Positions 1-64,000 of a DNA stretch of 64,000 nucleotides are shown here, piece by piece. The notes below the pieces were generated by a model. The model did not search any database. It saw only the letters and a list, made by a program, of their open reading frames with translations, and was not told the DNA's origin. The DNA comes from Candidatus Kaiserbacteria bacterium (GTDB taxonomy: Bacteria > Patescibacteriota > Minisyncoccia > Phycocordibacterales > Phycocordibacteraceae), in assembly GCA_016182485.1 (NCBI GenBank), contig JACPGH010000006.1, positions 90,461 through 154,460 of the forward strand, in the 5' to 3' direction. Both the position numbers and the translations under genes were made by a program. How positions within the stretch are numbered: position 1 is the first letter of the stretch; every line of letters begins with the position of its first letter.

Positions 1-108
1 CTAATTCCTATAACTTGATTCCGAATCTATTTATTTCCAATTATTCACTATAGGATGGAATTGGAAAATCAACTTGTTTGCTATTTGCGATACAGTCCCT
101 CAATGACT

Positions 109-2268
109 TTACGACAGCGCCCGGCGCTTCCTAGCCTTGCGAACCGGCTTCGTGCCCTCGAGCCGGTAGATCTCGTCGCGGATGAGCGCGGCCGTCTCGA
201 AGTCGAGCTGCTCCACCGCCTCCGCCATTTCCCGCCGCTTGCGCTTGATGAACGCGGTGGGATCGTCTTTATACGCGACCGTGTCGAGCGCGAGCAGCTC
301 GTCTACGGTCTTCTGGTGCTCCGTACGCATAGAAGCGGCGATGTCGCGGATCTCTTTTTGAATGGTCCTCGGCGTGATGCCGTGCTCTTTGTTATATGCC
401 AACTGTTTTTCCCGACGCCGCTGCGTCTCCCCTATCGCCTTCTCGAGCGAGCCGGTCATCACATCGGCATAAAGGATGACGCGCCCGAGCACGTTTCTCG
501 CCGCTCTCCCAATGGTTTGAATGAGCGATGTTTCGCTGCGCAAGAACCCTTCCTTATCCGCATCGAGGATTCCCACGAGCTCCACCTCCGGCAAGTCGAG
601 CCCTTCGCGCAAAAGATTTACGCCGACTAAAATATCGAATTCGCCTTTCCTGAAATTGGTGAGTATGTCTATGCGCTCGATTGTTTTTACGTCCGAATGC
701 AGATATTCGGCCTTCATACCGCGCTGGCGCAAAAATTCCGCTAGATCCTCGGCCATGCGTTTCGTGAGGGTCGTCGCGAGCGCCCTTCCATTCCTACGGA
801 TCACTTTCTCCGCTTCATTGATAAAATCGGCAATTTGCCCCCCGTATTTTCCATTTTCCTGCTGTACCTTAGTATCGCCTATAGGCCACATTAAGGTGCT
901 CCTTGTTTGCACGGAAACCGGATGAACGAGAAGCTCCGGATCCACCAATCCAGTCGGCCGAATAACTTGCTCCACGATTTGTTCGGAGTGTTTTCGCTCA
1001 TACGGTCCCGGGGTCGCGCTCGTGTAAATCGTCTGTCCCACGCGCTCCTCGAATTCCTCGAACGTGAGCGGCCGGTTGTCGCGCGCCGAAGGGAGACGGA
1101 AGCCGTACTGGACGAGGTTATCTTTGCGCGAGCGATCGCCTTCGAACATGCCGCCGATCTGCGGCACGGTTACGTGCGACTCGTCTATCACGGTTAGAAA
1201 GCCCGCGTCCGAGATCGAACCTTGAGAATTCGGATTTAAGGTTCGACCTTGGGTACCGAAAAGTTCAGAATTTTTACGGAAATAGCTCAATAAAGTATAC
1301 GGCGGCTGCCCGGCCTTTCGCCCGTCGAAATGCCGCGAATAATTCTCGATGCCGCTCGTATACCCGAGCTCGCGGATAAGCGCGATGTCGTGGAGCGTCC
1401 GGCGCTTCAAGCGTTCAGCTTCGAGCGGTTTCTCCTCGCGCTTGAATTTCGCGAGCTGTTCCTCGAGCTCGAGCTTTATGTCTTCGATAGCCCGGTTGCG
1501 CTCATCCTCGCTCGTGACGAAATGCTTCGCGGGATATACGAATATCACGCTCGGCTCCTCGAGCTTCGAGCGCGAGACCGGATCGAGTTTGTCAATGCTA
1601 GAGACGGAATCTCCCGCGAAAGCGATACGGTACAGCACCCGCTCGTTGACCGGCATGAATTCGAGCGAGTTCCCGATCGCGCGCAGCTGACCGGGATTCA
1701 GGTCCGCCGTCGTCCGTTCGAAATAGATGCCGATAAGCTTCCGTATTAACTGGCCTCTGGTTTCTGGCCGGCCGGTTTCTAGTTTTACGTGCACTTTTTC
1801 GTATTCTTCCGGCGAACCAAGGCCATAAATCGCTGAGACAGAGGCAACGATAATGACATCGCGGCGCGTTAGAAGCGCTTGCGTCGCGGCGTGGCGCAGG
1901 CGATCTATCTCCTCGTTGATCATCGCCTCTTTCTCGATATAAGTATCCGAATGCGCGATGTAGGCCTCCGGCTGATAGTAATCGTAGTATGAAACGAAAT
2001 AATGCACGGCGTTTTCTGGAAAGAATTCCCGATACTCCTGCGCGAGCTGGGCGGCGAGCGTCTTGTTATGCGCGAGCACCAAGGTCGGCGCATCGCGGCG
2101 CGCGATTACGTTCGCGACGGTATACGTCTTCCCGGTCCCGGTGGCGCCGAAAAGCGTTTGATGCCTGTAGTCCTTGTCGAGGCCTTCGGCGAGCTTCTCG
2201 ATCGCCTGCGGCTGATCGCCCGCCGGCGGATAAGGGGTGTGCAATTTGAAATTAGCCATTGTTGCCAT
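109..2268 (-). CDS. uvrB: Excinuclease ABC subunit B (UvrB)
   Basis: 744-aa ORF. The likely start is the internal MATMANF (ATG at 2266-2268). Walker A GATGTGKT is present, with helicase motifs and a C-terminal UVR domain (ALIRDEIYRLEG). Confidence 0.9.
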   Translation of the reverse strand: MATMANFKLHTPYPPAGDQPQAIEKLAEGLDKDYRHQTLFGATGTGKTYTVANVIARRDAPTLVLAHNKTLAAQLAQEYREFFPENAVHYFVSYYDYYQPEAYIAHSDTYIEKEAMINEEIDRLRHAATQALLTRRDVIIVASVSAIYGLGSPEEYEKVHVKLETGRPETRGQLIRKLIGIYFERTTADLNPGQLRAIGNSLEFMPVNERVLYRIAFAGDSVSSIDKLDPVSRSKLEEPSVIFVYPAKHFVTSEDERNRAIEDIKLELEEQLAKFKREEKPLEAERLKRRTLHDIALIRELGYTSGIENYSRHFDGRKAGQPPYTLLSYFRKNSELFGTQGRTLNPNSQGSISDAGFLTVIDESHVTVPQIGGMFEGDRSRKDNLVQYGFRLPSARDNRPLTFEEFEERVGQTIYTSATPGPYERKHSEQIVEQVIRPTGLVDPELLVHPVSVQTRSTLMWPIGDTKVQQENGKYGGQIADFINEAEKVIRRNGRALATTLTKRMAEDLAEFLRQRGMKAEYLHSDVKTIERIDILTNFRKGEFDILVGVNLLREGLDLPEVELVGILDADKEGFLRSETSLIQTIGRAARNVLGRVILYADVMTGSLEKAIGETQRRREKQLAYNKEHGITPRTIQKEIRDIAASMRTEHQKTVDELLALDTVAYKDDPTAFIKRKRREMAEAVEQLDFETAALIRDEIYRLEGTKPVRKARKRRALS

Positions 2269-3532
2269 AGTAGGTGCGCACGAAATCCTCGCGGAATTCT
2301 TCGAACCGTCCGTCGAAGATCGCCTCCCGAGCTTGTGATACAAGATCCAGGATGAAGCCGAGGTTATGCATCGAGCAGATTATGGCGCCGAGCATTTCAC
2401 CAGAGCGAACGAGGTGCGCGACGTAGGCCTTCGAAAAACTCGATATGTAGGACATCGTAAGTCCATCATCTGATGATGGACTTACGATGTCCAGACTTTC
2501 AGGATCGAGGGATGAAAAATCAGAGCGGTACTTCTCGCTCTTCAAGTGAATGATGCCGCGCCTCGTGTAAATGCTGCCGTGTCGGCCGATGCGGGTCGGC
2601 GCGACACAGTCGAACAGGTCGACTCCGGCGGCGATGCTCGCCAGAATATCGCCCGGCTCGCCGATACCGAGGCCGTGCACCGGCATTGTCTCCGGCAACT
2701 CCTTGAGCATCGCGAGCGCCGATTCAAGCGAATCCTCCCCGTACTTCTTGCTGAAGGAGCCGCCGAGCCCGAAGCCGTCGAATCCCATCTCCGCGATGGT
2801 TCGCGCGCTGACTCGCCGCAAATCGTCGAACTGCCCGCCCTGAGCAATGCCGAAAACAGCTTGCTGGTTTCTGGCGACTAGATTCTGGCGGTGCGCTTTT
2901 AGCGAACGCCCGGCCCATCGATGCGTGCGTTCCATCGCCTCTCTTTGGTATTCATATGTCTCCGTCGGAGCGGTGCATTCATCAAACGCGAAGAATATGT
3001 CTGCTCCGAGCGCGTGCTGGATCTCCACCGACCGCTCGGGCGTGAAGCGGTGGAGCGAGCCGTCGAGATGCGAAGTGAACGAGACGCCCTCGTCATCGAT
3101 TATGGCGAGCTGGCCGTGCTGGCTCGCCACGTGCTCGTCGTAGACGGCGACCTGATCCGTTTTCTCGGATATTTCTCCTTCTACGGTCGAGAACTTCGAC
3201 ACCTTCCGATTGAACGCCGCGCCGAGCGAGAATACTTGAAATCCGCCCGAGTCAGTCACAGTGGGCCCATCCCAATGCATGAATTTCGCGAGACCGCCGG
3301 CCGCCTGAACGATAGCTTCTCCCGGCGAGAGGTACAGGTGATACGTGTTCGCGAGCACCGCTTGCGCCCCGAGTGCCGCCAGCTGCCCGGGCAATATTCC
3401 CTTCACATCCGCCTTGGTCCCGACCGGGACGAAAGCGGGAGTCAGGATCGGCCCGTGCGAAGTCGTGAGAATGCCGGCACGCGCGCCGCTCCGCGGCGCG
3501 CGTGCCTCTATCGTGAACGAAAGCGCGCTCAT
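2252..3532 (-). CDS. tgt: Queuine tRNA-ribosyltransferase (tRNA-guanine transglycosylase) with a C-terminal extension
   Basis: The N-terminus resembles Tgt (FTIEARAPRSGARAGILTTSHGPILTPAFVPVGTKADVKG) over a TIM-barrel fold. The 3' end overlaps the uvrB start by 17 nt. Confidence 0.85.
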   Translation of the reverse strand: MSALSFTIEARAPRSGARAGILTTSHGPILTPAFVPVGTKADVKGILPGQLAALGAQAVLANTYHLYLSPGEAIVQAAGGLAKFMHWDGPTVTDSGGFQVFSLGAAFNRKVSKFSTVEGEISEKTDQVAVYDEHVASQHGQLAIIDDEGVSFTSHLDGSLHRFTPERSVEIQHALGADIFFAFDECTAPTETYEYQREAMERTHRWAGRSLKAHRQNLVARNQQAVFGIAQGGQFDDLRRVSARTIAEMGFDGFGLGGSFSKKYGEDSLESALAMLKELPETMPVHGLGIGEPGDILASIAAGVDLFDCVAPTRIGRHGSIYTRRGIIHLKSEKYRSDFSSLDPESLDIVSPSSDDGLTMSYISSFSKAYVAHLVRSGEMLGAIICSMHNLGFILDLVSQAREAIFDGRFEEFREDFVRTYYGNNG

Positions 3533-3548
3533 CGACCCATGATACCCT

Positions 3549-4289
3549 CTAGGACCCCAGAATGGTCAATTGGGCGAAGATGACGTTATTGACCGTATTC
3601 GATTCGACAACCGCGTTGTCGAAGTTCGCTCGCAGCGTAATGGTCCTACCCGCGCCGGGAATCGGCTGATCGAAGCCCAGAGTGTACTCAATTCTGTCTC
3701 CGGGATTAAGAGATTGCTGCGGCGCGGATTGGAACACGAAATTGGTCTGGGTCGGGATTGTTGCGCTGAAACGCCACGACCCAGTCGAGTTCGTGCCCGC
3801 ATTATGTATCGTGAAGCGCACGGCAGGACGGCCGCCAACCGGAACGGTGGTACTGGCGATAAACGAGTCCGTCGTCGGACCGACCAGGTATCCCACCTCC
3901 TGTATGGTTATGGCGAGATCCGGGAGGCCGTGGAGAACGGGAGTAGTAGTCCCGCTTATCAGCGTATTAGTGCCGGTGCGCGGACCGGCCACATAACCTC
4001 CGCCCCCAAGAGGCGTTTGACGGGGCGGGGTCGAGGTCGCCGTCGAAGTCGCAGAACCGTTGCCTAACCCTGCGCCCGGCGGTGTCGTGGTCGCGACTGT
4101 TCCCGGCGGCGGAGTATCGAGAGACGACCCGAGATAAATGGCGGCCAGTCCCGTGCGGTCCACGATTTCCGGCACGTATCGCGCACCGAGAACAGCGAGC
4201 CATACGCCAGCGCCGACTAAGGAGACGAATCCGACGATCGCCAAGCCGCTCATCACTCCGGGATTCACGCGAATGTTGTTTTGATCCAT
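3549..4289 (-). CDS. Membrane-anchored protein with a CARDB-like (cell-adhesion) beta domain
   Basis: N-terminal TM helix, then a Thr/Pro-rich linker and a C-terminal beta-rich domain (NAGTNSTG...VNNV). It lies 11 nt downstream of the giant surface-protein gene on the same strand. Confidence 0.55.
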   Translation of the reverse strand: MDQNNIRVNPGVMSGLAIVGFVSLVGAGVWLAVLGARYVPEIVDRTGLAAIYLGSSLDTPPPGTVATTTPPGAGLGNGSATSTATSTPPRQTPLGGGGYVAGPRTGTNTLISGTTTPVLHGLPDLAITIQEVGYLVGPTTDSFIASTTVPVGGRPAVRFTIHNAGTNSTGSWRFSATIPTQTNFVFQSAPQQSLNPGDRIEYTLGFDQPIPGAGRTITLRANFDNAVVESNTVNNVIFAQLTILGS

Positions 4290-4300
4290 AAGCCTGTGTA

Positions 4301-7078
4301 TTAATGGTTTACTCTTCCCACAACCGAGAGCGCCCGCACGAGCGCGAGCTTGGCGCCCGTCACGCCGGAGGCGTAACTCGAGTCGATGGCAGTTGTGAGC
4401 GAGGAGATAAGATTCTCAAGGATGGGAGTCGGGAATTGCTGCGCCCTGCGCGCGATGTCAGGATCGCAAGGGGTGCCGTCGATGCGCGCGCGATATGCGT
4501 CGTCTAATAGACAGGCGATCGACGTGAGCAAGTCCTCCGGCGCGCCGCCACCGCGCATATGCTGGCGAAGGCCCGAGAAGACCGCTTCCCTATCGCCTTC
4601 TAGAAGCGAGAGCGCGAAGCCTTTGAGAGATGCGGGGGCCGGGGCCGCGGGAGATGGCTCGGCCGCTTGCATGAGGGGCTCGACGCGCGGCTCCGGAGCA
4701 GGCTCCGCGTACGGGTCGCGCGTAAGGCCCTTGACGATATCCTCTACCGTGAGGGCTCCGTCATTCGCGAACGATTTGAAGCCCTCGTAGGAGGAATATC
4801 CGCGGGAGGTCTCTGGCGTCTCCCTCGACGTAGAGATCGCGGCGGGAGCTGGAGCGGCGGTGGCGGTGGCGGTGGCGGTGGCGGGAACGACGAGTGGTCC
4901 GGGAGTGGTCATGATCATCTCTTTAACACGCTGAATGAATTCCCGCATCTGGCGGTTCACGAACGGGGCGACGTGGAATAGCATCAGATACGCCGCCACG
5001 AGAGCCCAGCCGATGACCGCTAGCCAATACAGTGTTGTTCCCAGAGGGCCGAGATCGAGACCGGTGAAGGGGATCTGCGAGAGAAAGACGAAAGCCAAGG
5101 GCTGCTCTGCCGCCCGCGGAAGCGCGGAAACTACGACAGTCGGCGGCGGCGCAACCGGGGCGCTGGGCGCTCCTGCGCCTCCGCCTGGTTGGGAGAGACC
5201 GACCGCCGCAAAGCATGTGGCCGTCCGGCCGGATGCGTCTCTCGCGGTGCCGGTAAAGGTCGTGCCAGTCGTAATGGGTGGCGTGGTAGTCGAGCCGCTC
5301 TCCACCGGAAACACCGGGCCGATACCCCGGTCGATGGCAAATGCGACCGCGCTTACTGTCGTCCAGAAGAGCCTGGACGTCCCTCCGACATTCACCGTGT
5401 CCGGAGAAGCGGAGAGCGTGCACGCTAGTGCCGGTATAACGACTACGACTGCGGAGCAAGTCACCGAGCCGCCCCTGCCGGTTGCCGTTCCAGTAAATGT
5501 CGTAGTGGCCGTGGGAGAAACGGAAAGCGAGCCGGCCGCGACCGGCGTAACCGAGCCTATTCCGTTGTCGAGGACGAAAGACGTCGCTTCTGTCGACGTC
5601 CAGGAGAGCGTAGAGGAAAGACCTCTTTGAATAGTCGCCGGGGCCGCCGTGAGCGTACAGGTAGGCACCGGGGGAGGCACGACCGATATGGCGGCGGAAC
5701 AATTCACCGAACCGCCCGGACCGGTCGCTGTTCCCGTAAACGTGACGTTGACCGTCGGAGAAACGGAAAGCGAGCCGGCCGCGACCGGCGTTACCGAGCC
5801 GATCCCGTTGTCGATGACGAACGACGTGGCATTTGTCGTTGCCCAAGAAAGGGTTGCCGAGGTCCCCGTCTCGATTGTTGTTGGAGCCGCCGTAAGCGTA
5901 CAGGTAGGCGCCGGCGGAGGAGGGGGCGGCGGCGGCGGAGGCGGGGGTGGAGGAGGAGGGGGCGGCGGCGGAGGGGCGCCTCCATCCGCTTGTACTCCAG
6001 GACCAGCGGGTCCTACGCCTGCGTCTCCGCCGACGCCGCCGGCGTCCCCAGCATCTCCGCCGACACCGCCGGCGTCTCCCGCGTCTCCACCTGCGCCGCC
6101 ACCGTCACCTCCGTCGCCTCCCGCACCTCCACCATCGCCCCCATCCCCGCCGGCACCACCGCCGTCACCGCCGTCACCTCCCGCACCACCGCCGTCGGTT
6201 CCGTAATATCTGATTTGAAATTGAATATGTTCTTTGTCGTCAGCGCCAACATGGCCCAATGGGATCGAGAATGTGTACACCTTATGCTGCCAGGAAACTT
6301 TGTCCGTATACGTGAAGGCGCTCTCCCCCCACGCGGTCTCGCTTCCGTTTATCATGAACGTCTTTACGCCACTATCCGTGACGATGCCGATCTCTGCCCA
6401 ATCTCCTCCCTCGCCGATATCGAGCGTATTGTCGGATGTCCAGTCGAGCGTAATATAGAGATTCTTCTTGTCCGCGCTCACGTGCGCATATCTCACGGCG
6501 AACGGATGGCTAGAGACCGGGATCTCGGCGAAGGTATAAGTACGAGTATCGCCTATGGCGTAATCGAGGAATCCGTTCCTCGGCCATCGATAGGGCTCTC
6601 CTTTAAAATCTTCGGCTACGCCAGTGATCGTGAACGACGCTCCTTTGGCCTTCCATGCGAATTCCAGGCTGCGGTCGCGCGCTTCTATGACGTCATAATC
6701 CGCGCGCGCAAGCTTCTGTATCTGCACGCGGTCCCCCGTCGAGTCTCTCGCGGAAGCGGGAGCCAGTCCGTTCAACGCTACCGTGTCTAGATGCGCCGAC
6801 TGCGTCCCTCCGTTGTGCGTTATCCGTATACGGTCGCTTGACTCTCGCAGCGTGAAAGTTCTCGTAGCGTATCGATCCGGATGCGGGCGACCTGGAAAAG
6901 ATTCGCTTGCCACGAATTCCCAAGAGCCGTTCACGTATGCCTCGATAGTAAATGAATCTGAATCCGCCTGCGCGCTCGGCGTTTGGAAAAGAGAATCGCC
7001 GGATAGCGTAAAACTGCCTCCGAGCGCAAGAAGCATAACTATAACCATTCCTGTTGTATAAATATGCGTCCAGCGCAT
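4301..7078 (-). CDS. Large cell-surface protein: signal peptide, three tandem Ig-like ~70-aa repeats, poly-Pro and Gly-Asp linkers, an IPFTG motif, a single TM helix and a 230-aa cytoplasmic C-terminal domain
   Basis: 925-aa ORF. The signal peptide is MRWTHIYTTGMVIVMLLALGGSFTLSG...AQA. A run of more than 20 prolines is encoded by a GGN tract on the + strand (about 5900-5990), with (GGDGG)n repeats. Three repeats resemble CTLTAAPxTIxxGxSxTLSWxxTxATSFVxDNGIGSVTPVAAGSLSVSPT, matching a ~210-bp DNA tandem repeat at about 5380-5900. The motif LSQIPFTG is followed by the hydrophobic segment LGTTLYWLAVIGWALVAAYLMLF and then NRQMRE. Confidence 0.7.
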   Translation of the reverse strand: MRWTHIYTTGMVIVMLLALGGSFTLSGDSLFQTPSAQADSDSFTIEAYVNGSWEFVASESFPGRPHPDRYATRTFTLRESSDRIRITHNGGTQSAHLDTVALNGLAPASARDSTGDRVQIQKLARADYDVIEARDRSLEFAWKAKGASFTITGVAEDFKGEPYRWPRNGFLDYAIGDTRTYTFAEIPVSSHPFAVRYAHVSADKKNLYITLDWTSDNTLDIGEGGDWAEIGIVTDSGVKTFMINGSETAWGESAFTYTDKVSWQHKVYTFSIPLGHVGADDKEHIQFQIRYYGTDGGGAGGDGGDGGGAGGDGGDGGGAGGDGGDGGGAGGDAGDAGGVGGDAGDAGGVGGDAGVGPAGPGVQADGGAPPPPPPPPPPPPPPPPPPPPPAPTCTLTAAPTTIETGTSATLSWATTNATSFVIDNGIGSVTPVAAGSLSVSPTVNVTFTGTATGPGGSVNCSAAISVVPPPVPTCTLTAAPATIQRGLSSTLSWTSTEATSFVLDNGIGSVTPVAAGSLSVSPTATTTFTGTATGRGGSVTCSAVVVVIPALACTLSASPDTVNVGGTSRLFWTTVSAVAFAIDRGIGPVFPVESGSTTTPPITTGTTFTGTARDASGRTATCFAAVGLSQPGGGAGAPSAPVAPPPTVVVSALPRAAEQPLAFVFLSQIPFTGLDLGPLGTTLYWLAVIGWALVAAYLMLFHVAPFVNRQMREFIQRVKEMIMTTPGPLVVPATATATATAAPAPAAISTSRETPETSRGYSSYEGFKSFANDGALTVEDIVKGLTRDPYAEPAPEPRVEPLMQAAEPSPAAPAPASLKGFALSLLEGDREAVFSGLRQHMRGGGAPEDLLTSIACLLDDAYRARIDGTPCDPDIARRAQQFPTPILENLISSLTTAIDSSYASGVTGAKLALVRALSVVGRVNH

Positions 7079-7120
7079 AGTCAGTTCCTATTTCCGACGC
7101 ACCTCGCAGAGATGCGCCGG

Positions 7121-7164
7121 AAAAGAGAACCGCCGGTGTGCCTAGCGAGCTCGCTAGGCACACC
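7121..7164 (-). terminator. Intrinsic terminator
   Basis: Perfect 30-nt palindrome GGTGTGCCTAGCGAGCTCGCTAGGCACACC (7135-7164). On the minus-strand RNA it is followed by UCUCUUUU. It lies 24 nt downstream of the stop of the 7188..8441 gene. Confidence 0.55.
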
Positions 7165-7187
7165 CAACGATCCGTACTGCGGCAGCG

Positions 7188-8441
7188 TTACGGCATGTCT
7201 TTCCGCCAGTATGCTGCCGCCGCGTGCTTAAGGCACCACAACTTCCCTCCGGCCTTGCCCTCCCACTCGCGTGGCAGGACGCGGATGCGGCGTTCGCCCC
7301 CTGACTCAGCCGGCGATTGGAAGTAGCGGGGAAAGATAATCTCGATTACCTGCCGCTTCTGACTATCTGACAGCGGAATTGTCGCGCGCCCATTTTGCAG
7401 GCTGAGTGTCCCGAGGTCCTGCGCGAGCTGGAGCGTTCCGGGGTGACGAAGGTATACACGTACATTCTCGTTGAACGGCGCACGTGTTTGCACTACTTTG
7501 TCGAGTTGGTCATACAGCGTTCGCGAAACAGCATCTCCCTCGTATGCTGCCAGGATACTCCCCCCATCGCTGTTACGGCCCTTTGCGACGTCGATAAGCG
7601 CCTTGACGCGATCGAGGAGCTCGGGATGCTTCTCGATATCGTCCATTAGAAACGCGTTGACGTCGAGACCGCTCACGATGGGGCAGTCTGCAGTTGAACC
7701 GGGCTCAGGCGAAGGGGCCGGACGCGCGACCTCGGCTGGCGGGGACGGAGGAGCTGGCGGAGGCGGCGTGTAGCGCTGCACCAGATCCATGGTGTAGGTC
7801 CTGACGCAGAGATTGTGGCAGACTGCCGGCTCATACAGTACCGTACCGACGTTGCCCACTCGATGGTGAAACGCGTACGTTACCAGCGACTTCCCGTCCG
7901 CGTGAAGATAGACCGGATTCAGACGCTCGAGCGAGCCCGTACTCGGCCTATACGTCACCTTCTCGACCTGCTTGTAGAGGCCGAACTGCATCCACGTGCA
8001 AGTGTCGCCGACGGCCATCGTCTTGCGGTAGATCTGGAGCGCGCTGGCGTCGATCTGCTCCCGCTCGATCTTGGCCGCAATTTCTCTCCATCCCGGGACT
8101 TGCGCGGCGGAGAGGACTGCCTGGACGTTCTCGATGTACAGACGACTCTTGTCATACCCGAGCCGGCGCGCTTCCGCGAGAACCTTATCCCGCTGCGCAC
8201 CTCTCGGCAGATAGCCGTCGACCGTTGCGAGCGAGACGGTGACCTTGTTGCGCTCCACGAGTATCGATTCGCGAGCTACCCGGTCGATCGGCATTCGCGC
8301 GAGAGCGACGCTTGGGTCTCCGACGAACGGATTCCCGGCAATGTCAGTCCACGCACGGCCGGAGACGGGAGTCTCCTGAGCGAGTGCAGGGCGGAAGGGC
8401 AGCAGTACTAGGAGCAGGACGAAGAGAACGAGTCTGTGCAC
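7188..8441 (-). CDS. Secreted hypothetical protein with a Pro-rich segment
   Basis: The ORF runs to 8516, but AAAGGAGAG lies 5 nt before a GTG at 8439-8441, giving a signal peptide (V/M)HRLVLFVLLLVLLPFRPALAQETP. The segment PPPPAPPSPP sits in the middle. Confidence 0.6.
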   Translation of the reverse strand: MHRLVLFVLLLVLLPFRPALAQETPVSGRAWTDIAGNPFVGDPSVALARMPIDRVARESILVERNKVTVSLATVDGYLPRGAQRDKVLAEARRLGYDKSRLYIENVQAVLSAAQVPGWREIAAKIEREQIDASALQIYRKTMAVGDTCTWMQFGLYKQVEKVTYRPSTGSLERLNPVYLHADGKSLVTYAFHHRVGNVGTVLYEPAVCHNLCVRTYTMDLVQRYTPPPPAPPSPPAEVARPAPSPEPGSTADCPIVSGLDVNAFLMDDIEKHPELLDRVKALIDVAKGRNSDGGSILAAYEGDAVSRTLYDQLDKVVQTRAPFNENVRVYLRHPGTLQLAQDLGTLSLQNGRATIPLSDSQKRQVIEIIFPRYFQSPAESGGERRIRVLPREWEGKAGGKLWCLKHAAAAYWRKDMP

Positions 8442-8715
8442 GGGACTCTCCTTTGGCGCTCTTTTTCGGCGCCAGTTTCTGTTCTGCGCAATTGCATGAA
8501 CAGCTTGCCGAGACACTCGGCTGTGCAGCGGGTACTGCTGGAGCTTGCGGTTGTGCGGGTGCAGGCGGCGTTACAGCAGCCGTTACGACGGGCGGATGCC
8601 GCACATCCCACCACCGCATGAGTCCGCCGCCGGCGAGCATGCCGAGCACGAACGCTCCGACGATTACCGCCAAAACCCCTTTCGAAATTCCGGCGAGAAA
8701 TGCGCCTATACTCAT
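8344..8715 (-). CDS. Small membrane protein (N-terminal TM, Pro/Ala-rich, Cys-rich CSCNC segment)
   Basis: The ATG at 8713-8715 is preceded by a strong SD AGGAGG with a 5-nt spacer. There is one predicted TM helix. The ORF overlaps the downstream secreted-protein gene by about 98 nt in another frame. Confidence 0.45.
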   Translation of the reverse strand: MSIGAFLAGISKGVLAVIVGAFVLGMLAGGGLMRWWDVRHPPVVTAAVTPPAPAQPQAPAVPAAQPSVSASCSCNCAEQKLAPKKSAKGESRAQTRSLRPAPSTAALPPCTRSGDSRLRPCVD

Positions 8716-8799
8716 CGCTACCTCCTGGGTCTAGTGGTGTTGGAAAGAGCAGTCCCTCCCGTCAATTCTCCATTGCGGAGAGACATGCGCCTTCTACCG

Positions 8800-9453
8800 T
8801 TACGTAGAAAGCGCGTGTCTCTCAACAAAATCGGCGACTACTACAAATCGGTCTGTCTTCTTGGCGAACGAGTCGCACGTCGAGAGCGTAAGCACCTGGC
8901 CCGTCACTGAAAGAGGAATTACTCCGTCATTGGCGCTTTGTTTCGTAACGCTGCGCACTTTATATACATAGGCTACGCGAGATGAAGATACGGTTATAGT
9001 GTCTCCCGGCGCGAGTTTCTGGATATCGTTGAATGTCTTATACGCCTGATTCCAGACTACCGGCAGGTAGCTCGAATGCCCGAAAAGAACTACATTGCCC
9101 GTTTCGCCCAACTTCGCGGACGTCGGATATCGGACCGCGCCGGAAAGGAGCGCCTTATCGAGCACTTCGATCTCCGTGGAAGCCGGATTAACCACTTGCG
9201 CGGACATGCCCAGGGCAGGAATTGCTATTCTGACTGGCAACTCCGGAGAGGCGGGAACATCTGCTGTAACCCTTGCAGTGTCAGCAGTGTCTCGGGCGGC
9301 CGCCGGCGCCTCCGGCAAAAGGCCGAGACTACCGAGTATGACACCGGTAGTGAAAAAGACAAGGAGAAAAAGGCCGAGAAAAGGCCATTTCCTCGCCCAC
9401 ACTTTCTGCCCCGCCCTGATCAGGCGGACGGCGACGCGTACCAACGTCTTCAT
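8800..9453 (-). CDS. Sortase (transpeptidase)
   Basis: N-terminal membrane anchor, with a conserved His (VVLFGHSSY), the catalytic TLSTC motif and a downstream conserved Arg (RFVVVAD). Confidence 0.8.
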   Translation of the reverse strand: MKTLVRVAVRLIRAGQKVWARKWPFLGLFLLVFFTTGVILGSLGLLPEAPAAARDTADTARVTADVPASPELPVRIAIPALGMSAQVVNPASTEIEVLDKALLSGAVRYPTSAKLGETGNVVLFGHSSYLPVVWNQAYKTFNDIQKLAPGDTITVSSSRVAYVYKVRSVTKQSANDGVIPLSVTGQVLTLSTCDSFAKKTDRFVVVADFVERHALST

Positions 9454-9492
9454 ATCGTCTTTTTCAGCAATACACTAATATAAAAGCACTGT

Positions 9493-9511
9493 CAATATTT
9501 GACAGTACAAG
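9493..9511. promoter_or_regulatory. 19-bp palindrome ACTGTCAA-TAT-TTGACAGT overlapping a -35-like TTGACA upstream of the sortase gene
   Basis: Perfect 8-bp arms. On the minus strand, TTGACA is followed 17 nt later by TATTGC, 40-58 nt upstream of the sortase ATG. Confidence 0.3.
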
Positions 9512-9530
9512 ACTCTATGTTCTCAGTTGG

Positions 9531-10049
9531 TTATCTGGGCAGTTCCCTTTTCTCGACCTTAACGAGCTCCACTTCGAATACGAGCGTCGAATTGGCCGGA
9601 ATCACATTCCCAATTGCCCGCTCGCCGTACGCAAGTCCTGGAGGTATGACCAGACGGCGCTTCCCTCCTTCTTTCATCCCGACGAGACCCTCGTCCCAGC
9701 CGCGGATAACCTGGCCGACTCCGAGCGCGAATGTGAATCCGGTATCGCCATGATCGGCAGACGCGTCGAAAACGCTCCCGTCGGTGAGCGCGCCGACGTA
9801 GTTCACTGTTACCGTATCTCCCGGAGCCGCAGCTGCTCCCGTACCGACGAGTTCATCTGTTATCTGCAGGTTGGTTGTGGACATAGGAAGGTTCTGTTGA
9901 GTGCTAGTGGCTTGCAATTGCGGGCTTTCGTCAAGCGGCGCCGCTTCCGTACCCGGCATGGGGAGCGGGAGAAGGCCCGGGAATAGGTAAAAGGACGCGA
10001 CGACGGCTAGGGCGAGGGCGGCGGCGATTCCTGTGTGCGTTGGTTTCAT
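9531..10049 (-). CDS. FKBP-type peptidyl-prolyl cis-trans isomerase, membrane-anchored or secreted
   Basis: C-terminal FKBP domain (VNYVGALTDGSVFDAS...GVGQVIRGWDEGLVGMKEGGKRRLVIPPGLAYG...LVFEVELV) with an N-terminal hydrophobic anchor. Confidence 0.85.
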   Translation of the reverse strand: MKPTHTGIAAALALAVVASFYLFPGLLPLPMPGTEAAPLDESPQLQATSTQQNLPMSTTNLQITDELVGTGAAAAPGDTVTVNYVGALTDGSVFDASADHGDTGFTFALGVGQVIRGWDEGLVGMKEGGKRRLVIPPGLAYGERAIGNVIPANSTLVFEVELVKVEKRELPR

Positions 10050-10204
10050 ATGTTGTGTGTAATGAATTTATTTTAACACATCCTGATTTGGCAACCGTTC
10101 TACGAGTTTACGAATTTTTTCCCGCCACTCTTTCGGAGTGCGCTCGTCCGCTTTTTCAAGCGAGTCGGGCGACTCCGCTGGTTTGGGCGCTCGTTCGCTC
10201 ATGG

Positions 10205-13045
10205 TCAATGGGAGAGATACCGCTCGCGGATCATCGTCTCTACGGTAGCACGGTCGCGCCCGTACGTTTGCGCAGAAAGGTGCACAAGCGCGTCGATTTG
10301 CTCCGGATTCCCTTTCTCCGGCGCCGGCGTCTTCAGGTCAAACGGTTTTTGCGGCACGCCGGCGGCGAGGATTTTCACATATGCGTTGAAATTTTCTATA
10401 TTGACGAAATCCAGAGCTTCGAATACCGGCGCGAACTGCTTCGCGAAAAATTCGGCGTCCTCTTCGCCTACGCGGAAAACAGCCATATTGCCGACGTTGC
10501 CGAACACGGCATTGCGCGTCTTTTCGTCGATCTGATTCAGGAATTGGTGCGCCATGGCGAGCGCGAGCTTGTATTTGCGCGCCTCGGAGAGAATGCCGGG
10601 GATCGAATCGGTAGTTACGTTATGGAATTCGTCCATATAGAGATAGAACGGCGCATGCGCGGCGCGCGGAGAATCCGCGCGAGAGAGAGCCGCCATAAAC
10701 AGTTTCCCTACAATTATGAGACCTATGAGATTTGCATTCTTCTCGCCCAAGCGGCCTTTCGAGAGGTTAATGAGAAGTATTTTCCTGGTGTCCATCACCT
10801 CGCGGAACTTGAATGAAGACTGCTGCTGTCCGACGATCGGCCGTATGAAGTCGTTCGCGGTGAAGTCATCGAACTTGTTCGTGATATACGGCACGATATT
10901 GGCGAGCGAAGCCTCCCCTTCCGCCTTCGTCGCTATCTCCTGCCAGAACTGATTGATGATCGGATTCATGCTCCTGCTCAGTTTCAGCCGGCGGAATTCG
11001 CTATTGGAGAGCACTCGCGCGATATCGAGTATCGTAGAGCCGCTCGTCGGGTCCTCGAGTACGAGCTGAGTCGCATTTCGGAAATATTGCTCGAACGCCG
11101 GGCCCATGCTCTCCGGCACATCTCCATAGAGCCGGCGGAAGATCATCAGGAGCTCGTTCACAATGAACGTCTTTTGTTCGGGCCGAGAGAGGTCGTACTC
11201 GAGAAAATTGAGACTGAAGGGGCGCGATAGGTCCGCCGGGTCGAAGTAGATCACATCCTGATAGCGCGCGGGCGGGACGGAGGCGAGGATATCGAGGATA
11301 TCGGAGCCGTGCGGATCGATGAAGCAGCAGCCTTCGCCGTTCTTGATGTCCTGAATGATCATCGACTTCAAGAGGCCGGTCTTGCCGGTGCCGGTCTGAC
11401 CTATGACATATAGGTGGCGCAGGCGGTCCTCGGCCGAAAGATGGATGGGAGTCTCCACGCCTCGGTAGGTATTTTTCCCCAATAGAACCGCCCCGGCAGG
11501 CGCCTGCCCCGTTAGAAATCCGATTTCTAACGGGGCAGGCGCGTGCGTGAAGCGCGCCTGCTTCAAGTGCGGCGCCGATTCGAGACCGGCCGGCGGGAAA
11601 TGATAGAGGCTCGTCAATTCGCGCAGCGATAACGGAAGGGCGGAGGGACTGGGGAGACGAAAAGAAAAATCCTCGCAAACCCCTTGCACATTGCGCGGGC
11701 CGGCCCGTTCGAACGTAAAGCGGTTCCCTTGCGTATTAGCGAATTGATTAAAGGCGGCTTCAAGCTCGCCGAGCGCTTGTTCGGCCTTGCGCTCGTTGCC
11801 AGAAGACACGACTAGCCGAATGGTCGTGCCGACGATCGGCGTCGCGATCTTCTTTTCGACCAGCTCGATGAAAGTCTTGTTCGCGTCTATTTGACGAGTT
11901 TCCGTCTGCTTGGCTTTTTCGACATCTTTCGGTTTGCTGGAAAAGAGCGCGCGCCCCATGTCGCGCGCAAAGGCCCCGAGCGCGGTCTCCGGCATCGAAA
12001 ACGCGCTCGAATGCTTCTCGCCCTTGCGCAAGGCGTTAAGGATCTTTCGATAATGAGCTACGTGGCGCTCCCCGCGCGGCTCGACGATGATCTGAAGCGC
12101 GGCCCCCTCGCCGGTGTGCTCGATCTTGGCGAAGGCATTCGTTATAACGTTGATCGGGTCGTAATCGAACTCTGTGTACATAGTCAGCGGCAAGGCCGGA
12201 TGCGCAGCGAGTTTCGCCGTAGCAGCGAGCGAAGTCCCGCCCTGAGCAAAGATATTGTAGTCGCGCGGCTCCAGAGTCAGATGGGCGTCCGGGAATATGC
12301 CGAGCAGTTGCTTTTCGAAGAGGTCGCGCTTCCCTCGCGGCACGGCCGCATAGAATTGGAGGTGCGGGCTATCGGCCGGGATCGCGAGCTCAAGCGCGAA
12401 ATAGTTCGGTTCTGCTCCGGAAGCGTTTCCGATCGACAGCAGTCCCGCATATAACTGCTCCATGCTTGAGACAAGTTCTTTTAGCGGCTTGTTTCTGGTT
12501 TCTGGTTTCTGGTTGCTCGTTTCCGGCAGCGCGATCGCATAGAGCTCCATTTTAAGAGCTCTGAAGCGGGGCGCTTTCTCATCCGTGTTCGGCACCTGCA
12601 AACCTTCGCCAACGTAGCGTACGAGATAGCGGTGGAAGTCATCCGTCACGTGCGCGTCGTGGAGGCCTTCCATGACCGCCAGCGCGTTCTTGATCCCTTT
12701 CTCTTCGAGCGTTTTTTGTAGCGCCTGAATGGCCCCGTCGCTGCCGCCGAGCTCGAACTCGGCGCGCAGAGTTTCGGCCCTGCTCTTCTGCTCCGAGGCC
12801 GGCAGGCGATACTCTGGCGCGAGAATTTTTTCAGGCGCTGACGTATGCTCATGGATCGTTTCGGATATGATCCGGACGCGTTCCGCTTCTGGCGCTTGGT
12901 CTGCCGCTCCTTGTCGGAGTTCCGCCTCTTTGCGCGCGACTTGCTCGCGCAGATACGCGAGCTCCGCTTCCGGAGTGGTGAGTGGCGGCGTCGCTTCCAT
13001 TCTTTTTAGTATACCCCGCCGAATACTCGGGGAATTCTTTTTCAA
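10205..13045 (-). CDS. TraD/VirD4-like coupling-protein-type ATPase (FtsK-HerA superfamily, T4SS DNA-transfer-like)
   Basis: 946 aa. Walker A is GQTGTGKTG, followed by CFIDPHGSD (the DPxG motif typical of TraD/TrwB/HerA-like ATPases). The N-terminal domain is about 500 aa. No T4SS partner genes are nearby. Confidence 0.65.
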   Translation of the reverse strand: MKKNSPSIRRGILKRMEATPPLTTPEAELAYLREQVARKEAELRQGAADQAPEAERVRIISETIHEHTSAPEKILAPEYRLPASEQKSRAETLRAEFELGGSDGAIQALQKTLEEKGIKNALAVMEGLHDAHVTDDFHRYLVRYVGEGLQVPNTDEKAPRFRALKMELYAIALPETSNQKPETRNKPLKELVSSMEQLYAGLLSIGNASGAEPNYFALELAIPADSPHLQFYAAVPRGKRDLFEKQLLGIFPDAHLTLEPRDYNIFAQGGTSLAATAKLAAHPALPLTMYTEFDYDPINVITNAFAKIEHTGEGAALQIIVEPRGERHVAHYRKILNALRKGEKHSSAFSMPETALGAFARDMGRALFSSKPKDVEKAKQTETRQIDANKTFIELVEKKIATPIVGTTIRLVVSSGNERKAEQALGELEAAFNQFANTQGNRFTFERAGPRNVQGVCEDFSFRLPSPSALPLSLRELTSLYHFPPAGLESAPHLKQARFTHAPAPLEIGFLTGQAPAGAVLLGKNTYRGVETPIHLSAEDRLRHLYVIGQTGTGKTGLLKSMIIQDIKNGEGCCFIDPHGSDILDILASVPPARYQDVIYFDPADLSRPFSLNFLEYDLSRPEQKTFIVNELLMIFRRLYGDVPESMGPAFEQYFRNATQLVLEDPTSGSTILDIARVLSNSEFRRLKLSRSMNPIINQFWQEIATKAEGEASLANIVPYITNKFDDFTANDFIRPIVGQQQSSFKFREVMDTRKILLINLSKGRLGEKNANLIGLIIVGKLFMAALSRADSPRAAHAPFYLYMDEFHNVTTDSIPGILSEARKYKLALAMAHQFLNQIDEKTRNAVFGNVGNMAVFRVGEEDAEFFAKQFAPVFEALDFVNIENFNAYVKILAAGVPQKPFDLKTPAPEKGNPEQIDALVHLSAQTYGRDRATVETMIRERYLSH
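11500..11542. repeat. 43-nt perfect palindrome inside the TraD-like CDS
   Basis: GCGCCTGCCCCGTTAGAAATC-C-GATTTCTAACGGGGCAGGCGC, with 21-bp perfect arms. In frame it encodes ...HAPAPLEIGFLTGQAPAG... Confidence 0.7.
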
Positions 13046-13079
13046 CTAACGATTTTCTGGCAGGGTATACTGTACCGAA

Positions 13080-13688
13080 ATGCTCGAATTCCTGCGCGTG
13101 CTTCTCGATCCCGTTGCAATGGTACAGGCCGGCGGTTATCTCGGCGTCGCGCTTATCGTATTCGCCGAGAGCGGCGTGCTGGTCGGAATGTTTTTGCCGG
13201 GCGATTCCCTGCTCTTCGCCGCAGGGCTTCTAGCGGCCGGGGGATATCTCTCAGTCGGGCCGCTAGCGCTCGTCGTCGTAGTTGCCGCTATCCTCGGGGA
13301 CTCAGTCGGCTACTGGTTCGGCGCCAAGGTGGGGCCGGCGCTTTTCAGGCGTCAGGACTCGCGCTTCTTCAAGCAGGCGCATGTGGAGCGCGCCCAGCAA
13401 TTTTTCCTGAATTACGGGGGCTATGCCATCGTGCTTGCCCGTTTTATACCTATCGTGCGCACGCTCACGCCAATTCTCGCCGGAGTCGGCACGATGCCGT
13501 ATCTCCGGTTCCTCGCATTCAACGTGATCGGCGGAATAATCTGGGGCGCCGGTATAGTATACCTTGGCTATTTCCTTGGTTCTGCCATTCCGGGCCTTGA
13601 ACGCTATTTCCTGCCGCTCACGCTTCTCATAATCCTCGCATCGGTCGCGCCCATTCTCATCAAGACCGTCAGAGCCAGCTCAAAATAA
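13080..13688 (+). CDS. DedA-family membrane protein
   Basis: Carries the DedA signature (FAESGVLVGMFLPGDSLLFAAGLLAAGG) and has multiple TM helices. Confidence 0.85.
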   Translation: MLEFLRVLLDPVAMVQAGGYLGVALIVFAESGVLVGMFLPGDSLLFAAGLLAAGGYLSVGPLALVVVVAAILGDSVGYWFGAKVGPALFRRQDSRFFKQAHVERAQQFFLNYGGYAIVLARFIPIVRTLTPILAGVGTMPYLRFLAFNVIGGIIWGAGIVYLGYFLGSAIPGLERYFLPLTLLIILASVAPILIKTVRASSK

Positions 13689-13689
13689 C

Positions 13690-13758
13690 CCTGTGAAGGT
13701 CTGACCTTCACAGGTGCACATATATACAGTTAGCTTGTGAAGGTCTGACCTTCACAGG
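13690..13758. repeat. Pair of palindromic repeat elements (core TGTGAAGGTC-T-GACCTTCACA), locus A
   Basis: Copies lie at 13690-13714 (12-bp arms CCTGTGAAGGTC/GACCTTCACAGG) and 13734-13758. They sit between the convergent dedA-like and dsbA-like 3' ends. Confidence 0.8.
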
Positions 13759-13769
13759 GATCATCGGGC

Positions 13770-14486
13770 CTATTTCACGACGGTATCGAGCGCGGTCTTG
13801 AAACTCGCGTAGGGATACGCCCCGGCGATTAACTCGTCGCCGATTATGAGCGATGGCGTCGCGTTCACCCCGAGTCTCTGCGCCTCGGCGGTTACCTCTT
13901 GCGCGTGCCGCTCGTACGCGGCACGGTTAGCGTTCACATCGGCCGCGATTCTGGCAGCGTCGAGCCCGGGGATAGTCGCGTTCAACGAGTCGATGGACTG
14001 CGCATTGCCAAACCCGCCTCCCTCCTCGTCCTGCGCGGACATCATTGCTGTGCGCCATTCGAGATACTTTTCCGGATAGAGTTTCCAGACGGCCTGATTA
14101 TAAAGCGCGCCCGTGAGCGAATCCTGTCCCATGCGCGGAGAGAGGAATACGACATCCTTGAAAACGAGCTTCACCTTGCCGGTGTCCACATACTCTCTCA
14201 CTATGTCTGGAAATGCCGGCGGCGTGGGGATTTCCGGATGGCCGACCTCGAACGCTTTGCAGAACGGGCACTGGAAGTCGCTCCAGAATGCGATCGTAAC
14301 CGGGGCGTTTGGGTCCCCGATATACGGCTCTCCCTCCGTCCGCACGTCTTCAATATCCACGCTTGCAGTATCCGCAGTCCCAGGCCCGGGATTAGAGCTA
14401 TTCCACACGACTGCCCCCGCAACTAGCAGTCCGGCGATTATTACGGCGACTGGCAACAGGAACTTGTTTGAAGAAGTGGTGTCCAT
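13770..14486 (-). CDS. DsbA-like thiol:disulfide oxidoreductase (thioredoxin fold), membrane-anchored
   Basis: CPFC active site (FWSDFQCPFCKAF). The likely start is MDTTSSNKFLLPVAVIIAG (ATG at 14484-14486). The longer ORF extension to 14606 is probably spurious. Confidence 0.75.
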   Translation of the reverse strand: MDTTSSNKFLLPVAVIIAGLLVAGAVVWNSSNPGPGTADTASVDIEDVRTEGEPYIGDPNAPVTIAFWSDFQCPFCKAFEVGHPEIPTPPAFPDIVREYVDTGKVKLVFKDVVFLSPRMGQDSLTGALYNQAVWKLYPEKYLEWRTAMMSAQDEEGGGFGNAQSIDSLNATIPGLDAARIAADVNANRAAYERHAQEVTAEAQRLGVNATPSLIIGDELIAGAYPYASFKTALDTVVK

Positions 14487-14544
14487 ATGTTGGCGATGAT
14501 AGCATACGGTCGGATGTACAATAGCGGGATAAAAAGGAGGTCCC

Positions 14545-14619
14545 ATGAAAATCGCCACTCTCGCAATAATCGTAAGAGACGGACAGCTGCTCCTCGGACC
14601 ATTCAACCCCGCACTCTAA
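14545..14619 (+). pseudogene. 24-codon remnant resembling a NUDIX hydrolase N-terminus, or a leader peptide
   Basis: A perfect SD AAGGAGG lies 4 nt before the ATG. The peptide MKIATLAIIVRDGQLLLGPFNPAL resembles NUDIX N-termini. A stop is followed directly by the hairpin GGCCCCGCTTCGTCGGGGCC. Confidence 0.3.
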
Positions 14620-14722
14620 CCGGCCCCGCTTCGTCGGGGCCGTCTGATATAAATAGAAAAAGTACTACTATAAAATTATGCGCTAGTATGATATATCACA
14701 CTGTTGTCATCGTTTTAGTATT

Positions 14723-15046
14723 TTGCAAAATACCATAATCATGAAATCGTTCGCGGGAAAGGTATACGCAATTACAGCGAAGATCCCGAGCGGCAAGGTT
14801 GCGACGTACGGGCAGATAGCTCGGCTCGCCGGCTCTCGGCGAGCCGGGCGCGCCGTCGGCGCGCTCATGCGGCGCAATACGAACAAGAATGTCCCCTGCC
14901 ACCGGGTCGTTTCAAGCGACGGGACGCTCCGCGGCTACGCCTTCGGCGGCATTCTCATAAAGCGCCAACGGCTACTCTCCGAGGGCGTCCTTTTCCTCGG
15001 CTCGCGCGTGAATTTAAGCAAATCGCTCTGGAATTCGAAAACTTGA
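14723..15046 (+). CDS. Methylated-DNA-[protein]-cysteine S-methyltransferase family protein (MGMT DNA-binding domain only, YbaZ/Ogt-like)
   Basis: Carries the PCHRVV active-site motif. At about 100 aa it corresponds to the C-terminal domain only. Confidence 0.7.
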   Translation: MQNTIIMKSFAGKVYAITAKIPSGKVATYGQIARLAGSRRAGRAVGALMRRNTNKNVPCHRVVSSDGTLRGYAFGGILIKRQRLLSEGVLFLGSRVNLSKSLWNSKT

Positions 15047-15146
15047 CCCTTATTTTAAATATAGTATAGTGTGGAAAGGTGGCTAGCTCTGTTCACATAT
15101 AGGACCGCCGCTCGACGGGAATCGGGCACAACGCAAGGAGGCCGCC

Positions 15147-15905
15147 ATGCGGCAGATCGCTATCGCTCTCTCTCTGCTGTGCCTCGTTTCCCTCTCGGCT
15201 CCGCCGGCGAACGCCGAGGAGACGCCTGTGCTCTCGTACTCCTTCGCCACCGAGTGGTGGGCGAAGTACCTGAACCAGGGCGGGTTCGTCATCCATGACG
15301 GTTCGGTGCTCTGGACCAGCCTGTTCGTCACGCACAACCGGAGCGGCTTCTACGCTGGTCTCTGGAACTCGACGCCAATCGACGGGACGGAGTTCAATTC
15401 CGACTTCGGCACCGAGAACGACATCTACCTCGGTTGGCGCGGGCGCACCGGCAACTTCGGCTACACCCTCGGCGTCGCGTACTTCGACCTGTACCGACTC
15501 GGCGGTGACCCTGCTGGGGATCTCATGCAGGCGTACGGCGAAGTGGCCTACCACTTCCCGTTCGGGAAGCACGAGCTCGTACCCTTCGCACGCCTCGAAT
15601 ACTCGATACCGCCGCCCGTGCGGCATACGATGCTCGATGAGAGCGTCCGCGGCCTCGTCGGCGTCCGGTACACGTACGTGTTGACCGAGCAAGTTGGCTT
15701 CTGGGCGAAGCTGTGGCTCATCGGCGATGATGGCCGGAACGCGCCCGAGGCGACCGGCATCGCGCAGCTGGACGGCGGCGTGAAGGTCGTGCTGACGCAG
15801 AACGTCAACATGACCTTCGGGGCAAGGCTGTCGCAGCCGATGACGAAGACGAGTTCGCGCAAGTTCGAGGCGGTGCCGAACGCCGCGCTCAACATCAACT
15901 GGTAG
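15147..15905 (+). CDS. Secreted beta-rich protein, possibly a beta-barrel (C-terminal aromatic residue)
   Basis: Signal peptide MRQIAIALSLLCLVSLSAPPANA. Alternating aromatic and hydrophobic residues, ending in ...NINW. Confidence 0.5.
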   Translation: MRQIAIALSLLCLVSLSAPPANAEETPVLSYSFATEWWAKYLNQGGFVIHDGSVLWTSLFVTHNRSGFYAGLWNSTPIDGTEFNSDFGTENDIYLGWRGRTGNFGYTLGVAYFDLYRLGGDPAGDLMQAYGEVAYHFPFGKHELVPFARLEYSIPPPVRHTMLDESVRGLVGVRYTYVLTEQVGFWAKLWLIGDDGRNAPEATGIAQLDGGVKVVLTQNVNMTFGARLSQPMTKTSSRKFEAVPNAALNINW

Positions 15906-15972
15906 TTCGAACCCCCGGCGCTTCGCGCGCCGAGGGTTCCTTCGTTATGTGATGGACATACGATGTCCATCA

Positions 15973-17034
15973 TTACTGATACTGGATATAAATCGGGATC
16001 GGGTTAAGAGCGAAAACTTCTTGGGGGGTCAGTAGGCCGTTCGCGGGCGGGCGACTATCGTTTTTATAAAACAGTTTTATGCCTGTGAATTGCACGGGTT
16101 CCGGCACGATGACGCGCGCGTAGGTATTTTTCTTCTTTTCCTTCGAACCGAAGCCGTCCATGTCCATTACTATCTGCACCTCCGGCAAGGGCCGTATCTT
16201 TTTGTAATTCGTCACCATGTCCGAGGTGAAACGGTGGATGACGAGCACCTTGGGTGGCAATTTGTTCTCCTGCACGAGTTTCGCGAGATACTCTGCTGCA
16301 AAATTGATATCCGCCGCGTCGAATGTGCCGATGACCGTGCCGGGCCGGTCGCCGAATTTCATCGAGAACTCCGGATCTATGCCCAAGTGCACCTGCGGCA
16401 TCTTCAAATATTTCTCAAGCATCGGCAATTCATACTGAAGCGTGCTCTTCCCTACCTGTACGTCGAGGAAAACGACCCCGTTCACTTTCTCGGCGAGCTC
16501 GAGCGCATGGTCTATTTGGTCGTCAGGCATCCGCAGCACATACTTGCCCTCCCTGCCGGCGCTCGCCTGCGCGACCACGGCGATGTAGTGGATCGCCGGG
16601 ACGACAGGCGTCGTCGGGTCGGCCGCCGCCCACATGGCGGAGGTGGAGGCGAGCATCGAGAGCATTTGGTCGGTCGGGTATTCGCCGAGCACGCCCATGC
16701 CTCTCGAATAGAAATTGCCGTAGTAGGCGACGATGCGCTTGAACGGCAGAATCGCGCCGGGGTTGGGATACGCAGTCTTCACGGGCCAAAGACGCGGGGT
16801 CGTAGAAGCGGCTTGCGGTGAGCTTGTCGAAACCGTTGTCGACGCAACATGCGCTAGAGCCAGAAGCCGCGCATCATACTCTGCCTTATCCAACTTGAGT
16901 ACTGGCGCTTCTTTTACGGACGCTTGGATCGCAGCGGCTTCATATATTCGAATTACCATCGGCGAAAAGCCGAACAGATAAATCAGCATTCCTCCGGCGA
17001 CGCATAGAGCCGCTACCAGGATTTTATGCAGCAT
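15973..17034 (-). CDS. Membrane-anchored hypothetical protein with a large extracytoplasmic domain
   Basis: 353 aa with an N-terminal TM helix. Codon usage is consistent with neighbouring genes. No motif could be assigned with confidence. Confidence 0.5.
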   Translation of the reverse strand: MLHKILVAALCVAGGMLIYLFGFSPMVIRIYEAAAIQASVKEAPVLKLDKAEYDARLLALAHVASTTVSTSSPQAASTTPRLWPVKTAYPNPGAILPFKRIVAYYGNFYSRGMGVLGEYPTDQMLSMLASTSAMWAAADPTTPVVPAIHYIAVVAQASAGREGKYVLRMPDDQIDHALELAEKVNGVVFLDVQVGKSTLQYELPMLEKYLKMPQVHLGIDPEFSMKFGDRPGTVIGTFDAADINFAAEYLAKLVQENKLPPKVLVIHRFTSDMVTNYKKIRPLPEVQIVMDMDGFGSKEKKKNTYARVIVPEPVQFTGIKLFYKNDSRPPANGLLTPQEVFALNPIPIYIQYQ

Positions 17035-17088
17035 GCCGGTATAGTAACAGGATTTAGGCTCTAGGCTCTAGAGTGCCAACGGCTAGCT

Positions 17089-17574
17089 TTACGGACGCAC
17101 CACATGCCACTTTCCCATTCCTTCGCCTCGCGCCTCTCCCGGCTTTACGTCCTTCTTCCAGAAATAAAGCGGCGCGCCCTCATAGGTAACTTGGATGGAG
17201 CCGTCCCGACGCTTCATAGTCCCTACCTTGCCCGCGGCGCCGCCGCCCCCTATAAGAGTCTGTGAGGAAGTCAGCACATACGGAGGCCACGCCAGAACGC
17301 AGGCGCCGGCGCAATTAGATTTGTTCCTGGAATCCTTGTCAGTGCGATACACCGTCATTCCGTTTCTCGCCACCAGATGCGGGCCTACCCCTGTCGTTGT
17401 CGCTACTCTGAGCAAAGGAATCGGCTCGACTTCGCTTCGATATTCTTGCGCCGCATTCGCCTTAGTCTGTCCTTCTGAATAATCCTGCGCGGCGGTTTGG
17501 GTCGTGAACCAAAACCACGCAAGCGCGACGATAAGAATTCCTACAATCGTCCAGATGATCGTCGACGTTTTCAT
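17089..17574 (-). CDS. Secreted or lipoprotein-type protein of the COG4315 'secreted repeat' family
   Basis: N-terminal TM or signal sequence. The motif YFWKKDVKPGEARGEGMGKWHV matches the PF03640-like repeat (...YxxxxDxxPGD/E..G.G....W). Confidence 0.55.
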   Translation of the reverse strand: MKTSTIIWTIVGILIVALAWFWFTTQTAAQDYSEGQTKANAAQEYRSEVEPIPLLRVATTTGVGPHLVARNGMTVYRTDKDSRNKSNCAGACVLAWPPYVLTSSQTLIGGGGAAGKVGTMKRRDGSIQVTYEGAPLYFWKKDVKPGEARGEGMGKWHVVRP

Positions 17575-17702
17575 GGCGCAAATTCATACAACGTGCGGCA
17601 ATCATATCCGCTTTACGGTGAACATAGAGTGAAAATCCGCTAAGTGCTAAAAACGGGCCCTTCGTCGAAGACTCCTCAGGACTGCGTCGCTTCGCTCCTT
17701 GC

Positions 17703-17773
17703 TGCCGGTCAGGGATTCGAACCCCAATTCACGGCTTCAAAGGCCGCTGTCCTACCATTAGACGAACCGGCAA
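17703..17773 (-). tRNA. tRNA-Gln (anticodon UUG)
   Basis: Cloverleaf on the minus strand: acceptor UGCCGGU/ACCGGCA with discriminator G73 (as in E. coli tRNA-Gln), D-arm GUCU-AAUGGUA-GGAC, anticodon loop CU-UUG-AA, and T-arm GGGGU-UCGAAUC-CCCUG. CCA is not encoded. Confidence 0.85.
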
Positions 17774-17805
17774 TGTAACTTATTTTACCACTTTTCATTC
17801 GTTCG

Positions 17806-18627
17806 TTAAGAGCCGCAGAGGGCGCGGAGGGCGGAGAGGTCGGCGGCGGTCGGCACGAGATTCCCGCTCTCGTTCTCGGCGTACATGATGGCGTTCGCAT
17901 CCTCGTTGTGACCGAGGCCGATGGCGTGCCCGAACTCGTGCGCGAGCACCCGCTTAAGCTGCGTGGCGCCGATAAACTCGAAAATGTTTATTCGCACGCC
18001 CCTCGCGTCGCTCACGTATTCTCCTTCGCGGAACGTCTGTCCCGCGAATTGATTGTATTCCGCGACTTTCGCATTAATTACTCGCACGCGGGCATTATAT
18101 TCAGCGACTTTGGCGTTTATGGTATCCGAAAGCGCCGAGAGCGCCGCCTGCTTCGCCTTGAGCGCGGCGGCTTCCTGCTTCTTGGCGCCGCCGCCTGCCT
18201 TGCCGACAGGCAGGCGCGCATTTACCGCCGCAACTTCTCTGACATAGGCCGCCTGCTCGATTTCGTAACGAGCGCGCAGAGTGTCGAGTGCGGCGCGCGC
18301 CGCATCGATCTCCTCCTGTTCCCGCGCGATCTGACTGCCGAGCTTAGCGGTCGCCTCGCGCTCGTCATAAATGAGATTGATCTTGAGCGATGCCTGCGGC
18401 TCATACGCAAGGACAGTCTTGCCGGCTGCGTCGTTCCATATCGCCGCGGATGCTCTCGCGTTCTCTACAAGCGCGGCATTCGATATCTCGAAACGCTTAT
18501 CGATCGCGCCCAAAGCGAATCCTACAGGATGCCTGCATGGGCGCGTGTTCTGATATTCGTAGTATATGACCCCGGTCGACAGGACGAGGGCAACGAGAAG
18601 TATGAGCCAGCGAGAAGCGTCTTTCAT
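17806..18627 (-). CDS. Membrane-anchored zinc metalloprotease (metzincin/matrixin-like)
   Basis: HEFGHAIGLGH (HExxHxxGxxH) plus the Met-turn AIMY. N-terminal TM helix. Internal repeat INAKVAEYNARVRVINAKVAEYNQ. Confidence 0.75.
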   Translation of the reverse strand: MKDASRWLILLVALVLSTGVIYYEYQNTRPCRHPVGFALGAIDKRFEISNAALVENARASAAIWNDAAGKTVLAYEPQASLKINLIYDEREATAKLGSQIAREQEEIDAARAALDTLRARYEIEQAAYVREVAAVNARLPVGKAGGGAKKQEAAALKAKQAALSALSDTINAKVAEYNARVRVINAKVAEYNQFAGQTFREGEYVSDARGVRINIFEFIGATQLKRVLAHEFGHAIGLGHNEDANAIMYAENESGNLVPTAADLSALRALCGS

Positions 18628-19679
18628 TCTTTATATAACTCGAGCACGGCCAGCTCGAGCGGGAGCGCAGGAATAGGCGCATATCGGATGCGCTCTCCTG
18701 CCTCGAGAAATGCCCGTAGCGTCTTATGCGTGATGTGGGAAGTGCTACTTACCACATCATTGCCGGAGATTTTTTCGAGCGCTGCGAATTCGTCCGCCCC
18801 GAGCTCGCTCGCGAGCTCGGGGCGGAGCTCGGGCGCATAGCGGATGAGAAGCACCGAGCGCAATCCTTCGAGCACAAGCTCCAGATAAAGGCGCATATCT
18901 ATGCCGGCTCTGGCCGCTTTTTCTATCGTCTCAAGCGCGCGGCCTTGGCCCCCAGCGGGCGGCGCCTTTGCGAGCGCGGAAAGAAGCGCATGCACCTGCT
19001 CTCGGCGCGGCGCGGCTGTGACTGCTTCTACCGATTCCCGCGAAATAATTTTTCCTGGAGCCGCGACGAGAACCTTCTGCAACACCGAAAGCGCGTCGCG
19101 ATACGAGCCCTCGGCGAGAATGGCGACGAGCTCGGCCGCGGCCGCCTCGAGGGCAACCCCCTCCTTCTTGGCGACCGCGATTGCAGTCTTCGCGAGCACT
19201 GCTCTAGTAGGCTTCTTGAACTCGAACACCTGACAGCGCGATTGCACGGTTTCCGGCACTTTTTCGATTTCGGTTGTTGCAAGTATGAAAACAGCGTGCG
19301 CCGGGGGTTCCTCCAGCGTCTTCAAGAAAGCATTCCAGGCGCCCTTCGAGAGCATGTGCACTTCGTCGAGAATGTACACCTTATAGGACGACTCGAACGG
19401 CAACGTGTACACGCCCTCGGTGAGCGCGCGGATATCTTCTACGCTGTTGTGGCTTGCCGCGTCTATTTCATGCAGATCACGCTCGCTCGTGCCAATCGCG
19501 GCGGCGAAGATGCGCGCTACCGAAGTTTTCCCCAAGCCGCGGCTTCCGGCAAAAAGATAGGCGTGGCCGATCTTTTTTGCTTTGACCGCTTCAGATAACG
19601 GCTTCGTCACCTGTTCTTGCCCTATGACTTCTTCAAATGTCGCCGGCCGATACGTGCGATAGAGAGCCTGATGCGCCAT
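18624..19679 (-). CDS. dnaX: DNA polymerase III subunit gamma/tau (short form)
   Basis: N-terminus YRPATFEEVIGQE, Walker A GSRGLGKTS, and the AAA+ clamp-loader sensor motifs. It is only 351 aa. Confidence 0.8.
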   Translation of the reverse strand: MAHQALYRTYRPATFEEVIGQEQVTKPLSEAVKAKKIGHAYLFAGSRGLGKTSVARIFAAAIGTSERDLHEIDAASHNSVEDIRALTEGVYTLPFESSYKVYILDEVHMLSKGAWNAFLKTLEEPPAHAVFILATTEIEKVPETVQSRCQVFEFKKPTRAVLAKTAIAVAKKEGVALEAAAAELVAILAEGSYRDALSVLQKVLVAAPGKIISRESVEAVTAAPRREQVHALLSALAKAPPAGGQGRALETIEKAARAGIDMRLYLELVLEGLRSVLLIRYAPELRPELASELGADEFAALEKISGNDVVSSTSHITHKTLRAFLEAGERIRYAPIPALPLELAVLELYKE

Positions 19680-19726
19680 TCAATTAGTATAGAGGCGCTA
19701 GGCGCTAGGCGCTAGGCATAAAAAAC

Positions 19727-19765
19727 ATCGCGGCCGGGTCCTCTACCCGGCCGCTTGAGTCGCCC
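19727..19765 (-). terminator. Intrinsic terminator (GCGGCCGGGU...ACCCGGCCGC stem followed by a U6 tract on the minus strand)
   Basis: The + strand reads TAAAAAACATCGCGGCCGGGTCCTCTACCCGGCCGC, which on the minus strand gives a stem followed by GAUGUUUUUUA. It lies 27 nt downstream of the 19792..20487 gene. Confidence 0.65.
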
Positions 19766-19791
19766 GACTACGTACGAATACTCCGATTCGC

Positions 19792-20487
19792 TCAGCACTT
19801 CTTCCGCAGCACTCGTTTCGGCGTCTTGCCGGCCGGTTGAGGGAACATTTTACGGGCCTTGGCTCGCATCTGAGCCCTCAGTGCCTCGATTGAGGCAAGC
19901 ACGCGAGCGATCTCGTCGTTGAGAAGCTCCTGTTCTGTCCGGAGCTCCTCATATTCTCTCTGATGGTATGGAGGGATGTACCGTTCATCGCTTTCGGCAT
20001 CGTACTCTTCTAGTGCATTGCACGCGTCGTCAATGTCAGACTGCAGTTCTTTCAGTCCAGCGAGCACTCCCTGACGAGCGGAGACGATACAGCCGAGGTT
20101 ACCGAACTGGAGCGGCCGTTTTTTGCGCCGCTTTGCCCGCGGCGCAGGCCTCCCGACCTTGACCCATGTTCCTAGCGAGAACTGCTCGTACCCGCCCCCG
20201 ACGACAACCGGGTAGAGCCAGCCGGTCGTCTTCTGCCACTCTAGCTTCGACAGGCCGCAGGCGGACTGGAACTTCTTACCCGCTTCTTCCACTGTCCGCA
20301 CGTCGAGCCGGATCATCTCGACACGGCTCTCCTTCGGTTGGAAAAACTGCAGAATGCAGCGGTAGAGCAGATATCCGACTGTGGCCCCGCTGCACTTCCG
20401 TCTGGCGAGTTCGACGAGGGCTATGAACGAAGCACCCGCCTCGTCCTGTCCAGCAGCGTATTGAAGCTTCCGCGCATAGAGTGCCAT
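19792..20487 (-). CDS. Hypothetical protein with a basic patch and PLQFGNL motif (paralogous segment shared with the 20594 gene)
   Basis: 231 aa, containing KRRKKRPLQFGNLGCIV. The DNA segment GTTACCGAACTGGAG parallels GTTCCCGAACTGAAG in the next gene. Confidence 0.5.
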   Translation of the reverse strand: MALYARKLQYAAGQDEAGASFIALVELARRKCSGATVGYLLYRCILQFFQPKESRVEMIRLDVRTVEEAGKKFQSACGLSKLEWQKTTGWLYPVVVGGGYEQFSLGTWVKVGRPAPRAKRRKKRPLQFGNLGCIVSARQGVLAGLKELQSDIDDACNALEEYDAESDERYIPPYHQREYEELRTEQELLNDEIARVLASIEALRAQMRAKARKMFPQPAGKTPKRVLRKKC

Positions 20488-20593
20488 GCGGCTCTCCTTT
20501 CTTTCTTGGGTGCTGTCCGAAGCTCATAGTACCATTTCGCTAGCTATAGCAGTGGCGGCCGGTCCCGAGATTCGGGACCGGCCGCGCGAACGG

Positions 20594-20857
20594 TCACGCT
20601 GGAGGCGTGAGCCGAAATGGCTTGCGGGCCTGCGCACAAAGCCCGCCGTTGCGGAAGCACGTCTCGCACCTGATTCTCTGGACCTCCGCCATTTCGGAGT
20701 CCACCTCCGCGTCCGTATACGCGAAGGCTTGGTTAAGCGCCGCCAGACGTACTAGCTGAATGTGCACAAGGTTCCCGAACTGAAGAGGCGTCGGGATGTT
20801 CCGCCGTGCGGATTTCCGCAAGCGAAGAAGCGCAGTTCCCATCTTCGGACAGGTCAT
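20594..20857 (-). CDS. Small Cys-containing hypothetical protein with a PLQFGNL motif
   Basis: The ORF runs to 20917 (TTG). The internal ATG at 20855-20857 has the SD-like sequence AAAGGGGG upstream. It contains RRNIPTPLQFGNLVHIQL. It is followed by the hairpin GCGGCCGGTCCCGAGATTCGGGACCGGCCGC (about 20550-20580). Confidence 0.4.
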   Translation of the reverse strand: MTCPKMGTALLRLRKSARRNIPTPLQFGNLVHIQLVRLAALNQAFAYTDAEVDSEMAEVQRIRCETCFRNGGLCAQARKPFRLTPPA

Positions 20858-20973
20858 CGGGCCCCCTTTCGAACGATCGTCTGTCCAGAGTCTATCTGTG
20901 AACAAAAGTATTGGCAATTTCGCATATAAACATCGCGGCCGGGTGGCATGCCACCCGGCCGCTGCTCGTCGCC

Positions 20974-21639
20974 CTACCAGTCCCCGTCTCCGAGGAGGCC
21001 ATCAGCCCTTCTGTAATTCGCTTCGTAGCCGAAGCAGTGACGGGACTCCGCAAGGCGCTCTCCGACAATCATGAGCTCGGTGTACGGGATGGTGTCGTGT
21101 CCGAGGCCATCGCCGTGTATGTCGAACACCATGTTGTCGTGCGTGCCCGCGACGAGCAGGTCGCCGCGCGCGAACTGTGCGTCCAGGTTCTCGAGGCCGC
21201 GACGCAACACCCCCTTGAACTCCTTCTCATACCACACCCGCACCTTGTCCAGGACCATGTCCCGGGAGGCCGGCGAGAGCCCTTGGATGATGCGGGCCGT
21301 CTGTCGCGGCGAGAGCCGCACGACGTTGTCCGGCAAGCTGCACTTGTCGCAGTAGACGACGAAGCGCACGTTGAGCCAGAGGCGAACGTAGTCCGTGCTC
21401 AGAAGTTCGCTCAGACGAATCTCCGTGTTCGCCCGGCTGCCAATGTCGGTGATCCGCCTGATGACTTCGACACCGAATCGGCCGTTCAGACAGGCGTGCG
21501 GGCGATAGCATGGTTCCTCGGCTCTCTCGAGCGCGGCGATTCCGCGGTTCAGCTCCCGCCTGACTGCAGAATCCTCGCCGAGCTTCACCAGCGTCCAGTT
21601 GTCCATGATGTTCCTCCCGAGTTTCGAATCTTTGAACAA
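20974..21639 (-). CDS. Hypothetical protein (Cys-x5-C...CxxC, with an HD-rich GTHDNMVFDIHGDGLGHD segment)
   Basis: 221 aa with a diverse composition. It is preferred over the overlapping + strand ORF 20911..21660, which is Ala/Arg/Val-rich and typical of antisense. It is followed by the terminator-like hairpin GCGGCCGGGTGGCATGCCACCCGGCCGC at 20931-20962. Confidence 0.5.
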   Translation of the reverse strand: MFKDSKLGRNIMDNWTLVKLGEDSAVRRELNRGIAALERAEEPCYRPHACLNGRFGVEVIRRITDIGSRANTEIRLSELLSTDYVRLWLNVRFVVYCDKCSLPDNVVRLSPRQTARIIQGLSPASRDMVLDKVRVWYEKEFKGVLRRGLENLDAQFARGDLLVAGTHDNMVFDIHGDGLGHDTIPYTELMIVGERLAESRHCFGYEANYRRADGLLGDGDW

Positions 21640-21654
21640 ACTTCCGAGCGTACA

Positions 21655-22710
21655 CTATAATTTAACTCGTAAAGCGTCAATCGCCGCAATCAGTTCATCG
21701 GCGCACACGCTTCGCATCAAAGTTGCTCGCATGTCAGCGGCGCCGTCGAAACCGGAGACGAACGCTTTGATGTGCTTCTTTAGGACGTCGAAATGCTTCG
21801 GCGGTGAAAGACTTTCAAAGCCGTGCGCAAGCTCGCCAAGCGCCCGTAATTTCTCCTCGAGCCTATGTTCGGACATCGCATGTCCAACTTCACGGGAGGA
21901 CATCCGATGTCCTGCAATGCCTTCAAATAGCCACGGATTACCGAACAGCGCGCGGCCGAGCATGACGCCGTCACAGCCGGACTCCTCCGCCTTCATTCGC
22001 GCGTCCTCCAGTCCGCGCACGTCGCCGTTGCCGATGAGGAGCACGCGCGGATTCACCCGGTTGCGGATCGAGACGGCTTTTTTCATCAGTTCCCAGTCAG
22101 CCGGCGCTTTTGACATCTGTTTGCGCGTGCGCAGATGAAGCGTGATCGCCGCAGGTTCCGCTTCGAGCAGGACCGGCAGCCATTCATCGAGCGACTCCTT
22201 GCTATACCCCACGCGCGTTTTCACCGAAACCGGCATCCGTACCAATTTCGTCCTATAGGCTGGATTTGGTACGGAAGCTCGCCAGGCTTCTTGCGCCGCG
22301 CGAATAAGCGCGGCGGCATGTTTCGGATTTTTTATGAGCGCGGCTCCGGCTTCTTGTTTCTCGATAGATTTGTCCGGGCAGCCCATGTTGAGATCCACGC
22401 CGTCGAATCCGAGCTCCGCTACAAGTTTTGTCGCATAGGCGATCATTTCCGGCTTGCTCGAAAATATCTGCGCGACGATCGGATGCTCTTCGGCAGAAAA
22501 CTGCAGGTCGCGTATGAGAGGATTCTCAGCATCCGGGATTCTCTGCACTTCGCCCGTGTGATACAAGCCGTCCGCCGAAACGAATTCGGTCCATATGACG
22601 TCCGGCTTGCCGTAACGAACGAGCAGCCCCCGAAAGGCCGCGTCCGTCACATCCGCCATCGGCGCGGAAGCGAAAAACGGCCTCGGCAGCTTGTTCCAAA
22701 ACGATTCCAT
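21655..22710 (-). CDS. tRNA-dihydrouridine synthase (Dus family)
   Basis: The N-terminus (FFASAPMADVTDAAFRGL) and PVSVKTRVGY match the Dus FMN TIM-barrel. The C-terminal segment resembles a helical Dus domain. Confidence 0.85.
   Translation of the reverse strand: MESFWNKLPRPFFASAPMADVTDAAFRGLLVRYGKPDVIWTEFVSADGLYHTGEVQRIPDAENPLIRDLQFSAEEHPIVAQIFSSKPEMIAYATKLVAELGFDGVDLNMGCPDKSIEKQEAGAALIKNPKHAAALIRAAQEAWRASVPNPAYRTKLVRMPVSVKTRVGYSKESLDEWLPVLLEAEPAAITLHLRTRKQMSKAPADWELMKKAVSIRNRVNPRVLLIGNGDVRGLEDARMKAEESGCDGVMLGRALFGNPWLFEGIAGHRMSSREVGHAMSEHRLEEKLRALGELAHGFESLSPPKHFDVLKKHIKAFVSGFDGAADMRATLMRSVCADELIAAIDALRVKL
22237..22274. repeat. 38-nt imperfect palindrome inside the dus CDS (encodes VPNPAYRTKLVR); near-identical to an intergenic copy at 32864-32905
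   Basis: The sequence is CCGTACCAATTTCGTCCTATAGGCTGGATTTGGTACGG. The copy at 32864-32905 matches it at about 34 of 38 positions. Confidence 0.6.
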
Positions 22711-22741
22711 AGCTTCACCCTACCAAAATGGGTTGCTAGCG

Positions 22742-23563
22742 CTAGCGCCTCTTCAAATACACCTTTCCGTTAAAGCGCAAATCTACGTATTCGAAAGATC
22801 CGTCTGCGAGGTTCACGTTCGGACTCGCTGAAACGAGCTCCGTGTACGCATTCTGCTCCTGGCCGAATAGATACGTGACGCGAGTGCCGCTCGCGAGCAT
22901 GTCATCCACCTCATCATCGCGTATGTGTATGTAGGTCACCGGTGAACCCAACGTTCCCAACCGGCGCGCGAAATCGAAAGTGCCGGGCAACTTCTCGGCA
23001 AGAAGGACCGTCGCTCGCAGCGGGAGAGCTGGACTGCCTTCAAGAGGCGCGTATACAGTGAAATCCTGTACCGTCTGCGTAGTGGTCGCATACGGCGCAT
23101 ACAGGTAACCGTTCGCGTCAAAGATGTAGCACTGTTCCTCCGCAAGCGGAGACAGCCCGCACCAACGCGCTATCGGGACTCTCTCAGAGATCGTGACTGA
23201 CAGGCTCGTCAAGCTGCGAGAAATCGAGACGGCGGCTATATCGGGACGCGCCGCCATAACGCGCGCGCGTACGCGAGACGCGGAGAAGAAAAAAGCGGAA
23301 TCCCGGGGAATAATGCCCGCATAATACCCGTCAAGCGCGGCGCGTACGATGGATTCTGTCGAAGGATCGGCGGTCTCGATGCGGGAGATGCGGACCGCAC
23401 TTTGCCGCAAGCCCGTTATGATCACGAGCGAAGCGAGAAGGAGGAAAATGCCGAAGGCGGCGAGGACCCGGCGGCGCCCTCGGCGCCGCCGGGCCGCGAG
23501 ACTCTGCCTCCCGCCCTGGCCGGGCAAGCTATCCCGCTCCCCCGATGACGGCCTTGCCAACAT
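22742..23563 (-). CDS. Cell-division FtsQ/DivIB-like protein (POTRA domain)
   Basis: Arg-rich cytoplasmic N-terminus, one TM helix and an extracytoplasmic POTRA-like region (VRISRIETADPSTESIVRAAL...). It overlaps serS by 35 nt. Confidence 0.5.
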   Translation of the reverse strand: MLARPSSGERDSLPGQGGRQSLAARRRRGRRRVLAAFGIFLLLASLVIITGLRQSAVRISRIETADPSTESIVRAALDGYYAGIIPRDSAFFFSASRVRARVMAARPDIAAVSISRSLTSLSVTISERVPIARWCGLSPLAEEQCYIFDANGYLYAPYATTTQTVQDFTVYAPLEGSPALPLRATVLLAEKLPGTFDFARRLGTLGSPVTYIHIRDDEVDDMLASGTRVTYLFGQEQNAYTELVSASPNVNLADGSFEYVDLRFNGKVYLKRR

Positions 23564-24842
23564 ACGGGACCAATGCTTCCGGCACTTTCACCGTACCATC
23601 CGCCTGCTGATAATTCTCTACGATAGCTATCAGTGTCCGCCCGATCGCGAATGCGGTCGCGTCATTCATATGCACATGTGTAAGATCTCCACTCTTGCTC
23701 CGAACGCGCGTATTGAGCCTCCGCGCCTGATAGCCGCCCATGTAATCAGATGTCTGAGTTTCTCGGTAGGTATCCTGACCCGGCATCCAGGTTTCAATAT
23801 CGAACTGCCGCTGATCCGGTTTCCCCATGTCGCCGGTACAGATCGCTACGACTTGGTACGGCAATTTAAGCGATTGCATGAGGTGTTCTTGAATCGCAAC
23901 GAAAAAATCTTGTTCTTGATATCCGTTTTCCGGCCGAGAGAAGCTTTCGAGTTCGAGCTTATCGAATTGGTGTTGTCTAAGAATACCGCGCGTGTCCTTG
24001 CCCGCCGCGCCTGCCTCCCGCCGAAAGGCCGTTGAATACCCAACATACCTGATCGGCAAAGACTCGTCCCCAAGGATCTCATTCATGTGGAGTGGTCCCA
24101 AGGTGTGCTCTGCGCTGCCGACAAGCACGAGGTCGTCTTTTTCAAAGAAGTACCGCTCTTCGATCGGTTGCAGACGTGCCATGCGGCCCATAACATCGCT
24201 CCGCATGAGGACGGGCGGAATGATCGGAATGAACGGCGTTGCCGCCACGGGGAGATTGGCTTTCTGTGCGATCCCAGCAAGCTCTTCGCGCGACGTAAGA
24301 ACTTTAAGCGCGAAAGCTATTAGCCCGAACTGCATGAGAACTGCATCTCCTTTAAGATATGAGAAACGTGCGCCAGACACTGCTGCCGCCCGTTCCGTAT
24401 CTATTATGTCCAATTCTCTGCCGATGTCCCAATGCGCTTTGGGCTTGAAATCGAAAGTCGGCCGCTCGCCCCATTTTCGCACAACCACATTGCCCGATTC
24501 ATCCGGACCTACCGGCGTATCGGGCGAAGGAATGTTTGGAACGGAAAGAAGCAATTTGGTCCATCTTTGCAACAATTCCTGATACCGCCCTTCAGCCTCG
24601 GTCATTCCGATTTTCAAATGCTGCATTGCTTCGATCACCTTCTCTCGCTCGAAACCCTTAAAAGTCTGGATTTCTTGGCTTCTTCGGTTCTGTTCGGCCC
24701 GCTTGGCGTCTAATTCTTGGCGTATCTTTTTACGCTCATCGTCCAATTTCAAAAGTTCGTCAAGGTCCACATCAACCCCTTTCTTCGCGGCGGCGTCTTT
24801 CACTACTTCCAGATTCTCCCGTATGAAATGTATGTCGAGCAT
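23529..24842 (-). CDS. serS: Seryl-tRNA synthetase
   Basis: N-terminal coiled-coil region (MLDIHFIRENLEVVKDAAAKKGVDVDLDELLKLDDERK), followed by the class II aaRS core motifs. Confidence 0.9.
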   Translation of the reverse strand: MLDIHFIRENLEVVKDAAAKKGVDVDLDELLKLDDERKKIRQELDAKRAEQNRRSQEIQTFKGFEREKVIEAMQHLKIGMTEAEGRYQELLQRWTKLLLSVPNIPSPDTPVGPDESGNVVVRKWGERPTFDFKPKAHWDIGRELDIIDTERAAAVSGARFSYLKGDAVLMQFGLIAFALKVLTSREELAGIAQKANLPVAATPFIPIIPPVLMRSDVMGRMARLQPIEERYFFEKDDLVLVGSAEHTLGPLHMNEILGDESLPIRYVGYSTAFRREAGAAGKDTRGILRQHQFDKLELESFSRPENGYQEQDFFVAIQEHLMQSLKLPYQVVAICTGDMGKPDQRQFDIETWMPGQDTYRETQTSDYMGGYQARRLNTRVRSKSGDLTHVHMNDATAFAIGRTLIAIVENYQQADGTVKVPEALVPYVGKAVIGGAG

Positions 24843-24864
24843 TGCCGCCTAGTATACTGCATTC

Positions 24865-25746
24865 ATGGACGTACGTGAGCTCAAACGCACAGAGTGGCCC
24901 ACGCAGCTCCTAGAAATTCCGCAGCCGCCGGAGAAATTATGGCTTCGCGGAACATTACCGCCCGAAGGCACAAAATATTTGACGGTTGTCGGCAGTCGCG
25001 CGATGACGCGCTACGGCGACGAAGCGTGCCGAAAGCTTATAGCTGGTTTGGCTGGTTATCCTGTTTCTATAGTTTCCGGTTTGGCGCTCGGCGTGGATAC
25101 CTGCGCGCATAAGGCCGCGCTCGGCGCAGGCTTGCACACGCTGGCGGTGCCGGGCTCGGGACTTGACGATTCGATCCTCTATCCGCGGAGCAATCGGGCA
25201 TTCGCGAAGGAGATTCTCGCGAAAGGCGGCGGGATGATATCCGAGTACGACCCGCAAACGCCCTCGCATGTGCGCTACTTCCCTGAACGCAACCGGATCA
25301 TGGTCGGCCTGGCCGATGCGGTGCTCGTCGTTGAGGCGGGCGAGAAGTCCGGCACGCTTATCACTGCGCGCTTGGCTTCCGAGTACAACCGCGACCTGCT
25401 CTGTATCCCGCATCGCATCGGCGACCCGCATTCCTTCGGGCCGCACCTTTTCATCCGGCTCGGCGCGGCGCTCGTGACCGACCCGATCCATATACTCGAA
25501 GCCCTGCATATCACGCCTAGAGAAACCGCCTCTGTCGAAGCGCCGAGCAACCTTGAGGCCGCCGAGCTGGTTGTCTGGAATATGCTCGCAGAGCCGCAAA
25601 CGCGCGACGAAATACTGCGCGCTTCGACTTCCCTCGACTTTGCTCGGGATAAATCGCTCGACGCCGGAGAAGTTTTGACGGCTCTCGTCGCGCTCGAATT
25701 GCGCGGCTTGATCAAAGAAGAATTCGGCGCCTGGCGCCGCGCCTAA
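24865..25746 (+). CDS. dprA: DNA-processing protein DprA (Smf)
   Basis: Rossmann-like DprA core (VVGSRAMTRYGDEACRKL...GLALGVDTCAHKAAL...YFPERNRIMVGLADAVLVVEAGEKSGTLITARLA). Confidence 0.85.
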   Translation: MDVRELKRTEWPTQLLEIPQPPEKLWLRGTLPPEGTKYLTVVGSRAMTRYGDEACRKLIAGLAGYPVSIVSGLALGVDTCAHKAALGAGLHTLAVPGSGLDDSILYPRSNRAFAKEILAKGGGMISEYDPQTPSHVRYFPERNRIMVGLADAVLVVEAGEKSGTLITARLASEYNRDLLCIPHRIGDPHSFGPHLFIRLGAALVTDPIHILEALHITPRETASVEAPSNLEAAELVVWNMLAEPQTRDEILRASTSLDFARDKSLDAGEVLTALVALELRGLIKEEFGAWRRA

Positions 25747-25776
25747 TAAAGCCAGTTTAAGTCTGACTTAAGCAAA

Positions 25777-26556
25777 ATGACTATCTATTCCTGGAACATG
25801 CTCTTTCGCAACCGCGAGCTGGAACGCGCCTTCGCCTTCATTCGCGACGCGGACTTCGATATTTTCTGCCTGCAGGAAGTGCCGGACAATTTTCTCACAC
25901 GACTGCATACGCTCCCATGCCATATTGCGTACCGCATCGATGTGGAGAGGCATTTGCGCAACCGGGTCGAACATAATTTTGCCGTCATACTTTCCAAGCA
26001 CCCCATCGAATCCGGAGGCCGCATACCGTTTCCCGATTACTGGCCGCTCTTGCCCTTGCGCGCGCGTCTTTTTATCCGCATCATGCGTCCGCTCGCTTTT
26101 TCGGAAATGCGTAACCGCGGCGGCCTGTACGCCGACATTCGCATTCCCGGCAGCGCGGCTCTCGTGCGCATCTTCAACCTGCATCTTATTCTCATACATC
26201 CGACTTGGCGATTGAAGGAATTCGAGACGGCAATGACCGAGCGCGATAAATCCCGACCGACGATCGTCTGCGGCGATTTCAACACGCTCGAATCGCCGCA
26301 CATCGCGCCGCTTAACTGGCTAATGGGCGGCACGCTCGGGGACGCCGCGCGCTACAACCGCGAGCGCACGCATATTAATCATCGCTTCGTCGAACACGAG
26401 CTGACAAATGCTCTCAACGGCTCGATCACGCATCCGCTCTCGCGTTCCCAACTCGACCACATCCTAGTCTCGCACGCATTCGCTATCAAATCCGCCGAAG
26501 TCCTCCCCGACCGCGTCGGCTCCGATCATCATCCCATCCGGGTCGAGATAACTTAA
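25777..26556 (+). CDS. Endonuclease/exonuclease/phosphatase (EEP) family protein
   Basis: DIFCLQEV near the N-terminus, CGDFNT in the middle and GSDHHPIRV at the C-terminus. Confidence 0.8.
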   Translation: MTIYSWNMLFRNRELERAFAFIRDADFDIFCLQEVPDNFLTRLHTLPCHIAYRIDVERHLRNRVEHNFAVILSKHPIESGGRIPFPDYWPLLPLRARLFIRIMRPLAFSEMRNRGGLYADIRIPGSAALVRIFNLHLILIHPTWRLKEFETAMTERDKSRPTIVCGDFNTLESPHIAPLNWLMGGTLGDAARYNRERTHINHRFVEHELTNALNGSITHPLSRSQLDHILVSHAFAIKSAEVLPDRVGSDHHPIRVEIT

Positions 26557-26674
26557 TTTGTGATTTCGGAAGTTTATGGTATCATTGTAGTAGGTGGCTA
26601 CTGGGGCGTGAGATTGTCTTACGCACTGGAAATAGCCTGATCTTTTGGTCGCCTCGTACAGGGGGAATAAGACG

Positions 26675-27415
26675 ATGGCACGTACCATCCTCGAACGCGC
26701 ACCGATCCGCATCCCCGACACGCCGGAACTGCTCGGCCAGGAAATGTTCGCGCTTGCGAAGGAAGCGCACTCGGTGCTCGGCTACGCTGGCCTCATGACG
26801 GCCGACGGCGTCGTGCAGACGCTCCGACGCCAGTGTCTCGCCACGGCCGCCGAGGCGCTCGAGTCGCTCGGCATCGAGCCGTTCACAATCGAGTCCGTCG
26901 AGGCCTACAAGAAGGAAGAGCGCGAGCGCGTCATCGCCGAGGAGATCGCCAAGATCGATCCCGGGGTCCTGCGACGTCGCGCGAGGGCCGGGCACATCGC
27001 CCTCTCCGGCTGCGTCGCCGCTGCACTCGGCAGTTTCAGTCTGTTGCTGTTCGGCAACACGATCTCAGTCGGATTCCTCGTCGGCGGGATCGTGACGGCT
27101 GCGTGTTCCGGCTGGTTCTGGACCGTGTTCGGCTTTAACTACGCCGTGGCTGTCGCGCGGGCGGAGAGCTGGAGCTGGGTCAGCCGTCCGATAGACATGT
27201 ACAACAACCCGCAGGTTCCGACGGCAGCCGTGCGGACGGCCATCGCGCTCAAGAAGCTCCTGCCAGAGTGCGTGGTCGAGATCGAAAGCCTCGAACACAT
27301 GATGAACCGCGCCGGCGACCCGTTCCTGCGCATCGGCTTTCCAATGCCGGTCGAAGACAAGCTCTACATCCACATCGTTTGGGGCGAGCCGAACTACTCG
27401 GCGAAGTTCGAGTAA
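26675..27415 (+). CDS. Hypothetical membrane protein (2 TM helices)
   Basis: The start is taken at MARTILERAP, which has GGGGGAATAAGACG upstream. Two hydrophobic helices lie in the middle. It is followed by a terminator. Confidence 0.5.
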   Translation: MARTILERAPIRIPDTPELLGQEMFALAKEAHSVLGYAGLMTADGVVQTLRRQCLATAAEALESLGIEPFTIESVEAYKKEERERVIAEEIAKIDPGVLRRRARAGHIALSGCVAAALGSFSLLLFGNTISVGFLVGGIVTAACSGWFWTVFGFNYAVAVARAESWSWVSRPIDMYNNPQVPTAAVRTAIALKKLLPECVVEIESLEHMMNRAGDPFLRIGFPMPVEDKLYIHIVWGEPNYSAKFE

Positions 27416-27436
27416 TGAACGACCCCCCGAACGATT

Positions 27437-27475
27437 CAACGGGCCCGCGCCTCGCGCGGGCCCGTTCACTTTTTG
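27437..27475 (+). terminator. Intrinsic terminator
   Basis: GGGCCCGCGCCTCGCGCGGGCCC stem followed by GTTCACTTTTT. Confidence 0.7.
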
Positions 27476-27544
27476 AATGTTAATCCCTTCTTCGCACTTG
27501 ACCATATATAGGTATCCGCGGTATGTGTGAACACATACATTTAT

Positions 27545-29980
27545 ATGGGTAAACGACTTCTCATTGTCGAGTCGCCTACGAAGGCGCGCACTATCGGGCA
27601 CTACCTCGAAGGCAATTACGAGGTGGTGGCCTCGGTCGGCCACATCCGTGATTTGCCGAAAAGCAATAAGGACGCCGTCGATATCGAAGGCGGCTTCGTG
27701 CCGCGTTACGTCGTATCCGCTGAGAAGCGCGAGGTCATCGAGAGGATACGACGCGCTGCTGAGAAAGCTGAGGGGATCTATCTTGCGACTGACCCCGATC
27801 GGGAAGGAGAGGCCATCGCCTGGCACATCGCCCAAATCCTGAAAGAGGATTCGGGAAGCACGAAGCACGCGGCACGAAGCACGAAACCAATAAAGCGAGT
27901 AGTGTACTACGAGGTGACAAAGGAGGCGGTAAATGAGGCGCTCGCTCATCCGCGCGACATAGACCAAAATCTGCGGAAAGCGCAGGAGGCTCGGCGGGTG
28001 CTCGACCGCATCGTCGGCTACGATCTTTCCGGCCTGATCTGGAAGAAAGTGCGCTACGGCCTATCCGCGGGACGCGTACAGTCGCCGGCGCTGCGCATCC
28101 TCGCCGAGCGCGAGCGGGAAATCAAGGCTTTCATACCCGAGACGTATTTCGTACTGTCTGCCCTTTTCTCGACAAAAAATGGCGGGAAATTAGCGACAAC
28201 TTGCACCGAAGAACCGAGGACAAAAGAAGAAGCCGATCGAATCGTACAAGAGGGCAGAACCGCCTCGTGGAGCGTCGCGGACACGAAAGAAAAAGCCGAG
28301 GAGCGGAATCCGCGGCCTCCTTTCACGACCTCCACGCTCCAGCAGACGGCTTCGACGCGCCTCGGCTTCGCGCCCTCGCGTACGATGCGCGCCGCGCAGA
28401 AACTCTACGAAGCCGGACATATCACGTATATGCGTACCGACTCGGTGAATCTGGCGCAAGACGCGGTCGCGAGGATGGCCGGCGTTATCGAGAAGCAATT
28501 CGGCAAGGAATACTTACACGTGCGCGCGTATAAGACGACGAGCAAGAACGCCCAGGAAGCGCATGAGGCCATCCGGCCGACCGACCCGGATAAATCGAGT
28601 GCGGGCGCCACGCCCGATGAAGTCGCGCTCTATAAGCTGATCCGCGCGCGCGCGCTCGCCTCGCAGATGAGCGCGGCGCGGCTTCTGCGCACGACAGTCG
28701 CGGCAAAAGCTAACGTAGACATTCCTCTGTTCACCGCGAGCGGCGCGCGCACGCTCTTCCCGGGTTGGCTCGCCCTTGATACTGCGGCGAAGGGAGAGGA
28801 TGTCGAATTGCCGAAGCTCTCCGTCGGGGAATCCCTTGACCTGCTCTCGCTCAGCGGGCAGGAGAAGCAGACCGAGCCGCCGAACCGTTATACCGAAGCG
28901 GGCCTCATCCGGGAGCTCGAGAAACGCGGCATCGGCCGGCCGTCCACCTATGCCTCGATAATGAAAACGATCGTAGACCGCGGATACGTCGAGAAGAACG
29001 GCCGCACGCTCGTGCCGACTGCGACCGGTATGGTGGTCTCCGGCTGGCTCGAAGAGCACTTTCCGACGTACGTGAGCGACACGTTCACCGCCGAGATGGA
29101 AGAAGAGCTCGACGAGATAGCGCGCGGCGAACGCGGGTATACCGAGACTCTCGCCGCGTTCTACGCTCCCTTTGAAAAGGCGATCCGCGCGAAAGACAAA
29201 CTTCCGAAGGCCACGTCGCTCGGCGACGTTCCGCCCGAATTCCCGTGCCCGGTCTGCGGCGGGCCGATGGAATACAAACTCGGACGCGGCGGCGTCTTTA
29301 TGAGTTGCAAGAAATATCCGAAATGTCTTGGCGCGCGGACCGAAAATGGGGCGGAATTGAAAGGCGATGAGCCGCTCGGCAATGACCCCAAGACCGGCGC
29401 GCCGATCTATGTGAAGACAGGCAGATTCGGACCGTACGTAGAGATGCTGTGGCCCTCCGGAGCTTCAGCGGAGGGGGCGCAAGGTAATGAACAACCCCAC
29501 TCCGCCAAGGCTCCGCGGGGTGGCGGCAAACGTGGCAGACCACGAATAGCCGCCAAACGAGTCAGCCTGCCGCCAGGTACCGACGTCGCGCAGGTCTCTC
29601 TCGCAGACGCGCTCAAGTATCTCTCTCTCCCCCGCGAACTGGGCATACATCCATCGACCGGCAAACCGGTCACGGCATCCGTCGGCCGATTCGGACCGTA
29701 TGTCGGATCGGACGGCGAATTTCGCTCGATCAAAATCGGGGATCCGTATACGATCTCTCTAGACGAGGCGCTCACGCTCTTGGCTCAGCCCAAACGGCAA
29801 TCCCGCGGCGTCGCGATCGTTCGCGAGCTCGGGAAACACCCGAAAAGCGGCAAGACCGTTACTCTCTATAAATCCAAACAGGGATATTTCCTGAAGAAGG
29901 GATTACGCCGCATTTATCTGCCCGAGTCGGTGCCGGTAGACTCGCTTACGAGCGCCGAAGCCGCCGAATACCTCAAATAA
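27545..29980 (+). CDS. topA: DNA topoisomerase I
   Basis: Toprim N-terminus (LLIVESPTKARTI), followed by the type IA cleavage-religation domain, a C4 zinc ribbon (CPVCGGPMEYKLGRGGVFMSCKKYPKC) and a basic C-terminal tail. Confidence 0.9.
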   Translation: MGKRLLIVESPTKARTIGHYLEGNYEVVASVGHIRDLPKSNKDAVDIEGGFVPRYVVSAEKREVIERIRRAAEKAEGIYLATDPDREGEAIAWHIAQILKEDSGSTKHAARSTKPIKRVVYYEVTKEAVNEALAHPRDIDQNLRKAQEARRVLDRIVGYDLSGLIWKKVRYGLSAGRVQSPALRILAEREREIKAFIPETYFVLSALFSTKNGGKLATTCTEEPRTKEEADRIVQEGRTASWSVADTKEKAEERNPRPPFTTSTLQQTASTRLGFAPSRTMRAAQKLYEAGHITYMRTDSVNLAQDAVARMAGVIEKQFGKEYLHVRAYKTTSKNAQEAHEAIRPTDPDKSSAGATPDEVALYKLIRARALASQMSAARLLRTTVAAKANVDIPLFTASGARTLFPGWLALDTAAKGEDVELPKLSVGESLDLLSLSGQEKQTEPPNRYTEAGLIRELEKRGIGRPSTYASIMKTIVDRGYVEKNGRTLVPTATGMVVSGWLEEHFPTYVSDTFTAEMEEELDEIARGERGYTETLAAFYAPFEKAIRAKDKLPKATSLGDVPPEFPCPVCGGPMEYKLGRGGVFMSCKKYPKCLGARTENGAELKGDEPLGNDPKTGAPIYVKTGRFGPYVEMLWPSGASAEGAQGNEQPHSAKAPRGGGKRGRPRIAAKRVSLPPGTDVAQVSLADALKYLSLPRELGIHPSTGKPVTASVGRFGPYVGSDGEFRSIKIGDPYTISLDEALTLLAQPKRQSRGVAIVRELGKHPKSGKTVTLYKSKQGYFLKKGLRRIYLPESVPVDSLTSAEAAEYLK

Positions 29981-30005
29981 GACCGCCGGTGTATAGTATC
30001 TGTCT

Positions 30006-31586
30006 ATGACTACCGTCAAAGAAATCCTTGACGCGATGTCAAACCCTTCCGACGAGGACAAGGCGCTCGTCGAGAAGGCGTACGAATATTCTAAAAAGGC
30101 GCACGACGGGCAGGAGCGCTACTCCGGCGAGCCGTATTTTATCCACCCCGCAGGCGCGGCCAAGGCGCTCGCCGAATACGACATGGACGCCGTCTCCATA
30201 GCGGCGGGACTCCTCCATGACGCGGTAGAGGACGGACGAGCCACGCGGGAGGATATCGAGAAGGAGTTCGGGAAGGAGGTGCTCTTCATCGTCGACGGAG
30301 TCACCAAGCTCGGCAAGCACCGCTATCACGGAGCCGAGCGGCACGCGGAGAGCCTGCGGCGGCTCCTAGTCGCCACGGCAAGCGACATTCGAGTGCTTAT
30401 CGTGAAGCTCGCTGATCGCTACCACAATATGCGCACCCTGGACCACGTGCCGGAGCCGAAGCGCAGACGCATCGCGCTCGAAACGCTCGAGATATACGCG
30501 CCGATCGCGGACCGCCTCGGCATGGGAAAGATGCGAAGCGGCTTGGAAGACCTCGCTTTCCCCTACGTCGACCCGGACGCCGCGCACCACACCGCCGAAC
30601 TGCGCAAGCTGAAGACGAAGGAAACTGAGGTGAGTCTCACCAATGTGCAAAAGGAGCTGAAGCACGAGCTAGCCAAAAAAGGGATTACGACGTTCCGAAG
30701 CGATATCCGCATGAAGGGCCTCTGGAGCCTGCACAAGAAGCTGAGGCGCAAGCAGGATGACATCAACCAGATCCACGACATCGCCGCGCTGCGTATTATC
30801 GTCCCATCGATCGAGGACTGCTATTCGACCCTGGGCATCGTGCATTCTCTCTACCGGCCCTTGCCTGGCGAATTCAAGGATTACATCGCGTTCCCGAAGC
30901 CGAACGGCTACCAATCGCTGCACACCACGGTAGTAACGCATGACGCGGGAATTGTAGAGATACAGATCCGTTCCGAGGCGATGCATCGCGAAGCGGAATT
31001 CGGCATTGCGTCGCACATGTCCTACAAACAGCTCGGTAAGGGCGTGGAGAAGCTCGACAAGCAGGCCCAAAAAAGCATGTTCTCCGCCCTCTCTTTGTCA
31101 TGGATACGCTCATTCATCCCCTCTCTGATGAAAGTTTCGAAAAAGGAGGGAGGCGAGACGCACGGGCCCGTGAAGATCCCGAACTGGCTCGAAGAGCTCG
31201 CCGCGGCGCACAACGAGGTGGCTAACTCCAAGGAATTCGTGGAGGGTCTTAAGGAGGACTTCTTCTCGCATCGCGTGTTCGTCTTCACTCCGAAGGGCGA
31301 CGTGATAGACCTGCCGGTCGCCTCAACGCCGATCGATTTCGCCTACGCGATACACAGCGACCTCGGCAACCATCTCTCGGGCGCGAAGGTGAACGGCAAG
31401 CTCGTTTCCTTCGAAAGCACGCTCGGCAACGGAGATGTCGTAGAGATTATCCGGAAAGATTCCGCGCGGCCGACCAAAAAATGGCTCGAGATCGCCCGCA
31501 CATCGCTCGCGCGCCGCCATATCCGCACCGCTCTCGGCATGGGAGAAAACGAAAAATCTCCCTCCCGCAAGAATTTCAAAAAATAA
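30006..31586 (+). CDS. Bifunctional (p)ppGpp synthetase/hydrolase Rel/SpoT homologue (short, no ACT domain)
   Basis: HD domain (HPAGAAKAL...LLHDAVED), then a synthetase domain (ALRIIVPSIEDCYSTLGIVHSLYRPLPGEFKDYIAFPKPNGYQSLHTTV), then a TGS domain (VFVFTPKGDVIDLP). Confidence 0.85.
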   Translation: MTTVKEILDAMSNPSDEDKALVEKAYEYSKKAHDGQERYSGEPYFIHPAGAAKALAEYDMDAVSIAAGLLHDAVEDGRATREDIEKEFGKEVLFIVDGVTKLGKHRYHGAERHAESLRRLLVATASDIRVLIVKLADRYHNMRTLDHVPEPKRRRIALETLEIYAPIADRLGMGKMRSGLEDLAFPYVDPDAAHHTAELRKLKTKETEVSLTNVQKELKHELAKKGITTFRSDIRMKGLWSLHKKLRRKQDDINQIHDIAALRIIVPSIEDCYSTLGIVHSLYRPLPGEFKDYIAFPKPNGYQSLHTTVVTHDAGIVEIQIRSEAMHREAEFGIASHMSYKQLGKGVEKLDKQAQKSMFSALSLSWIRSFIPSLMKVSKKEGGETHGPVKIPNWLEELAAAHNEVANSKEFVEGLKEDFFSHRVFVFTPKGDVIDLPVASTPIDFAYAIHSDLGNHLSGAKVNGKLVSFESTLGNGDVVEIIRKDSARPTKKWLEIARTSLARRHIRTALGMGENEKSPSRKNFKK

Positions 31587-31589
31587 TTT

Positions 31590-32639
31590 TCAGACCGAAA
31601 AATTGCTGACGGAGTAAAGCTCGTCGTCGGTCGGTTCTTCGGGCGCGGCGCGAGCGATCGGATCGTCGAGCTGCGTAGTGTTGGGATGCACGGGAAATTC
31701 GGCCGCAGAATGCCCCTCCCCTTCTGTCTGCTGACCTTCGGCGAGAAGCCGTTGCGTAGTCAACGATTCAACTAGGAACGTAAGGTCTTCGGGCGAGAAG
31801 AAGTCGATCAGGAGACGTCCGCCCTCGGCGTTAGTCTCGATGATGACGCGCGTGCCGAGCGTATCGGTCAATGATTTCTCTAGCTCGACCAGCTCGGGCG
31901 TCTTGCGGTGATACTTGCGCACGCGCTCCTGCGCAATAGATCGCGCGATGCGCTCGGCGGCGCGCACCGAAAGCCGCTTGAGAGTGATCTCCTTGAAAAG
32001 CGTCTCGCGCTGTTCGGGCCGCTCATTGAGCGCGAGCAGGGTGCGCGCGTGGCCCTCGGAAATCTCCTTATCTACCACGGCCTGCTGCATGTGCTCCGGC
32101 AGAGACAGGAGGCGCAAGCTGTTCGAGATGAATTCACGGCTTCGGCCTATCTTGGACGCGGCCTCGCCATGCGTGATCCCGAATTCGTCGATCAGTTTCT
32201 GGAGCGCTCTCGCCCGGTCGATAGCATTCAGATCCTCCCGCTGGAGGTTTTCTATGATGGCGAGCTCTAGCTTAGTGAGATTGCTTTCTCCGTGACGAAT
32301 TACGGCTGGCACTTGGGTCAACCCGGCTAGCTTGCTCGCCCGTAGACGCCGCTCCCCGGCGATAAGCTCGTACTCGCTCTCGAGGCCGCCGCCGGGCTTC
32401 TCCACATCTTTCCTGCTCACTACCAACGGCTGAAGCACGCCATACTGCCGAATGCTCTCTGCGAGCGAAGCGAGACCCGCCTCGCTGAATTCGCGGCGCG
32501 GCTGGTAGGGATTAGGCTTGATGCGCTCCACATCAATCCAAAAAATGGAGTCGTATTTGGTCGGCACGTAGCGGGCATCGTCCTGCATCACATGCATTTT
32601 AACATGATGAAAATTGGAGGGCGAGATGGTAGTGTACAT
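31590..32639 (-). CDS. parB: Chromosome partitioning protein ParB/Spo0J
   Basis: ParB box (PNPYQPRREFSEAGLASLAESIRQYGVLQPLVVSR...ELIAGERRLRASKLAGL) and an HTH. The start is trimmed to an internal Met at 32639, because the longer ORF (to 32822) overruns the tRNA-Leu gene. Confidence 0.7.
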   Translation of the reverse strand: MYTTISPSNFHHVKMHVMQDDARYVPTKYDSIFWIDVERIKPNPYQPRREFSEAGLASLAESIRQYGVLQPLVVSRKDVEKPGGGLESEYELIAGERRLRASKLAGLTQVPAVIRHGESNLTKLELAIIENLQREDLNAIDRARALQKLIDEFGITHGEAASKIGRSREFISNSLRLLSLPEHMQQAVVDKEISEGHARTLLALNERPEQRETLFKEITLKRLSVRAAERIARSIAQERVRKYHRKTPELVELEKSLTDTLGTRVIIETNAEGGRLLIDFFSPEDLTFLVESLTTQRLLAEGQQTEGEGHSAAEFPVHPNTTQLDDPIARAAPEEPTDDELYSVSNFSV

Positions 32640-32655
32640 ACTGACCGTACAAAAC

Positions 32656-32740
32656 GCTGGAGTGGCGGAATTGGTATACGCGCACGACTCAAAATCGTGT
32701 CCCGCAAGGGTTGTGGGTTCGACTCCCACCTCCAGCACCA
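32656..32740 (+). tRNA. tRNA-Leu (anticodon CAA), class II with a long variable arm; CCA encoded
   Basis: Acceptor GCTGGAG/CTCCAGC, 3-bp D-stem with an 11-nt loop, anticodon stem CACGA/TCGTG with loop CU-CAA-AA, variable arm CCC-GCAA-GGG, T-arm GTGGG-TTCGACT-CCCAC, discriminator A, then CCA. Confidence 0.85.
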
Positions 32741-32748
32741 GCGTTTTG

Positions 32749-32848
32749 TGCTGGGGCGCAACGGATTCCCCGTAAAAAGCGGACTTTAAACGGGGCGGGC
32801 AAAACCCATCGCCGCAAGGCATGAGAGTTCGATTCTCTCTCCCGGCAC
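32749..32848 (+). other. tRNA-like element (T-arm plus acceptor and class II-type variable hairpin) with a non-canonical or over-long interior
   Basis: The variable hairpin GCC-GCAA-GGC, the T-arm GAGAG-TTCGATT-CTCTC and the 3' acceptor TCCCGGC-A parallel the adjacent tRNA-Leu. A 5' strand GCTGGGG (32750-32756) can pair with the acceptor, but the intervening 52 nt cannot be folded into a standard D-arm and anticodon arm; the closest fit is a 4-bp ACGG/CCGT stem with a 5-nt loop and no 5-bp/7-nt anticodon arm. Confidence 0.3.
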
Positions 32849-32863
32849 TAGCTTCTAAAGTCG

Positions 32864-32905
32864 TAACAATACCGGGCGTACCAAAATCGTCCTATAGGAC
32901 GGATT
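32864..32905. repeat. Long imperfect palindrome GGGCGTACCAAAATCGTCCTATAGGACGGATTTGGTACGCCC (intergenic copy of the dus-internal palindrome)
   Basis: About 20-bp arms around CCTATAGG. It matches 22237-22274 at about 34 of 38 positions. Confidence 0.6.
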
Positions 32906-33249
32906 TGGTACGCCCGTCCTCTAGCCCAAAGCAACCACTTAACTTTTGCGCGGTTCTTGCTACCATACTCGCATGCTGAAACGAATATTTGCCACGGCTA
33001 TTGTCCTTTTGCTCGCCCTCGGGATGATAGGCCTGTTCTTCCCTACTCTCGTCGGAGGTCAGTATTAATAGCGCAAATCGCGCGAGTGCCGTACAGAGAT
33101 CTGGGTATTCATTATCCACACTTGCGCATAACTGGCATTTCTGTCATACTTGCGCCACTCGCAGAGTATTCGAGCTTCTTCAACCCTTCGATTTACTCAG
33201 GGCAAGCAAGCGTTCAGTTTCGGCGAGGTTAATCGTTCAAAAATCCACA

Positions 33250-33621
33250 ATGGATCAAGCATCAGTCCAGGGGAACAAGCTCTATGTGGGCGGCATCCCC
33301 TACCGCTCGACGGAAGACGATCTCAAGAAGGCCTTTAGCGAGGCCGGTACGGTCGTGTCCGCGAGCATTATCAGCGATCGTATGACCGGTCGTTCGCGCG
33401 GCTTCGGCTTCGTCGAAATGGCGAGCGAGGCGGAAGCGCAGGCGGCTATCGATCGTCTCGATGGCAAGGAGTTCGACGGGCGCACGCTCTCGGTCTCCTT
33501 CGCCCGCCCGCAAGGCGAGCGCCCGGCCCGTCGCGAAGGCGGCTTCGGCGGTAACCGTGGCGGCTTCGGCGGCGGCCGCGGCGGCTACGGCGGCGGCTAC
33601 AGTGATCGCGGCGGCTACTAA
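33250..33621 (+). CDS. RNA-binding protein (RRM domain) with a Gly-rich C-terminal tail
   Basis: RNP-2 KLYVGGIPY and RNP-1 RGFGFVEM, then GGFGGNRGGFGGGRGGYGGGY. It is followed by a hairpin at 33630-33665. Confidence 0.8.
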   Translation: MDQASVQGNKLYVGGIPYRSTEDDLKKAFSEAGTVVSASIISDRMTGRSRGFGFVEMASEAEAQAAIDRLDGKEFDGRTLSVSFARPQGERPARREGGFGGNRGGFGGGRGGYGGGYSDRGGY

Positions 33622-33780
33622 TTTCGCATCTCGCTTGCAAGACGCCCGCGCCTCCGGCGCGGGCGTCTTGCAATTACCTCCCCTTTGGAGAGCCTTCGCT
33701 TAGATAGTTCATAAAAGCTTAATCTTAGTTTCAGTAGCCTTTACTTTGGAGATGTTTATTCCTCACTGGGAGGTGTTCTT

Positions 33781-34413
33781 TTGACCGATTTGGGCGCGAA
33801 AGAGGCGAAGCTTGATGTGCGAACCCTTACGACCTGGGGCGGCAAGGAATTCATGGCGTTGCCGGAAGAGACGGTGCGTCTCCTGGGATGCCGGAGTTTC
33901 GAGCAGTTCTGCTCGACGCTCCGTGCTCTGCTAGACCCGGCGTTCTGCCCTTTCTGTCCCCGCCAGTACGATCCTGCCCTCGACCTAGCCCCACACCTTA
34001 GAGGCCGATGGTGGCTAAGGAAGAATGCTTTTCCACGGCCGGGTACGCAACACATGTCGCTCATTATTCCATGGGAACACGTCGAGGACATCCAGAAACT
34101 CACGGCAGAGGACTGGATATGGATAGGCCGGCTGTTCAGCTACGCAGTCGATAAGCTCGGTCTCCCAGGCGGAGGGCTCGCGTCACGTTTCGGCGATGCG
34201 CACTACCATTCCGGAACGATCCAGCATTTGCATTTCAATGTCATTGTTCCGGTGCCGGAGTCGGGGCAGGACTGCTTCGTGCCTCTTTCGGATAACCATG
34301 AGGTCCGCTTCGAGAGCCGCCTGTCCCTCTTTTTGCACGGAGAGGAACTTAAGCGGCGCGGCGGGCCTGACTGGCTCTTTTCAAAGGAGAGTATCGCCTC
34401 CACAAGAGTCTAG
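33781..34413 (+). CDS. HIT-like/GalT-like nucleotidyl-transferase superfamily protein (putative)
   Basis: A TTG start is preceded by the SD GGGAGGTG with a 5-nt spacer. His-rich motifs AHYHSGTIQHLHFNVIVP and a CPFCP pair. It is followed by a terminator-like hairpin at 34425-34470. Confidence 0.45.
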   Translation: MTDLGAKEAKLDVRTLTTWGGKEFMALPEETVRLLGCRSFEQFCSTLRALLDPAFCPFCPRQYDPALDLAPHLRGRWWLRKNAFPRPGTQHMSLIIPWEHVEDIQKLTAEDWIWIGRLFSYAVDKLGLPGGGLASRFGDAHYHSGTIQHLHFNVIVPVPESGQDCFVPLSDNHEVRFESRLSLFLHGEELKRRGGPDWLFSKESIASTRV

Positions 34414-34511
34414 TTCCCCGCAGTTTTCGATTCAAGGGCGCCGACCTTCGGGTACGGCGCCCTTCCTTTTGGACCCTTTACATTTACCGCCAAATTATTC
34501 ATAATCAGCCT

Positions 34512-36551
34512 ATGGCACGCAGGACTGCCCTGGCCAGGCGCAACACGAAGGGCGGAGCTAAAAAATCCGAGCGTCTCCCCCAACAAAAGTATCGTCTAGC
34601 ACTTGATAACGCCTCCGACCATATCGTCATTACCGACCCGAACGGCAAGGTCGTTTTCGCCAACAAGGCGGTAGAGCGCGTTACCGGTTACTCGGTACGC
34701 GAAGTCGTCGGCAAGAAAGCCGGCAAGCTCTGGGGCGGACAGATGGGGCAGGATTTTTACAAGAAGCTATGGCACACTATCAAGAAACGCAAAAAGGTGT
34801 TCCGCGGCGAACTGGTGAACCGCAGGAAAAACGGCGAGCTGTACACCGCGCAAGCCACGATTTCTCCGGTCTTGAATGGAAAGAGTGAGGTACTTTTTTT
34901 CATCGGCGTCGAACGCGACATTACCGAATCGAAAAAGTACCTGAATAAGATCCGAGCTCATGCGGAGCAGTTAAAGAAAGGGAAAGCCAGGACCGACGCG
35001 CTCAATCAAGAACTTGAGAAATTCCGCGTCGCTCTTGAGCATACGTCCGATCACGTTACGATCATCAACCCGAGAGGCGCTATCGTGTACGCAAACCAGG
35101 CGGTCAAGCGCATTACCGGGTACTCAAAAGAGGAAGTCATGGGGAAGAAACCGGGCGATCTCTGGGGCCGTGAGCTGGGTCAATCCTTCTACAGCGGCAT
35201 ATGGGAAACGATTACCAAGGATAAAAAACCATTCCAGGGCGAAGTCGTGAACCGACGCAAGAACGGCGAGCTTTATGAAGCGCGCGTCACGATCGTGCCG
35301 GTACTTGATGAGGAGGAGCGGATCCTTTTTTTCATCCGCACCGAGTCCGACGTGAGCGATCTGAAGAAATATGCCCGGCGGCTCGAGGAGGGGAAGGCTC
35401 TGGATGACGCCCTTCTCCTCTCTATCGTGGACGGCATTCTCGTGACCGATATGACCGGCAAGATCATCTTCGTGAATGAGGCCTTGAACACGCTCACCGG
35501 CCTCGCCCCGAGAGAGCTGATCGGCTACAATTTATACGAAACCATACCGCTCTACTTTGCCAACGGGACGCGGGTTCCGAAAGACACGCGACCGATATAC
35601 ATAGCCTTGAATGCGGCGATACATAAGCAAAAACCGGTCTTCGATACGGATACCTGCTATGTTCTCAATCGGGAAACCGGGCGTAAAATCCCGCTCGACA
35701 TACGGGCTGCTCCCTTTCTTCTTCATAAAAAAATACACGGAGCCGTAGCGGTGTGGCGTGATATCACGCGCATCGTCGAGATGGATCGCGCCAAGAACGA
35801 GTTCATCTCCTTCGCGTCCCATCAGCTGCGCACGCCGCTCACGAGCGTGCGGCTTGCTATCGACATGCTCATGCATTCGGATCCACTCGCGAAGGATCAA
35901 GAGAAGTATCTGCGCATAGCCCGGAGCGGCGTGAGAGAGATGATCGACATTATAGAATCTCTGCTAAATATTTCCCGGATCCAGATGGGCACGCTCGTAG
36001 TGAATCCCGAGCCGGTCAGCCTTTCAAAATTCATCGACAAAATACTTCAGGAAATGGCCCTCCCGCTCAGGAAGAAGCAAGTATCGGTAAAGCGAACGTA
36101 TGCGAAGGATATTCCGCTCCTCAACATAGACCAGCGCCTGATGAAGATAGTTCTTGAAAATCTTATCTCGAACGCGGTCAAATTCAGCCCGCCGAAGAGC
36201 ATTATAGCTATTGATATCAGCAAGAACGGGGACGAGGTTTTAATCGGCATCTCCGATATGGGGATCGGTATCCCGAAGGATCAACAGCCCAAGATCTTCG
36301 AGCGGCTCTTCCGCGCTCACCCGGAAGTAAAAGGAACCGGAATAGGCTTGTATATGGTTAAAATGGCGGTCGAGCAATACGGCGGCCGCGTGTGGTTCGA
36401 ATCCCCTTCTTCGCGGGCTTTCCCCAATCATCGGCCTAACAAGAGCCAGAAGAATCAGGGGACGACATTTTACGTCACTATCCCTTTACGGGGCATGGAG
36501 ACTCGCGACAAGAAGCGCGGTACGCCCTTCTATGCCTCCGGCGAGATTTGA
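34512..36551 (+). CDS. Cytoplasmic multi-PAS sensor histidine kinase
   Basis: At least 3 PAS repeats (TGYSxxEVxGKKxGxLWG...NRRKNGELY recurring), a HisKA H-box (EFISFASHQLRTPLTSV) and HATPase_c G-boxes. No TM segment. Confidence 0.85.
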   Translation: MARRTALARRNTKGGAKKSERLPQQKYRLALDNASDHIVITDPNGKVVFANKAVERVTGYSVREVVGKKAGKLWGGQMGQDFYKKLWHTIKKRKKVFRGELVNRRKNGELYTAQATISPVLNGKSEVLFFIGVERDITESKKYLNKIRAHAEQLKKGKARTDALNQELEKFRVALEHTSDHVTIINPRGAIVYANQAVKRITGYSKEEVMGKKPGDLWGRELGQSFYSGIWETITKDKKPFQGEVVNRRKNGELYEARVTIVPVLDEEERILFFIRTESDVSDLKKYARRLEEGKALDDALLLSIVDGILVTDMTGKIIFVNEALNTLTGLAPRELIGYNLYETIPLYFANGTRVPKDTRPIYIALNAAIHKQKPVFDTDTCYVLNRETGRKIPLDIRAAPFLLHKKIHGAVAVWRDITRIVEMDRAKNEFISFASHQLRTPLTSVRLAIDMLMHSDPLAKDQEKYLRIARSGVREMIDIIESLLNISRIQMGTLVVNPEPVSLSKFIDKILQEMALPLRKKQVSVKRTYAKDIPLLNIDQRLMKIVLENLISNAVKFSPPKSIIAIDISKNGDEVLIGISDMGIGIPKDQQPKIFERLFRAHPEVKGTGIGLYMVKMAVEQYGGRVWFESPSSRAFPNHRPNKSQKNQGTTFYVTIPLRGMETRDKKRGTPFYASGEI

Positions 36552-37048
36552 AAAACATGATTATTCCCGCACATCGATTAGGAGACGTACGGCGGCGGCA
36601 TGCGGGCGAGACCATAGTCTTCGCTAACGGCATCTTCGACCTTTTTCATCTCGGCCATCTGCTATTTCTACAGCAAGCGCGCCGCTTGGGAGATGTACTT
36701 GTAGTGAACGTCCTCGCCGACAAGCACGCCGCGCATTTGAAGGGAGTGAACCGCCCCATAATGAACCAGCGAGAGCGGGTAGCGTTCATCGATGCCCTCG
36801 GGCTCGCAGATTATGTCGTGCGCAGTTCGACCTCCAGAGAAACCCCTTTCCATCCCGCGCAGGATATAAAGCGACTCAAGCCGGACGTCTTCGCCTCACG
36901 ACCCGATATTTTTATCCCGCACACTGCTGCCGAGTATTACAATGAGATAAAGCGTTTTAGTCCGAAAACAAGGTTCGTCGCAATTCCCGAGACGCGCAGC
37001 ATCTCGACTTCGAAAATCATCGCTCGTATCTTGAAACGCGAGCGCTAA
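36548..37048 (+). CDS. Cytidylyltransferase-like nucleotidyltransferase (HxGH family; TagD/RfaE-domain-II-like)
   Basis: GIFDLFHLGH (HxGH) motif. At about 160 aa it is a single Rossmann domain. Its start overlaps the kinase stop (ATGA). Confidence 0.65.
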   Translation: MKNMIIPAHRLGDVRRRHAGETIVFANGIFDLFHLGHLLFLQQARRLGDVLVVNVLADKHAAHLKGVNRPIMNQRERVAFIDALGLADYVVRSSTSRETPFHPAQDIKRLKPDVFASRPDIFIPHTAAEYYNEIKRFSPKTRFVAIPETRSISTSKIIARILKRER

Positions 37049-37063
37049 AGAAAAGTGCGTCTG

Positions 37064-37762
37064 TTAAGCTGCGGCGGATTCGTCGGCGGTGGAGTTGATC
37101 CGGTAGCCGACGCCGCGTATCGTCTCGAGAAAATTCCCCCGCTTCTTGTTATTTATCTTCTTGCGTAAGTGGTTGATATGGACATCTACCACGTTGCTGA
37201 AAGAATCGAAATGAAAATCCCAAACGTTGAACAGAACGTCGTCCCGGGTCACGACCTTATTCGGATAACGCATTAGATATTCAAGGATCCCGAATTCCTT
37301 GAGCGTCAACTTGATCTCTTTTCCGTCGAGAAAGACCTTGCGCGACACGGGGTTCAGGACGATTCCTCCGCTGCGCAATTCTGTCGTGAGTTTCTCCTTC
37401 GGCCGGCGCATAAGCGTCCGGATGCGTGAGAGCAATTCCTTGAAATCGAACGGCTTGGTGAGGTAATCGTCGGCGCCGCTATCGAGCGCGGTCACTTTGT
37501 CGTCCACGTAGCTTTTTGCCGTCAGAACTAGAATCGGGACGGTGATGCCCTTGGCACGCACGCTCTTGCAGATCTCAAGCCCATCCTTTCCCGGGAGCAT
37601 GAGGTCGAGAATGACTAGATCGTAATCGGCGTGATATAGCTCGATCCGCTTCTCCCCCCCCACTCCGTCTGCGACCCAGTCGGCGGCGTAGCCTTCGCGC
37701 TCAAGGCCCGCTTTGAGCAAATTCGCTATCTGCGGCTCGTCTTCGATAAGAAGTAATTTCAT
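37064..37762 (-). CDS. OmpR-family response regulator (receiver plus winged-helix)
   Basis: Receiver with the D-D-K pattern (LLIEDEP...DLVILDLMLPGKDG...LTAK) and an OmpR-type wHTH in the C-terminal trans_reg_C domain. Convergent with the cytidylyltransferase gene (15-bp gap). Confidence 0.85.
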   Translation of the reverse strand: MKLLLIEDEPQIANLLKAGLEREGYAADWVADGVGGEKRIELYHADYDLVILDLMLPGKDGLEICKSVRAKGITVPILVLTAKSYVDDKVTALDSGADDYLTKPFDFKELLSRIRTLMRRPKEKLTTELRSGGIVLNPVSRKVFLDGKEIKLTLKEFGILEYLMRYPNKVVTRDDVLFNVWDFHFDSFSNVVDVHINHLRKKINNKKRGNFLETIRGVGYRINSTADESAAA

Positions 37763-37822
37763 AGTCTAGCTTTGATTATAATGCATCAAACTCACGCTAT
37801 CAACTGCTACATTAAAGCTTAA

Positions 37823-37863
37823 TTAAGGACTCTTCATGTCCTTGATCTGGGGCCTGTCCTTAA
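37823..37863. promoter_or_regulatory. Three TTAAGGAC-type half-sites (TTAAGGAC / GTCCTTGA / GTCCTTAA) in the response-regulator/prmC divergent intergenic region
   Basis: Direct and inverted octamers at about 37823-37830, 37838-37845 and 37856-37863. This arrangement is typical of winged-helix regulator boxes. Confidence 0.3.
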
Positions 37864-37991
37864 TCTCCATTTCATATGCGACCTGGTAGCGTGGCTTGTG
37901 TGCAGGCGTCAGTACTGTAGGTTTTTGTAGGTTCTCGGGCGACGTTTATTAGCCAGACGTAACGAATGGCTATGCGAGAGAACAAATAATT

Positions 37992-38040
37992 GGCCGGGGG
38001 GAATCGCACGGAAAAGCGATTCCCCCCGGCCGCTTTTTAT
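37992..38040 (+). terminator. Strong intrinsic terminator immediately upstream of prmC
   Basis: 16-bp stem GGCCGGGGGGAATCGC/GCGATTCCCCCCGGCC with an 8-nt loop, followed by GCTTTTTAT. It lies 29 nt before the prmC start. No + strand CDS lies upstream. Confidence 0.6.
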
Positions 38041-38068
38041 ACACCTCCCGGCGGGCTATTATTTCCAG

Positions 38069-38884
38069 ATGACAAAGGATGAGCGGACGCTTCTCGAAGA
38101 GAAATACTGGGGAAAACGTTCTGCGGCATATGAGGAGGATCGCGAGCGGCTCGCCCTCGGCGAGCCGCTCGCGTACGTCATCGGCTGGCAGCCGTTCCTC
38201 GGATTGAAGATATACCTTGATTCCAAGCCGCTCATCCCCCGCCCGGAGACGGAATGGTGGACGGAGCTGGCGCTACACGAGGCACAGCGGCGTTCGTTCG
38301 AGGACGTGTCGCAGCGCGACGGCGCGAGACACAGCAAATTTTCAGCAGAAAATTATGCGCGTCCGAGAGCGGACGCCGCTGTGCCTCTCACATTCCTCGA
38401 TCTTTGCTCCGGCTCGGGAGCGATAGGCTGTGCCGCACTCGCACAGTTGCCGCAGGCTCGCGTCTTTTTCGGAGAGATCGACGAGGCACATCGCGACACG
38501 ATCCTGAAAAATATCCGCAAAAACGGCTTGGACCAATCGAGGGCCGATGTCCGTATCGGCGACTTGTTGGAACCGTTCGCCAGCCTGAAGTTCGATATCA
38601 TTGCCGCTAATCCGCCGTATATCCCGAGCGGACGCGCCCTATCGCCGAGCGTGTCCGCGCACGAACCTAAAGGGGCGCTCTACGCGGGAGGGGACGGCCT
38701 CGCTGTCATTCGCCGTATCGCCCGGGAACTTCCCCGATACCTCGCTCCCGGCGGCATGACGTGGATCGAGTGCGATTCGGAATATGCCGAAACTGCCGGC
38801 TCCTTGTTTGCGAGTCAGGGGTTGCAGTTTGAAATACGCACAGACCAGTACGGCCGCCCTCGCATTATCCGCGTGACTCTCTAA
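38069..38884 (+). CDS. prmC: Release-factor glutamine N5-methyltransferase (HemK/PrmC)
   Basis: NPPY motif (IAANPPYIP) and a SAM-binding motif (DLCSGSGAIG). Confidence 0.8.
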   Translation: MTKDERTLLEEKYWGKRSAAYEEDRERLALGEPLAYVIGWQPFLGLKIYLDSKPLIPRPETEWWTELALHEAQRRSFEDVSQRDGARHSKFSAENYARPRADAAVPLTFLDLCSGSGAIGCAALAQLPQARVFFGEIDEAHRDTILKNIRKNGLDQSRADVRIGDLLEPFASLKFDIIAANPPYIPSGRALSPSVSAHEPKGALYAGGDGLAVIRRIARELPRYLAPGGMTWIECDSEYAETAGSLFASQGLQFEIRTDQYGRPRIIRVTL

Positions 38885-38887
38885 AAT

Positions 38888-40036
38888 CTATCTGTCGCCT
38901 GAGATAAAGAAAGAGCCGCTGGTTGTGGATGTATATACTGTTGGTTGCTTGCTAGCAGTTTTAAGTGAGCCGCCCGGTAGCAAATCAATTTTAAGATGAT
39001 ACGAGCCAGGTGGTATGCCAAAAAATGATACTGGCATTTGTACATCGCTTCCAGCCGCAGACATAGATATTCCGCCTCTGTCATACCCTCCTCGAACTTC
39101 GTCATAATATGGCCCATCTTCTTTTGTTGTCGGGGTCTTCTCTTCCGGAACGAGCGTGCTTCGCAGATCGTAGATATCAATCGGGGAAATAAGGACACTA
39201 ATTACAAGTTGTGTATTCCCTTCGTACGATTGCCCTGTTTTGATACCTGAAATACGGATGGTTGTTGTCGCAACGCGGACTGGAACCCGCGGCTGTATCT
39301 TTGCGTCGCAAAAATATGAGGTATCTAACGCTTGCGATGGGCTTACGTCCCCGCGCGCCTCCACTGCAAGACTCTCATGTGTTGCCGGATATCCCACGAC
39401 GCCGGTGCAGAAGAAATTACCTGAGATATCACATCGTTTAAGAAAGACTGCAAGTATCTGACCGTCGGGCGATACATGATATTGAGGTTTTTCACCGCAG
39501 GGAAGAGCTTTTACATTTCTCTGATACCAGCTTTGAAGCCATCTGTCATTCTCTAAATCGGTTTGAAAAGTTTGGAAGTTGAAGCGTGATCCAGCCGCCG
39601 TGTTAATAAACTGAACCAAGAAAAACTTCTGCTTGATGATACTGTTAGAGTCGCCATTGTCTGCAGAAAGCGCTCCCTGCACGTGCGTAGAGAGGAAATC
39701 TCTCTTATCTGCAGTATCCACCCACTCAGCTCGTAAATTCAGTAACGGATATATGCTCATGGCAGGAACAGCAATTACCAAAATTGCCTTCCCGAATGCA
39801 AGGCCTTGTTTTTTCCATCGGGCGAAATAAAAAGCGACGTAGAAAAGAAACGATAAGCCGCAAATTGCCATTCCGCCAATAGAAAAAGGCCCTAATACCC
39901 CTGCTACGATAAGACCTGTTGCCCAATTTGTTTGGGCCAGTAAGATTATTACAGTTGTGACTATCGAGATGCCTCCGGAGGCAAGAACGGCTGTCCTAAG
40001 GACCCTATAGACTTTAGGCAGTTGTTGGCGTGTCAT
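38888..40036 (-). CDS. Membrane protein (4 N-terminal TM helices plus a large extracytoplasmic domain), encoded on a low-GC island
   Basis: 382-aa ORF. The region at about 38890-40040 is visibly AT-richer (about 45% GC) than its flanks (about 60%). No recognisable catalytic motif. Confidence 0.55.
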   Translation of the reverse strand: MTRQQLPKVYRVLRTAVLASGGISIVTTVIILLAQTNWATGLIVAGVLGPFSIGGMAICGLSFLFYVAFYFARWKKQGLAFGKAILVIAVPAMSIYPLLNLRAEWVDTADKRDFLSTHVQGALSADNGDSNSIIKQKFFLVQFINTAAGSRFNFQTFQTDLENDRWLQSWYQRNVKALPCGEKPQYHVSPDGQILAVFLKRCDISGNFFCTGVVGYPATHESLAVEARGDVSPSQALDTSYFCDAKIQPRVPVRVATTTIRISGIKTGQSYEGNTQLVISVLISPIDIYDLRSTLVPEEKTPTTKEDGPYYDEVRGGYDRGGISMSAAGSDVQMPVSFFGIPPGSYHLKIDLLPGGSLKTASKQPTVYTSTTSGSFFISGDR

Positions 40037-40060
40037 GTGTAAATTGTATCAGGACAACGA

Positions 40061-40357
40061 GTGCGATTGTATACTGTTAATATGATTGACCAGCCTCTTA
40101 CGCCCTTCGCGCCTCCCGCCCTCTTCGCGGAGTGGAATGTGTCGGCCATTGCGGTCGGCCCGGCTATCGTGTGGGCGTTCGGGATAGTGGCGGCCTTCTG
40201 GGGGATATACACGCTCATCGCCATATACCACTGGCTCAAGTACTCGCATGCATCTTGGGTCGCAGTTCCCGCGATAGCCGCACATCTGGTGATATCATTT
40301 TCGCTCTTTACCTTCGCAGTTTCCGGAACGCTTCCCGCATTTATCCCGTTTATATGA
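40061..40357 (+). CDS. Small polytopic membrane protein
   Basis: 98 aa with 3 hydrophobic helices. Its stop TGA overlaps the ATG of the next gene (ATATGA). Confidence 0.45.
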   Translation: MRLYTVNMIDQPLTPFAPPALFAEWNVSAIAVGPAIVWAFGIVAAFWGIYTLIAIYHWLKYSHASWVAVPAIAAHLVISFSLFTFAVSGTLPAFIPFI

Positions 40358-40908
40358 AAGAATTCGAACTTGAACCGGGGGAGCACGTGGTGTGGGAAGC
40401 GCGGCGGCATTGGTTCCTGTTCCTCGCAGATCTGTTACCTTACGCCATCCTGGCGATCCTGCCTTTCGCCACTGCGAACGTTATTCCGTTCGTCCCGCCG
40501 CTCGCTCCGTATCAGAAATATTTCGACTATGCCGAGCCGCTCGAACGCGCCCTTCTCGGACTATGGTTCCTGATCGTTTGGACCAGCGCCTGGGGCAGGT
40601 TTACCAAATATTTCCTGAACGCTTGGGTCCTCACGAATCAACGCATCGTGAATATCAAGCAACGCGCTTATTTTAACCGAGAGGTTTCCTCGCTTTTTCT
40701 TTCGCGCGTCCAGGATGCGACGACCGAAGTTGCGGGCATACTGCCTTCTCTCCTTAATATCGGCAACATCAACGTGCAGACCGCCGGCGCTACCGAGAAA
40801 TTCGATATGCGCGGCATTCCCCGCCCCGAACAAATGCGCGATCTCATCCTCAAATACGTTCCTAGCGAGCGGCACAGCGGGCCTGACCAAATAAGCGCGT
40901 CTCGATAG
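40354..40908 (+). CDS. Bacterial PH-domain (bPH_2/YdbT-like) membrane protein
   Basis: The start is MKEFELEPGEHVVWEARRHWFLF at 40354. Two TM helices are followed by a PH-like segment (VLTNQRIVNIKQRAYFNREVSSLFLSRVQD). The longer ORF from 40132 is not supported. Confidence 0.6.
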   Translation: MKEFELEPGEHVVWEARRHWFLFLADLLPYAILAILPFATANVIPFVPPLAPYQKYFDYAEPLERALLGLWFLIVWTSAWGRFTKYFLNAWVLTNQRIVNIKQRAYFNREVSSLFLSRVQDATTEVAGILPSLLNIGNINVQTAGATEKFDMRGIPRPEQMRDLILKYVPSERHSGPDQISASR

Positions 40909-40944
40909 TGCGCTGATTGGTTGGTGTAGTGATACAATAATGCC

Positions 40945-42201
40945 ATGGACGAGCCGCTTTCGACCGACTCATACAAGGGTGTGCGAGATTTTTACCCTGC
41001 CGATTGGGCGCGGCTTTCCGCTATTTTCGCGCGCATCCGCGAGACGCTTTCGCACTACGGCTACGAAGAATACAATGCCTCGCCCTTGGAACGCGCGGAA
41101 CTCTACGAATCGAAAACTTCGGAAGAGATCGTGAACGAGCAGACATACACGTTCATGGACCGCGGAGACCGGCGCGTAACTCTGCGGCCCGAGATGACGC
41201 CGACCTTGGCGCGCATGGTGGCGGCGAAGCGCCGCGAACTCGCCTTCCCTTTGCGGTGGTTCTCCATCCCGAATGTCTTCCGCTACGAGCGGCCCCAGCG
41301 GGGGCGTCTGCGCGAGCACTACCAGCTGAATGTGGACCTGCTAGGCGTGGCGGATTCTAAGGCCGATGGCGAAATAATCGTCATTGGCTGCGAGCTGCTG
41401 AAAGCGCTTGGCGCGGCCGATAAAGATTTCGTTATCCGCGTAAATTCGCGCGCACTGCTTGACAATGCCTGCGAGGCGGCAGGCGTAACTGCTAAGAAAC
41501 GGTATATGCATCTCTTAGACCGTAAAGCCAAGATGACTCCGGAGGAATATTCGGCCGCGCTCGCCGCAATAACCCAGCGCGATCCTCTTGAGCTCATTAA
41601 CGGCAATGCCGAACCTATCCGGGACGAAAAGAAGAAATTGGATGACTTCATCGCCGCTTTAGCGGCCAGCGGCATATCGAATGTGGTGTTCGATCCGCTC
41701 ATTGTGCGTGGCTTCGATTACTACACTGGCATTATCTTCGAATTCTTCGATACAAGTCCGGCGAATCCTCGATCCCTCTTCGGCGGCGGTCGTTATGACA
41801 ATTTGGTCGCTTTGTTCGGCGGCGAACCCGTACCCGCGGTCGGCTTCGGCATGGGAGACGTAACGCTTCTCGATTTTCTGACTACCCACAATCTCCCGAT
41901 TGATACGAGAGCGAGCCGCCCACAGCTCTATGTCGGAACACCGAACGTCAACGATCTCCCGGCGGCGCAAAAGTTTGCCGACTCGCTCAGGAAAGAAGGC
42001 TGCCGTATTTTCGTGAACCTTTCTGATCGTTCCCTCGGCGATCAAATAAAGGATGCGGTGAAGCGGAATATTCCTCTTTTCATCGCATACGGCTCAGACG
42101 AAGTCGCAAATCAGACTGTCCGCATGAAGATACTTGCCACAGGAGAAGAAATGGGACTGCCTGTTTCAGAACTTCCGAGCCATCTGCGTTCGGGCAGCTA
42201 A
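40945..42201 (+). CDS. hisS: Histidyl-tRNA synthetase
   Basis: Class II motifs (RWFSIPNVFRYERPQRGRLREHYQLNVDLLG) and an anticodon-binding domain. Confidence 0.9.
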   Translation: MDEPLSTDSYKGVRDFYPADWARLSAIFARIRETLSHYGYEEYNASPLERAELYESKTSEEIVNEQTYTFMDRGDRRVTLRPEMTPTLARMVAAKRRELAFPLRWFSIPNVFRYERPQRGRLREHYQLNVDLLGVADSKADGEIIVIGCELLKALGAADKDFVIRVNSRALLDNACEAAGVTAKKRYMHLLDRKAKMTPEEYSAALAAITQRDPLELINGNAEPIRDEKKKLDDFIAALAASGISNVVFDPLIVRGFDYYTGIIFEFFDTSPANPRSLFGGGRYDNLVALFGGEPVPAVGFGMGDVTLLDFLTTHNLPIDTRASRPQLYVGTPNVNDLPAAQKFADSLRKEGCRIFVNLSDRSLGDQIKDAVKRNIPLFIAYGSDEVANQTVRMKILATGEEMGLPVSELPSHLRSGS

Positions 42202-42227
42202 CGCCTAGAGCCTAGCGCCTAATTCCT

Positions 42228-42809
42228 ATGAGATCCATCACCTTCGATATCGAGTCCGTCTCCAATTCCGCCGTTCGCGGGCATGTAGACTTGGCAGAAC
42301 AGGAACTCACGGTAGTCGCTATCCATGATTCGCTCACGGGCGAGTATTCTTCCTATTTCAGGGAAGACCTGCCGAAGCTCTGGCCGATCTTAGAGCGTAC
42401 CGACCTTCTTATTGGATTCAATTCAGACGCGTTCGATATTCCCCTCTTAAATCGTTATTACCCGGGCAATTTGATACACATTCGCTCGCTCGATCTCTTG
42501 TCCGAAGTACAGAAAACGCTTGGCCGGCGGCTCCGGCTCCAATCTCTGGCCGAGGCGACGCTCGGCCGGGGGAAAGCGGGCGACGGGCTCAAGGCCGGCG
42601 AGTGGTGGAAGGAGGGCCGGAAAAACGAGGTCGCGGCATACTGCATCGAGGACGTACGGCTGACCCGGGAGCTTTTCGACTATGCTCTCGAGCATGGCAG
42701 TCTCAAATATAAAGATTTGCGCGATATCCGCGACATCAAGCTCGACACCTCCGCTTGGATTACGGCAACGATAGAGATCCCCTCGCTCACGCACGCACTA
42801 CCGTTATGA
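42228..42809 (+). CDS. DEDDy-type 3'-5' exonuclease (RNase H-like fold)
   Basis: Exo I FDIES, Exo II FNSDAFDIPLL and Exo III YCIEDVRLTRELF. Confidence 0.6.
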   Translation: MRSITFDIESVSNSAVRGHVDLAEQELTVVAIHDSLTGEYSSYFREDLPKLWPILERTDLLIGFNSDAFDIPLLNRYYPGNLIHIRSLDLLSEVQKTLGRRLRLQSLAEATLGRGKAGDGLKAGEWWKEGRKNEVAAYCIEDVRLTRELFDYALEHGSLKYKDLRDIRDIKLDTSAWITATIEIPSLTHALPL

Positions 42810-43495
42810 AATCCTCATTCACGATACCCATCGCGATCATAGCGGGTGGGCTCATCGTGGCGGGGGCGGTGTATGTCTCGTCCTACCGGTCAAAAGTGAC
42901 GGGCGGAAATCCCGCGCTAGTGCGACCCGTAAGCGCGTCGGACCATATCTTCGGGAATCCGGCGGCTCGCGTCATGATCGTCGAATATTCGGACTTCGAC
43001 TGCATTCCCTGCAAGGAATTCGAGGTGATTTTGCGTCAAGTAGTCGCGAGCGAAGCGGCAAGCGGGAGCGTCGCGCTGGTATTCCGCCATTTTCCGCTCA
43101 CGGAGCTGCACCCCAACGCGCTTGCGCTCGCCAAAGCCGCGGAATGCGCAGGAGAAGCCGGCGGCAACGAGGCTTTCTGGCGCTTTGCCGACGCGCTCTT
43201 TGCGAATCAGCCGGTCTCTCCGTCTGGGCTAGGCGCTCTCGCGATGCAAGCTCGAATTCCTGGCAGCGGCGCGGATACTGATGGAAATACGTTCGCGACC
43301 TGTTACGCGAGCGAATCGGCATCCAAACCGCTCGTGGAGCGCATTATGAGAGACCGTCAAAATGCCCTGGACATGGGCGCGCAAGGCGCGCCGTACACGG
43401 TCATTTTGAGAAGCGGAATGGCTCCGATCGTCATGAACGGCGCCTACTCCTACTACGCCGTAAAAGAGCTCGTCAACCGCGCGCTCGGCAAGTGA
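42806..43495 (+). CDS. DsbA-like thiol:disulfide oxidoreductase, membrane-anchored
   Basis: CIPC active site (YSDFDCIPCKEF). The start at MKSSFTIPIAIIAGGLIVAG (ATG 42806) overlaps the upstream stop (ATGA). Confidence 0.7.
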   Translation: MKSSFTIPIAIIAGGLIVAGAVYVSSYRSKVTGGNPALVRPVSASDHIFGNPAARVMIVEYSDFDCIPCKEFEVILRQVVASEAASGSVALVFRHFPLTELHPNALALAKAAECAGEAGGNEAFWRFADALFANQPVSPSGLGALAMQARIPGSGADTDGNTFATCYASESASKPLVERIMRDRQNALDMGAQGAPYTVILRSGMAPIVMNGAYSYYAVKELVNRALGK

Positions 43496-43537
43496 AAACC
43501 CTGACACTAAGCCACGGATCCGGGAGTCGACTCCGGA

Positions 43538-44076
43538 AAGATTGACAAAAATCAAGCGCTGTGCTAGCGTACACCTAGATTGTACTTAATAAGGAGGTCT
43601 TTAAGCCTCGGCCAACGGAGGCTAGCGTTTAGGCGCTGGCAATAGTTGGCCAACGAGAAGTAGCTTCCGGAGCAAATGCCCCACCTAACCGTGACTGATC
43701 GAAGCAGCTTGCTTTCTGAGCGGCGAGAGAAATCGTCTTCTGCCAGGACAGTATTTGCCAGAAGATGAGCCTACGCCCCGAGGGAAGGCCAGTATGGGCT
43801 GCGAACTGAAAGTCATTCGGGCATCCTCATGAAGCGACAGAGTTTCTCGTACAGGCTCGGGATGTGCTGAGAAGAGCCGGGATAGCGGAGGCCATCGATG
43901 TCTGATGGTAATAAGCGTCCCTCGTATTGGGTGAGTTCGATCCGGCGACCTCAACGTGGTGGAGAACATCGCCATTCGCCGGGGTAGAATACTGCCCGAA
44001 ACGTAGAAAGCTCGGCCTGCAGAAGGCCCTCGGCAAAATCGGAAGGGCCCTCGACATCGTCGAGGGCCCTTTTTCA
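43538..44076 (+). ncRNA. Candidate non-coding transcript (promoter-like TTGACA, orphan SD AAGGAGGT, canonical terminator, no ORF of 15 aa or more)
   Basis: TTGACA at 43538, then TAGCGT 17 nt later. AAGGAGGT has no start codon within 15 nt. The terminator is GGGCCCTCGACATCGTCGAGGGCCC plus TTTTTCA at 44046-44076. All ORFs in the region are short or antisense-like. Confidence 0.25.
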
Positions 44077-44201
44077 TTCCTCTGCCAACTCAAAGCCTGT
44101 GGTTAGGAAATTCACATTAACCGTGATAGAAATAAAGCGGATGTGCTCGCAAGTCGAACAGTTCGACTTGCGAATTAAATCATGCCACAGCGGAGGACCG
44201 A

Positions 44202-44783
44202 GTGAACAAGCGGATCGCGGTGCTCGTATCCGGTACTGGCTCACTACTCGATGCGATGATCAAGGACGGTCTCCCGATCGACCTGGTCGTGGCTGATCGC
44301 CCCTGCCGCGGGATCGACGTGGTGACGCTAAGCGCCCAGCCGGCGATACCTGCAGCTGTTCTCTACCGCGCTAGCTACGGAAAGGGGCTAGCCTTCAAGC
44401 GGGAACTCTACACGGCCTGGCTCACGGACTTCCTGGAGCGGTTTGGCATCGACATCGTGGTGATGGCGGGCTTCATGACCGTGCTGTCCCCAATGATCTT
44501 CGAGCCAAGGCACTATGGTGGACGGATCTTGAACAGCCACCCGTCCCTGTTGCCGTTGTTCAAGGGAGATCGCGCGGTTCGAGACGCACTCGCTTCCGGC
44601 GTGCAGATCACCGGGACCACGATCCATGTCGCGACACCCGAAGTTGACAGCGGTCCCATTCTCGCTCAGGAGGAGGTGCCCATCCTCGATGGAGATACCG
44701 AGGGAACGCTCCATGAGCGTATCAAGCAGGTGGAGCGGGTCCTGTACCCCAAGACCATCCGCGCCTTCGCAGCTCACCTGTAA
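44202..44783 (+). CDS. purN: Phosphoribosylglycinamide formyltransferase (PurN)
   Basis: GTG start with GGAGGA upstream. Motifs IAVLVSGTGS and NSHPSLLPLFKGDRAVRDALASGVQITGTTIHVATPEVDSGPI. Confidence 0.85.
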   Translation: MNKRIAVLVSGTGSLLDAMIKDGLPIDLVVADRPCRGIDVVTLSAQPAIPAAVLYRASYGKGLAFKRELYTAWLTDFLERFGIDIVVMAGFMTVLSPMIFEPRHYGGRILNSHPSLLPLFKGDRAVRDALASGVQITGTTIHVATPEVDSGPILAQEEVPILDGDTEGTLHERIKQVERVLYPKTIRAFAAHL

Positions 44784-44798
44784 CCGCCAAGAGGAAAC

Positions 44799-44969
44799 AT
44801 GAGTTCTCCACAGACGGGACTCGAGGGCGAGATCTGCTCGGACTGTCACGACAAGGGATTCGTCTGGACAGGGCCTAGGAATGACCCCAAGAACCGGATT
44901 CCCTGTGATTCCAGCGGCTGTCCCTTCCGCAAGTCGCTTCAGGAGTTGCAGGACCTTCGGCCGCGATAA
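44799..44969 (+). CDS. Small Cys-rich (CxxC...Cx4C) zinc-ribbon-like protein, 56 aa
   Basis: AAGAGGAAAC precedes the ATG at 44799. The peptide is MSSPQTGLEGEICSDCHDKGFVWTGPRNDPKNRIPCDSSGCPFRKSLQELQDLRPR. It was not in the ORF track because it is under 60 aa. It is followed by a terminator. Confidence 0.45.
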   Translation: MSSPQTGLEGEICSDCHDKGFVWTGPRNDPKNRIPCDSSGCPFRKSLQELQDLRPR

Positions 44970-44988
44970 CAAGGCCATCCTCGAGAGA

Positions 44989-45038
44989 CGGAGAAAGTGG
45001 CCGTCTCTCGGGACGGCCTTTCTTTTTTACATATCCAG
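44989..45038 (+). terminator. Intrinsic terminator with an overlapping alternative hairpin
   Basis: GGCCGTC-TCTCGG-GACGGCC followed by TTTCTTTTTT. An alternative stem CGAGAGACGG...CCGTCTCTCG shares the 3' arm. Confidence 0.6.
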
Positions 45039-45157
45039 GCAAATCAACAGCGAGCCTTATCTCAGTATTTTTGCGAAATACTACATTAATAATATGAAGT
45101 AGTTATAGCCGTATGTTCCTTAATAGTAACGGTCGTATGTATTATGGAACACCTTGA

Positions 45158-45982
45158 TCATTCTTTCATTTCTTCTATCAAACCGAGTCGATAAATATCG
45201 AACGAGTGGTCGCCCTCGAACATGTCGGAGGGGTTCGGCAGCCAGATACGCCGGCGGGAGATCTCGGCGGTAGCATCCTCGATAAGCCGGCGGAAGACTA
45301 CGAAGTCGCGCTCGAGCGTCTGATAATCGAGCACGTAGCGTTTGAGCTGAGCGGACCCGTCGGCGTTCCTCGTTTTCTTGCATTCATAGACGATGAACCG
45401 CCGCACCGGCTTCTCAAAGAGCTTCCCGACCGTGTAGTAATTGAATAGCGCCTGAAGGACGAAAAGCGTTTTGGCCGAGCCGCCTTTGCTGAACGCAGTG
45501 ACGAACTTGTGATCCACTATATCCACCGCGCCCGATTCTGCTCGCGACGCCACCACAAGATCGGAGACGGCCTTCAAGGGCAGTGCCAATCCCTCCACTT
45601 CTACTACTCCCTTCACTTCCACCCCGAGAATTTTATGCCGCGGCGGCCGCGCAAGATAAAACGAGACCGCCTGCGCATATTCCCGCTCCATCGCCGCTCG
45701 CTTCTCTTTCTTCGCCTTGCGCGACTTCAACTTGCCAAAATCGAGCTCGAAATCCGCAATGTTCCGAAGGTACGCGAGCCCTTTAGCGGTGGCCGCCTCC
45801 TTGGAATCTCCACGGTAGAAATTCTCGAGAGCCAAGTGCCCGGCGCGGCCGACTACCGACGCTGGCGATGTCGGCGTATCATAAACTTCTTCGACATACC
45901 GCTTGTACCAAGCTAAGGGATTACGCAAGAACGCGACGAGGGACGAATGGCTCCAATGCTTGATCGGCGGCTTCCTCCCCAT
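45158..45982 (-). CDS. RecB-family PD-(D/E)XK nuclease (Cas4-like core without the Fe-S cysteines)
   Basis: N-terminal WSHSSLVAFLRNPLAWYKRY, then GRAGHLALE, IVDHK (D/ExK) and QALFNYY (QxxxY). There is no C-terminal Cys cluster. Confidence 0.6.
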   Translation of the reverse strand: MGRKPPIKHWSHSSLVAFLRNPLAWYKRYVEEVYDTPTSPASVVGRAGHLALENFYRGDSKEAATAKGLAYLRNIADFELDFGKLKSRKAKKEKRAAMEREYAQAVSFYLARPPRHKILGVEVKGVVEVEGLALPLKAVSDLVVASRAESGAVDIVDHKFVTAFSKGGSAKTLFVLQALFNYYTVGKLFEKPVRRFIVYECKKTRNADGSAQLKRYVLDYQTLERDFVVFRRLIEDATAEISRRRIWLPNPSDMFEGDHSFDIYRLGLIEEMKE

Positions 45983-46040
45983 TACCGCTATATTACGCTA
46001 TCCCGCAAGGGAATTCGCTAAATCTTCATTATGATTTCAG

Positions 46041-46110
46041 AGTGTGAAGGTCTGACCTTCACAGAATGAGTTGGGGATAACATAGCTTGTGAAGGTCAGA
46101 CCTTCACAGC
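46041..46110. repeat. Pair of palindromic repeat elements, locus B (cores 46043-46063 and 46088-46108)
   Basis: TGTGAAGGTCTGACCTTCACA, and TGTGAAGGTCAGACCTTCACA with a central T-to-A change. They lie in the divergent promoter region between the RecB-like nuclease and a receiver gene. Confidence 0.8.
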
Positions 46111-46216
46111 GGCTACTCCTCCGCCTCGTAGAAGGCGAGCGGGAGGGTTGCTGGACAAAATTGAATGAAGTGATATATTGGGCACAGATTCGCACATCAA
46201 CCTCAAGGAGAGAAGG

Positions 46217-46582
46217 GTGTCCAAAAAAATTCTGTTGGCCGAAGACGAGCCGGACGTGCGCGACGTAGTGGTCGAACTCCTCGAAGCTGAGGGGTACGAG
46301 GTCGTCGCCGTGGGAAACGGCTTCGAACTTCTCGATCGGCTCGCCGTCGAACGTTTCGATCTGGTGGTGACAGACAACGACATGCCGCGCATGAGCGGCC
46401 TCGCGGCGCTCGAACAGATCCGAGAGGACGAAGTCCTTCGAGACCTGCCGGTCATCGTGTACACGACTCCTCGAGGAGAACTGGTGTGGGAGCATGTCGC
46501 GATGCTCAACGGCGTGCTTGTCGAGAAGGGCTCTCACGGGAATCTTCTCGAGATCGTCGCGACGCTCCTGTTGTCGAAATGA
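46217..46582 (+). CDS. Single-domain response regulator (CheY-like receiver)
   Basis: GTG start with the SD AAGGAGAG. Motifs KILLAEDEPDVRD...DLVVTDNDMPRMSG...IVYT. No output domain. Confidence 0.7.
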   Translation: MSKKILLAEDEPDVRDVVVELLEAEGYEVVAVGNGFELLDRLAVERFDLVVTDNDMPRMSGLAALEQIREDEVLRDLPVIVYTTPRGELVWEHVAMLNGVLVEKGSHGNLLEIVATLLLSK

Positions 46583-46649
46583 TGGAAGTTAGCAGGCCCG
46601 GGCGGATTACCGCCCGGGCCTGCATTGCTTTACGCAATTGTTGTTTGCA

Positions 46650-47876
46650 TCAGTATGATTTCAAATGCCGCGCTTTGTCGTGCGTGCGGATCTTCTCAAG
46701 CGCCTTAGCTTCGATCTGGCGGATGCGCTCGCGGGTCACCGAGAATTCCCTGCCCACCTCCTCGAGCGTGTGATAGACGCCGTCCATGAGCCCGTGGCGC
46801 ATCTCGAGGATCTTGCGCTCCTTCGGCGAGAGGTCGTTAAGGATCGCCCGCACTTGTTCGGCGAGAATGCGCTCCGAGGATTCCTGCACCGGAGAAGGGA
46901 TCTTATCATCCGGGATGAAATCTCCCAAAGTTGACTTCTCATCATCATCCGAGCCCACCGGATTCTCGAGTGAGAGCGTATCCTGATTTATTTTTTCTAT
47001 CTGATAGATCTTCTCCGGCTCTACTCCCATTTCGACGGCGATCTCTTCGGCGTGCGGATCCCGGCCCAAAGCCTGCGCGAGGCGGCGGGATATCTGCTTA
47101 TATTTGGCGATCGTCTCGACCATGTGCACAGGGATGCGGATCGTGCGCGACTGGTCAGCAAGCGCGCGGGTGATCGCCTGTCGGATCCACCAGGTCGCGT
47201 AGGTAGAAAACTTGTAGCCCTTGCGCCAATCGAATTTGTCCACTGCGCGGAACAGGCCCAAGTTCCCTTCCTGGATGAGGTCGAGCAAGGTGAGATCGGG
47301 CGACCGGCCGACGTATTTCTTGGCGATGGAGACAACTAGGCGCAGGTTCGAGCGCGCAAGTATATTGCGCGCCTCTGCATCGCTTTTCTCGATGCGCTTG
47401 GCTAGTTCGCGCTCTTCGGCGGCGGTAAGGAGTGGGTACTGGCCGATCTCCCGCAAGTAGATCTGTATTGAGTCGTAACTGGCCGAATGGTGATCTTTGA
47501 TGTTGCGCGTGGCGAGATACTCATCCGTGGCATCTTCAAGCATGCCGCCCTCGAGCACGTCGACTCCGGCAGTCGCGAACCGCTCATACAGGGACTCGAG
47601 AAAATTCACGTCATCCTCGACATGCGGGAAGGACTTCAGGATCTCGTTGTATGTGACATATCCTCGCTCCTTTCCCTTCTCGATGAGCTGTTCCGCGGAG
47701 AGAGATTTGGCGAGCGAAGCCTTATCGCCATGAGCGCGCGCCGCTACTCGTACGATCTGCTTTTTTGTGCGCAGAGAACGCCGGCGAACGGATTTCGCCT
47801 TTATTTTTGCGCGACGCTTCCCCGCCCCTTTTGGGCGTCGCGATTTCACCGATTTTTTGTTCCTCGGCGTAGCCAT
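46650..47876 (-). CDS. rpoD: RNA polymerase sigma factor RpoD (sigma-70)
   Basis: Region 2 ([39 protein letters not shown]) and region 4 HTH. The start is taken at MATPRNKK (ATG 47874-47876). Confidence 0.9.
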
Positions 47877-47910
47877 ATACGTATTAGAGAGTTGGAAGAT
47901 AAAGAGAAAA

Positions 47911-49599
47911 TTAAGAACGTAGCGCACCGAGTCGCGTAAGCAGAAGCGCGCACGCTTCTTCTCCCCGCTTCACCGCTTCGGCGTCGCCGCTTGCTTCAGC
48001 CCTGCGCAAATCGAGAACCGCTTCTTTGTGTGCCTTGCGGATAACCGCTTCTTCGAAGGCATTCAAAAGCTCATCGGCCGCGCCTTCCGCCGGAAGCTCC
48101 CCAAAAATGGCCTCGATCTCAAACAGGGCCGATTCTGGGGGAGGGTCGACTGGCAGCTCTCGAGCTTCAGTGATCCGACAATACTCCGATTTGACACGAA
48201 GCGCAAGCGGTGTTTCGGGATAGGCGTGGAGAACGGCAAGGAGCTGATTTTCGCGCGCGAGGACATGTGAGAGACGCGCCTGCTCAGGTTCTCTTACCGG
48301 ACGCGCAGCAACCTCGACGCTGCCCGCCCTCTTGATCCTTGCGAGCGACTCTCGTACCGCCTCATCCGACAGACCGAGCGTTCTGGCAGTGGCCTGGACG
48401 AAATGGTCGCGCTCCATAGGGCTCTGCATCGCGGCGATGAGCGGCAGCACGACTGCTTCCGCGAAACGCAAAAGGCGGTGAGAATCCTTCTCCCGCTCAG
48501 CCAACTCTGCAAGGAAAAAATCTACGACCGGCTTGCCTGTCGCGATTCGACGAGCGAATTCTTTCGGGTCTTCGCTCACCATATCGGCGGGATCCGTACC
48601 CTTTGGCAAGCGCGCCGCCTTTACCCGCAGGCCTTGTCCGAGTGCTAATTCTGCAGAACGTGCGGTCGCCTTGAGTCCGGCCGCGTCGGCGTCGAGCACG
48701 AGCATCAGATTCTCACTGAATCGCTTCATAAGAGCTAGATGCTTCTCAGTGAGAGCCGTCCCCGAGAGCGCGACCGCATTGCCGAATCCCGCTTGCTGGA
48801 CCAAGAGCACGTCCATCTGGCCCTCGACGAGCATCGTGAACCCCCTCTGACGGATAAATTCCTTGGCCTTATCCATTCCGAAAAGAATTTCTGATTTATG
48901 GTAGAGATCCGTTTCCGGGCTATTCAAGTACTTCGCGGGATCGTCGGGAGCCAAAGCTCGGCCGGTGAAGCCGACCACTCGTCCGGCAATATCCCTGATA
49001 GGGAACATGAGCCGGTGGCGGAAGCGGTCATAGTAAGTACCGGGCTTGCCGTCTGCTTCTTTCACAAGCCCGGCGGCGAGGAGCTCCGCGACCGTGAAGC
49101 CTTCTGCGGAAAGGGCTTCGAGGAGCATCCGCCATCCTTCGGGCGCATAGCCTAGTCGCCAATTTTTTATCGTGTCGTCCGAGAGGCCGCGCTTCTTTGC
49201 ATATGCGTGAGCCGGACTGCCCGCGAGCTTGCCGGCATACCATTCAGAAGCGCGAGAAAGCAACGCGCGCAAACGTTCCTTTTTTTCAGTTTCCGCATGG
49301 CTCTGGCCGCCGTGTCCCGAAATGATCTTAACTCCCGCTTTGTCGGCGAGAATTTTCAGCGCGCCCTTGAAATCGACGCCTTCGATCTTTTCAATGAACG
49401 AGAAGCCGTCGCCGCCCTCTCCGCAGCCGAAACAGTGCCACGTGCCGCGCTCAAGCGACACATGAAATGAACCGGTCTTTTCCTTATGGAACGGGCACAG
49501 GCCGACGAGCGACCTCCCTGCCCGCTTCAGCTTCACATACGGCGCGATGATGTCTTGAATGGATAGCCGCTCCTTAATTTGCTGCACGGTATCGGACAT
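47911..49599 (-). CDS. dnaG: DNA primase
   Basis: CHC2 zinc finger ([26 protein letters not shown]) and a Toprim domain. The classic dnaG-rpoD order is preserved. The ATG at 49599 is preferred over the upstream TTG at 49623. Confidence 0.9.
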
Positions 49600-49720
49600 A
49601 ATTTGAAGTTTATCGCGCTTCAAGAGATTTGACTAACTACGCGTGAGAATGTCAAAATTAAGGCAGGATTAACGAACGCTCTTTCACCGGCCAACGGGCC
49701 CGGCCCAAGAGGAGGACGCG

Positions 49721-49933
49721 ATGGCCACTATCCTTCCGAGGAAACTTACTGGACTGAGCGAGGAAGAAATACAGGAACTGGTTCCTGGTCTTGCTCGTCT
49801 CGGTCTGTTCCTCGAGTTCGCCGACCGGCAAACCGGCATCGTTAAGCGATCTCGAGACCTGCCGACGAACGCGCGGGACACTCGCGTGAGCGATCCGGGA
49901 GCGGAGAGTCGATGGCGACACATCGACTTCTGA
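49721..49933 (+). CDS. Small hypothetical protein (70 aa) with a strong SD and its own terminator
   Basis: AGAGGAGGA lies 4 nt before the ATG. It is followed by the hairpin ACGGGCGCGACC-TCTC-GGTCGCGCCCGT at 49938-49969. It sits opposite-strand between the dnaG start and the rpoC end. Confidence 0.35.
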   Translation: MATILPRKLTGLSEEEIQELVPGLARLGLFLEFADRQTGIVKRSRDLPTNARDTRVSDPGAESRWRHIDF

Positions 49934-49975
49934 CGTAAACGGGCGCGACCTCTCGGTCGCGCCCGTTCTCTATCT

Positions 49976-50050
49976 GCATGGATGTGAAGGTCTGACCTTC
50001 ACATCCATGCGCGACTATCGTTGTACCTGTGAAGGTCTGACCTTCACAGG
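49976..50050. repeat. Pair of palindromic repeat elements, locus C (35-nt perfect palindrome 49976-50010; 25-nt copy 50026-50050 abutting the rpoC stop)
   Basis: The first copy is GCATGGATGTGAAGGTC-T-GACCTTCACATCCATGC and the second is CCTGTGAAGGTCTGACCTTCACAGG. The rpoC stop codon is at 50051-50053. Confidence 0.85.
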
Positions 50051-53000
50051 TTACTTTGCGCGGGTTGGCGGGGTACCCGCTCCGCCGGAGCCCACGCGAG
50101 ACGAGAAACTGGTCGAGCGGGTCGGCGCGGAAGGAGCCGGACGCGAAGCCTGGAGCTTCGCGATGTGCGCGAATTTCTTGCTGCCGGAAAAGCCGGTGCC
50201 AGCCGGAATCAGGCGCCCCAGAATGACATTCTCTTTCAATCCGCGCAGGCGATCCACGCTTCCGCGCAATGCCGCGTTGATTAGTATCTTCGTCGTCTGC
50301 TCGAAGGAAGCCGCGGAGAGGAAGGAGCGCCGCGAGAGCGCGCTCTCTTTAATGCCGAGCACTATCTCCTTCGCATGCGGCGGCATTCGATTAGCCGCTT
50401 CCGCATCCTTGACCGCCTTTGCGAATTCCCAATCTTCGACGATATCTCCGACCGAATAGTCGGTGTCGCCGGCGTCTGTTATCTTCACGCGCGAGAACAT
50501 TTGCTTCACTACAACCTCGAAGTGCTTGCGCGCCACCGAGGCGCCCTGCATTTCATAGATCTTCGACGCCTCGGCGATTATATACTCTTGAACCGCCGCG
50601 CGCCCCGCGTATTCGAAGAGTTCATCGAGATCCACGGAGCCGTCCGTGAGGATCTGGCCCTTGGACACCAGATCGCCTTCTTTAACGAGCGCGACGCGCG
50701 GGTACGGAGCCAGATACTCATAGACCGAGCCGTCCTTCTTGCCCTGCCCCGCTTCGGGAGCTACGACGATTATCTTCTCGCGGCCCTGCTCCTTGACCTC
50801 GATCACGATGCCATCGGTCTTAGAGACGACTGCCGGATTTTTCGGCGAGCGCTTCTCGAAGACTTCTTCCACGCGCGGCAGACCGCTCGTGATATCGCCT
50901 CCGATCGAAGCCACGCCGCCGGCATGGAACGTACGCATCGTGAGCTGCGTGCCCGGCTCGCCGATCGCCTGCGCCGCTACCGTACCGACCGCTTCTCCCA
51001 GATCAACGAGCTCCTGGCTCGTGAGATCCATGCCGTAGCAGGTCTGGCAGATGCCGTAGCGCGTCTCGCAGGACATCGGGGAACGCGCGACGATTGAAGC
51101 GACTCTCGAGGCCGCCAGTGTTTCAGCGTCCTGCGCAGAGAGATAGTGTCCTTTTTTCCAGCCCGAGGCGGGGCCGCCTGCGGCGGAAAAGTCTCCTTCG
51201 ACAGATTCTGCCAAAACGCGGCCACGGAGCGCTTCAGCGAAGTTTATCTGGATGCCCGAGGCGCTCACGCGATTAATTTTCACTCCGCGCTTCGTGCCGC
51301 AATCCTTCTCGGTCACTATGGAGTCCTGCGCCACGTCAAAGAGGCGGCGCGTGAGGTAGCCCGCCTTCGCAGTGCCGAGCGCCGTGTCGGCCAATCCTTT
51401 GCGGGCGCCGTGCGTCGCGATGAAATACTCAATTGGATTGAATCCTTCGATGAACGAGGAGACAATGGGGACTTCGATGGTTTCGCCGGCCGTGTTCTGG
51501 ATGAGGCCTTTCATGCCGGCCATCTGCGTGACCTGCCCCATCGAGCCGCGGGCGCCGGAGAGCACCATGTCGGCGATGGAGCCCATCGGATTCAAGTTTT
51601 CCGCGACCTTTTTCTCGATGTCTTGACGAGAGGCCTGCCACACTTCGATAGCCATGCGGCGCTTCTCGTCTTCGGCGAGAAGACCGTTCTGATAATCCTC
51701 TTCTATCTTCGCGACCTTCGCCGAGGCGTCCTCGATTATTTGCTGCTTATCGGCCGGGACGGACACTTCGTCGAGCGACCAGGTGACGCCGGACTTCGTC
51801 GCGTAGTCGAAGCCGAAGCGCTTCACTTTGTTCACGATAGCCGGGATGGCGTCCAGGCCGTAGCGCTCAATGCAGTCGTTCACGATGCGCGCGAGCACTT
51901 TGCGCGTTATGGTCTCGTTAACGAACGGATAATCTCCGGGCAAGACGGTATTGAAGAGGAGGCGGCCGACTGTCGTCTCGAACGGACGGTTCTCGAACTG
52001 CTCATACTTTTTCTTGCCGGAGACCGGCAACACCTTGATCTTCGCTCGGATATCTATCGCGCCATACTCTGAGACTAGAATGGCGGCGTTTGGCGACGCG
52101 AAATATTCGCCCTCTCCCTTCAGTTTATCTACCGCCTTGGTAAGCCAGTAGACTCCGAGAACGATGTCGAGCGGCTTGCCAGTAAGCACTATCATATCGC
52201 CGGAACCGGGCTTCAATATATTCTTGTTGGCGCTCATGATGTTGGCCGCTTCCCACTGCGCTTCCTCCGAGAGCGGGACGTGCACGGCCATTTGATCGCC
52301 GTCGAAGTCCGCGTTGAAGGCGTTGCAGACGAGCGGATGAAGCTGGATGGCATCGCCTTCGATAAGGCGGGGCCGGAATGCCTGGATGCCCTGGCGATGG
52401 AGGGTTGGCGCGCGGTTCAGGAGCACGTATTTGTCCTTAATTGCTTCTTCGAGGATCTCCCACACTTCCGGCACGCCATCTTCGATAAGACGGCCTGCGC
52501 CGCGGATATTGAAGGCCAGCTCGCGGTCAAGAAGTCCGGCTATGACGAACGGGCGGAATAGTTCAAGCGCCATGTGCTTGGGCAGACCGCACTCATCAAG
52601 CTCGAGATCCGGACCGACGACTATCACCGAACGGCCGGAATAGTCGACGCGCTTGCCGAGGAGGTTCTGGCGGAAGTATCCCTGCTTCCCTTTCAGATAA
52701 TCGGCGAGCGATTTGAGCGGACGGCGCTGCGCCATCGTGAGCGCGCCGGAGGCGCCGCTCTTTCTGATCGAATTGTCGAGGAGCGCGTCCACCGCCTCTT
52801 GCAGGATGCGCTTCTCGTTGCGAAGGATGACTTCCGGCGCATGAATATCGATAAGTTTCTTCAATCGGTTATTGCGGTTGATGACGCGGCGGTAGAGGTC
52901 GTTTACGTCGGAAGTCGCATGGCGGCCTCCCTCAAGCGCCACCATCGGGCGGAGCGCCGGCGGAATGACCGGGATGCGCGTAAGGAACAGCCATTCGGGA

Positions 53001-53812
53001 CGGATGCCGGCCGAAATAAGTCCCGCGACGAGCGAGAGGCGCTTCGCGAGTTTCTCGCGCTCGGCCGCGCTCGCTTTCTCATAGCGAGCGGAGAGCGTCT
53101 TCTCGAGCGCCTTCAGATCGAGCGCTCGAAAGATGTCGTAGATGGATTCTGCGCCGATGCGAGCTTCGAAGAGCCCCCCGTATTTTACTGAGAAGCGATG
53201 ATATTCGAGCTCGTCGAGTACCTTGCCGACGACTAGACTCTCTATCTCGGCCTTCGCTAGCGTCATTTTCTCTTTGAGCGCGTCCCGCTCCTTATCCGAG
53301 GCGAGCGACTTGTACTTCGACTTGAATTCGCTCTCGAGTTCCGCGATGAGCCTTTTCTTCTCTTCCTCGACGACCTTGGAAACGATGTAGCCGGCAAAAT
53401 ATACGACCTTCTCGATATCCGCAGCGGACGCGCCCAGAAGCAGCGCCATCCTAGAAGGAACGCTTCGGAGGAACCAGATATGCGCGACCGGCGTACAGAG
53501 TTCGATATGGCCCATGCGCTCGCGCCGCACTATGGAACGGGTGATCTCGACGCCGCACTTATCGCAGATGATTCCCTTGTAGCGAATGCCCTTGTACTTG
53601 CCGCAGTAGCACTCGTAGTCCTTCTCGGGCCCGAAGATCTTTTCATCGAAGAGGCCGTGCTTTTCAGACCGCTGCGTGCGGTAGTTAATGGTCTCGGGTT
53701 TGGTAATTTCTCCGTGGCTCCAGGCCAGAATGCGCTCGGGCGAGGCGAGAGTGAGGCGCAGGCCGTTCCAGATATCGTGCGGAGAGGTAGCTTTGCGTGG
53801 AATGAATGCCAT
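50051..53812 (-). CDS. rpoC: DNA-directed RNA polymerase subunit beta'
   Basis: 1253 aa. Zn-binding CYCGKYKGIRYKGIICDKCGVE, the NADFDGD catalytic loop, and trigger-loop and bridge-helix motifs. Confidence 0.95.
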   Translation of the reverse strand: MAFIPRKATSPHDIWNGLRLTLASPERILAWSHGEITKPETINYRTQRSEKHGLFDEKIFGPEKDYECYCGKYKGIRYKGIICDKCGVEITRSIVRRERMGHIELCTPVAHIWFLRSVPSRMALLLGASAADIEKVVYFAGYIVSKVVEEEKKRLIAELESEFKSKYKSLASDKERDALKEKMTLAKAEIESLVVGKVLDELEYHRFSVKYGGLFEARIGAESIYDIFRALDLKALEKTLSARYEKASAAEREKLAKRLSLVAGLISAGIRPEWLFLTRIPVIPPALRPMVALEGGRHATSDVNDLYRRVINRNNRLKKLIDIHAPEVILRNEKRILQEAVDALLDNSIRKSGASGALTMAQRRPLKSLADYLKGKQGYFRQNLLGKRVDYSGRSVIVVGPDLELDECGLPKHMALELFRPFVIAGLLDRELAFNIRGAGRLIEDGVPEVWEILEEAIKDKYVLLNRAPTLHRQGIQAFRPRLIEGDAIQLHPLVCNAFNADFDGDQMAVHVPLSEEAQWEAANIMSANKNILKPGSGDMIVLTGKPLDIVLGVYWLTKAVDKLKGEGEYFASPNAAILVSEYGAIDIRAKIKVLPVSGKKKYEQFENRPFETTVGRLLFNTVLPGDYPFVNETITRKVLARIVNDCIERYGLDAIPAIVNKVKRFGFDYATKSGVTWSLDEVSVPADKQQIIEDASAKVAKIEEDYQNGLLAEDEKRRMAIEVWQASRQDIEKKVAENLNPMGSIADMVLSGARGSMGQVTQMAGMKGLIQNTAGETIEVPIVSSFIEGFNPIEYFIATHGARKGLADTALGTAKAGYLTRRLFDVAQDSIVTEKDCGTKRGVKINRVSASGIQINFAEALRGRVLAESVEGDFSAAGGPASGWKKGHYLSAQDAETLAASRVASIVARSPMSCETRYGICQTCYGMDLTSQELVDLGEAVGTVAAQAIGEPGTQLTMRTFHAGGVASIGGDITSGLPRVEEVFEKRSPKNPAVVSKTDGIVIEVKEQGREKIIVVAPEAGQGKKDGSVYEYLAPYPRVALVKEGDLVSKGQILTDGSVDLDELFEYAGRAAVQEYIIAEASKIYEMQGASVARKHFEVVVKQMFSRVKITDAGDTDYSVGDIVEDWEFAKAVKDAEAANRMPPHAKEIVLGIKESALSRRSFLSAASFEQTTKILINAALRGSVDRLRGLKENVILGRLIPAGTGFSGSKKFAHIAKLQASRPAPSAPTRSTSFSSRVGSGGAGTPPTRAK

Positions 53813-53851
53813 AGTTAAAAATTTAAATATTTAAACATTTAAATATCATTT

Positions 53852-57037
<3,186 letters not shown>

Positions 57038-57454
57038 GATGCTTTAACGTGAAGTGTTTATAAATATATAAACTGCAACGCACGGAACCCCTTCCGCTTT
57101 TGCGTTTCTTTAATTTCTCATGAACCCCGCCCCGCCGCTACTCAGTCGTATCTTGAACCGCACTGTATCAGACTACTGTCCCGGACGCAAGAGCCTCTGG
57201 GGACAAACGTTGCGCAAGGGGGCTAATGAGTCTGCTTAGAGAGGCTTGGTACTCTGCCAATCCATCTGGCAAAAGACGCGCCAGTTCCAGACCGCGGAGC
57301 ATGAGAAGGCCTTCTTCATATGCTTCCGGGCGCTTCGCTTCCCGCAAGTATTCAAGAGTCCTGTGTGCCCGCGCGAGAGACTCAATATACCGTCCCTCAT
57401 TGCTATCCCGTGCGGCGCGAATGCACCTGAAAACATCCGCTCCTAAGTTTGCGA

Positions 57455-57512
57455 AATAAAAAACCGCGTCTCGCTTCATAAGTCGAGAAAAGGAAGGGCA
57501 AGCGAGACAATT
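57455..57512 (-). terminator. Terminator-like hairpin followed by a U7 run on the minus strand (end of the rpsP-KH-trmD transcript)
   Basis: GTCTCGCTT...AAGCGAGAC (9 bp) with a 24-nt loop. On the minus strand it is followed by GCGGUUUUUUUAUUU. Confidence 0.4.
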
Positions 57513-57661
57513 TTGCGCACGGCACGGCGGATCTCCTCGTCTGCGATTTCCATGCTTCTGTTCCCCTGCATCGGCCTGATATTGATGAGCGATGTGTATT
57601 CGATCGCCGCATCCCCCTTCTCTTTCGGATATAGATTGCCCATGCAGTAATTGTACCTCAT
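57476..57661 (-). CDS. Small hypothetical ORF (61 aa) translationally coupled to trmD
   Basis: Its ATG overlaps the trmD TGA (ATGA). It occupies the position where rplS usually follows trmD, but it has no L19 similarity. Coding status is uncertain. Confidence 0.3.
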   Translation of the reverse strand: MRYNYCMGNLYPKEKGDAAIEYTSLINIRPMQGNRSMEIADEEIRRAVRKIVSLALPFLDL

Positions 57662-58326
57662 CGCTTCTTGCGCCAGGCGTCAATGCGAGCGTGATGGCCC
57701 GTCTGGAGGACTTTAGGGACGCGATATTTTTTGCCTTTGAATTCTATTATCTCGGGACGGGTGTAAACGGCGCGGGAGGCGATGCGGCGTTCTTCGACTG
57801 ACTCATCCTTGCCGAGAACGCCGGGCAGGCGGCGCGTCACGGCATCGACGATTGCGAGCGCCGGCACTTCTCCCCCTGTATACACTGCTTCGCCAACTGC
57901 AAATTCTTTTACGGGCGCGAGCGTTTTCAGGATCGTCTTCGCGCGTTCATCAATGCCCTCGTAGCGGCCGCAGACTAAGACGATGTGGTCATATTTCGCC
58001 AGTGCATCGGCATCTTTGTTCGTGAATTGCTTGGCTGAGGGAGAGAACCAGATCACGATGGACTTTTTTACAGTCCCTCGTCGAGGACTTCTCGGGATCC
58101 GCAATGCCCTTTCCGCTGCGCGGACGATTGGCATTGCCTGCATCACCATCCCGGGGCCGCCGCCATATGGACGCTCATCAACTTTTCCCCATTTGTTCGA
58201 AACGAAATCGCGCGGGTTCTGGAACGAAATTGTTATTTTCTTGTCTTTGCGTGCCCGCCCAATGATAGAGGCAGAGAGATATGCGTCGCACGCGTCCGGG
58301 AAAAGGGTCAGGAGATGGAATTTCAC
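57658..58326 (-). CDS. trmD: tRNA (guanine37-N1)-methyltransferase
   Basis: SPOUT fold with N-terminal MKFHLLTLFPDACDAYLSASIIGRA, then GGGPGMVM in the middle. Confidence 0.9.
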   Translation of the reverse strand: MKFHLLTLFPDACDAYLSASIIGRARKDKKITISFQNPRDFVSNKWGKVDERPYGGGPGMVMQAMPIVRAAERALRIPRSPRRGTVKKSIVIWFSPSAKQFTNKDADALAKYDHIVLVCGRYEGIDERAKTILKTLAPVKEFAVGEAVYTGGEVPALAIVDAVTRRLPGVLGKDESVEERRIASRAVYTRPEIIEFKGKKYRVPKVLQTGHHARIDAWRKKR

Positions 58327-58622
58327 AGCTCGTCCACGATCTGGTCGACGGACTTGTTCTCGGGGTCCCGCTTGCCGCCGATCGGCTCGTTTATCTTGAG
58401 ATTCACGCGCGCGTTCTCTTTCATCCCCACAACTCTAAGAAGGATCCGGAGAGCCTCGGCGGTTTTACCGCTCTTGCCGATAATCTTGCCCATATCTTCA
58501 GGATGCACCGTGAGCGTGAGCAAAACTCCCATTTGATCTATGGTGCGCGTAGTCTCGACCGATTCGGGATGGTCGGCGAGCGCTTTGACTACATATTCGA
58601 GAAATGCCTGATCCGGTTCCAT
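58323..58622 (-). CDS. KH-domain RNA-binding protein (UPF0109/YlqC-like)
   Basis: KH GxxG motif (IIGKSGKTAEALRILLRVVG). It sits in the usual position between rpsP and trmD. It overlaps trmD by 4 nt. Confidence 0.8.
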   Translation of the reverse strand: MEPDQAFLEYVVKALADHPESVETTRTIDQMGVLLTLTVHPEDMGKIIGKSGKTAEALRILLRVVGMKENARVNLKINEPIGGKRDPENKSVDQIVDEL

Positions 58623-58645
58623 TTATGTTGAGCAGGGTCGATTCA

Positions 58646-59011
58646 TTATTCAGCTGCGGCCTCTTCAGTTTGCTCTGTAGCGGGAGTTTCTGCTGGCGCC
58701 TTTTCAGTTCTAGGAGTTTCAGCTATTACTTTATTCTCTAAGACCTTCGAAGGTATGACATTAACCTTCTTCCCAGAGAGTACTCCCTTATCGATAAGGA
58801 GATTATGAACAGAGTCGGTAGCCTGTGCGCCCTTCGCTAGCCATTCCTTCACACGCTCTCCGTTTATTGTTGCCACTTTACTCTTCGGGTTATACGTGCC
58901 GAGAAGCTCTACGACGTTCCCTGCCTTGGCGGCTCGCTCTTTCTCGAGAACGACTATACGAAACGCCGGGTCGTTCCTGCGGCCGGTTCTCTGGAATCGG
59001 ATCATTAGCAT
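58646..59011 (-). CDS. rpsP: 30S ribosomal protein S16
   Basis: MIRFQRTGRRNDPAFRIVV aligns with S16 (IRLxRxGxKKRPFYxIVV). The ORF runs to 59020; the start is ambiguous between M4 (59011) and M6 (59005). Confidence 0.85.
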   Translation of the reverse strand: MLMIRFQRTGRRNDPAFRIVVLEKERAAKAGNVVELLGTYNPKSKVATINGERVKEWLAKGAQATDSVHNLLIDKGVLSGKKVNVIPSKVLENKVIAETPRTEKAPAETPATEQTEEAAAE

Positions 59012-59043
59012 GACCCGCAAACTATAGCAGAACTCGAAATATA

Positions 59044-61080
59044 TTGCTAGAGTACAACAAAATGCCGACAGGCAAGACGTACGAGGGCCCTATCACGATA
59101 ACCCGCAGCGGGATAGGATTTTTCCCGTTGTCGGGCGGGACTAGCCGGGATAAGAGTACGGATCTTATTATCCCGGCGGAGTGGACTGGGCATGCTCTCT
59201 CTGGCGATATCGTGAAGATCGTCCCAGCAGGTACCTACCGCGATCCAGCCGGACGAATGCCTCCGCGCGCGGCCGGAAAGGTCGCAGAGATCGTTTCGCG
59301 CGCCCGCGAAACGTTTGTGGGCACGCTCATTGAGCAGGAAGGAGCGGTATTGCTTTCCCCGGATTACAAAAAAATGCACCTGCCGATCGAGGTGCGTCCC
59401 TCGCAAAAGCTCGGGACGATCGGCGATGCGCCGATCGGATACAAAGTGCTCGTGCGGATGAGGGGCTGGGACGCAAATGCGCCCTACCCTTGGGGCGTGG
59501 TCGAAGAAGTAATCGGCAAGGCAGGCGTACACGAGACCGAAATGCGGGCCCTCGCGCTCGGGCAAGGGTTTTCGTCTGACTTCCCTCCCGGCGTTCTCGC
59601 GGATGTCAAATATCTTGAAGAGCACGGGCGCGCGATACTGGAAAAAGAAGCGCAAAATTCGAAACGCCGTGATTTCAGGGATATTCCCACTTGCACTATC
59701 GACCCGTTCGATGCGAAGGATTTCGACGACGCGCTCTCCGTGCGCCCGCTCGCGGGCGGGAATATCGAGGTGGGCATCCATATCGCGGATGTCTCCTTTT
59801 TCGTTACTCCCGAAAGCGCGCTCGACAAGGAAGCTCGCGAGCGGGCGACCTCAGTCTACCTGGTCGACCGTACCATTCCGATGCTTCCGGAAGTGCTGTC
59901 GAATGATCTATGTTCGCTAAAGCCGAACGAAGACCGCCTCGCCGTCTCTGCGGTGTTCACCCTCGACGCCGAGGCTCACATCGTAGAAAGCTGGTTCGGC
60001 GAGACGGTTATACATTCGAACAAGCGCTTCACGTACGAGGAAGCGCAGGAAGTTCTCGATCGCGGGGACGGTACGATGCATAGAGAGCTGTCGCTCCTGC
60101 TCGCTCTCTCGAAGAAAATCCGCGCGAAGCGCCAGGCCAAAGGCGCGATCGAATTCGATACCGCCGAGGTGAAAGTGGAGCTCGATGCCGACGGCCGGCC
60201 GATAGCGATCCGTCTCAAGGAACGGAAAGCGACGAACCTCTTGATCGAGGATTTCATGCTGTTGGCTAACGAAGCTGTAGCGAAGCATCTGGCCGCGCTG
60301 ACCGAAAACGGCGGCCCGCACTTCTATTCGCTCTATCGCATCCACGACGCGCCGGACGCCGATCGCATCGAAAATCTTTCCCACCTTCTGCGAATCATGG
60401 GCTACCAGCTGAAAACAGCCGGGGGGAAAGTTTCGGGAGCCGAGCTGAACAGACTGCTCGAGTCGGTGAAGGGCAAGCCCGAAGAATACCTCGTCAAGAC
60501 GGCAACGCTGCGCTCAATGAGCAAAGCAGTATACGCGACGCAGAATATCGGTCACTTCGGGCTCGCCTTCGATTTCTACACGCACTTCACCTCTCCGATC
60601 CGCCGCTATCCCGATCTGGTCATACACCGCCTGCTCAAAGCGCACGCGGGCCTTCGCCTCGCCGGAGCGGGCTTCGGCCACGCGCAGGCGGGCGGCGCGC
60701 CGATCTCGGAAGAAGAAATGCGGGACTTTGACGCGCTCGCCCTGCACGCTTCCGAACGCGAAGTCGCGGCGGCGGAGGCGGAGCGCGATTCTATAAAGAT
60801 GAAGCAGGTAGAGTTTCTCGCCGGGCGCATCGGCGAGGAATTTGACGCAGTTATTTCCGGCGTCACCGACCGGGGTTTGTATGTGGAAGAGAAAGAAACG
60901 CACGCCGACGGCATGATACGCATCCAAAACGTCGGAGACGATTATTTCGAATACGACGAGAAGCACTACCGACTCGTCGGCCGCCGCACGAAGAAGGCAT
61001 TTCAGCTCGGAGACCCCATCCGCGTTAAATTGATCGCCGCGCGCGTCCCTGAAAAAGAACTGGATTTCGTCCCAGTGTGA
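59044..61080 (+). CDS. rnr: Ribonuclease R (RNB family 3'-5' exoribonuclease)
   Basis: Cold-shock/OB N-terminus, an RNB catalytic domain (DPFDAKDFDDALSV...HIADVSFFV) and a C-terminal S1 domain. Confidence 0.9.
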   Translation: MLEYNKMPTGKTYEGPITITRSGIGFFPLSGGTSRDKSTDLIIPAEWTGHALSGDIVKIVPAGTYRDPAGRMPPRAAGKVAEIVSRARETFVGTLIEQEGAVLLSPDYKKMHLPIEVRPSQKLGTIGDAPIGYKVLVRMRGWDANAPYPWGVVEEVIGKAGVHETEMRALALGQGFSSDFPPGVLADVKYLEEHGRAILEKEAQNSKRRDFRDIPTCTIDPFDAKDFDDALSVRPLAGGNIEVGIHIADVSFFVTPESALDKEARERATSVYLVDRTIPMLPEVLSNDLCSLKPNEDRLAVSAVFTLDAEAHIVESWFGETVIHSNKRFTYEEAQEVLDRGDGTMHRELSLLLALSKKIRAKRQAKGAIEFDTAEVKVELDADGRPIAIRLKERKATNLLIEDFMLLANEAVAKHLAALTENGGPHFYSLYRIHDAPDADRIENLSHLLRIMGYQLKTAGGKVSGAELNRLLESVKGKPEEYLVKTATLRSMSKAVYATQNIGHFGLAFDFYTHFTSPIRRYPDLVIHRLLKAHAGLRLAGAGFGHAQAGGAPISEEEMRDFDALALHASEREVAAAEAERDSIKMKQVEFLAGRIGEEFDAVISGVTDRGLYVEEKETHADGMIRIQNVGDDYFEYDEKHYRLVGRRTKKAFQLGDPIRVKLIAARVPEKELDFVPV

Positions 61081-61153
61081 AGGTCTGACCTTCACACGCA
61101 TTTTATCCTTATAAATGCTCAAAAACAGCCTGTGAAGGTCTGACCTTCACAGG
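61075..61153. repeat. Pair of palindromic repeat elements, locus D (61075-61097 overlapping the rnr stop; 61129-61153)
   Basis: GTGTGAAGGTCTGACCTTCACAC includes the rnr TGA (61078-61080). CCTGTGAAGGTCTGACCTTCACAGG follows 31 nt later. They sit between the convergent rnr and smc-like 3' ends. Confidence 0.85.
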
Positions 61154-61171
61154 CTCGTCGGTCGTTTGAAA

Positions 61172-63382
61172 TCATTTCGCCACCGCGACCGCTTCGTCGA
61201 ATTTGACGGATAATAACTTGCTGACGCCGTCGTTGCCCATCGTTACGCCGTAGAGGATATTCGTGCGGCTCATGGTCTCGCGGTTGTGCGTAATGACGAT
61301 AAGCTGCGATTTCCTCGCTAAGTTTTCGATCATGTCGCCGTAGCGGCGGCTATTCGCTTCGTCGAGTGCCGCGTCGGTCTCGTCGAGTATGAGGAACGGG
61401 GGCGGGTTCACCTGGCTCATCGCGAATATGAGAGCGATGGAGGTAAGCGCGCGCTCTCCGCCGGAGAGTTGCATTAGCGAGCGTATCTTCTTTTTAGGAA
61501 GGTTCACTGCTATCTCGATGCCCGGCCTAATTTTTTCTACTTCCATTCCCTCGTCGTATGGCTCCTCGGGATCTCCGCCTTCGGCTTCGACTTCCGGTTC
61601 TTCGAGCGCGAGCCGCGCACCGCCTCCGCCGAACATGAGCGCGAAGTATTCGCTGAACGAAGCGTTCACTTTTGAGAGGCCTTCGGAGAAGTGCTTCGTT
61701 AGCTCCGTATCCAAGTCGTCGATCAACGCCTTCAGCGCGGCCGCCGACCGAGACAAGTCCTCTAGTTCGCGCGCAAGGAACGTCTCGCGCGCAGAGACTT
61801 CTTTGTGCTCTTGGCGAATTTCTTCCCCAGTGCCGCCCGCCTCTTCAAGGCGTATCTTCAAGCGCTCGAGCGACTTCTTACGCTCTTCCTGCACCTTCCG
61901 CTCTTCAGGCGGCAGCTCCGCAACCGGCCTATACGAGACTGCTGCCGGACCGGCGAGGGCGAGTACCTCCGCCTTATCTCGTTCGAGCGTTTCGGACAGC
62001 ATAGAAAATTCGAACTCGCGTGCCTCTGCGCGCGCAATTTCTGTTTCTTCACGCGCCTTCGCTTGCGCCGAATCGAGGATCCGGCGCCGTACCTCGCGAT
62101 CGGTTTCCTCAACGGCAACCATTGCGTCTCGCACCCGCGCGCGCGCCGCTTCCGCCCTTTCGAGCGATTCGGAGATCTCCGTATATTTATTATTGAGCGA
62201 ATCGCGTTCCGCTTCGAGCTTAAGCGCCGATTCTTCTTCGTCCGAAAAGACATCGCTCTGCGAAGCGCCGTGCCGCAGGAAGAACGACTTGATGGCCGTC
62301 CGCACAGCCTCTAGTGCGGCACCAATGCTTTCAACCGTCATGCCGGCGCGTTCTGCCTGCCGCTCGCTCTCGTCGCGAAGCGCGACGATCTCTTCACGCG
62401 GCACCTTTGCATATGGCTCGCGGGCAATAGCCTGCGCGCGGCGCTTTACTTCGACGAGGGCGCCTTCCACGCGCCCCATCTCCCGAGAAAGTGCCGCGCG
62501 TTCGCTCGACAGCACGGATACGTCGCTTTCCGCTTTGCGCAGCGCTTCCGCGCGTTCGATGGTTTCTTTATCCGCGAGCTTAGGGTCGGCAACCCGGTCC
62601 AGTTCGGCGCTTACGATCGCGAGCCGTTCGGAAGCGCCGCGCTTCTCGAACTGCGTTTGCTCCTTTCCCTTGGACAGGAACGCATCTTCTATCGCGAAAT
62701 ATGTCTGGCAAAGGGCGGCGAGGTCGGCGCGGAGCGCGTCCGTGCGCTCGAGCTTCTTTACCTGACTCTCGAGAAACCGCAAATGCGGCGCGAGCTCGCG
62801 ACGGAGCGACTCCACTTGGGCGATATTCGCATCAGTCTTCTCCAGCTTTTTTTCGGCCTCTTGCTTCTTAAATTCATAGATCTTCAGCCCGAGCGCGTCC
62901 TCGAGCATTTCGCGGCGCTCGCGAGGCGAGGCCAAGAGAATGCGGTCCGCCTCGCCCTGCGAGATGATGTGGTGCCCGGTCTCGCCGATGTTCGCGCCGG
63001 CCAGAAGCTCCTCAATGTCGCGCAGGCGCACCTTCGAGCCGTTGATCGCGTAATCGCTCGTCCCGTCCCGGAACACAGTCCGCTCAATTGCCACTTCGTT
63101 GAAATCTATATTGAAAAAATGCCCGGAATTATCAAAAACGATAGTCACTGACCCGCGCGAAGCGCGCGGAGAGACATTCGAGCCATTCCAGATGAGGTCC
63201 TCCGCCCGCTTGCCGCGCATACTCTTCATCGACTGCTCGCCCAAGGCGAAACGGAATGCTTCGGCAACGTTCGATTTGCCTGACCCGTTCGGTCCTACGA
63301 TTGCCGTTGTCGCATTCGAAAAGTCCAAGACCGTTTTTTTGGCGAACGATTTAAATCCGACTATCTCAAGCCGCTTGAGCAT
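61172..63382 (-). CDS. smc: SMC-family chromosome segregation ATPase (shortened, 736 aa)
   Basis: N-terminus MLKRLEIVGFKSFAKKTVLDFSNATTAIVGPNGSGKSN, a long coiled coil, and C-terminal LSGGERALTSIALIFA...LILDETDAALD. Confidence 0.75.
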   Translation of the reverse strand: MLKRLEIVGFKSFAKKTVLDFSNATTAIVGPNGSGKSNVAEAFRFALGEQSMKSMRGKRAEDLIWNGSNVSPRASRGSVTIVFDNSGHFFNIDFNEVAIERTVFRDGTSDYAINGSKVRLRDIEELLAGANIGETGHHIISQGEADRILLASPRERREMLEDALGLKIYEFKKQEAEKKLEKTDANIAQVESLRRELAPHLRFLESQVKKLERTDALRADLAALCQTYFAIEDAFLSKGKEQTQFEKRGASERLAIVSAELDRVADPKLADKETIERAEALRKAESDVSVLSSERAALSREMGRVEGALVEVKRRAQAIAREPYAKVPREEIVALRDESERQAERAGMTVESIGAALEAVRTAIKSFFLRHGASQSDVFSDEEESALKLEAERDSLNNKYTEISESLERAEAARARVRDAMVAVEETDREVRRRILDSAQAKAREETEIARAEAREFEFSMLSETLERDKAEVLALAGPAAVSYRPVAELPPEERKVQEERKKSLERLKIRLEEAGGTGEEIRQEHKEVSARETFLARELEDLSRSAAALKALIDDLDTELTKHFSEGLSKVNASFSEYFALMFGGGGARLALEEPEVEAEGGDPEEPYDEGMEVEKIRPGIEIAVNLPKKKIRSLMQLSGGERALTSIALIFAMSQVNPPPFLILDETDAALDEANSRRYGDMIENLARKSQLIVITHNRETMSRTNILYGVTMGNDGVSKLLSVKFDEAVAVAK

Positions 63383-63460
63383 TCTTTATATTGTATCAAA
63401 ACGAAACGTTCGCGACTTGCCTACAAACAGAGGACGCCGACCGGAAGACCGGTCGGCGCG

Positions 63461-64000
63461 TTACCACCCCATCTTGTCAAGCCCTGCAACTGCGGCTTTC
63501 TGCTCGGCTTCCTGCTTGCTCGCCCCCTCTCCGCGCGCGACTTCCTCGCGTCCGACAAAGAGACCGACGGTGAAAAGCTTCGCGTGATCGGGGCCTTCTT
63601 CCGACAGGGTCTCGTAATTGGGCGTGACGCCGCGCTTATCCTGCGCCATTTCTTGAAAACGGCTCTTGGCGTCCTGGTAAGCGCGCGTCGTGATCACTTC
63701 GTCAATCTTCGGAAACAGGTTCTGCACGATAAAAGCTTCGGCCGCGGCATACCCTTGATCCAAATATATCGCTCCGATGACCGCCTCAAACGCGTCTGCG
63801 AGGATGACGTCGCGCGCGCGCCCCGTATCCCGCGCTTCTCCCTTGGAGAGCAGGAGGCACTCGTTCAAGTCGAGCGCCCGGGCGCTCTCCGCGAGCGAAG
63901 ACGTATTTACGAGCGCAGCGCGGTAGCTCGTAAGCTCGCCTTCCGGCTTCGCCGGGAATTTCTTGAATAGAAAATCCGTGGCCGCGAGCTCGAGGACGGC
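63461..64000 (-). CDS. rnc: Ribonuclease III (partial; N-terminus beyond the window edge)
   Basis: Catalytic signature (...LELAATDFLFKKFPAKPEGELTSYRAALVNTSSLA...) and a C-terminal dsRBD (KDAKSRFQEMAQ...ASKQEAEQKAA). The frame stays open to position 64000. Confidence 0.8.
   Translation of the reverse strand, partial: AVLELAATDFLFKKFPAKPEGELTSYRAALVNTSSLAESARALDLNECLLLSKGEARDTGRARDVILADAFEAVIGAIYLDQGYAAAEAFIVQNLFPKIDEVITTRAYQDAKSRFQEMAQDKRGVTPNYETLSEEGPDHAKLFTVGLFVGREEVARGEGASKQEAEQKAAVAGLDKMGW

Follow-up and report, generated by a model that had tools for sequence, protein, structure and literature searches.

Three small genes (g1, g2 and g3) lie in tandem between dus and dnaX in Candidatus Kaiserbacteria, all on the minus strand, and each is followed by a similar GC-rich hairpin. 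Such an arrangement resembles an array of gene cassettes; equally, it could result from duplication of a single gene together with its terminator. An earlier note on this DNA, made from the sequence alone, had proposed one or the other. Our goal was to understand which description fits, and what the genes and hairpins might be. The window, meaning the whole stretch of DNA analysed, is 64 kb in length.

Three genes and three hairpins between dus and dnaX

The features of the locus, in the direction of transcription, are as follows.

21655–22710, minus strand: dus, 351 aa, the upstream neighbour
21607–21654, minus strand: spacer between dus and g1, forming the g1 leader, with UUUGUUCAAAGAU at 21628–21640 and the Shine–Dalgarno (SD) sequence GGGAGGA; no hairpin
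20974–21606, minus strand: g1 (HYV30_03640), 210 aa, an ORFan with pI 6.0 and the pattern Cx5C…CxxC
20922–20974, minus strand: T1, putative terminator module, hairpin at 20935–20962
20594–20857, minus strand: g2, 87 aa, apparent truncated paralog of the 'LQFGN' family, without NCBI annotation
20769–20789, minus strand: PLQFGNL-encoding DNA in g2, matching 20096–20116 in g3
20555–20585, minus strand: T2 hairpin, GCGGCCGGTCCCGaatcuCGGGACCGGCCGC, with a 13–14 bp stem and no U-tract
19792–20487, minus strand: g3 (HYV30_03635), 231 aa, intact ortholog of the 'LQFGN' family
20096–20116, minus strand: PLQFGNL-encoding DNA in g3, 21 nt with 86% identity to 20769–20789
19716–19765, minus strand: T3, putative terminator module, hairpin at 19730–19754
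18624–19679, minus strand: dnaX, 351 aa, the downstream neighbour, recognised by its Pfam domains

Upstream, dus is the last conserved gene of a serS-hypothetical-dus string. The g1 start is an ATG 6 nt after GGGAGGA, and independent gene calls also give 210 aa; the 221 aa version reported previously corresponds to the NCBI call, from a TTG at 21639. Similarly, we place the start of g2 at the ATG after AAAGGGGG; an alternative 107 aa form, beginning with TTG, extends into the promoter and terminator region. The 13-mer UUUGUUCAAAGAU, found in the g1 leader, recurs upstream of g2 at 20894–20906. A 249 aa ORF on the opposite strand (20911–21660, plus strand) was rejected as a gene; it has a GC1 of 0.80, typical of a shadow pattern, a TTG start inside T1, and no SD. 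Downstream, dnaX has no SD and a TATACT box (19686–19691) 6 nt before its ATG. The same TATACT is found 6–10 nt ahead of the dnaX ATG in ten related loci. Note that the trio is 100% identical in six independent assemblies built from different sequencing runs. Hence, the arrangement is no artefact. For the same reason, analysis of dN/dS or polymorphism is impossible for g1 and g2.

The pattern GCGGCCGG-N(4-30)-CCGGCCGC has exactly three matches in the window, at 19730–19754, 20555–20585 and 20935–20962. Shuffling the sequence gives an expectation of 0.01 matches, and none of 100 shuffles reached three. The observation that began this work, of three genes on one strand each ending in such a hairpin, is thus sound. 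A looser pattern, GCGGCCG…CGGCCGC, recovers the same three hairpins. T1 is a perfect 28 nt palindrome, GCGGCCGGGTGGCATGCCACCCGGCCGC, with the tail GAUGUUUAUAUG, and T3 is GCGGCCGGGUagaggACCCGGCCGC with the tail GAUGUUUUUUAUG. All three are stable GC-rich stem-loops, on the coding strand and downstream of stop codons, as terminators are; segments of ~60 nt around them have minimum free energies of -30 to -39 kcal/mol. The U-tracts noted earlier are present 3' of the stems of T1 (GAUGUUUAUAU) and T3 (GAUGUUUUUU), both called by a terminator scan. What had not been flagged is that T2 has no U-tract (CACUGCUAUAGC), and the scan did not call it. T2 is probably a weak or leaky terminator, or a 3' stabiliser. 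We infer termination at T1, T2 and T3, and use of the promoters, from the DNA sequence. A search of Rfam gave a sub-threshold miRNA as its sole match, and no identity for the hairpins was accepted from this source.

The hairpins are related to one another beyond their stems. The 17-mer AAACATCGCGGCCGGGT, said to precede two of them, does occur twice. The similarity is in fact longer, with the T1 and T3 modules 80% identical across 54 nt, from GGGCGAC before the stem through ATGC after the U-run. Hence, the T1 module is a copy of that at T3. In line with the modular assembly suggested by the earlier note, a repeated module (leader, coding sequence and terminator hairpin) can be recognised in all three genes. 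A covariance model, R1, scores T1 at 45 bits (the best match in the window), T3 at 37.6 and T2 at 33.7, with no other strong matches in the window. The T1 stem also matches the terminator 3' of the g3 ortholog in locus L002. Across 185,579 GTDB representative genomes, which do not include this one, the 17-mer has 88 matches. This is at chance level, given our own estimate of ~70 for a random 17-mer in these representatives. None of the matches is in Kaiserbacteria, and the single Paceibacterota match has no hairpin.

The g3 protein family and its hairpin in related genomes

Seven homologs of g3 were found, with 38–50% identity (E 1e-55 to 3e-35). Profile searches expanded the family to 112 cluster representatives, in full-length, N-only and C-only forms, distributed in Parcubacteria (Kaiserbacteria and Zambryskibacteria). 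We refer to this group, as defined by our profiles A2 and A3, as the 'LQFGN' family. Pfam, NCBIfam and PHROG contain no model for it, and literature searches for it found nothing. More generally, none of the trio proteins matches a described family, in keeping with the earlier remark that they have no assignable function.

The g3 protein consists of an N-terminal beta-meander domain (residues 1–111), a basic linker RAKRRKKR (117–124), PLQFGN (125–130), a coiled-coil hairpin (131–214), and a basic tail. It has all of the features of full-length family members, namely WxKTTxWL, GxWVKVGxP, the basic linker, L(Q/K)(F/V/I)G(N/E/D)(L/I)xH(I/L), and the coiled-coil hairpin. In the AF2 model (pLDDT 92.3, pTM 0.71) the coiled coil is antiparallel, and the motif, at its start, sits immediately before the first helix (H131–159) rather than forming a free peptide. 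Searches of PDB and BFVD found no counterpart of the predicted structure. Conservation of the motif columns extends across the family, so that the PLQFGNL similarity of the 231 aa and 87 aa proteins, noted previously, persists in alignments as the family signature. A conserved basic linker and tail (pI 9.5) flank the base of the coiled coil. Complete short forms, of ~100 aa, exist elsewhere, either alone or beside a full-length copy. These lack the basic linker and are homologous to the C-terminal module (99.7% probability, E 2e-25, 95 columns).

Several identities were considered for these proteins and rejected. The combination of GNL plus a helix, near dnaX, suggested a YbaB/EbfC-like protein, for which there was no PF02575 match even at E≤10. 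SMC or Rad50-like proteins gave Foldseek matches with TM of only 0.2–0.3 and E≥0.01 at best, and there is no Walker motif. Resemblance to prefoldin beta-class subunits, to the N-terminal arm of seryl-tRNA synthetase (SerRS), or to other antiparallel coiled-coil hairpins, is closer; all share a predicted long helix, a short beta-hairpin or turn, and a second long helix, spanning ~85 residues, with stand-alone forms of ~100 aa. However, the Pfam Prefoldin_2 model fails its cutoff (best E 0.04), and the Foldseek match to 6nr8_4 (PFD4) has E 0.88 and TMq 0.31. Descent of the C-terminal module from the arm of the nearby serS product is similarly doubtful. Although SerRS arms are the best PDB sequence matches of the short-form profile (E 0.014), hhalign comparison with the local SerRS arms gave <1% probability. 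Moreover, none of these proteins has an equivalent of the LQFGN cap, basic linker or N-terminal beta-meander domain. The motif also differs from that for beta-clamp binding (QL[SD]LF or QLxLxL), in which Q is conserved and positions 2, 4 and 5 are hydrophobic. Among 62 family sequences the Q column contains Q in 26, K in 13 and R in 9, and N, E or D takes the place of a hydrophobic residue at position 4. Cysteine-based nucleic acid binding, another suggestion of the earlier note, is not borne out for g3 or g2, and neither is zinc binding through conserved CxxC or Cx5C ligands. Each of six Cys columns in g3 has Cys in ≤3 of the 62 sequences, and the Cys of g2 is absent from its short-form relatives; g1 has C33, C39, C86 and C89, and no homologs for comparison. 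Our best guess, held with low confidence and drawn from charge and predicted architecture, is that the family protein may be a nucleic acid- or partner-binding adaptor that oligomerises via its coiled coil. If so, the short forms would be stand-alone or partner subunits.

In relatives, orthologs of g3 are single-copy and directly follow dus, with dnaX next wherever the contig reaches that far (L001, L002, L003, L098–L103 and L111). The gene between dus and dnaX is full-length in L001, L003, L100, L101, L102 and L111, and only a short form in L105–L107. Both forms are present in L104 and L108, the latter with an additional 48 aa 'MALFARK' remnant. In L003, L098, L099 and L103, tblastn searches located dus immediately 5' of the family gene. 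Every locus recovered with both flanks has a family gene between dus and dnaX. An overlapping gene call in L002, suggestive of translational coupling to dnaX, proved to be a mis-call; the conserved MAHQSLYR start is ~100 nt downstream, after a terminator.

The hairpin accompanies the gene. A version is found 3' of every family copy examined in Kaiserbacteria-type relatives (16 copies), and T3 has orthologs 3' of the family gene in L001, L002, L003, L098–L101, L103, L105 and L108. Note that Dus proteins from these genomes are only 57–66% identical, a divergence at which intergenic DNA evolving neutrally should no longer align. Double changes occur at 10 of 12 base pairs, and 96.3% of cells in the alignment are paired. 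By comparison, slid controls are 15–51% paired and none of 500 shuffles reach the observed values. U-rich tails follow 15 of the 16 related copies. Since the hairpin accompanies family copies, covaries and usually has a U-tract, we interpret it as an inherited intrinsic terminator. In the core of the stem, CGGCCG scarcely varies (88–100% per column), and the inner pairs switch between GC and CG. This conservation exceeds the needs of a purely structural terminator. The 5' arm of the hairpin extends into the final codons of the gene in L104 and L108. In the 11–12 kb available for several relatives, all R1 matches above 30 bits immediately follow a copy of the family gene; the hairpin belongs to the dus-dnaX locus and is not dispersed. 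Unrelated hairpins are found 3' of the gene only in L102, L111 and L112, the most distant members of the family that were examined. The earlier note had offered, as a refutation of its own reading, syntenic single-copy orthologs with unrelated terminators, or loss of the PLQFGNL similarity. Such orthologs do exist; outside the most distant relatives, their terminators are related, and the similarity remains.

Relationships of g2 and g1

The g2 protein retains the R-rich-PLQFGNLVHIQLVR segment and an AQxRKxxRxxPPA-like tail, and lacks the N-terminal domain and the coiled-coil tip. Its similarity to the family is confined to the motif region. Thus, comparison with g3 by BLASTP gave E 9e-4 over 51 residues, and hhalign matched g2 to the full-length family with 89% probability (E 2e-6, 19 columns) and to the short-form profile with 90.5% (E 1.4e-6, 23 columns). 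A protein database search with g2 returned only itself. From these alignments, we regard g2 as a truncated derivative, or paralog, of the 'LQFGN' family. Partial gene duplication, as suggested in the earlier note, therefore holds for g2 and g3. The shared DNA segment is also real, with 86% identity over 21 nt. Since g2 and g3 share just these 21 nt, and ~23–30 alignable residues, their duplication must be old or heavily decayed. The description 'recent' is apt for the 54 nt T1/T3 module only.

Searches with g1 among 5.8 billion proteins found only self-hits. There was no match in Pfam, PHROG, NCBIfam, PDB, phage, plasmid or IMG/VR data, and tblastn detected no equivalent in any related locus. 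Even so, g1 is coding-like in its own frame, with GC contents of 0.645, 0.417 and 0.829 at the three codon positions. The GC3 of 0.83 is ~2.5 SD above the mean for the window (0.66±0.06). A diverged or frame-shifted family copy was rejected; hhalign gave 0.2% probability, a six-frame HMM search of the DNA was empty, and the codon-position GC is that of a real gene. When the trio was compared with models of anti-phage defence, phage and toxin-antitoxin proteins (PADLOC, PHROG, Pfam and NCBIfam), the only match was a weak one between g1 and Shedu SduA. This relationship was dismissed, because the match (13.7 bits, E 0.006) covers 50 residues outside the nuclease domain. The flanks of g1 are of the family type. 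Its leader, on direct reading of the sequences, resembles those of family genes in L001 and L108, and it ends in the 54 nt copy of the g3 terminator module. The g1 coding sequence could have arisen by horizontal acquisition, by replacement of a family coding sequence, or de novo.

Origin of the array

We conclude that the trio is probably a lineage-specific tandem expansion of one ancestral unit, and not a mobile cassette system. The unit would begin with a short leader bearing an SD, continue with a gene of the 'LQFGN' family, and end in a GC-rich hairpin serving as intrinsic terminator. A single copy follows dus in relatives, closing the serS-hypothetical-dus string, and its terminator would insulate that string from dnaX, which appears to have its own promoter. 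Here, the unit would be present three times. g3 would be the intact ortholog, g2 a paralog that has lost the N-terminal domain and coiled-coil tip, and g1 an unrelated ORFan coding sequence now placed between a family-type leader and a copy of the T3 module. The family protein would combine a beta-meander N-terminal domain with an antiparallel coiled-coil hairpin that has basic flanks and a first helix starting from (L)(Q/K)(F/V/I)G(N/E/D)(L/I). The hairpins, which are passed on with each copy of the gene and preserved by compensatory substitution, may act in Rho-independent termination or stabilise 3' ends. Together with the leaders, they may also provide homology for unequal crossing-over that makes and removes copies, and arrays seem to have arisen independently in other genomes.

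In these respects the locus resembles paralog arrays evolving by birth and death. The leader-coding sequence-terminator unit is repeated, with one copy intact, one truncated and one replaced, and an array that formed independently, in L108, combines a full-length, a short and a remnant copy. The difference is that the g1 unit holds a coding sequence of different codon composition and no detectable relation to the family. The hairpins similarly resemble ordinary intrinsic terminators in having a GC-rich stem of 10–14 bp, a loop of 3–5 nt, and a position 10–40 nt after the stop codon on the strand of the gene, as well as U-rich tails and compensatory changes. They differ in that one hairpin lineage has been kept with each paralog across such diverged genomes, and in the near-invariant core, the missing U-tract of T2, and the overlap with the gene in L104 and L108. 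The main value of this reading lies in interpretation, with an apparent cassette array becoming the product of ordinary birth-and-death evolution of a gene-plus-terminator unit. There are two by-products, which may be of interest for CPR bacteria; neither touches a long-standing open question. The first is an undescribed Parcubacteria-restricted protein family with a confidently predicted structure. The second is an unusually conserved and covarying terminator, duplicated with its gene, that could be a natural test set for terminator evolution, and whose conservation could hint at an extra cis function.

Such a function is central to an alternative that we regard as rather unlikely. Here, the hairpin is a cis-acting RNA or DNA element bound by the family protein, for example in autoregulation through the stem-loop at the 3' end of its own mRNA. 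Specific recognition would explain why a hairpin follows every gene copy, be it full-length, short, remnant or g1, and why CGGCCG is invariant while inner pairs covary. The basic linker and tail, beside the coiled-coil base, and retention of T2 despite its missing U-tract, also fit. However, the unrelated hairpins in L102, L111 and L112 mean that the protein has no need of the GCGGCCGG…CCGGCCGC type, and short forms lack the basic linker. Furthermore, intrinsic terminators require GC pairs at the stem base, next to the U-tract, in any case. A more particular version, which we consider unlikely, is that protein and hairpin are a co-inherited, Parcubacteria-specific recognition pair, in which the protein may bind the stem-loop of its own mRNA or, just ahead of the dnaX promoter, the corresponding DNA palindrome. 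How strongly the unit, or dnaX, is expressed would then be coupled to the level of the protein. In addition, short forms, including g2, would modulate this through coiled-coil heteromerisation, and g1 would have been captured into a regulated unit.

Alternatively, the family protein, specific to Parcubacteria, might assist the DnaX clamp loader or the beta-clamp, with LQFGNL acting as a peptide of clamp-binding type, or else partner Dus and tRNA, with g2 as a modulating mini-subunit. Its location fits, being between dus and dnaX in all loci with both flanks, even at a profile E of ~1e-21 (L111), and it is apparently co-transcribed with dus, with no hairpin between them. A coiled-coil arm with basic ends, and the SerRS arm matches described above, point the same way. 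We nevertheless find this quite improbable. The clamp-binding consensus fails, with K or R in place of Q in 22 of the 62 sequences, the local SerRS arm is not a match, and a strong predicted terminator and separate promoter lie between the family gene and dnaX. The synteny itself may reflect vertical inheritance alone.

Tandem expansion also accounts for the locus better than a mobile array, in which the hairpins would be recombination sites (attC-like, REP/BIME, MITE, or targets of hairpin-seeking insertion sequences). This is highly improbable, even though imperfect direct repeats (the T1 and T3 modules) bracket g2-T2-g3, T1 is a perfect palindrome, and g1 is compositionally foreign with no homolog. 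No recombinase or transposase was found among ORFs at 17–25 kb, or in the eight neighbours scanned against Pfam, in agreement with the earlier description of a unit between dnaX and dus without mobility genes. The 17-mer is at chance level in other genomes, and g3, with its hairpin, is vertically inherited at one position, which argues against the 'cassette-like array' in its mobile sense. Integron attC sites have R''/L''…L'/R' cores, RYYYAAC…GTTRRRY, and function with the IntI integrase. The trio shares with integron cassettes small, promoter-less-looking ORFs in a single orientation, each followed by an imperfect palindrome. In contrast, there is no integrase in the neighbourhood checked, and the hairpin ends are GCGGCCG…CGGCCGC rather than attC cores. 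Each gene also has its own SD and, apparently, promoter, the U-tracts run along the direction of transcription, and the chromosomal slot is fixed. Whereas REP, BIME and MITE elements have many dispersed intergenic copies, all three hairpins in the window are at this one locus.

Layout of the dus-dnaX locus

The window is from a Candidatus Kaiserbacteria genome (CPR/Parcubacteria). Between dus and dnaX lie three small minus-strand genes, g1, g2 and g3. A GCGGCCGG…CCGGCCGC hairpin is found 3' of each (T1, T2 and T3, respectively). In gene order, the features are:

23529-24842, minus strand: serS, first in gene order
22742-23563, minus strand: 273-aa hypothetical protein, between serS and dus
21655-22710, minus strand: dus, upstream of g1
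20974-21606, minus strand: g1, between dus and g2
20935-20962, minus strand: T1, hairpin after g1
20594-20857, minus strand: g2, between g1 and g3
20555-20585, minus strand: T2, hairpin after g2
19792-20487, minus strand: g3, between g2 and dnaX
19730-19754, minus strand: T3, hairpin after g3
18624-19679, minus strand: dnaX, downstream of g3
After dnaX, minus strand: M10-like peptidase

The g1-g2-g3 region is 100% identical across six independent assemblies. Hence, the arrangement is real. The g3 product is 100% the same as NCBI HYV30_03635, located on a 178,834-bp contig, while g2 is absent from the NCBI annotation and present only in Logan gene calls. For g1 we prefer the ATG at 21606, 6 nt past GGGAGGA, giving a product of 210 aa. 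NCBI and the earlier note start g1 at TTG 21639, 33 nt upstream of this Shine-Dalgarno (SD)-preceded ATG. Note that the conserved hypothetical protein of ~270 aa, with orthologs in related loci L001, L105, L108 and L109, is always encoded between serS and dus. Its start overlaps the serS end and its arginine-rich N-terminus is followed by a hydrophobic segment; it has no Pfam match.

The g3 protein family

The g3 protein has seven homologs, with 38-50% identity, and belongs to a Parcubacteria family that we call LQFGN. A family profile search found 112 representatives, at E≤1e-3, among 1.84 billion cluster representatives. The named members, all of them annotated as 'hypothetical protein', belong to Kaiserbacteria and Zambryskibacteria. 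No Pfam or NCBIfam model matches g3 or the family members scanned, and no PHROG or PADLOC model matches g3. The family is undescribed so far. Its genes are inherited vertically; a family gene directly follows dus in every locus recovered with flanking sequence, and dnaX comes next wherever the contig reaches. An overlap of the family gene with dnaX in L002 was rejected, because the dnaX start was mis-called. The contents of the slot differ between loci.

Family genes between dus and dnaX in related loci
Full-length gene alone: L001, L003, L098-L103 and the distant L111
98-aa short form alone: L105-L107
Full-length gene and short form: L104
Full-length gene, 100-aa short form and 48-aa 'MALFARK…' remnant: L108

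In L108, a decayed third unit lies past the full-length and short copies (4586-5078). It comprises a 48-aa ORF, opening with the family N-terminus MALFARK, ~300 nt of non-coding DNA and a hairpin copy. L108 is a separate, independent case of an array that has grown and decayed.

The earlier note described a PLQFGNL motif shared by g2 and g3. The region matches the conserved family signature, W-x-(K/R)-V-G-x-P, an R/K run, then L-(Q/K/R)-(F/V/I)-G-(N/E/D)-(L/I)-x-H-(I/L), and so is a genuine family motif. It does not fit the beta-clamp-binding consensus; Q is often K/R and position 4 is N/E/D. An AlphaFold2 model of g3, from 62 sequences (pLDDT 92.3, pTM 0.71), has four long antiparallel strands plus helices in residues 1-111. 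A basic linker follows, with the motif immediately before a 29-residue helix. The tip is a short beta-turn, with a conserved (Y/F)(V/I)P(E/K), leading to a 42-residue return helix and a basic tail. Stand-alone short forms show homology to the C-terminal module over its entire length (99.7%, E 2e-25, 95 columns), and the profile search also found N-only forms. Hence, the protein has two separable domains.

Foldseek, with the g3 model, gave no match below E 0.01 in PDB or BFVD. Sequence-profile matches in PDB were generic antiparallel coiled coils (designed proteins, prefoldin, SerRS arms), and hhalign against SerRS arms of the same genomes gave <1%. The family does not belong with prefoldin, known defence families or zinc-binding proteins. 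Indeed, none of the g3 cysteines is conserved in the family, leaving the idea of Cys-based nucleic acid binding unsupported. Tentatively, the protein could be a coiled-coil adaptor, with basic surfaces binding nucleic acid or a partner protein.

Alignment of g2 with the family is limited to the motif surroundings (19-23 columns, hhalign probability 89-90%), plus a short tail resemblance. It lacks the N-domain and the coiled-coil tip, and has only 21 nt of DNA in common with g3. We read g2 as an old truncated paralog that may be decaying.

A conserved hairpin follows family genes

Matches to GCGGCCGG…CCGGCCGC number three in 64 kb, at T1-T3 only, with 0.01 expected, and the 17-mer reported previously occurs twice. 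The observation of three genes with one hairpin type stands. T1 and T3 are alike over 54 nt (80% identity), starting at GGGCGAC ahead of the stem and reaching ATGC past the U-run. Since the similarity extends beyond the stem, this is a copied module rather than convergence. A terminator scan passed T1 and T3; T2 is without a U-tract, and would be leaky.

A version of this hairpin is 3' of the family gene in L001, L002, L003, L098-L101, L103-L105 and L109, and follows each of the three family copies in L108. Among 16 copies, paired cells make up 96.3%, and double (compensatory) changes are seen in 10 of the 12 pairs. None of 500 shuffles reached these values, and slid controls were 15-51% paired. 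With a covariance model built from these related copies, strong matches in the window were only T1 (45 bits), T3 (37.6) and T2 (33.7); the next, at 23 bits, was a generic terminator (63423-63461). In 72 kb scanned from relatives, all matches >30 bits directly follow a family gene; the hairpin is locus-specific. These genomes are not close (Dus identity 57-66%), so the element is under selection. More distant members (L102, L111 and L112) have unrelated terminators after the family gene. Hence, the protein can do without this hairpin sequence.

U-rich tails are present on 15 of the 16 copies, and the hairpins behave like intrinsic terminators. Most simply, the hairpin can be read as an intrinsic terminator that is passed on and duplicated along with its gene. 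With a CGGCCG core this close to invariant, an additional cis function is conceivable. A cassette-like array, as once proposed, is unsupported; in the window and the sequence scanned from relatives, the elements fit neither integron attC arrays nor REP/MITE families.

In L104 (852-900) and L108 (4476-4517), the hairpin 5' arm encodes the last residues and stop of the short-form gene (…ACG GCC GAC TAG), so coding sequence and terminator overlap. Separately, the spacer between dus and the family gene in the Kaiserbacteria relative L109 (4824-5000) is 177 nt, with its own GC-rich hairpin CCCCGCUGCaaaGCAGGCGGGG, and is 40-60 nt in most relatives.

The array, g1 and the putative dnaX promoter

No homolog of g1 was found in any collection searched, and in none of the reading frames is it related to the family. 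Its codon GC profile (0.645/0.417/0.829) indicates a real gene, with GC3 ~2.5 SD above the window mean. The g1 leader carries UUUGUUCAAAGAU, then an SD. This 13-mer is also upstream of g2, and leaders like it are found before family genes in L001 and L108. Furthermore, the end of g1 coincides exactly with the start of the 54-nt T3-module copy. The flanks of g1 are family-type, despite its unrelated coding sequence. The proposal of a modular duplicated unit is partly right: leader, coding sequence and hairpin form a unit, and g2 and g3 are paralogs, but the g1 coding sequence is not a copy.

As a whole, the array behaves like a cluster of paralogs under birth-and-death evolution. Through unequal recombination at their repeated leaders and hairpins, arrays would gain and lose units, and g1 may have entered, or replaced, a duplicated unit. 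Transcription from serS through dus and the family gene would yield one transcript, ending at the hairpin, with dnaX probably transcribed from its own promoter.

Other ORFs share unusually high GC3 with g1: 15087-15905 (+), 0.86; 26636-27415 (+), 0.84; and 29997-31586 (+), 0.77 (window mean 0.66). For the first, Pfam gives a Gcw_chp match narrowly above the cut-off; for the second, it gives no match. With g1, they may form a compositionally distinct, possibly acquired, gene set.

A conserved TATACT box (19686-19691) lies 6 nt before the dnaX ATG, with no SD. The same is true in ten related loci (among them L001, L002, L003, L098-L101, L103 and L105), at 6-10 nt. Judging by sequence, dnaX appears leaderless. 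The -35 region of this putative promoter, between T3 and TATACT, is taken up by 3.6 copies of a perfect 7-nt tandem repeat (19693-19717; minus-strand unit TAGCGCC); L103 has a degenerate version, GCCTAATGCCTAACGCCTA, in the same place. The repeat may be an operator or a slippage product.

Follow-up and report, generated by a model that had tools for sequence, protein, structure and literature searches.

The window, meaning the whole stretch of 64,000 nucleotides that was analysed, contains two near-identical palindromes, one lying in-frame within the dus gene and the other in the intergenic region downstream of a tRNA-Leu(CAA) gene. The presence of both is confirmed. The features concerned are the following.

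21655..22710, minus strand: dus, tRNA-dihydrouridine synthase of 351 aa (PF01207, E = 1e-54)
22237..22274, no strand assigned: palindrome copy 1, an imperfect hairpin in-frame in dus (covariance model E = 2e-15)
32874..32915, no strand assigned: palindrome copy 2, intergenic, a 42-nt near-perfect palindrome, GGGCGTACCAAAATCGTCCTATAGGACGGATTTGGTACGCCC (covariance model E = 9e-18)
28..73, no strand assigned: doubtful, degenerate member of the same family, TTCCAATTATTCACTATAGGATGGAATTGGAA (covariance model 10.2 bits, E = 0.86; not reliable)

The covariance model used to score sites in the window was built from members of the palindrome family, and its scan found no site under E = 0.8 beyond copies 1 and 2. 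Copy 1, with the sequence CCGTACCAATTTCGTCCTATAGGCTGGATTTGGTACGG, occupies 22237-22274 exactly as the preliminary description had placed it, and encodes on the minus (sense) strand the peptide VPNPAYRTKLV(R), immediately N-terminal to PVSVKTRVGY. The near-identical second copy is real as well, but had been placed approximately 10 nt off, at 32864-32905 instead of 32874-32915; its core spans 32877-32912 and its maximal palindrome 44 nt (32873-32916). It begins approximately 134 nt, and not 125 nt, downstream of the end of the tRNA-Leu gene (32740), and the identity between the two copies was measured at 32/38 positions (32/36 within the core), against the approximately 34/38 first claimed. The shuffled window gave zero matches at ≤3 mismatches, and the hairpins of copies 1 and 2 have z-scores of -5.8 and -7.8 when folded as RNA and of -5.0 and -8.0 when folded as DNA, so the copies are not due to chance.

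The window Dus is 100% identical to a Candidatus Kaiserbacteria protein. Its insert comprises residues 147-157, in the loop joining helix 129-146 and strand 161-164, and the AF2 model has a mean pLDDT of 82, with approximately 61 at the insert. Alignment of orthologues supports the suggestion that copy 1 is an insertion relative to most of them: 14 of 120 Dus orthologues carry an insert, scattered over the family, and 106 do not. These inserts measure 11-13 codons, lie in a surface loop and are separated from PVSVKT by 1, 2, 4 or 6 aa. Inserts were also present in 9/120 MutY-like orthologues. For four of the 14 insert-bearing Dus sequences (the window's own, P0018, P0040 and P0087) the nearest sequence lacks the insert, and P0088 comes close to this situation. 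A filled site (L001) and an empty one (L058) could be compared in genes whose Dus proteins are 89% identical, revealing a net in-frame gain of 33 nt with ambiguous borders; no clear target-site duplication, for which a check had been proposed, was visible in this comparison. Nor was a transposase associated with the element found. We infer that solo copies arise by insertion and not only by loss, although the loop sites shared by Dus and MutY in distant lineages could reflect ancient insertion and repeated loss instead of repeated gain.

Both window copies are members of a family with the pattern TACCAA-N6-CCTATAGG-N6-TTGGTA, the stems of which covary (score 0.227 vs 0.126 in shuffles, with 0/500 shuffles reaching 0.227; slid-partner controls collapse). 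The genome scan returned 24 sites, mostly in Patescibacteria metagenome-assembled genomes (MAGs), and the metagenome scan 31 loci; viral contigs gave 0 matches to the palindrome. Some of the MAG taxon labels ("Saccharibacteria") look unreliable, and locus L021 shows 95% identity with a protein from Kaiserbacteria. Genome-scan matches in Microcystis, Prevotella, Methylotenera and actinobacteria lacked the family arms and were set aside as chance. Palindromes are 33-44 nt long overall, and inserts in coding DNA 33-39 nt; the termini are (C)GTACC, ATACC or CTACC, and the palindromy reaches past the shared core, differently at each site. Copies within a genome are closest to one another in sequence. 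Copy number is low, with two copies in the 64 kb of the window and approximately 4-8 per MAG, counted over the DNA examined and not over complete genomes. The source organism has at least four, two in the window and two on contig L060, the assignment of which to the same genome is inferred. The idea of a repeat family is thus borne out by the genome and metagenome scans, with further copies in the same organism and in many other Patescibacteria. Its reading as a mobile element is supported by the repeat family and its scattered presence and absence, but mobility is inferred from that distribution and has not been demonstrated.

Approximately 40% of the unique sites lie in-frame within genes, with Dus, a MutY-like glycosylase, MnmA and a PduO-type adenosyltransferase as hosts. 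Counting unique sites in ORFs of at least 120 aa only, 18 of 19 are read as the peptide [ILV]P[NK]xSYRxDLV (frame A), and the lone exception looks like a spurious ORF. One of the alternative frames of the element contains a TAG stop and the third encodes the bulky peptide YQIRPIGRIWY. A copy in coding DNA would survive only in a permissive surface loop and in the frame reading [ILV]P[NK]xSYRxDLV. The motif GC(C/A)AAAGAA precedes the insert in the genes for Dus and the MutY-like proteins and is absent in the MnmA and PduO-type genes. On the evidence of the sequences, the nucleic acid is the level of constraint on the Dus inserts, because inserts that were found via the protein keep the codons CCA/TAT/AGG/TTG/GTA, and hence the palindrome, in all five cases for which DNA was available. 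Conservation of the peptide with unrelated codon usage, which had been named, together with the absence of other copies, as what would refute the earlier interpretation, was thus not encountered. A further inverted repeat, unrelated to this one, lies in-frame in dus at 21871-21912, and a TGTGAAGGTC palindrome lies in-frame in pheT of the same organism; both support the proposal that in-frame palindrome insertion is recurrent here.

Two copies of the palindrome tightly bracket a gene for a PaaX-like protein of approximately 190-192 aa in 12 loci, and one further locus (L007) has the upstream copy only. Palindrome pairs 612-711 nt apart around the PaaX-like ORF were found at L005, L020, L021, L027, L028, L031 and L051, and the loci ascertained through the protein (L060, L062, L063, L064 and L065) were bracketed in 5/5 cases. 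At these five loci the centre GTCCTATAGG is conserved and the outer arms vary (TACCAA, GTTCATG, CTCCTTA, GTATCC), in a manner specific to lineage and paralogue, the CTCCTTA and GTATCC arms flanking two paralogues within one genome. Solo copies with GTTCATG, CTCCTTA or GTATCC arms were not found in the 20-kb loci examined. On the upstream side the palindrome is an imperfect variant, its end lying at the start codon (ATG), and this asymmetry is conserved across lineages; the downstream copy begins right after the stop codon. The right arm of the upstream copy holds a -10-like TAGAAT/TATAAT, 6-9 nt before the ATG; a simple sigma-70 consensus scan detected no canonical promoter in the upstream palindrome, and promoter and terminator scans around L060 and copy 2 gave nothing above chance.

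A tblastn search of the window for the PaaX-like gene found none. We infer that the PaaX-like gene of the source organism (P0140, contig L060) lies outside the window; L060 has not been proven to come from the same genome. The record statistics of P0140 equal those of the window Dus, and L060 and the window share the TGTGAAGGTC repeat family. The left arm of copy 1 on the plus strand, CGTACCAATTTCGTCCTATAGG, agrees at 22/22 positions with the left arm of the palindrome that precedes the L060 PaaX-like gene, and the left arm of copy 2, CGTACCAAAATCGTCCTATAGGA, at 23/23 positions with the palindrome just downstream of it. Among 66 copies compared, the nearest to the window copies were the L060 upstream copy (33/38) and each other (32/38), and the window dus copy was not closest to the copies at the Dus site of other genomes.

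The PaaX-like protein matches PF20803 PaaX_M (E = 1e-16 to 1e-21) and, weakly, Cas2 models. A winged helix at its N-terminus is followed by a Cas2-like central domain; only these N and M domains are present, without a C-terminal ligand domain, and the protein scores 39-41 bits against the NCBIfam PaaX model TIGR02277, below the equivalog threshold of 264.6. The AF2 model is only moderate (mean pLDDT 67); Foldseek ranked E. coli PaaX (8a39) first and Cas2 structures next. The family is abundant, with 1331 clusters at 50% identity and E ≤ 1e-10. No PHROG match was found, and the defence-system search returned partial Cas2 matches only. The database names "Cas2" and "CRISPR-associated Cas2" are probably wrong for this family.

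We consider the most probable reading, at a probability of roughly 0.6, to be that the palindrome serves as cognate DNA site for the PaaX-like protein, which is widespread in Patescibacteria, and that it has been dispersed in a REP/RAYT-like manner and kept in coding DNA in a single frame only, with both binding and mobility inferred. The sites in the window would be solo copies of this site of approximately 38 nt, and the gene of the protein itself would be bracketed by two copies. A dimer of the protein may bind the outer hexamers TACCAA and TTGGTA, 20 bp apart, and so repress its own gene; this autoregulation is inferred by analogy with E. coli PaaX. Each genome would have gained a few further copies of the site elsewhere, much as REPs relate to the RAYT gene that they flank. 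The link between palindrome and protein rests solely on position and covarying arms, without binding or activity data, and binding of the palindrome by the protein is thus an inference. The low copy number is equally compatible with a small regulon and with a mobile element. The conserved binding site, which the preliminary description had offered as an alternative to mobility, gains support from the bracketing of a gene for a PaaX-like DNA-binding protein and is compatible with the mobile reading, albeit without binding data. Overall, the earlier interpretation is supported. Full-text literature searches yielded no account of palindromes lying in-frame in genes of CPR bacteria, nor of a palindrome linked to a PaaX/Cas2-like protein.

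E. coli PaaX binds the operator TGATTC-N27-GAATCA and represses its own promoter (PMC9493321). The winged helix and central Cas2-like domain of the Patescibacteria protein correspond to the first two parts of PaaX, and the far-apart inverted hexamers, TACCAA-N20-TTGGTA, that abut the start codon of its own gene resemble that operator, although no binding data exist. The protein differs from PaaX (approximately 305 aa) in its length of approximately 190 aa, the missing C-terminal ligand domain and the lack of a paa operon nearby; its sites differ in that the spacer, centred on CCTATAGG, is itself a conserved palindrome, another copy lies past the stop codon, and further sites lie within coding sequences. 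In REP/RAYT systems, a single-copy, vertically inherited RAYT gene has the same palindromes on both sides (PMC2817692). Shared with these are the short, dispersed imperfect palindromes (20-40 bp in REPs, 38-44 nt here), their presence on both sides of a gene, compensatory changes that keep the palindromy, and the intragenic location of some copies. In contrast, the gene flanked here encodes a winged helix with a Cas2-like domain (PaaX_M) and not an IS200/IS605-type Y1 transposase, and the palindromes have neither a GTAG nor a CGTC head. They also number only a few copies per genome, versus tens to thousands for REPs (usually >100, mostly extragenic), do not form REPIN doublets, lie in-frame in genes in a large share of cases, and occur in Patescibacteria instead of Proteobacteria.

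A bolder version, which we consider doubtful, is that the PaaX-like protein is itself the enzyme, or a targeting subunit, that copies its cognate palindrome into new sites, which would make it a domesticated mobility system of RAYT-like type, derived from Cas2 and specific to Patescibacteria. In a comparison with Cas2 of CRISPR adaptation, the β1-α1 core of the protein, including the conserved Asp of its (Y/F)DI motif, agrees with the Cas2 models, and the inserts of 33-39 bp happen to be about spacer-sized. Unlike for Cas2, neither cas1 nor other cas genes were found among the called, Pfam-annotated genes at the loci examined; CRISPR arrays were not specifically searched.

It is also possible, but unlikely, that the palindrome is a selfish miniature element of the REP or MITE type, moved by an unidentified transposase, and that its bracketing of the PaaX-like gene is incidental, reflecting for example a preferred landing site or a reused terminator. 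Scattered presence and absence in orthologues, the closeness of copies within a genome and the site-specific palindromy past the shared core, which suggests a hairpin-based origin, would all fit, and precedents exist in intragenic REPs, which are occasional and often in repair genes (PMC3733652), and in RPEs, palindromic repeats lying in-frame in unrelated housekeeping genes and encoding a conserved peptide at fold-compatible sites (PMC10969869). The likeness to RPEs extends to the in-frame insertion of a palindrome encoding a conserved peptide, here [ILV]P[NK]xSYRxDLV in Dus, MutY-like, MnmA and PduO-type proteins, but RPEs are approximately 100-150 bp long, versus 33-44 bp here, have unrelated sequences and occur in Rickettsia and not in Patescibacteria. 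For a selfish element, however, the bracketing is too regular, being found on both sides and abutting start and stop codons at all protein-ascertained loci, and neither the differing arms at two paralogues of one genome nor the asymmetry of the upstream variant conserved between lineages would be expected. We know of no gene bracketed by RPEs. For an element that proliferates, the copies are also very few, and neither a transposase nor a target-site duplication was seen. The element also differs from MITEs, which have terminal inverted repeats plus a direct target-site duplication, in that the whole of it is one palindrome.

An element acting at the RNA level, as a hairpin in mRNA or a tRNA transcript serving as terminator, stabiliser, processing site or translational pause, seems improbable. 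In its favour, strong hairpins are predicted (-24 to -34 kcal/mol), and copy 2 lies downstream of a tRNA gene, as the downstream copies lie after the PaaX-like stop codon. Yet there is no U-tract: no T-run follows the full hairpin, and the intrinsic-terminator scan, instead of covering the full hairpin, picked only its inner stem of 5 bp, on the minus strand and no better than chance. In the sense reading, coding copies contain 25 A.C mismatches versus 11 G.U pairs, the opposite of the outcome expected under selection for an mRNA hairpin. Rfam 15, in gathering and E-value modes, returned only two tRNAs and generic miRNA-hairpin matches (17-20 bits vs cutoffs of 90-330), and paralogue-specific arms remain unexplained at the RNA level.

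Patescibacteria are generally regarded as dependent on DNA uptake, and the inverted pairs of Neisseria DUS, enriched in repair genes, provide a model for a signal that would serve genome maintenance, for instance DNA uptake or recombination, without any tie to the PaaX-like protein. MutY-like and uvrB genes are among the hosts or neighbours of the palindrome. We nevertheless regard such a signal as very improbable: known uptake sequences occur in hundreds to thousands of copies, whereas only a few are present per genome here, the elements arrive as whole insertions of 33-39 nt and not by build-up of point mutations, and the arms differ among the paralogue-linked sets of one genome. That the insert is an old Dus loop or peptide motif with a function at the protein level, its DNA palindromy being incidental, is close to refuted, since, although the peptide recurs at this Dus loop in several lineages, it is missing from most orthologues, the same DNA is also found in non-coding positions and unrelated proteins, synonymous positions are fixed so as to preserve complementarity, and the stems covary.

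Despite the tiny genomes of Patescibacteria, many unexplained lineage-specific inserts are found in the conserved proteins of this group. The family described here is a concrete, sequence-defined source for some of these inserts, tied to a very widespread, uncharacterised small protein labelled "Cas2" in databases, and represents a REP/RAYT-like pairing on a different protein fold. Spurious antisense ORFs are to be expected from gene callers across the palindromes of this family, which may also serve as markers of insertion and loss in metagenomic populations. If the PaaX-like protein indeed copied its cognate site, in-frame inserts of 33-39 nt would be written into surface loops of housekeeping proteins, accounting for part of the lineage-specific inserts.

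The window carries two copies of a palindrome of about 38 nt, one within a gene of the tRNA-dihydrouridine synthase family and one intergenic:

21655-22710, minus strand, host ORF dus, 351 aa (PF01207, E = 1e-54)
22237-22274, within the minus-strand dus ORF, palindrome copy 1, CCGTACCAATTTCGTCCTATAGGCTGGATTTGGTACGG (sequence inspection)
32656-32740, tRNA-Leu(CAA)
32874-32915, intergenic, palindrome copy 2 at full length (maximum 44 nt), starting about 134 nt past the tRNA end

The window Dus is 100% identical to one Candidatus Kaiserbacteria protein, and the dus copy reads in sense as VPNPAYRTKLV(R), immediately N-terminal of PVSVKTRVGY. The preliminary description had rightly recognised a second copy, but misplaced it, the core actually lying at 32877-32912. 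The copies are identical at 32 of 38 positions. Chance does not explain this resemblance, since shuffled window sequences gave no match to the shared palindrome with up to three mismatches, both copies fold far more strongly than shuffled controls as RNA and DNA alike, and a covariance model of the wider family gave E-values of 2e-15 (dus copy) and 9e-18 (intergenic copy). Apart from these two, that model found no site with E < 0.8 in the window; an AT-rich stretch at 28-73, TTCCAATTATTCACTATAGGATGGAATTGGAA, matched weakly (E = 0.86) and is a possible family relic. Directly 3' of tRNA-Leu(CAA), a segment of some 100 nt (32747-32848, plus strand) resembles a tRNA, with a 5' end, GCUGGGGCGCAACGGAUUC, similar to that of tmRNA and a 3' end formed by a T-arm (GAGAG-UUCGAUU-CUCUC) and the acceptor strand UCCCGGCAC. 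It was called neither by ARAGORN (tRNA, intron and tmRNA modes) nor by Rfam, which returned only partial tmRNA matches (E = 0.02-0.5); a remnant, a duplicated attachment site and an unusual small RNA are all possible.

The suggestion that the palindrome belongs to a repeat family was borne out by further copies. Searching one genome per species for exact matches to ACCAA-N6-CCTATAGG-N6-TTGGT yielded 24 sites, against a chance expectation of roughly 10-17 that we estimated from pattern degeneracy. Most of these sites lie in Patescibacteria MAGs and have longer arms in common, TACCAAATC-NNN-CCTATAGG-NNN-GATTTGGTA. Matches in Microcystis, Prevotella and other genomes lacked the longer arms and were discarded. 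With stricter criteria, metagenome contigs yielded 31 loci, every one of them CPR-like as judged by its genes; the viral contigs searched contained no match. Across 33 distinct copies, 83.6% of cells were paired and 9 of 17 pairs had double-sided changes; the covariation score (0.227, versus 0.126 when shuffled) was reached by none of 500 shuffles, and the signal collapsed in a slid-partner control. Palindromy frequently extends beyond the core in a site-specific manner, and outer arms differ by lineage: CGTACC occurs in this organism and MAG nzgw456, CAATACC in MAG CAZJZB01, and CTACC or AAATACC elsewhere. In the literature, we found no account of such elements in CPR/Patescibacteria and no reported link between a palindrome and a PaaX/Cas2-like protein, although our coverage was incomplete and prior description is not excluded.

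The alignment of Dus orthologues supported insertion within the gene, as had been proposed. Among 30 Kaiserbacteria-like proteins, most have a gap opposite the window's WRASVPNPAYRTKLVRM, and three others carry PKSSYRTDL or PKDAYRSDL there. The motif occurs in 14 of the 120 best Dus homologues, always in the same loop; for four of these (the window's own, P0018, P0040 and P0087) the nearest sequence lacks the insert, and P0088 comes close to this situation. P0018, with the insert, and P0092, without it, are 89% identical. Comparison of filled (L001) and empty (L058) dus DNA revealed an in-frame net gain of 33 nt, but no clear target-site duplication, which the preliminary description had suggested looking for. 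Spacing between insert and PVSVKT varies by lineage (1, 2, 4 or 6 residues). In an AF2 model of Dus (mean pLDDT 82), the insert forms a lower-confidence loop from helix 129-146 to strand 161-164, which contains PVSVKT.

Besides Dus, encoded at many loci, the host proteins include a MutY/Nth-like HhH glycosylase (L008, L017, L045, L049 and L057), MnmA (L015) and a PduO-type adenosyltransferase (L046/L047), the last two named from translated sequence only, without a family search. Of 120 homologues of the MutY-like protein, 9 have the motif, in one variable loop, and several more have an apparently decayed form, ...TRxNLV. At 18 of 19 unique sites in ORFs of at least 120 aa, the frame used is the one giving [ILV]P[NK]xSYRxDLV; the sole exception is an apparently spurious 154-aa ORF in DNA of 62% GC. 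One alternative frame contains a TAG stop, and the other reads YQIRPIGRIWY. In the coding frame, the stem matches each third codon position with a second codon position. A peptide conserved with unrelated codons, together with an absence of other copies, would have refuted the insertion of a palindrome; all five protein-found Dus inserts with available DNA (window, L001, L002, L066 and L067) retain the palindrome. Constraint on the coding copies acts on the nucleic acid. Coding copies in sense direction have 25 A.C mismatches versus 11 G.U pairs, which argues against selection for an mRNA hairpin and in favour of an origin or role at the DNA level. GC(C/A)AAAGAA (AAKE) stands 12-18 nt upstream of the insert in Dus (L001, L002 and L039) and MutY-like genes (L008, L017, L045 and L057) and is absent there from the MnmA and PduO-type genes; this could be target preference or coincidence.

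Run over the fetched loci, the covariance model detected palindrome pairs 612-711 nt apart, each enclosing an ORF of about 192 aa that encodes a PaaX-like protein (L005, L020, L021, L027, L028, L031 and L051); at L007 only the upstream palindrome is present, without a downstream partner. Upstream of the gene stands an imperfect variant that is conserved, TACCATTTTGAACCTATAGGATAGAATTGGTAG, terminating at the ATG, and the downstream copy is consensus-like, starting at most about 25 nt past the stop codon. Right arms of upstream copies contain TAGAAT or TATAAT, placed 6-9 nt ahead of the ATG; a consensus promoter scan called no promoter at the upstream palindrome. Every one of the five loci reached via the protein alone was bracketed, with the centre GTCCTATAGG retained throughout.

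Outer arms at the five PaaX-like loci found through the protein
L060, P0140: GTACCAA / TTGGTAC
L064, P0190: ATACCA / TGGTAT
L062, P0206: GTTCATG / CATGAAC
L063, P0224: CTCCTTA / TAAGGAG
L065, P0234: GTATCC / GGATAC

A single 62.7-kb contig carries the paralogues P0224 and P0234, each with its own arms at both flanks. Parts of the winged helix vary between the arm groups, an anecdotal observation. Within a sortase gene of L063 (6264-6296), ACCAAATC-A-GATTTGGT has family arms without the CCTATAGG centre and may be a centre-deleted derivative. In L035, a 42-nt palindrome of another kind (1451-1492), AATAAACCTTGATTTACACGG|CCGTGTAAATTAAGGTTTATT, also without that centre, lies downstream of a more distant PaaX-like paralogue, and a portion of the palindrome's arm recurs upstream of this gene; further PaaX-like paralogues may thus have palindrome families of their own.

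The PaaX-like protein combines an N-terminal winged helix with a Cas2-like central domain (PF20803 PaaX_M, E = 1e-16 to 1e-21; Cas2 matches were weak). Its AF2 model (mean pLDDT 67) has a helical N-terminal region with a beta-hairpin, predicted features that fit a winged helix, and then a beta-alpha-beta-beta-alpha-beta unit; the top PDB match was E. coli PaaX (8a39), with many Cas2 structures ranking next. The Asp of an FDI motif is invariant. The family, labelled "Cas2" or "PaaX" in databases, is large: one search returned 606 clusters at 90% identity, and 1331 clusters at 50% identity reached E <= 1e-10, nearly all members being about 190 aa. Neighbouring genes include gyrB, pheS/pheT, dnaG, rpoC and secA, and no cas1 or other cas gene was among the called genes at any of the PaaX-like loci examined. 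The TPA MAGs L021, L006, L007 and L015-L018 are labelled "Candidatus Saccharibacteria"; the L021 protein is 95% identical to that of the Kaiserbacteria MAG L005, and these labels look unreliable.

L060, the Logan contig encoding P0140, has the TGTGAAGGTC repeat family in common with the window; because of this and the matching record statistics of P0140 and the window Dus, it therefore represents this organism or a very close relative, which is not proven. Its upstream palindrome, GCGTACCAATTTCGTCCTATAGGATAGAATTGGTACGC, has a left arm identical to that of the dus copy read on the plus strand (22/22), and the left arm of its downstream palindrome, CCGTACCAAAATCGTCCTATAGGAGGATTTTGGTA, is identical to that of the intergenic copy (23/23), which explains the AA/TT difference noted earlier between the window copies. 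In a comparison of 66 copies, the window copies proved closest to the L060 upstream copy (33/38) and to each other (32/38), and Dus-site copies from elsewhere matched the dus copy at no more than 31 of 38 positions and the intergenic copy at no more than 32. The MnmA and Dus copies of MAG CAZJZB01 match at 37/38 positions. The window dus copy is opposite to the Dus copies of other Kaiserbacteria in orientation and subtype, and differs from them in PVSVKT offset. Together with the within-genome similarity, these comparisons favour independent acquisition or homogenisation within the genome and speak against plain vertical inheritance of the individual copies.

In the window, 49 hairpins have stems of 12 bp or longer (at most two mismatches, loop at most 8 nt), versus about 11 in mononucleotide shuffles; 29 of 50 (these plus the dus copy) lie inside ORF-based gene proxies. 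The further palindromes are:

2450-2492, 43-nt perfect palindrome built from the 15-nt unit GGACWTNNNWWGTCC, which also occurs at 15954
11496-11546, 51-nt near-perfect palindrome GCAGGCGCCTGCCCCGTTAGAAATC-C-GATTTCTAACGGGGCAGGCGCGTGC, inside a 946-aa ORF (10205-13045, minus strand)
21871-21912, second in-frame inverted repeat in dus, of another family, GGACATCGGATGTCC-N12-GGACATGCGATGTCC (sense), containing the same 15-nt unit
13692/13736, 46043/46088, 49983/50028 and 61076/61131, the eight occurrences of TGTGAAGGTCnGACCTTCACA, always between ORFs in pairs 44-55 nt apart

The second dus repeat encodes GHRMSSREVGHAMS at an indel hot spot (AF2 pLDDT 36-40), where orthologues have other palindromes (L001, CAAGGTTCAATCTTG...; L059, GGACTTCGTAAGTCC...) or none. 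In L060, pheT contains the TGTGAAGGTC / TGTGAAGGTCnGACCTTCACA palindrome in frame (2361-2381; peptide VCEGQTFTI). This copy, the second dus repeat and the palindrome in the 946-aa ORF, probably the "TraD-like palindrome" of the preliminary description, thus substantiate its view that in-frame palindromes are recurrent in this genome.

Known palindromic systems offer partial parallels. The palindromes and PaaX-like gene resemble REP/RAYT in architecture, and Rickettsia palindromic elements (RPEs) in their effect on proteins, but the defining features are unmet: there is no Y1 transposase and no GTAG head, copy number is low and the element is short. The operator of E. coli PaaX is TGATTC-N27-GAATCA, and the protein represses its own promoter (PMC9493321); the element described here is arranged as hexamer-N20-hexamer. 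The evidence best supports a role of the palindrome as the cognate site of the PaaX-like protein, binding being inferred without binding data. Copies away from the gene may act as control sites of a small regulon or be selfish. Because the Cas2-like domain carries the conserved Asp, the protein itself is a candidate insertion enzyme, which is speculation. As the cognate site, the palindrome would probably allow the PaaX-like protein to repress its own gene, and would have dispersed, by inferred mobility, to a few further places in the genome, with copies in coding DNA persisting only where loop and frame permit.

Follow-up and report, generated by a model that had tools for sequence, protein, structure and literature searches.

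The locus lies in a stretch of 64,000 nucleotides, hereafter the window, from the genome of a Candidatus Kaiserbacteria bacterium (CPR/Patescibacteria). A DsbA-like gene ends at position 43495 and purN begins with a GTG at 44202, leaving a non-coding gap of 706 nt (43496-44201), the largest gene-free gap in the window. The two flanking proteins are identical to NCBI entries with consecutive identifiers on a 178.8-kb contig, namely MBI2410123.1 (thioredoxin/DsbA-like) and MBI2410124.1 (PurN). The GGAGG of purN is placed 5 nt ahead of the GTG and about 120-125 nt past the terminator described below. Downstream of purN lies a Cys-rich ORF of 56 amino acids (orf56, 44799-44969), and the purN-orf56 unit has its own terminator near 44997-45030. 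As no homologue of this ORF was found among 5.8 billion proteins, it is an orphan and was rejected as a marker of the donor. The features of the gap and of the start of purN are listed in Table 1.

Table 1. Features of the dsbA-purN gap and of purN, with positions in the window. Secondary-structure elements are predictions.
Feature	Position	Strand	Description
Weak hairpin CCGG(G)AGTCGACTCCGG	43520..43536	+	Read from the sequence; just past the stop codon of the DsbA-like gene; not in the terminator-scan list
Promoter-like site	43542..43570	+	-35 TTGACA (43542-47), 17-nt spacer ending in TG (43562-63), -10 TAGCGT (43565-70)
SD-like AAGGAGGT	43591..43598	+	In the 5' arm of hairpin H1 (43594-98 pairs with 43605-09; element 43591..43609)
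Hairpin H2	43610..43651	+	7-bp outer stem, GGAG/AAUA internal loop, 8-bp inner hairpin; pair probability ~1.0; paralogue of H4
Rod	43655..43848	+	Irregular 194-nt hairpin, 64 predicted pairs (8 G-U); MFE = centroid; z -2.45
Domain 2	43865..44035	+	Predicted four-way junction: closing stem, H4, H5, H6; z -3.54
H4	43879-43921	+	Within Domain 2; GGAG/AAUAA loop
H5	43923-44003	+	Long hairpin within Domain 2
H6	44014-28	+	Hairpin within Domain 2
Intrinsic terminator	44041..44076	+	11-bp G+C stem, loop AUC, then U5-CA
Possible purN promoter	44103..44132	+	TTAGGA, 18-nt spacer, TGa-TAGAAA; proposed by eye only; not accepted by the scan
Perfect 13+13 palindrome TCGCAAGTCGAAC-A-GTTCGACTTGCGA	44147..44173		27 bp; 18 nt before the purN SD, downstream of the terminator
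purN (SD and gene)	44192..44783	+	SD GGAGG (44192-96), GTG at 44202, 193 aa, PF00551

With regard to coding potential, the preliminary description had reported no credible ORF in the region and sense peptides of at most 12-14 aa. The first statement holds. The second does not, as the + strand carries a 30-aa ORF starting with ATG (43676-43768) and a 59-aa ORF starting with TTG (43927-44106), its longest open frame being of at most 63 codons. The - strand contains ORFs of 130 and 88 aa. The G+C content of the ORFs of the gap is flat or inverted across codon positions, whereas the real genes of the window show about 0.6/0.42/0.7. A Pfam search with 13 ORFs and frames of the gap gave no match, a six-frame tblastn of the gap against 86 loci found nothing, and a protein remnant sought in every frame was not found. 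The 130-aa ORF of the - strand had no relative among 1.84 billion (1.84e9) representative proteins. The consecutive NCBI identifiers of the two flanking proteins likewise speak against a gene in the gap. The reading of the gap as a pseudogene or hidden protein was rejected on these four lines (tblastn, Pfam, the search of 1.84e9 proteins and codon-position G+C). The gap is truly non-coding. We regard as scarcely credible that it hides a small protein gene, which would either start at a non-canonical codon after AAGGAGGT or correspond to the 130-aa ORF. Although the octamer is a perfect SD-like sequence and the - strand ORF does exist, no start codon lies within reach of the former and the frames close fast, and the latter has codon-position G+C values of 0.56/0.62/0.50, unlike those of real genes, in addition to the empty Pfam and homologue searches.

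The gap carries several signals related to transcription. The hairpin located just past the dsbA stop codon is weak and not followed by a T-run; transcription of dsbA may consequently continue into the gap. The TTGACA hexamer mentioned in the preliminary description is present, at 43542-43547, and is one of 12 in the window. It could be the -35 element of a promoter, from which transcription would start near 43577. Nevertheless, the promoter scan accepted no full promoter in the gap; the TTGACA-N17-TAGCGT arrangement was rejected because its -10 element matches at 3 of 6 positions only. The perfect SD reported as an orphan is equally present, with no ATG, GTG or TTG 4-14 nt downstream. Such an orphan is unremarkable, since 8 of the 13 AAGGAGG heptamers of the window have no adjacent start codon.

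The terminator, which had been described as a textbook one at 44046-44076, is indeed canonical. Its stem is formed by GGGCCCTCGAC (44045-55) paired with GTCGAGGGCCC (44059-69) around a 3-nt loop, and is followed by TTTTTCA (44070-76). As RNA, the hairpin at 44045-69 reads GGGCCCTCGAC-AUC-GUCGAGGGCCC, followed by U5, and additional A-T and G-T pairs lengthen the stem to 13-15 bp. This element is a genuine intrinsic terminator, and its local z is -4.0 to -4.5. The rule-based terminator scan did not list it, which we read as an artefact: the rule of the tool extends the stem into the T-run, leaving fewer than five T. The palindrome located between this terminator and purN has a local z of -4.4 and is unique in the window, its sole near match (2607-2625) being inside a coding region. 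It may serve as an operator or form a hairpin in the 5' UTR.

The + strand of the gap folds more stably than expected from its composition. Positions 43577-44080, which include the terminator, fold to -215.1 kcal/mol (z -6.45). When the terminator is excluded (43538-44040), the z is -4.4 on the + strand and -0.24 on the - strand, and 12 coding controls range from +0.7 to -1.05. These values were calibrated by scanning the whole window on a 500-nt grid and subtracting the shuffled from the native energy, which gave a mean of -5.5 +/- 10.7 kcal/mol. The excess of the candidate, -28.5 kcal/mol, is reached by 9 of 254 grid segments (3.5%), which places it in the top few percent and makes it neither unique nor overwhelming. 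Terminator hairpins or a REP-like palindrome are found in nearly all of these nine segments, which score on both strands. The strand asymmetry of the candidate, calculated with boundaries chosen once its fold was known, is 26.8 kcal/mol, larger than at any of the 127 grid positions (maximum 21.4). On a 150-nt scale, the terminator and the downstream palindrome are the only individually significant elements, the local z elsewhere ranging from -0.4 to -1.9. Overall, the folding excess of the + strand is real, strand-specific and among the top few percent.

These energies bear on the possibility that the gap is a spacer with little or no function, either brought in along with purN by a recent insertion or left over from a decayed element, whose fold is incidental. 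The functional parts would then be restricted to the terminator, where the hisS-rnh-dsbA operon would stop, and to the purN promoter and operator. A folding excess within the range of 3.5% of the grid segments fits such a spacer, as do the modest 150-nt z values outside the terminator. The strand asymmetry does not, because unconstrained DNA should favour neither strand.

Other parts of the window also show marked folding. The strongest excess of the grid (-48.8 kcal/mol relative to shuffles, z -5.5) is observed on the + strand at 38001-38500, a segment in which the ORF 38069-38884 starts and which also includes a terminator-like hairpin GGCCGGGGGGAATCGC...GCGATTCCCCCCGGCC with a T-run (about 37993-38040). 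Several of the strongest segments are accounted for by a REP-like family that is unrelated to the candidate RNA. Its members are perfect palindromes, GTGAAGGTC[T/A]GACCTTCAC, present in eight copies where 0.01 are expected, and arranged as four pairs with copies 44-55 nt apart (13693-13755, 46044-46107, 49984-50047 and 61077-61150), all at gene ends or in intergenic regions. The dnaG-rpoC gap (49624-50050) measures 427 nt in this genome vs 68 nt in one relative (L087). It holds a + strand ORF (49722-49938, about 72 aa) behind AGGAGG-N5-ATG and, past this ORF, two REP-like palindromes preceded by a G+C hairpin.

The predicted fold of the candidate comprises H1, H2 and the rod (Domain 1), then the four-way junction (Domain 2) and, finally, the terminator, with 25 G-U among about 170 predicted pairs. 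In both domains the MFE structure equals the centroid, and the pair probabilities are mostly 0.9-1.0. None of 200 shuffles folds as well as Domain 2, the closing stem of which ends 5 nt ahead of the terminator. In this single-sequence prediction, the largest internal loop of the rod is 9x2 nt, another one being 0x6 nt, and there is no two-sided bubble. When the 3' arm of the terminator is blocked in a constrained fold, Domain 2 is unchanged, only a 4-bp hairpin arises, and no antiterminator appears. Domain 2 and the terminator are thus predicted to fold independently and without competing structure, as would suit an RNA gene whose transcription is terminated constitutively.

H2 and H4 share the same layout, with an outer stem, a GGAG/AAUA(A) internal loop and an inner hairpin, and their flanking arms are complementary. 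The corresponding pattern GGAGGC..GGYAATA (GGAGGC...GGYAAUA as RNA) occurs twice in the window, both times in the candidate, where 0.05 occurrences are expected. All 11 shared pairs are intact in both hairpins; two of them carry compensatory changes and four carry one-sided changes. The hairpin module is duplicated, and the retention of its pairing through these changes is suggestive, although the two-sequence statistic is not significant (124 of 500 shuffles) and the pattern was defined after the fact. A model of the module found no third copy in 866 kb. A large internal duplication relating Domain 1 to Domain 2 was rejected, 52 of 300 shuffles being as good; the short H2/H4 module alone is repeated.

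The genomic context was compared among about 20 relatives whose HisRS is 64-71% identical. The order hisS, RNase-H-like gene and dsbA is conserved, and dsbA is directly followed by a convergent gene for a PD-(D/E)XK nuclease, with a gap of 2-500 nt that sometimes contains an unrelated small ORF. Since dsbA abuts this convergent gene in the relatives, the gap, purN and the 56-aa ORF, which occupy the slot in this genome (43496-45157), constitute a strain-specific insertion. The same slot is a variable insertion site in the lineage. The closest PurN sequences are 55-66% identical and are found in other contexts (other CPR bacteria and Acidimicrobiales), with upstream gaps of 11-138 nt. The analysis shows that purN is a recent and isolated acquisition with its own, putatively regulatory palindrome, and it is a member of the same insertion as the candidate RNA region. 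A survey of the gaps upstream of purN by ORF cover was uninformative in G+C-rich genomes.

The sequence of the gap itself was found, in identical form, in five Logan contigs only, all from one study. No homologue was detected with nhmmer among the relatives' loci and the purN loci, and single-sequence covariance models of Domain 2 (R1) and of the rod (R2) each found only themselves in about 1.7 Mb of relatives' loci. No similar element was present upstream of purN in 80 GTDB purN loci and three CPR purN contexts. In six loci of DsbA homologues and 80 metagenomic hisS loci, the synteny is conserved and the RNA is absent. A mobile origin was rejected, as blastn against phages and plasmids gave no match and pattern scans of viral and metagenomic sequences gave none either. 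The comparison with related genomes, which the preliminary description had proposed for the analysis of conservation and covariation, yielded no homologue in the searched collections, so the fold draws no evidence from covariation. In two of the relatives, a gap of about 420 nt, conserved in part and absent from the window, is observed between a bPH_2 gene and hisS (L086:2726-3146 and L087:2731-3147). Its + strand is unstructured (z 0.06) and unrelated to the candidate; on its - strand, the conserved GGGAGGTGAT suggests an uncalled small gene.

This distribution fits the view of the gap as a spacer: the region is strictly strain-specific, it occurs in five contigs of a single study only, the slot is empty or filled with unrelated small ORFs among relatives, and the neighbouring 56-aa ORF is an orphan as well. 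On the other hand, the duplicated hairpin module retains its pairing despite changes, no frame contains a protein remnant, and 550 nt of dead DNA would be unusual in a genome where other gaps are mostly shorter than 300 nt. We consider a spacer unlikely on balance, and nonetheless a serious rival to a non-coding RNA.

The candidate matches none of the known families of structured RNAs. Rfam was searched at the gathering thresholds with the entire window as query, and at E<=10 with segments of 1.1 kb and 471 nt; noise matches to the terminator hairpin were all that was obtained. ARAGORN found two tRNAs and no tmRNA in the window. The suggestions of an RNase P RNA, a tmRNA, a 6S RNA, a ZTP riboswitch or a T-box made in the preliminary description are accordingly not supported. 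The lack of any match agrees with one half of the refuting outcome named there, namely no hit together with no transcription. RNase P, tmRNA, 6S, SRP, ZTP, T-box, OLE, ROOL, GOLLD and other Rfam families are excluded as far as the models reach. For RNase P RNA (RF00010/RF00011), no covariance match was obtained and the CR-I-like string forms local pairs inside the rod; 6S RNA (RF00013) gave no covariance match at E<=10, and no Rfam model of a known riboswitch aptamer (ZTP, purine, PRPP, THF or T-box) matched. A sponge of the CsrB/RsmZ type was rejected because GGA is not enriched (10 occurrences vs 12.2 +/- 2.5 in shuffles and 9 +/- 3 in genomic windows), and a repeat of the REP/MITE type because a second copy of the region or of the rod is absent from the 64-kb window. 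A search of the literature on CPR non-coding RNA classes found nothing relevant. Elsewhere in the window, the - strand at 27434-27491 resembles the DnaX ribosomal frameshifting element of Rfam, with a score below the gathering threshold (27.8 bits vs 35, E 0.05).

It is very improbable that the gap encodes a highly divergent housekeeping RNA (RNase P RNA, tmRNA, 6S or SRP RNA) that Rfam misses in the CPR lineage. The size range is appropriate, the 194-nt rod superficially resembles 6S RNA, and some strings recall, by eye only, the conserved regions of RNase P (GAAAGUC...CGGGC and CCGGAGCAA). However, these strings are the two strands of the rod and occur in the wrong order, and neither Rfam at either threshold nor ARAGORN supports any of these families. 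Such an RNA would, moreover, not be absent from the syntenic region of the relatives and yet sit in a strain-specific insertion. The resemblance to 6S RNA (ssrS) concerns the rod-like hairpin of about 190 nt and the adjacent folate/purine gene; ssrS lies upstream of ygfA in E. coli, and the cyanobacterial 6S gene lies near purK. In contrast to 6S RNA, the candidate has a rod that, in the single-sequence prediction, lacks a large two-sided central bubble, is part of a longer transcript as predicted, has no covariance match, and is absent from relatives.

The large RNAs OLE, ROOL, GOLLD, HEARO and raiA motif can also be compared with the candidate in general architecture. Like the candidate, they measure several hundred nucleotides, have a multi-domain fold with long irregular helices and junctions, occupy an intergenic position and end at their own terminator. 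These classes are defined by broad conservation and covariation. The candidate, in contrast, matches none of their Rfam models and has no detectable relative. The preliminary description had allowed for an unclassified RNA, and this option agrees with the + strand terminator, the non-coding nature of the gap and its strand-specific, well-defined predicted fold.

The position of the candidate also recalls terminating riboswitch and attenuator leaders (ZTP/pfl, purine, PRPP, THF and T-box), with a junction domain followed by a terminator upstream of purN on the same strand. Riboswitches often control genes of purine and one-carbon metabolism (ZTP, purine, PRPP and THF classes). In a cis-regulatory purN leader, Domain 2 would be the aptamer sensing a ligand or factor, and the terminator would be the expression platform controlling read-through into purN-orf56, an arrangement consistent with the closing stem located 5 nt before the terminator, itself about 125 nt before purN. 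We nevertheless judge such a leader rather improbable. No riboswitch family matches, even at E<=10, and the blocked terminator arm leaves Domain 2 as it was, without releasing an antiterminator. The sole alternative pairing (I3) reuses the 3' arm of the terminator and would therefore still terminate. The PurN homologues at 55-66% identity have short upstream gaps and the 80 purN loci have no related RNA, so the homologues of purN do not share the element. In a further difference from these leaders, the terminator is about 125 nt away from the start codon, and a separate promoter-like site and the palindrome are located in between. Pairing of the candidate in trans with the 5' UTR of purN was rejected as well, since it is no better than in shuffles, 132 of 300 of which do equally well. 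The preliminary description had put forward a long attenuating leader for purN, which is not supported in view of the folding, the purN homologues and the signals past the terminator. These signals, together with the lack of an antiterminator, favour two separate transcription units: a constitutively terminating RNA, and purN-orf56 with its own control region and its terminator near 44997-45030.

Based on these observations, the best reading of the gap is a non-coding RNA located on a strain-specific insertion, either as a stand-alone RNA of about 500 nt or as a long 3'-UTR RNA of dsbA. We propose this reading tentatively and regard it as possible, if somewhat short of probable. Its promoter, its actual transcription, its fold and any function are inferred. 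The + strand at about 43577-44076 would encode the stand-alone form, transcribed either from the TTGACA-N17-(TG)TAGCGT site or from the upstream operon. In the case of read-through from dsbA, a 3'-UTR RNA of about 580 nt would result. Like 3'-UTR-derived or terminator-sharing sRNAs, the candidate lies immediately past the stop codon that closes an operon lacking a convincing terminator, and ends at the first strong one. In contrast to these sRNAs, it would be far longer than is typical (550-580 nt), and the 3' UTR is absent in relatives, where dsbA overlaps the convergent gene. In both forms, transcription would stop at the strong intrinsic terminator (44045-44074). Domain 1 would consist of the two small hairpins and the 194-nt rod, and Domain 2 of the four-way junction. 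A protein or a tertiary contact would most likely dock at the GGAG/AAUA internal loops of H2 and H4. The terminator would insulate purN, which has an apparent promoter of its own and the palindromic operator or hairpin, and the RNA, purN and the orphan 56-aa ORF would together form an accessory insertion of this strain alone.

A bolder proposal is that the candidate is the first member of a hitherto undescribed class of large structured non-coding RNAs, of about 500 nt and two domains, carried by a small accessory insertion in CPR, in which the duplicated GGAG/AAUA hairpin would be a module docking protein or RNA. We regard this as a long shot. The genomes of CPR/Patescibacteria are small and dense and, to our knowledge, their non-coding RNA content is almost unexplored. 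The case is built on one sequence, and the candidate is of practical value as a flagged target for metatranscriptome mapping and for a Patescibacteria-wide Infernal search. If the RNA is genuine, the few large non-coding RNAs of bacteria on record would gain a structured member of 500 nt located in an accessory island, which would indicate that large structured RNAs can be strain-specific cargo.
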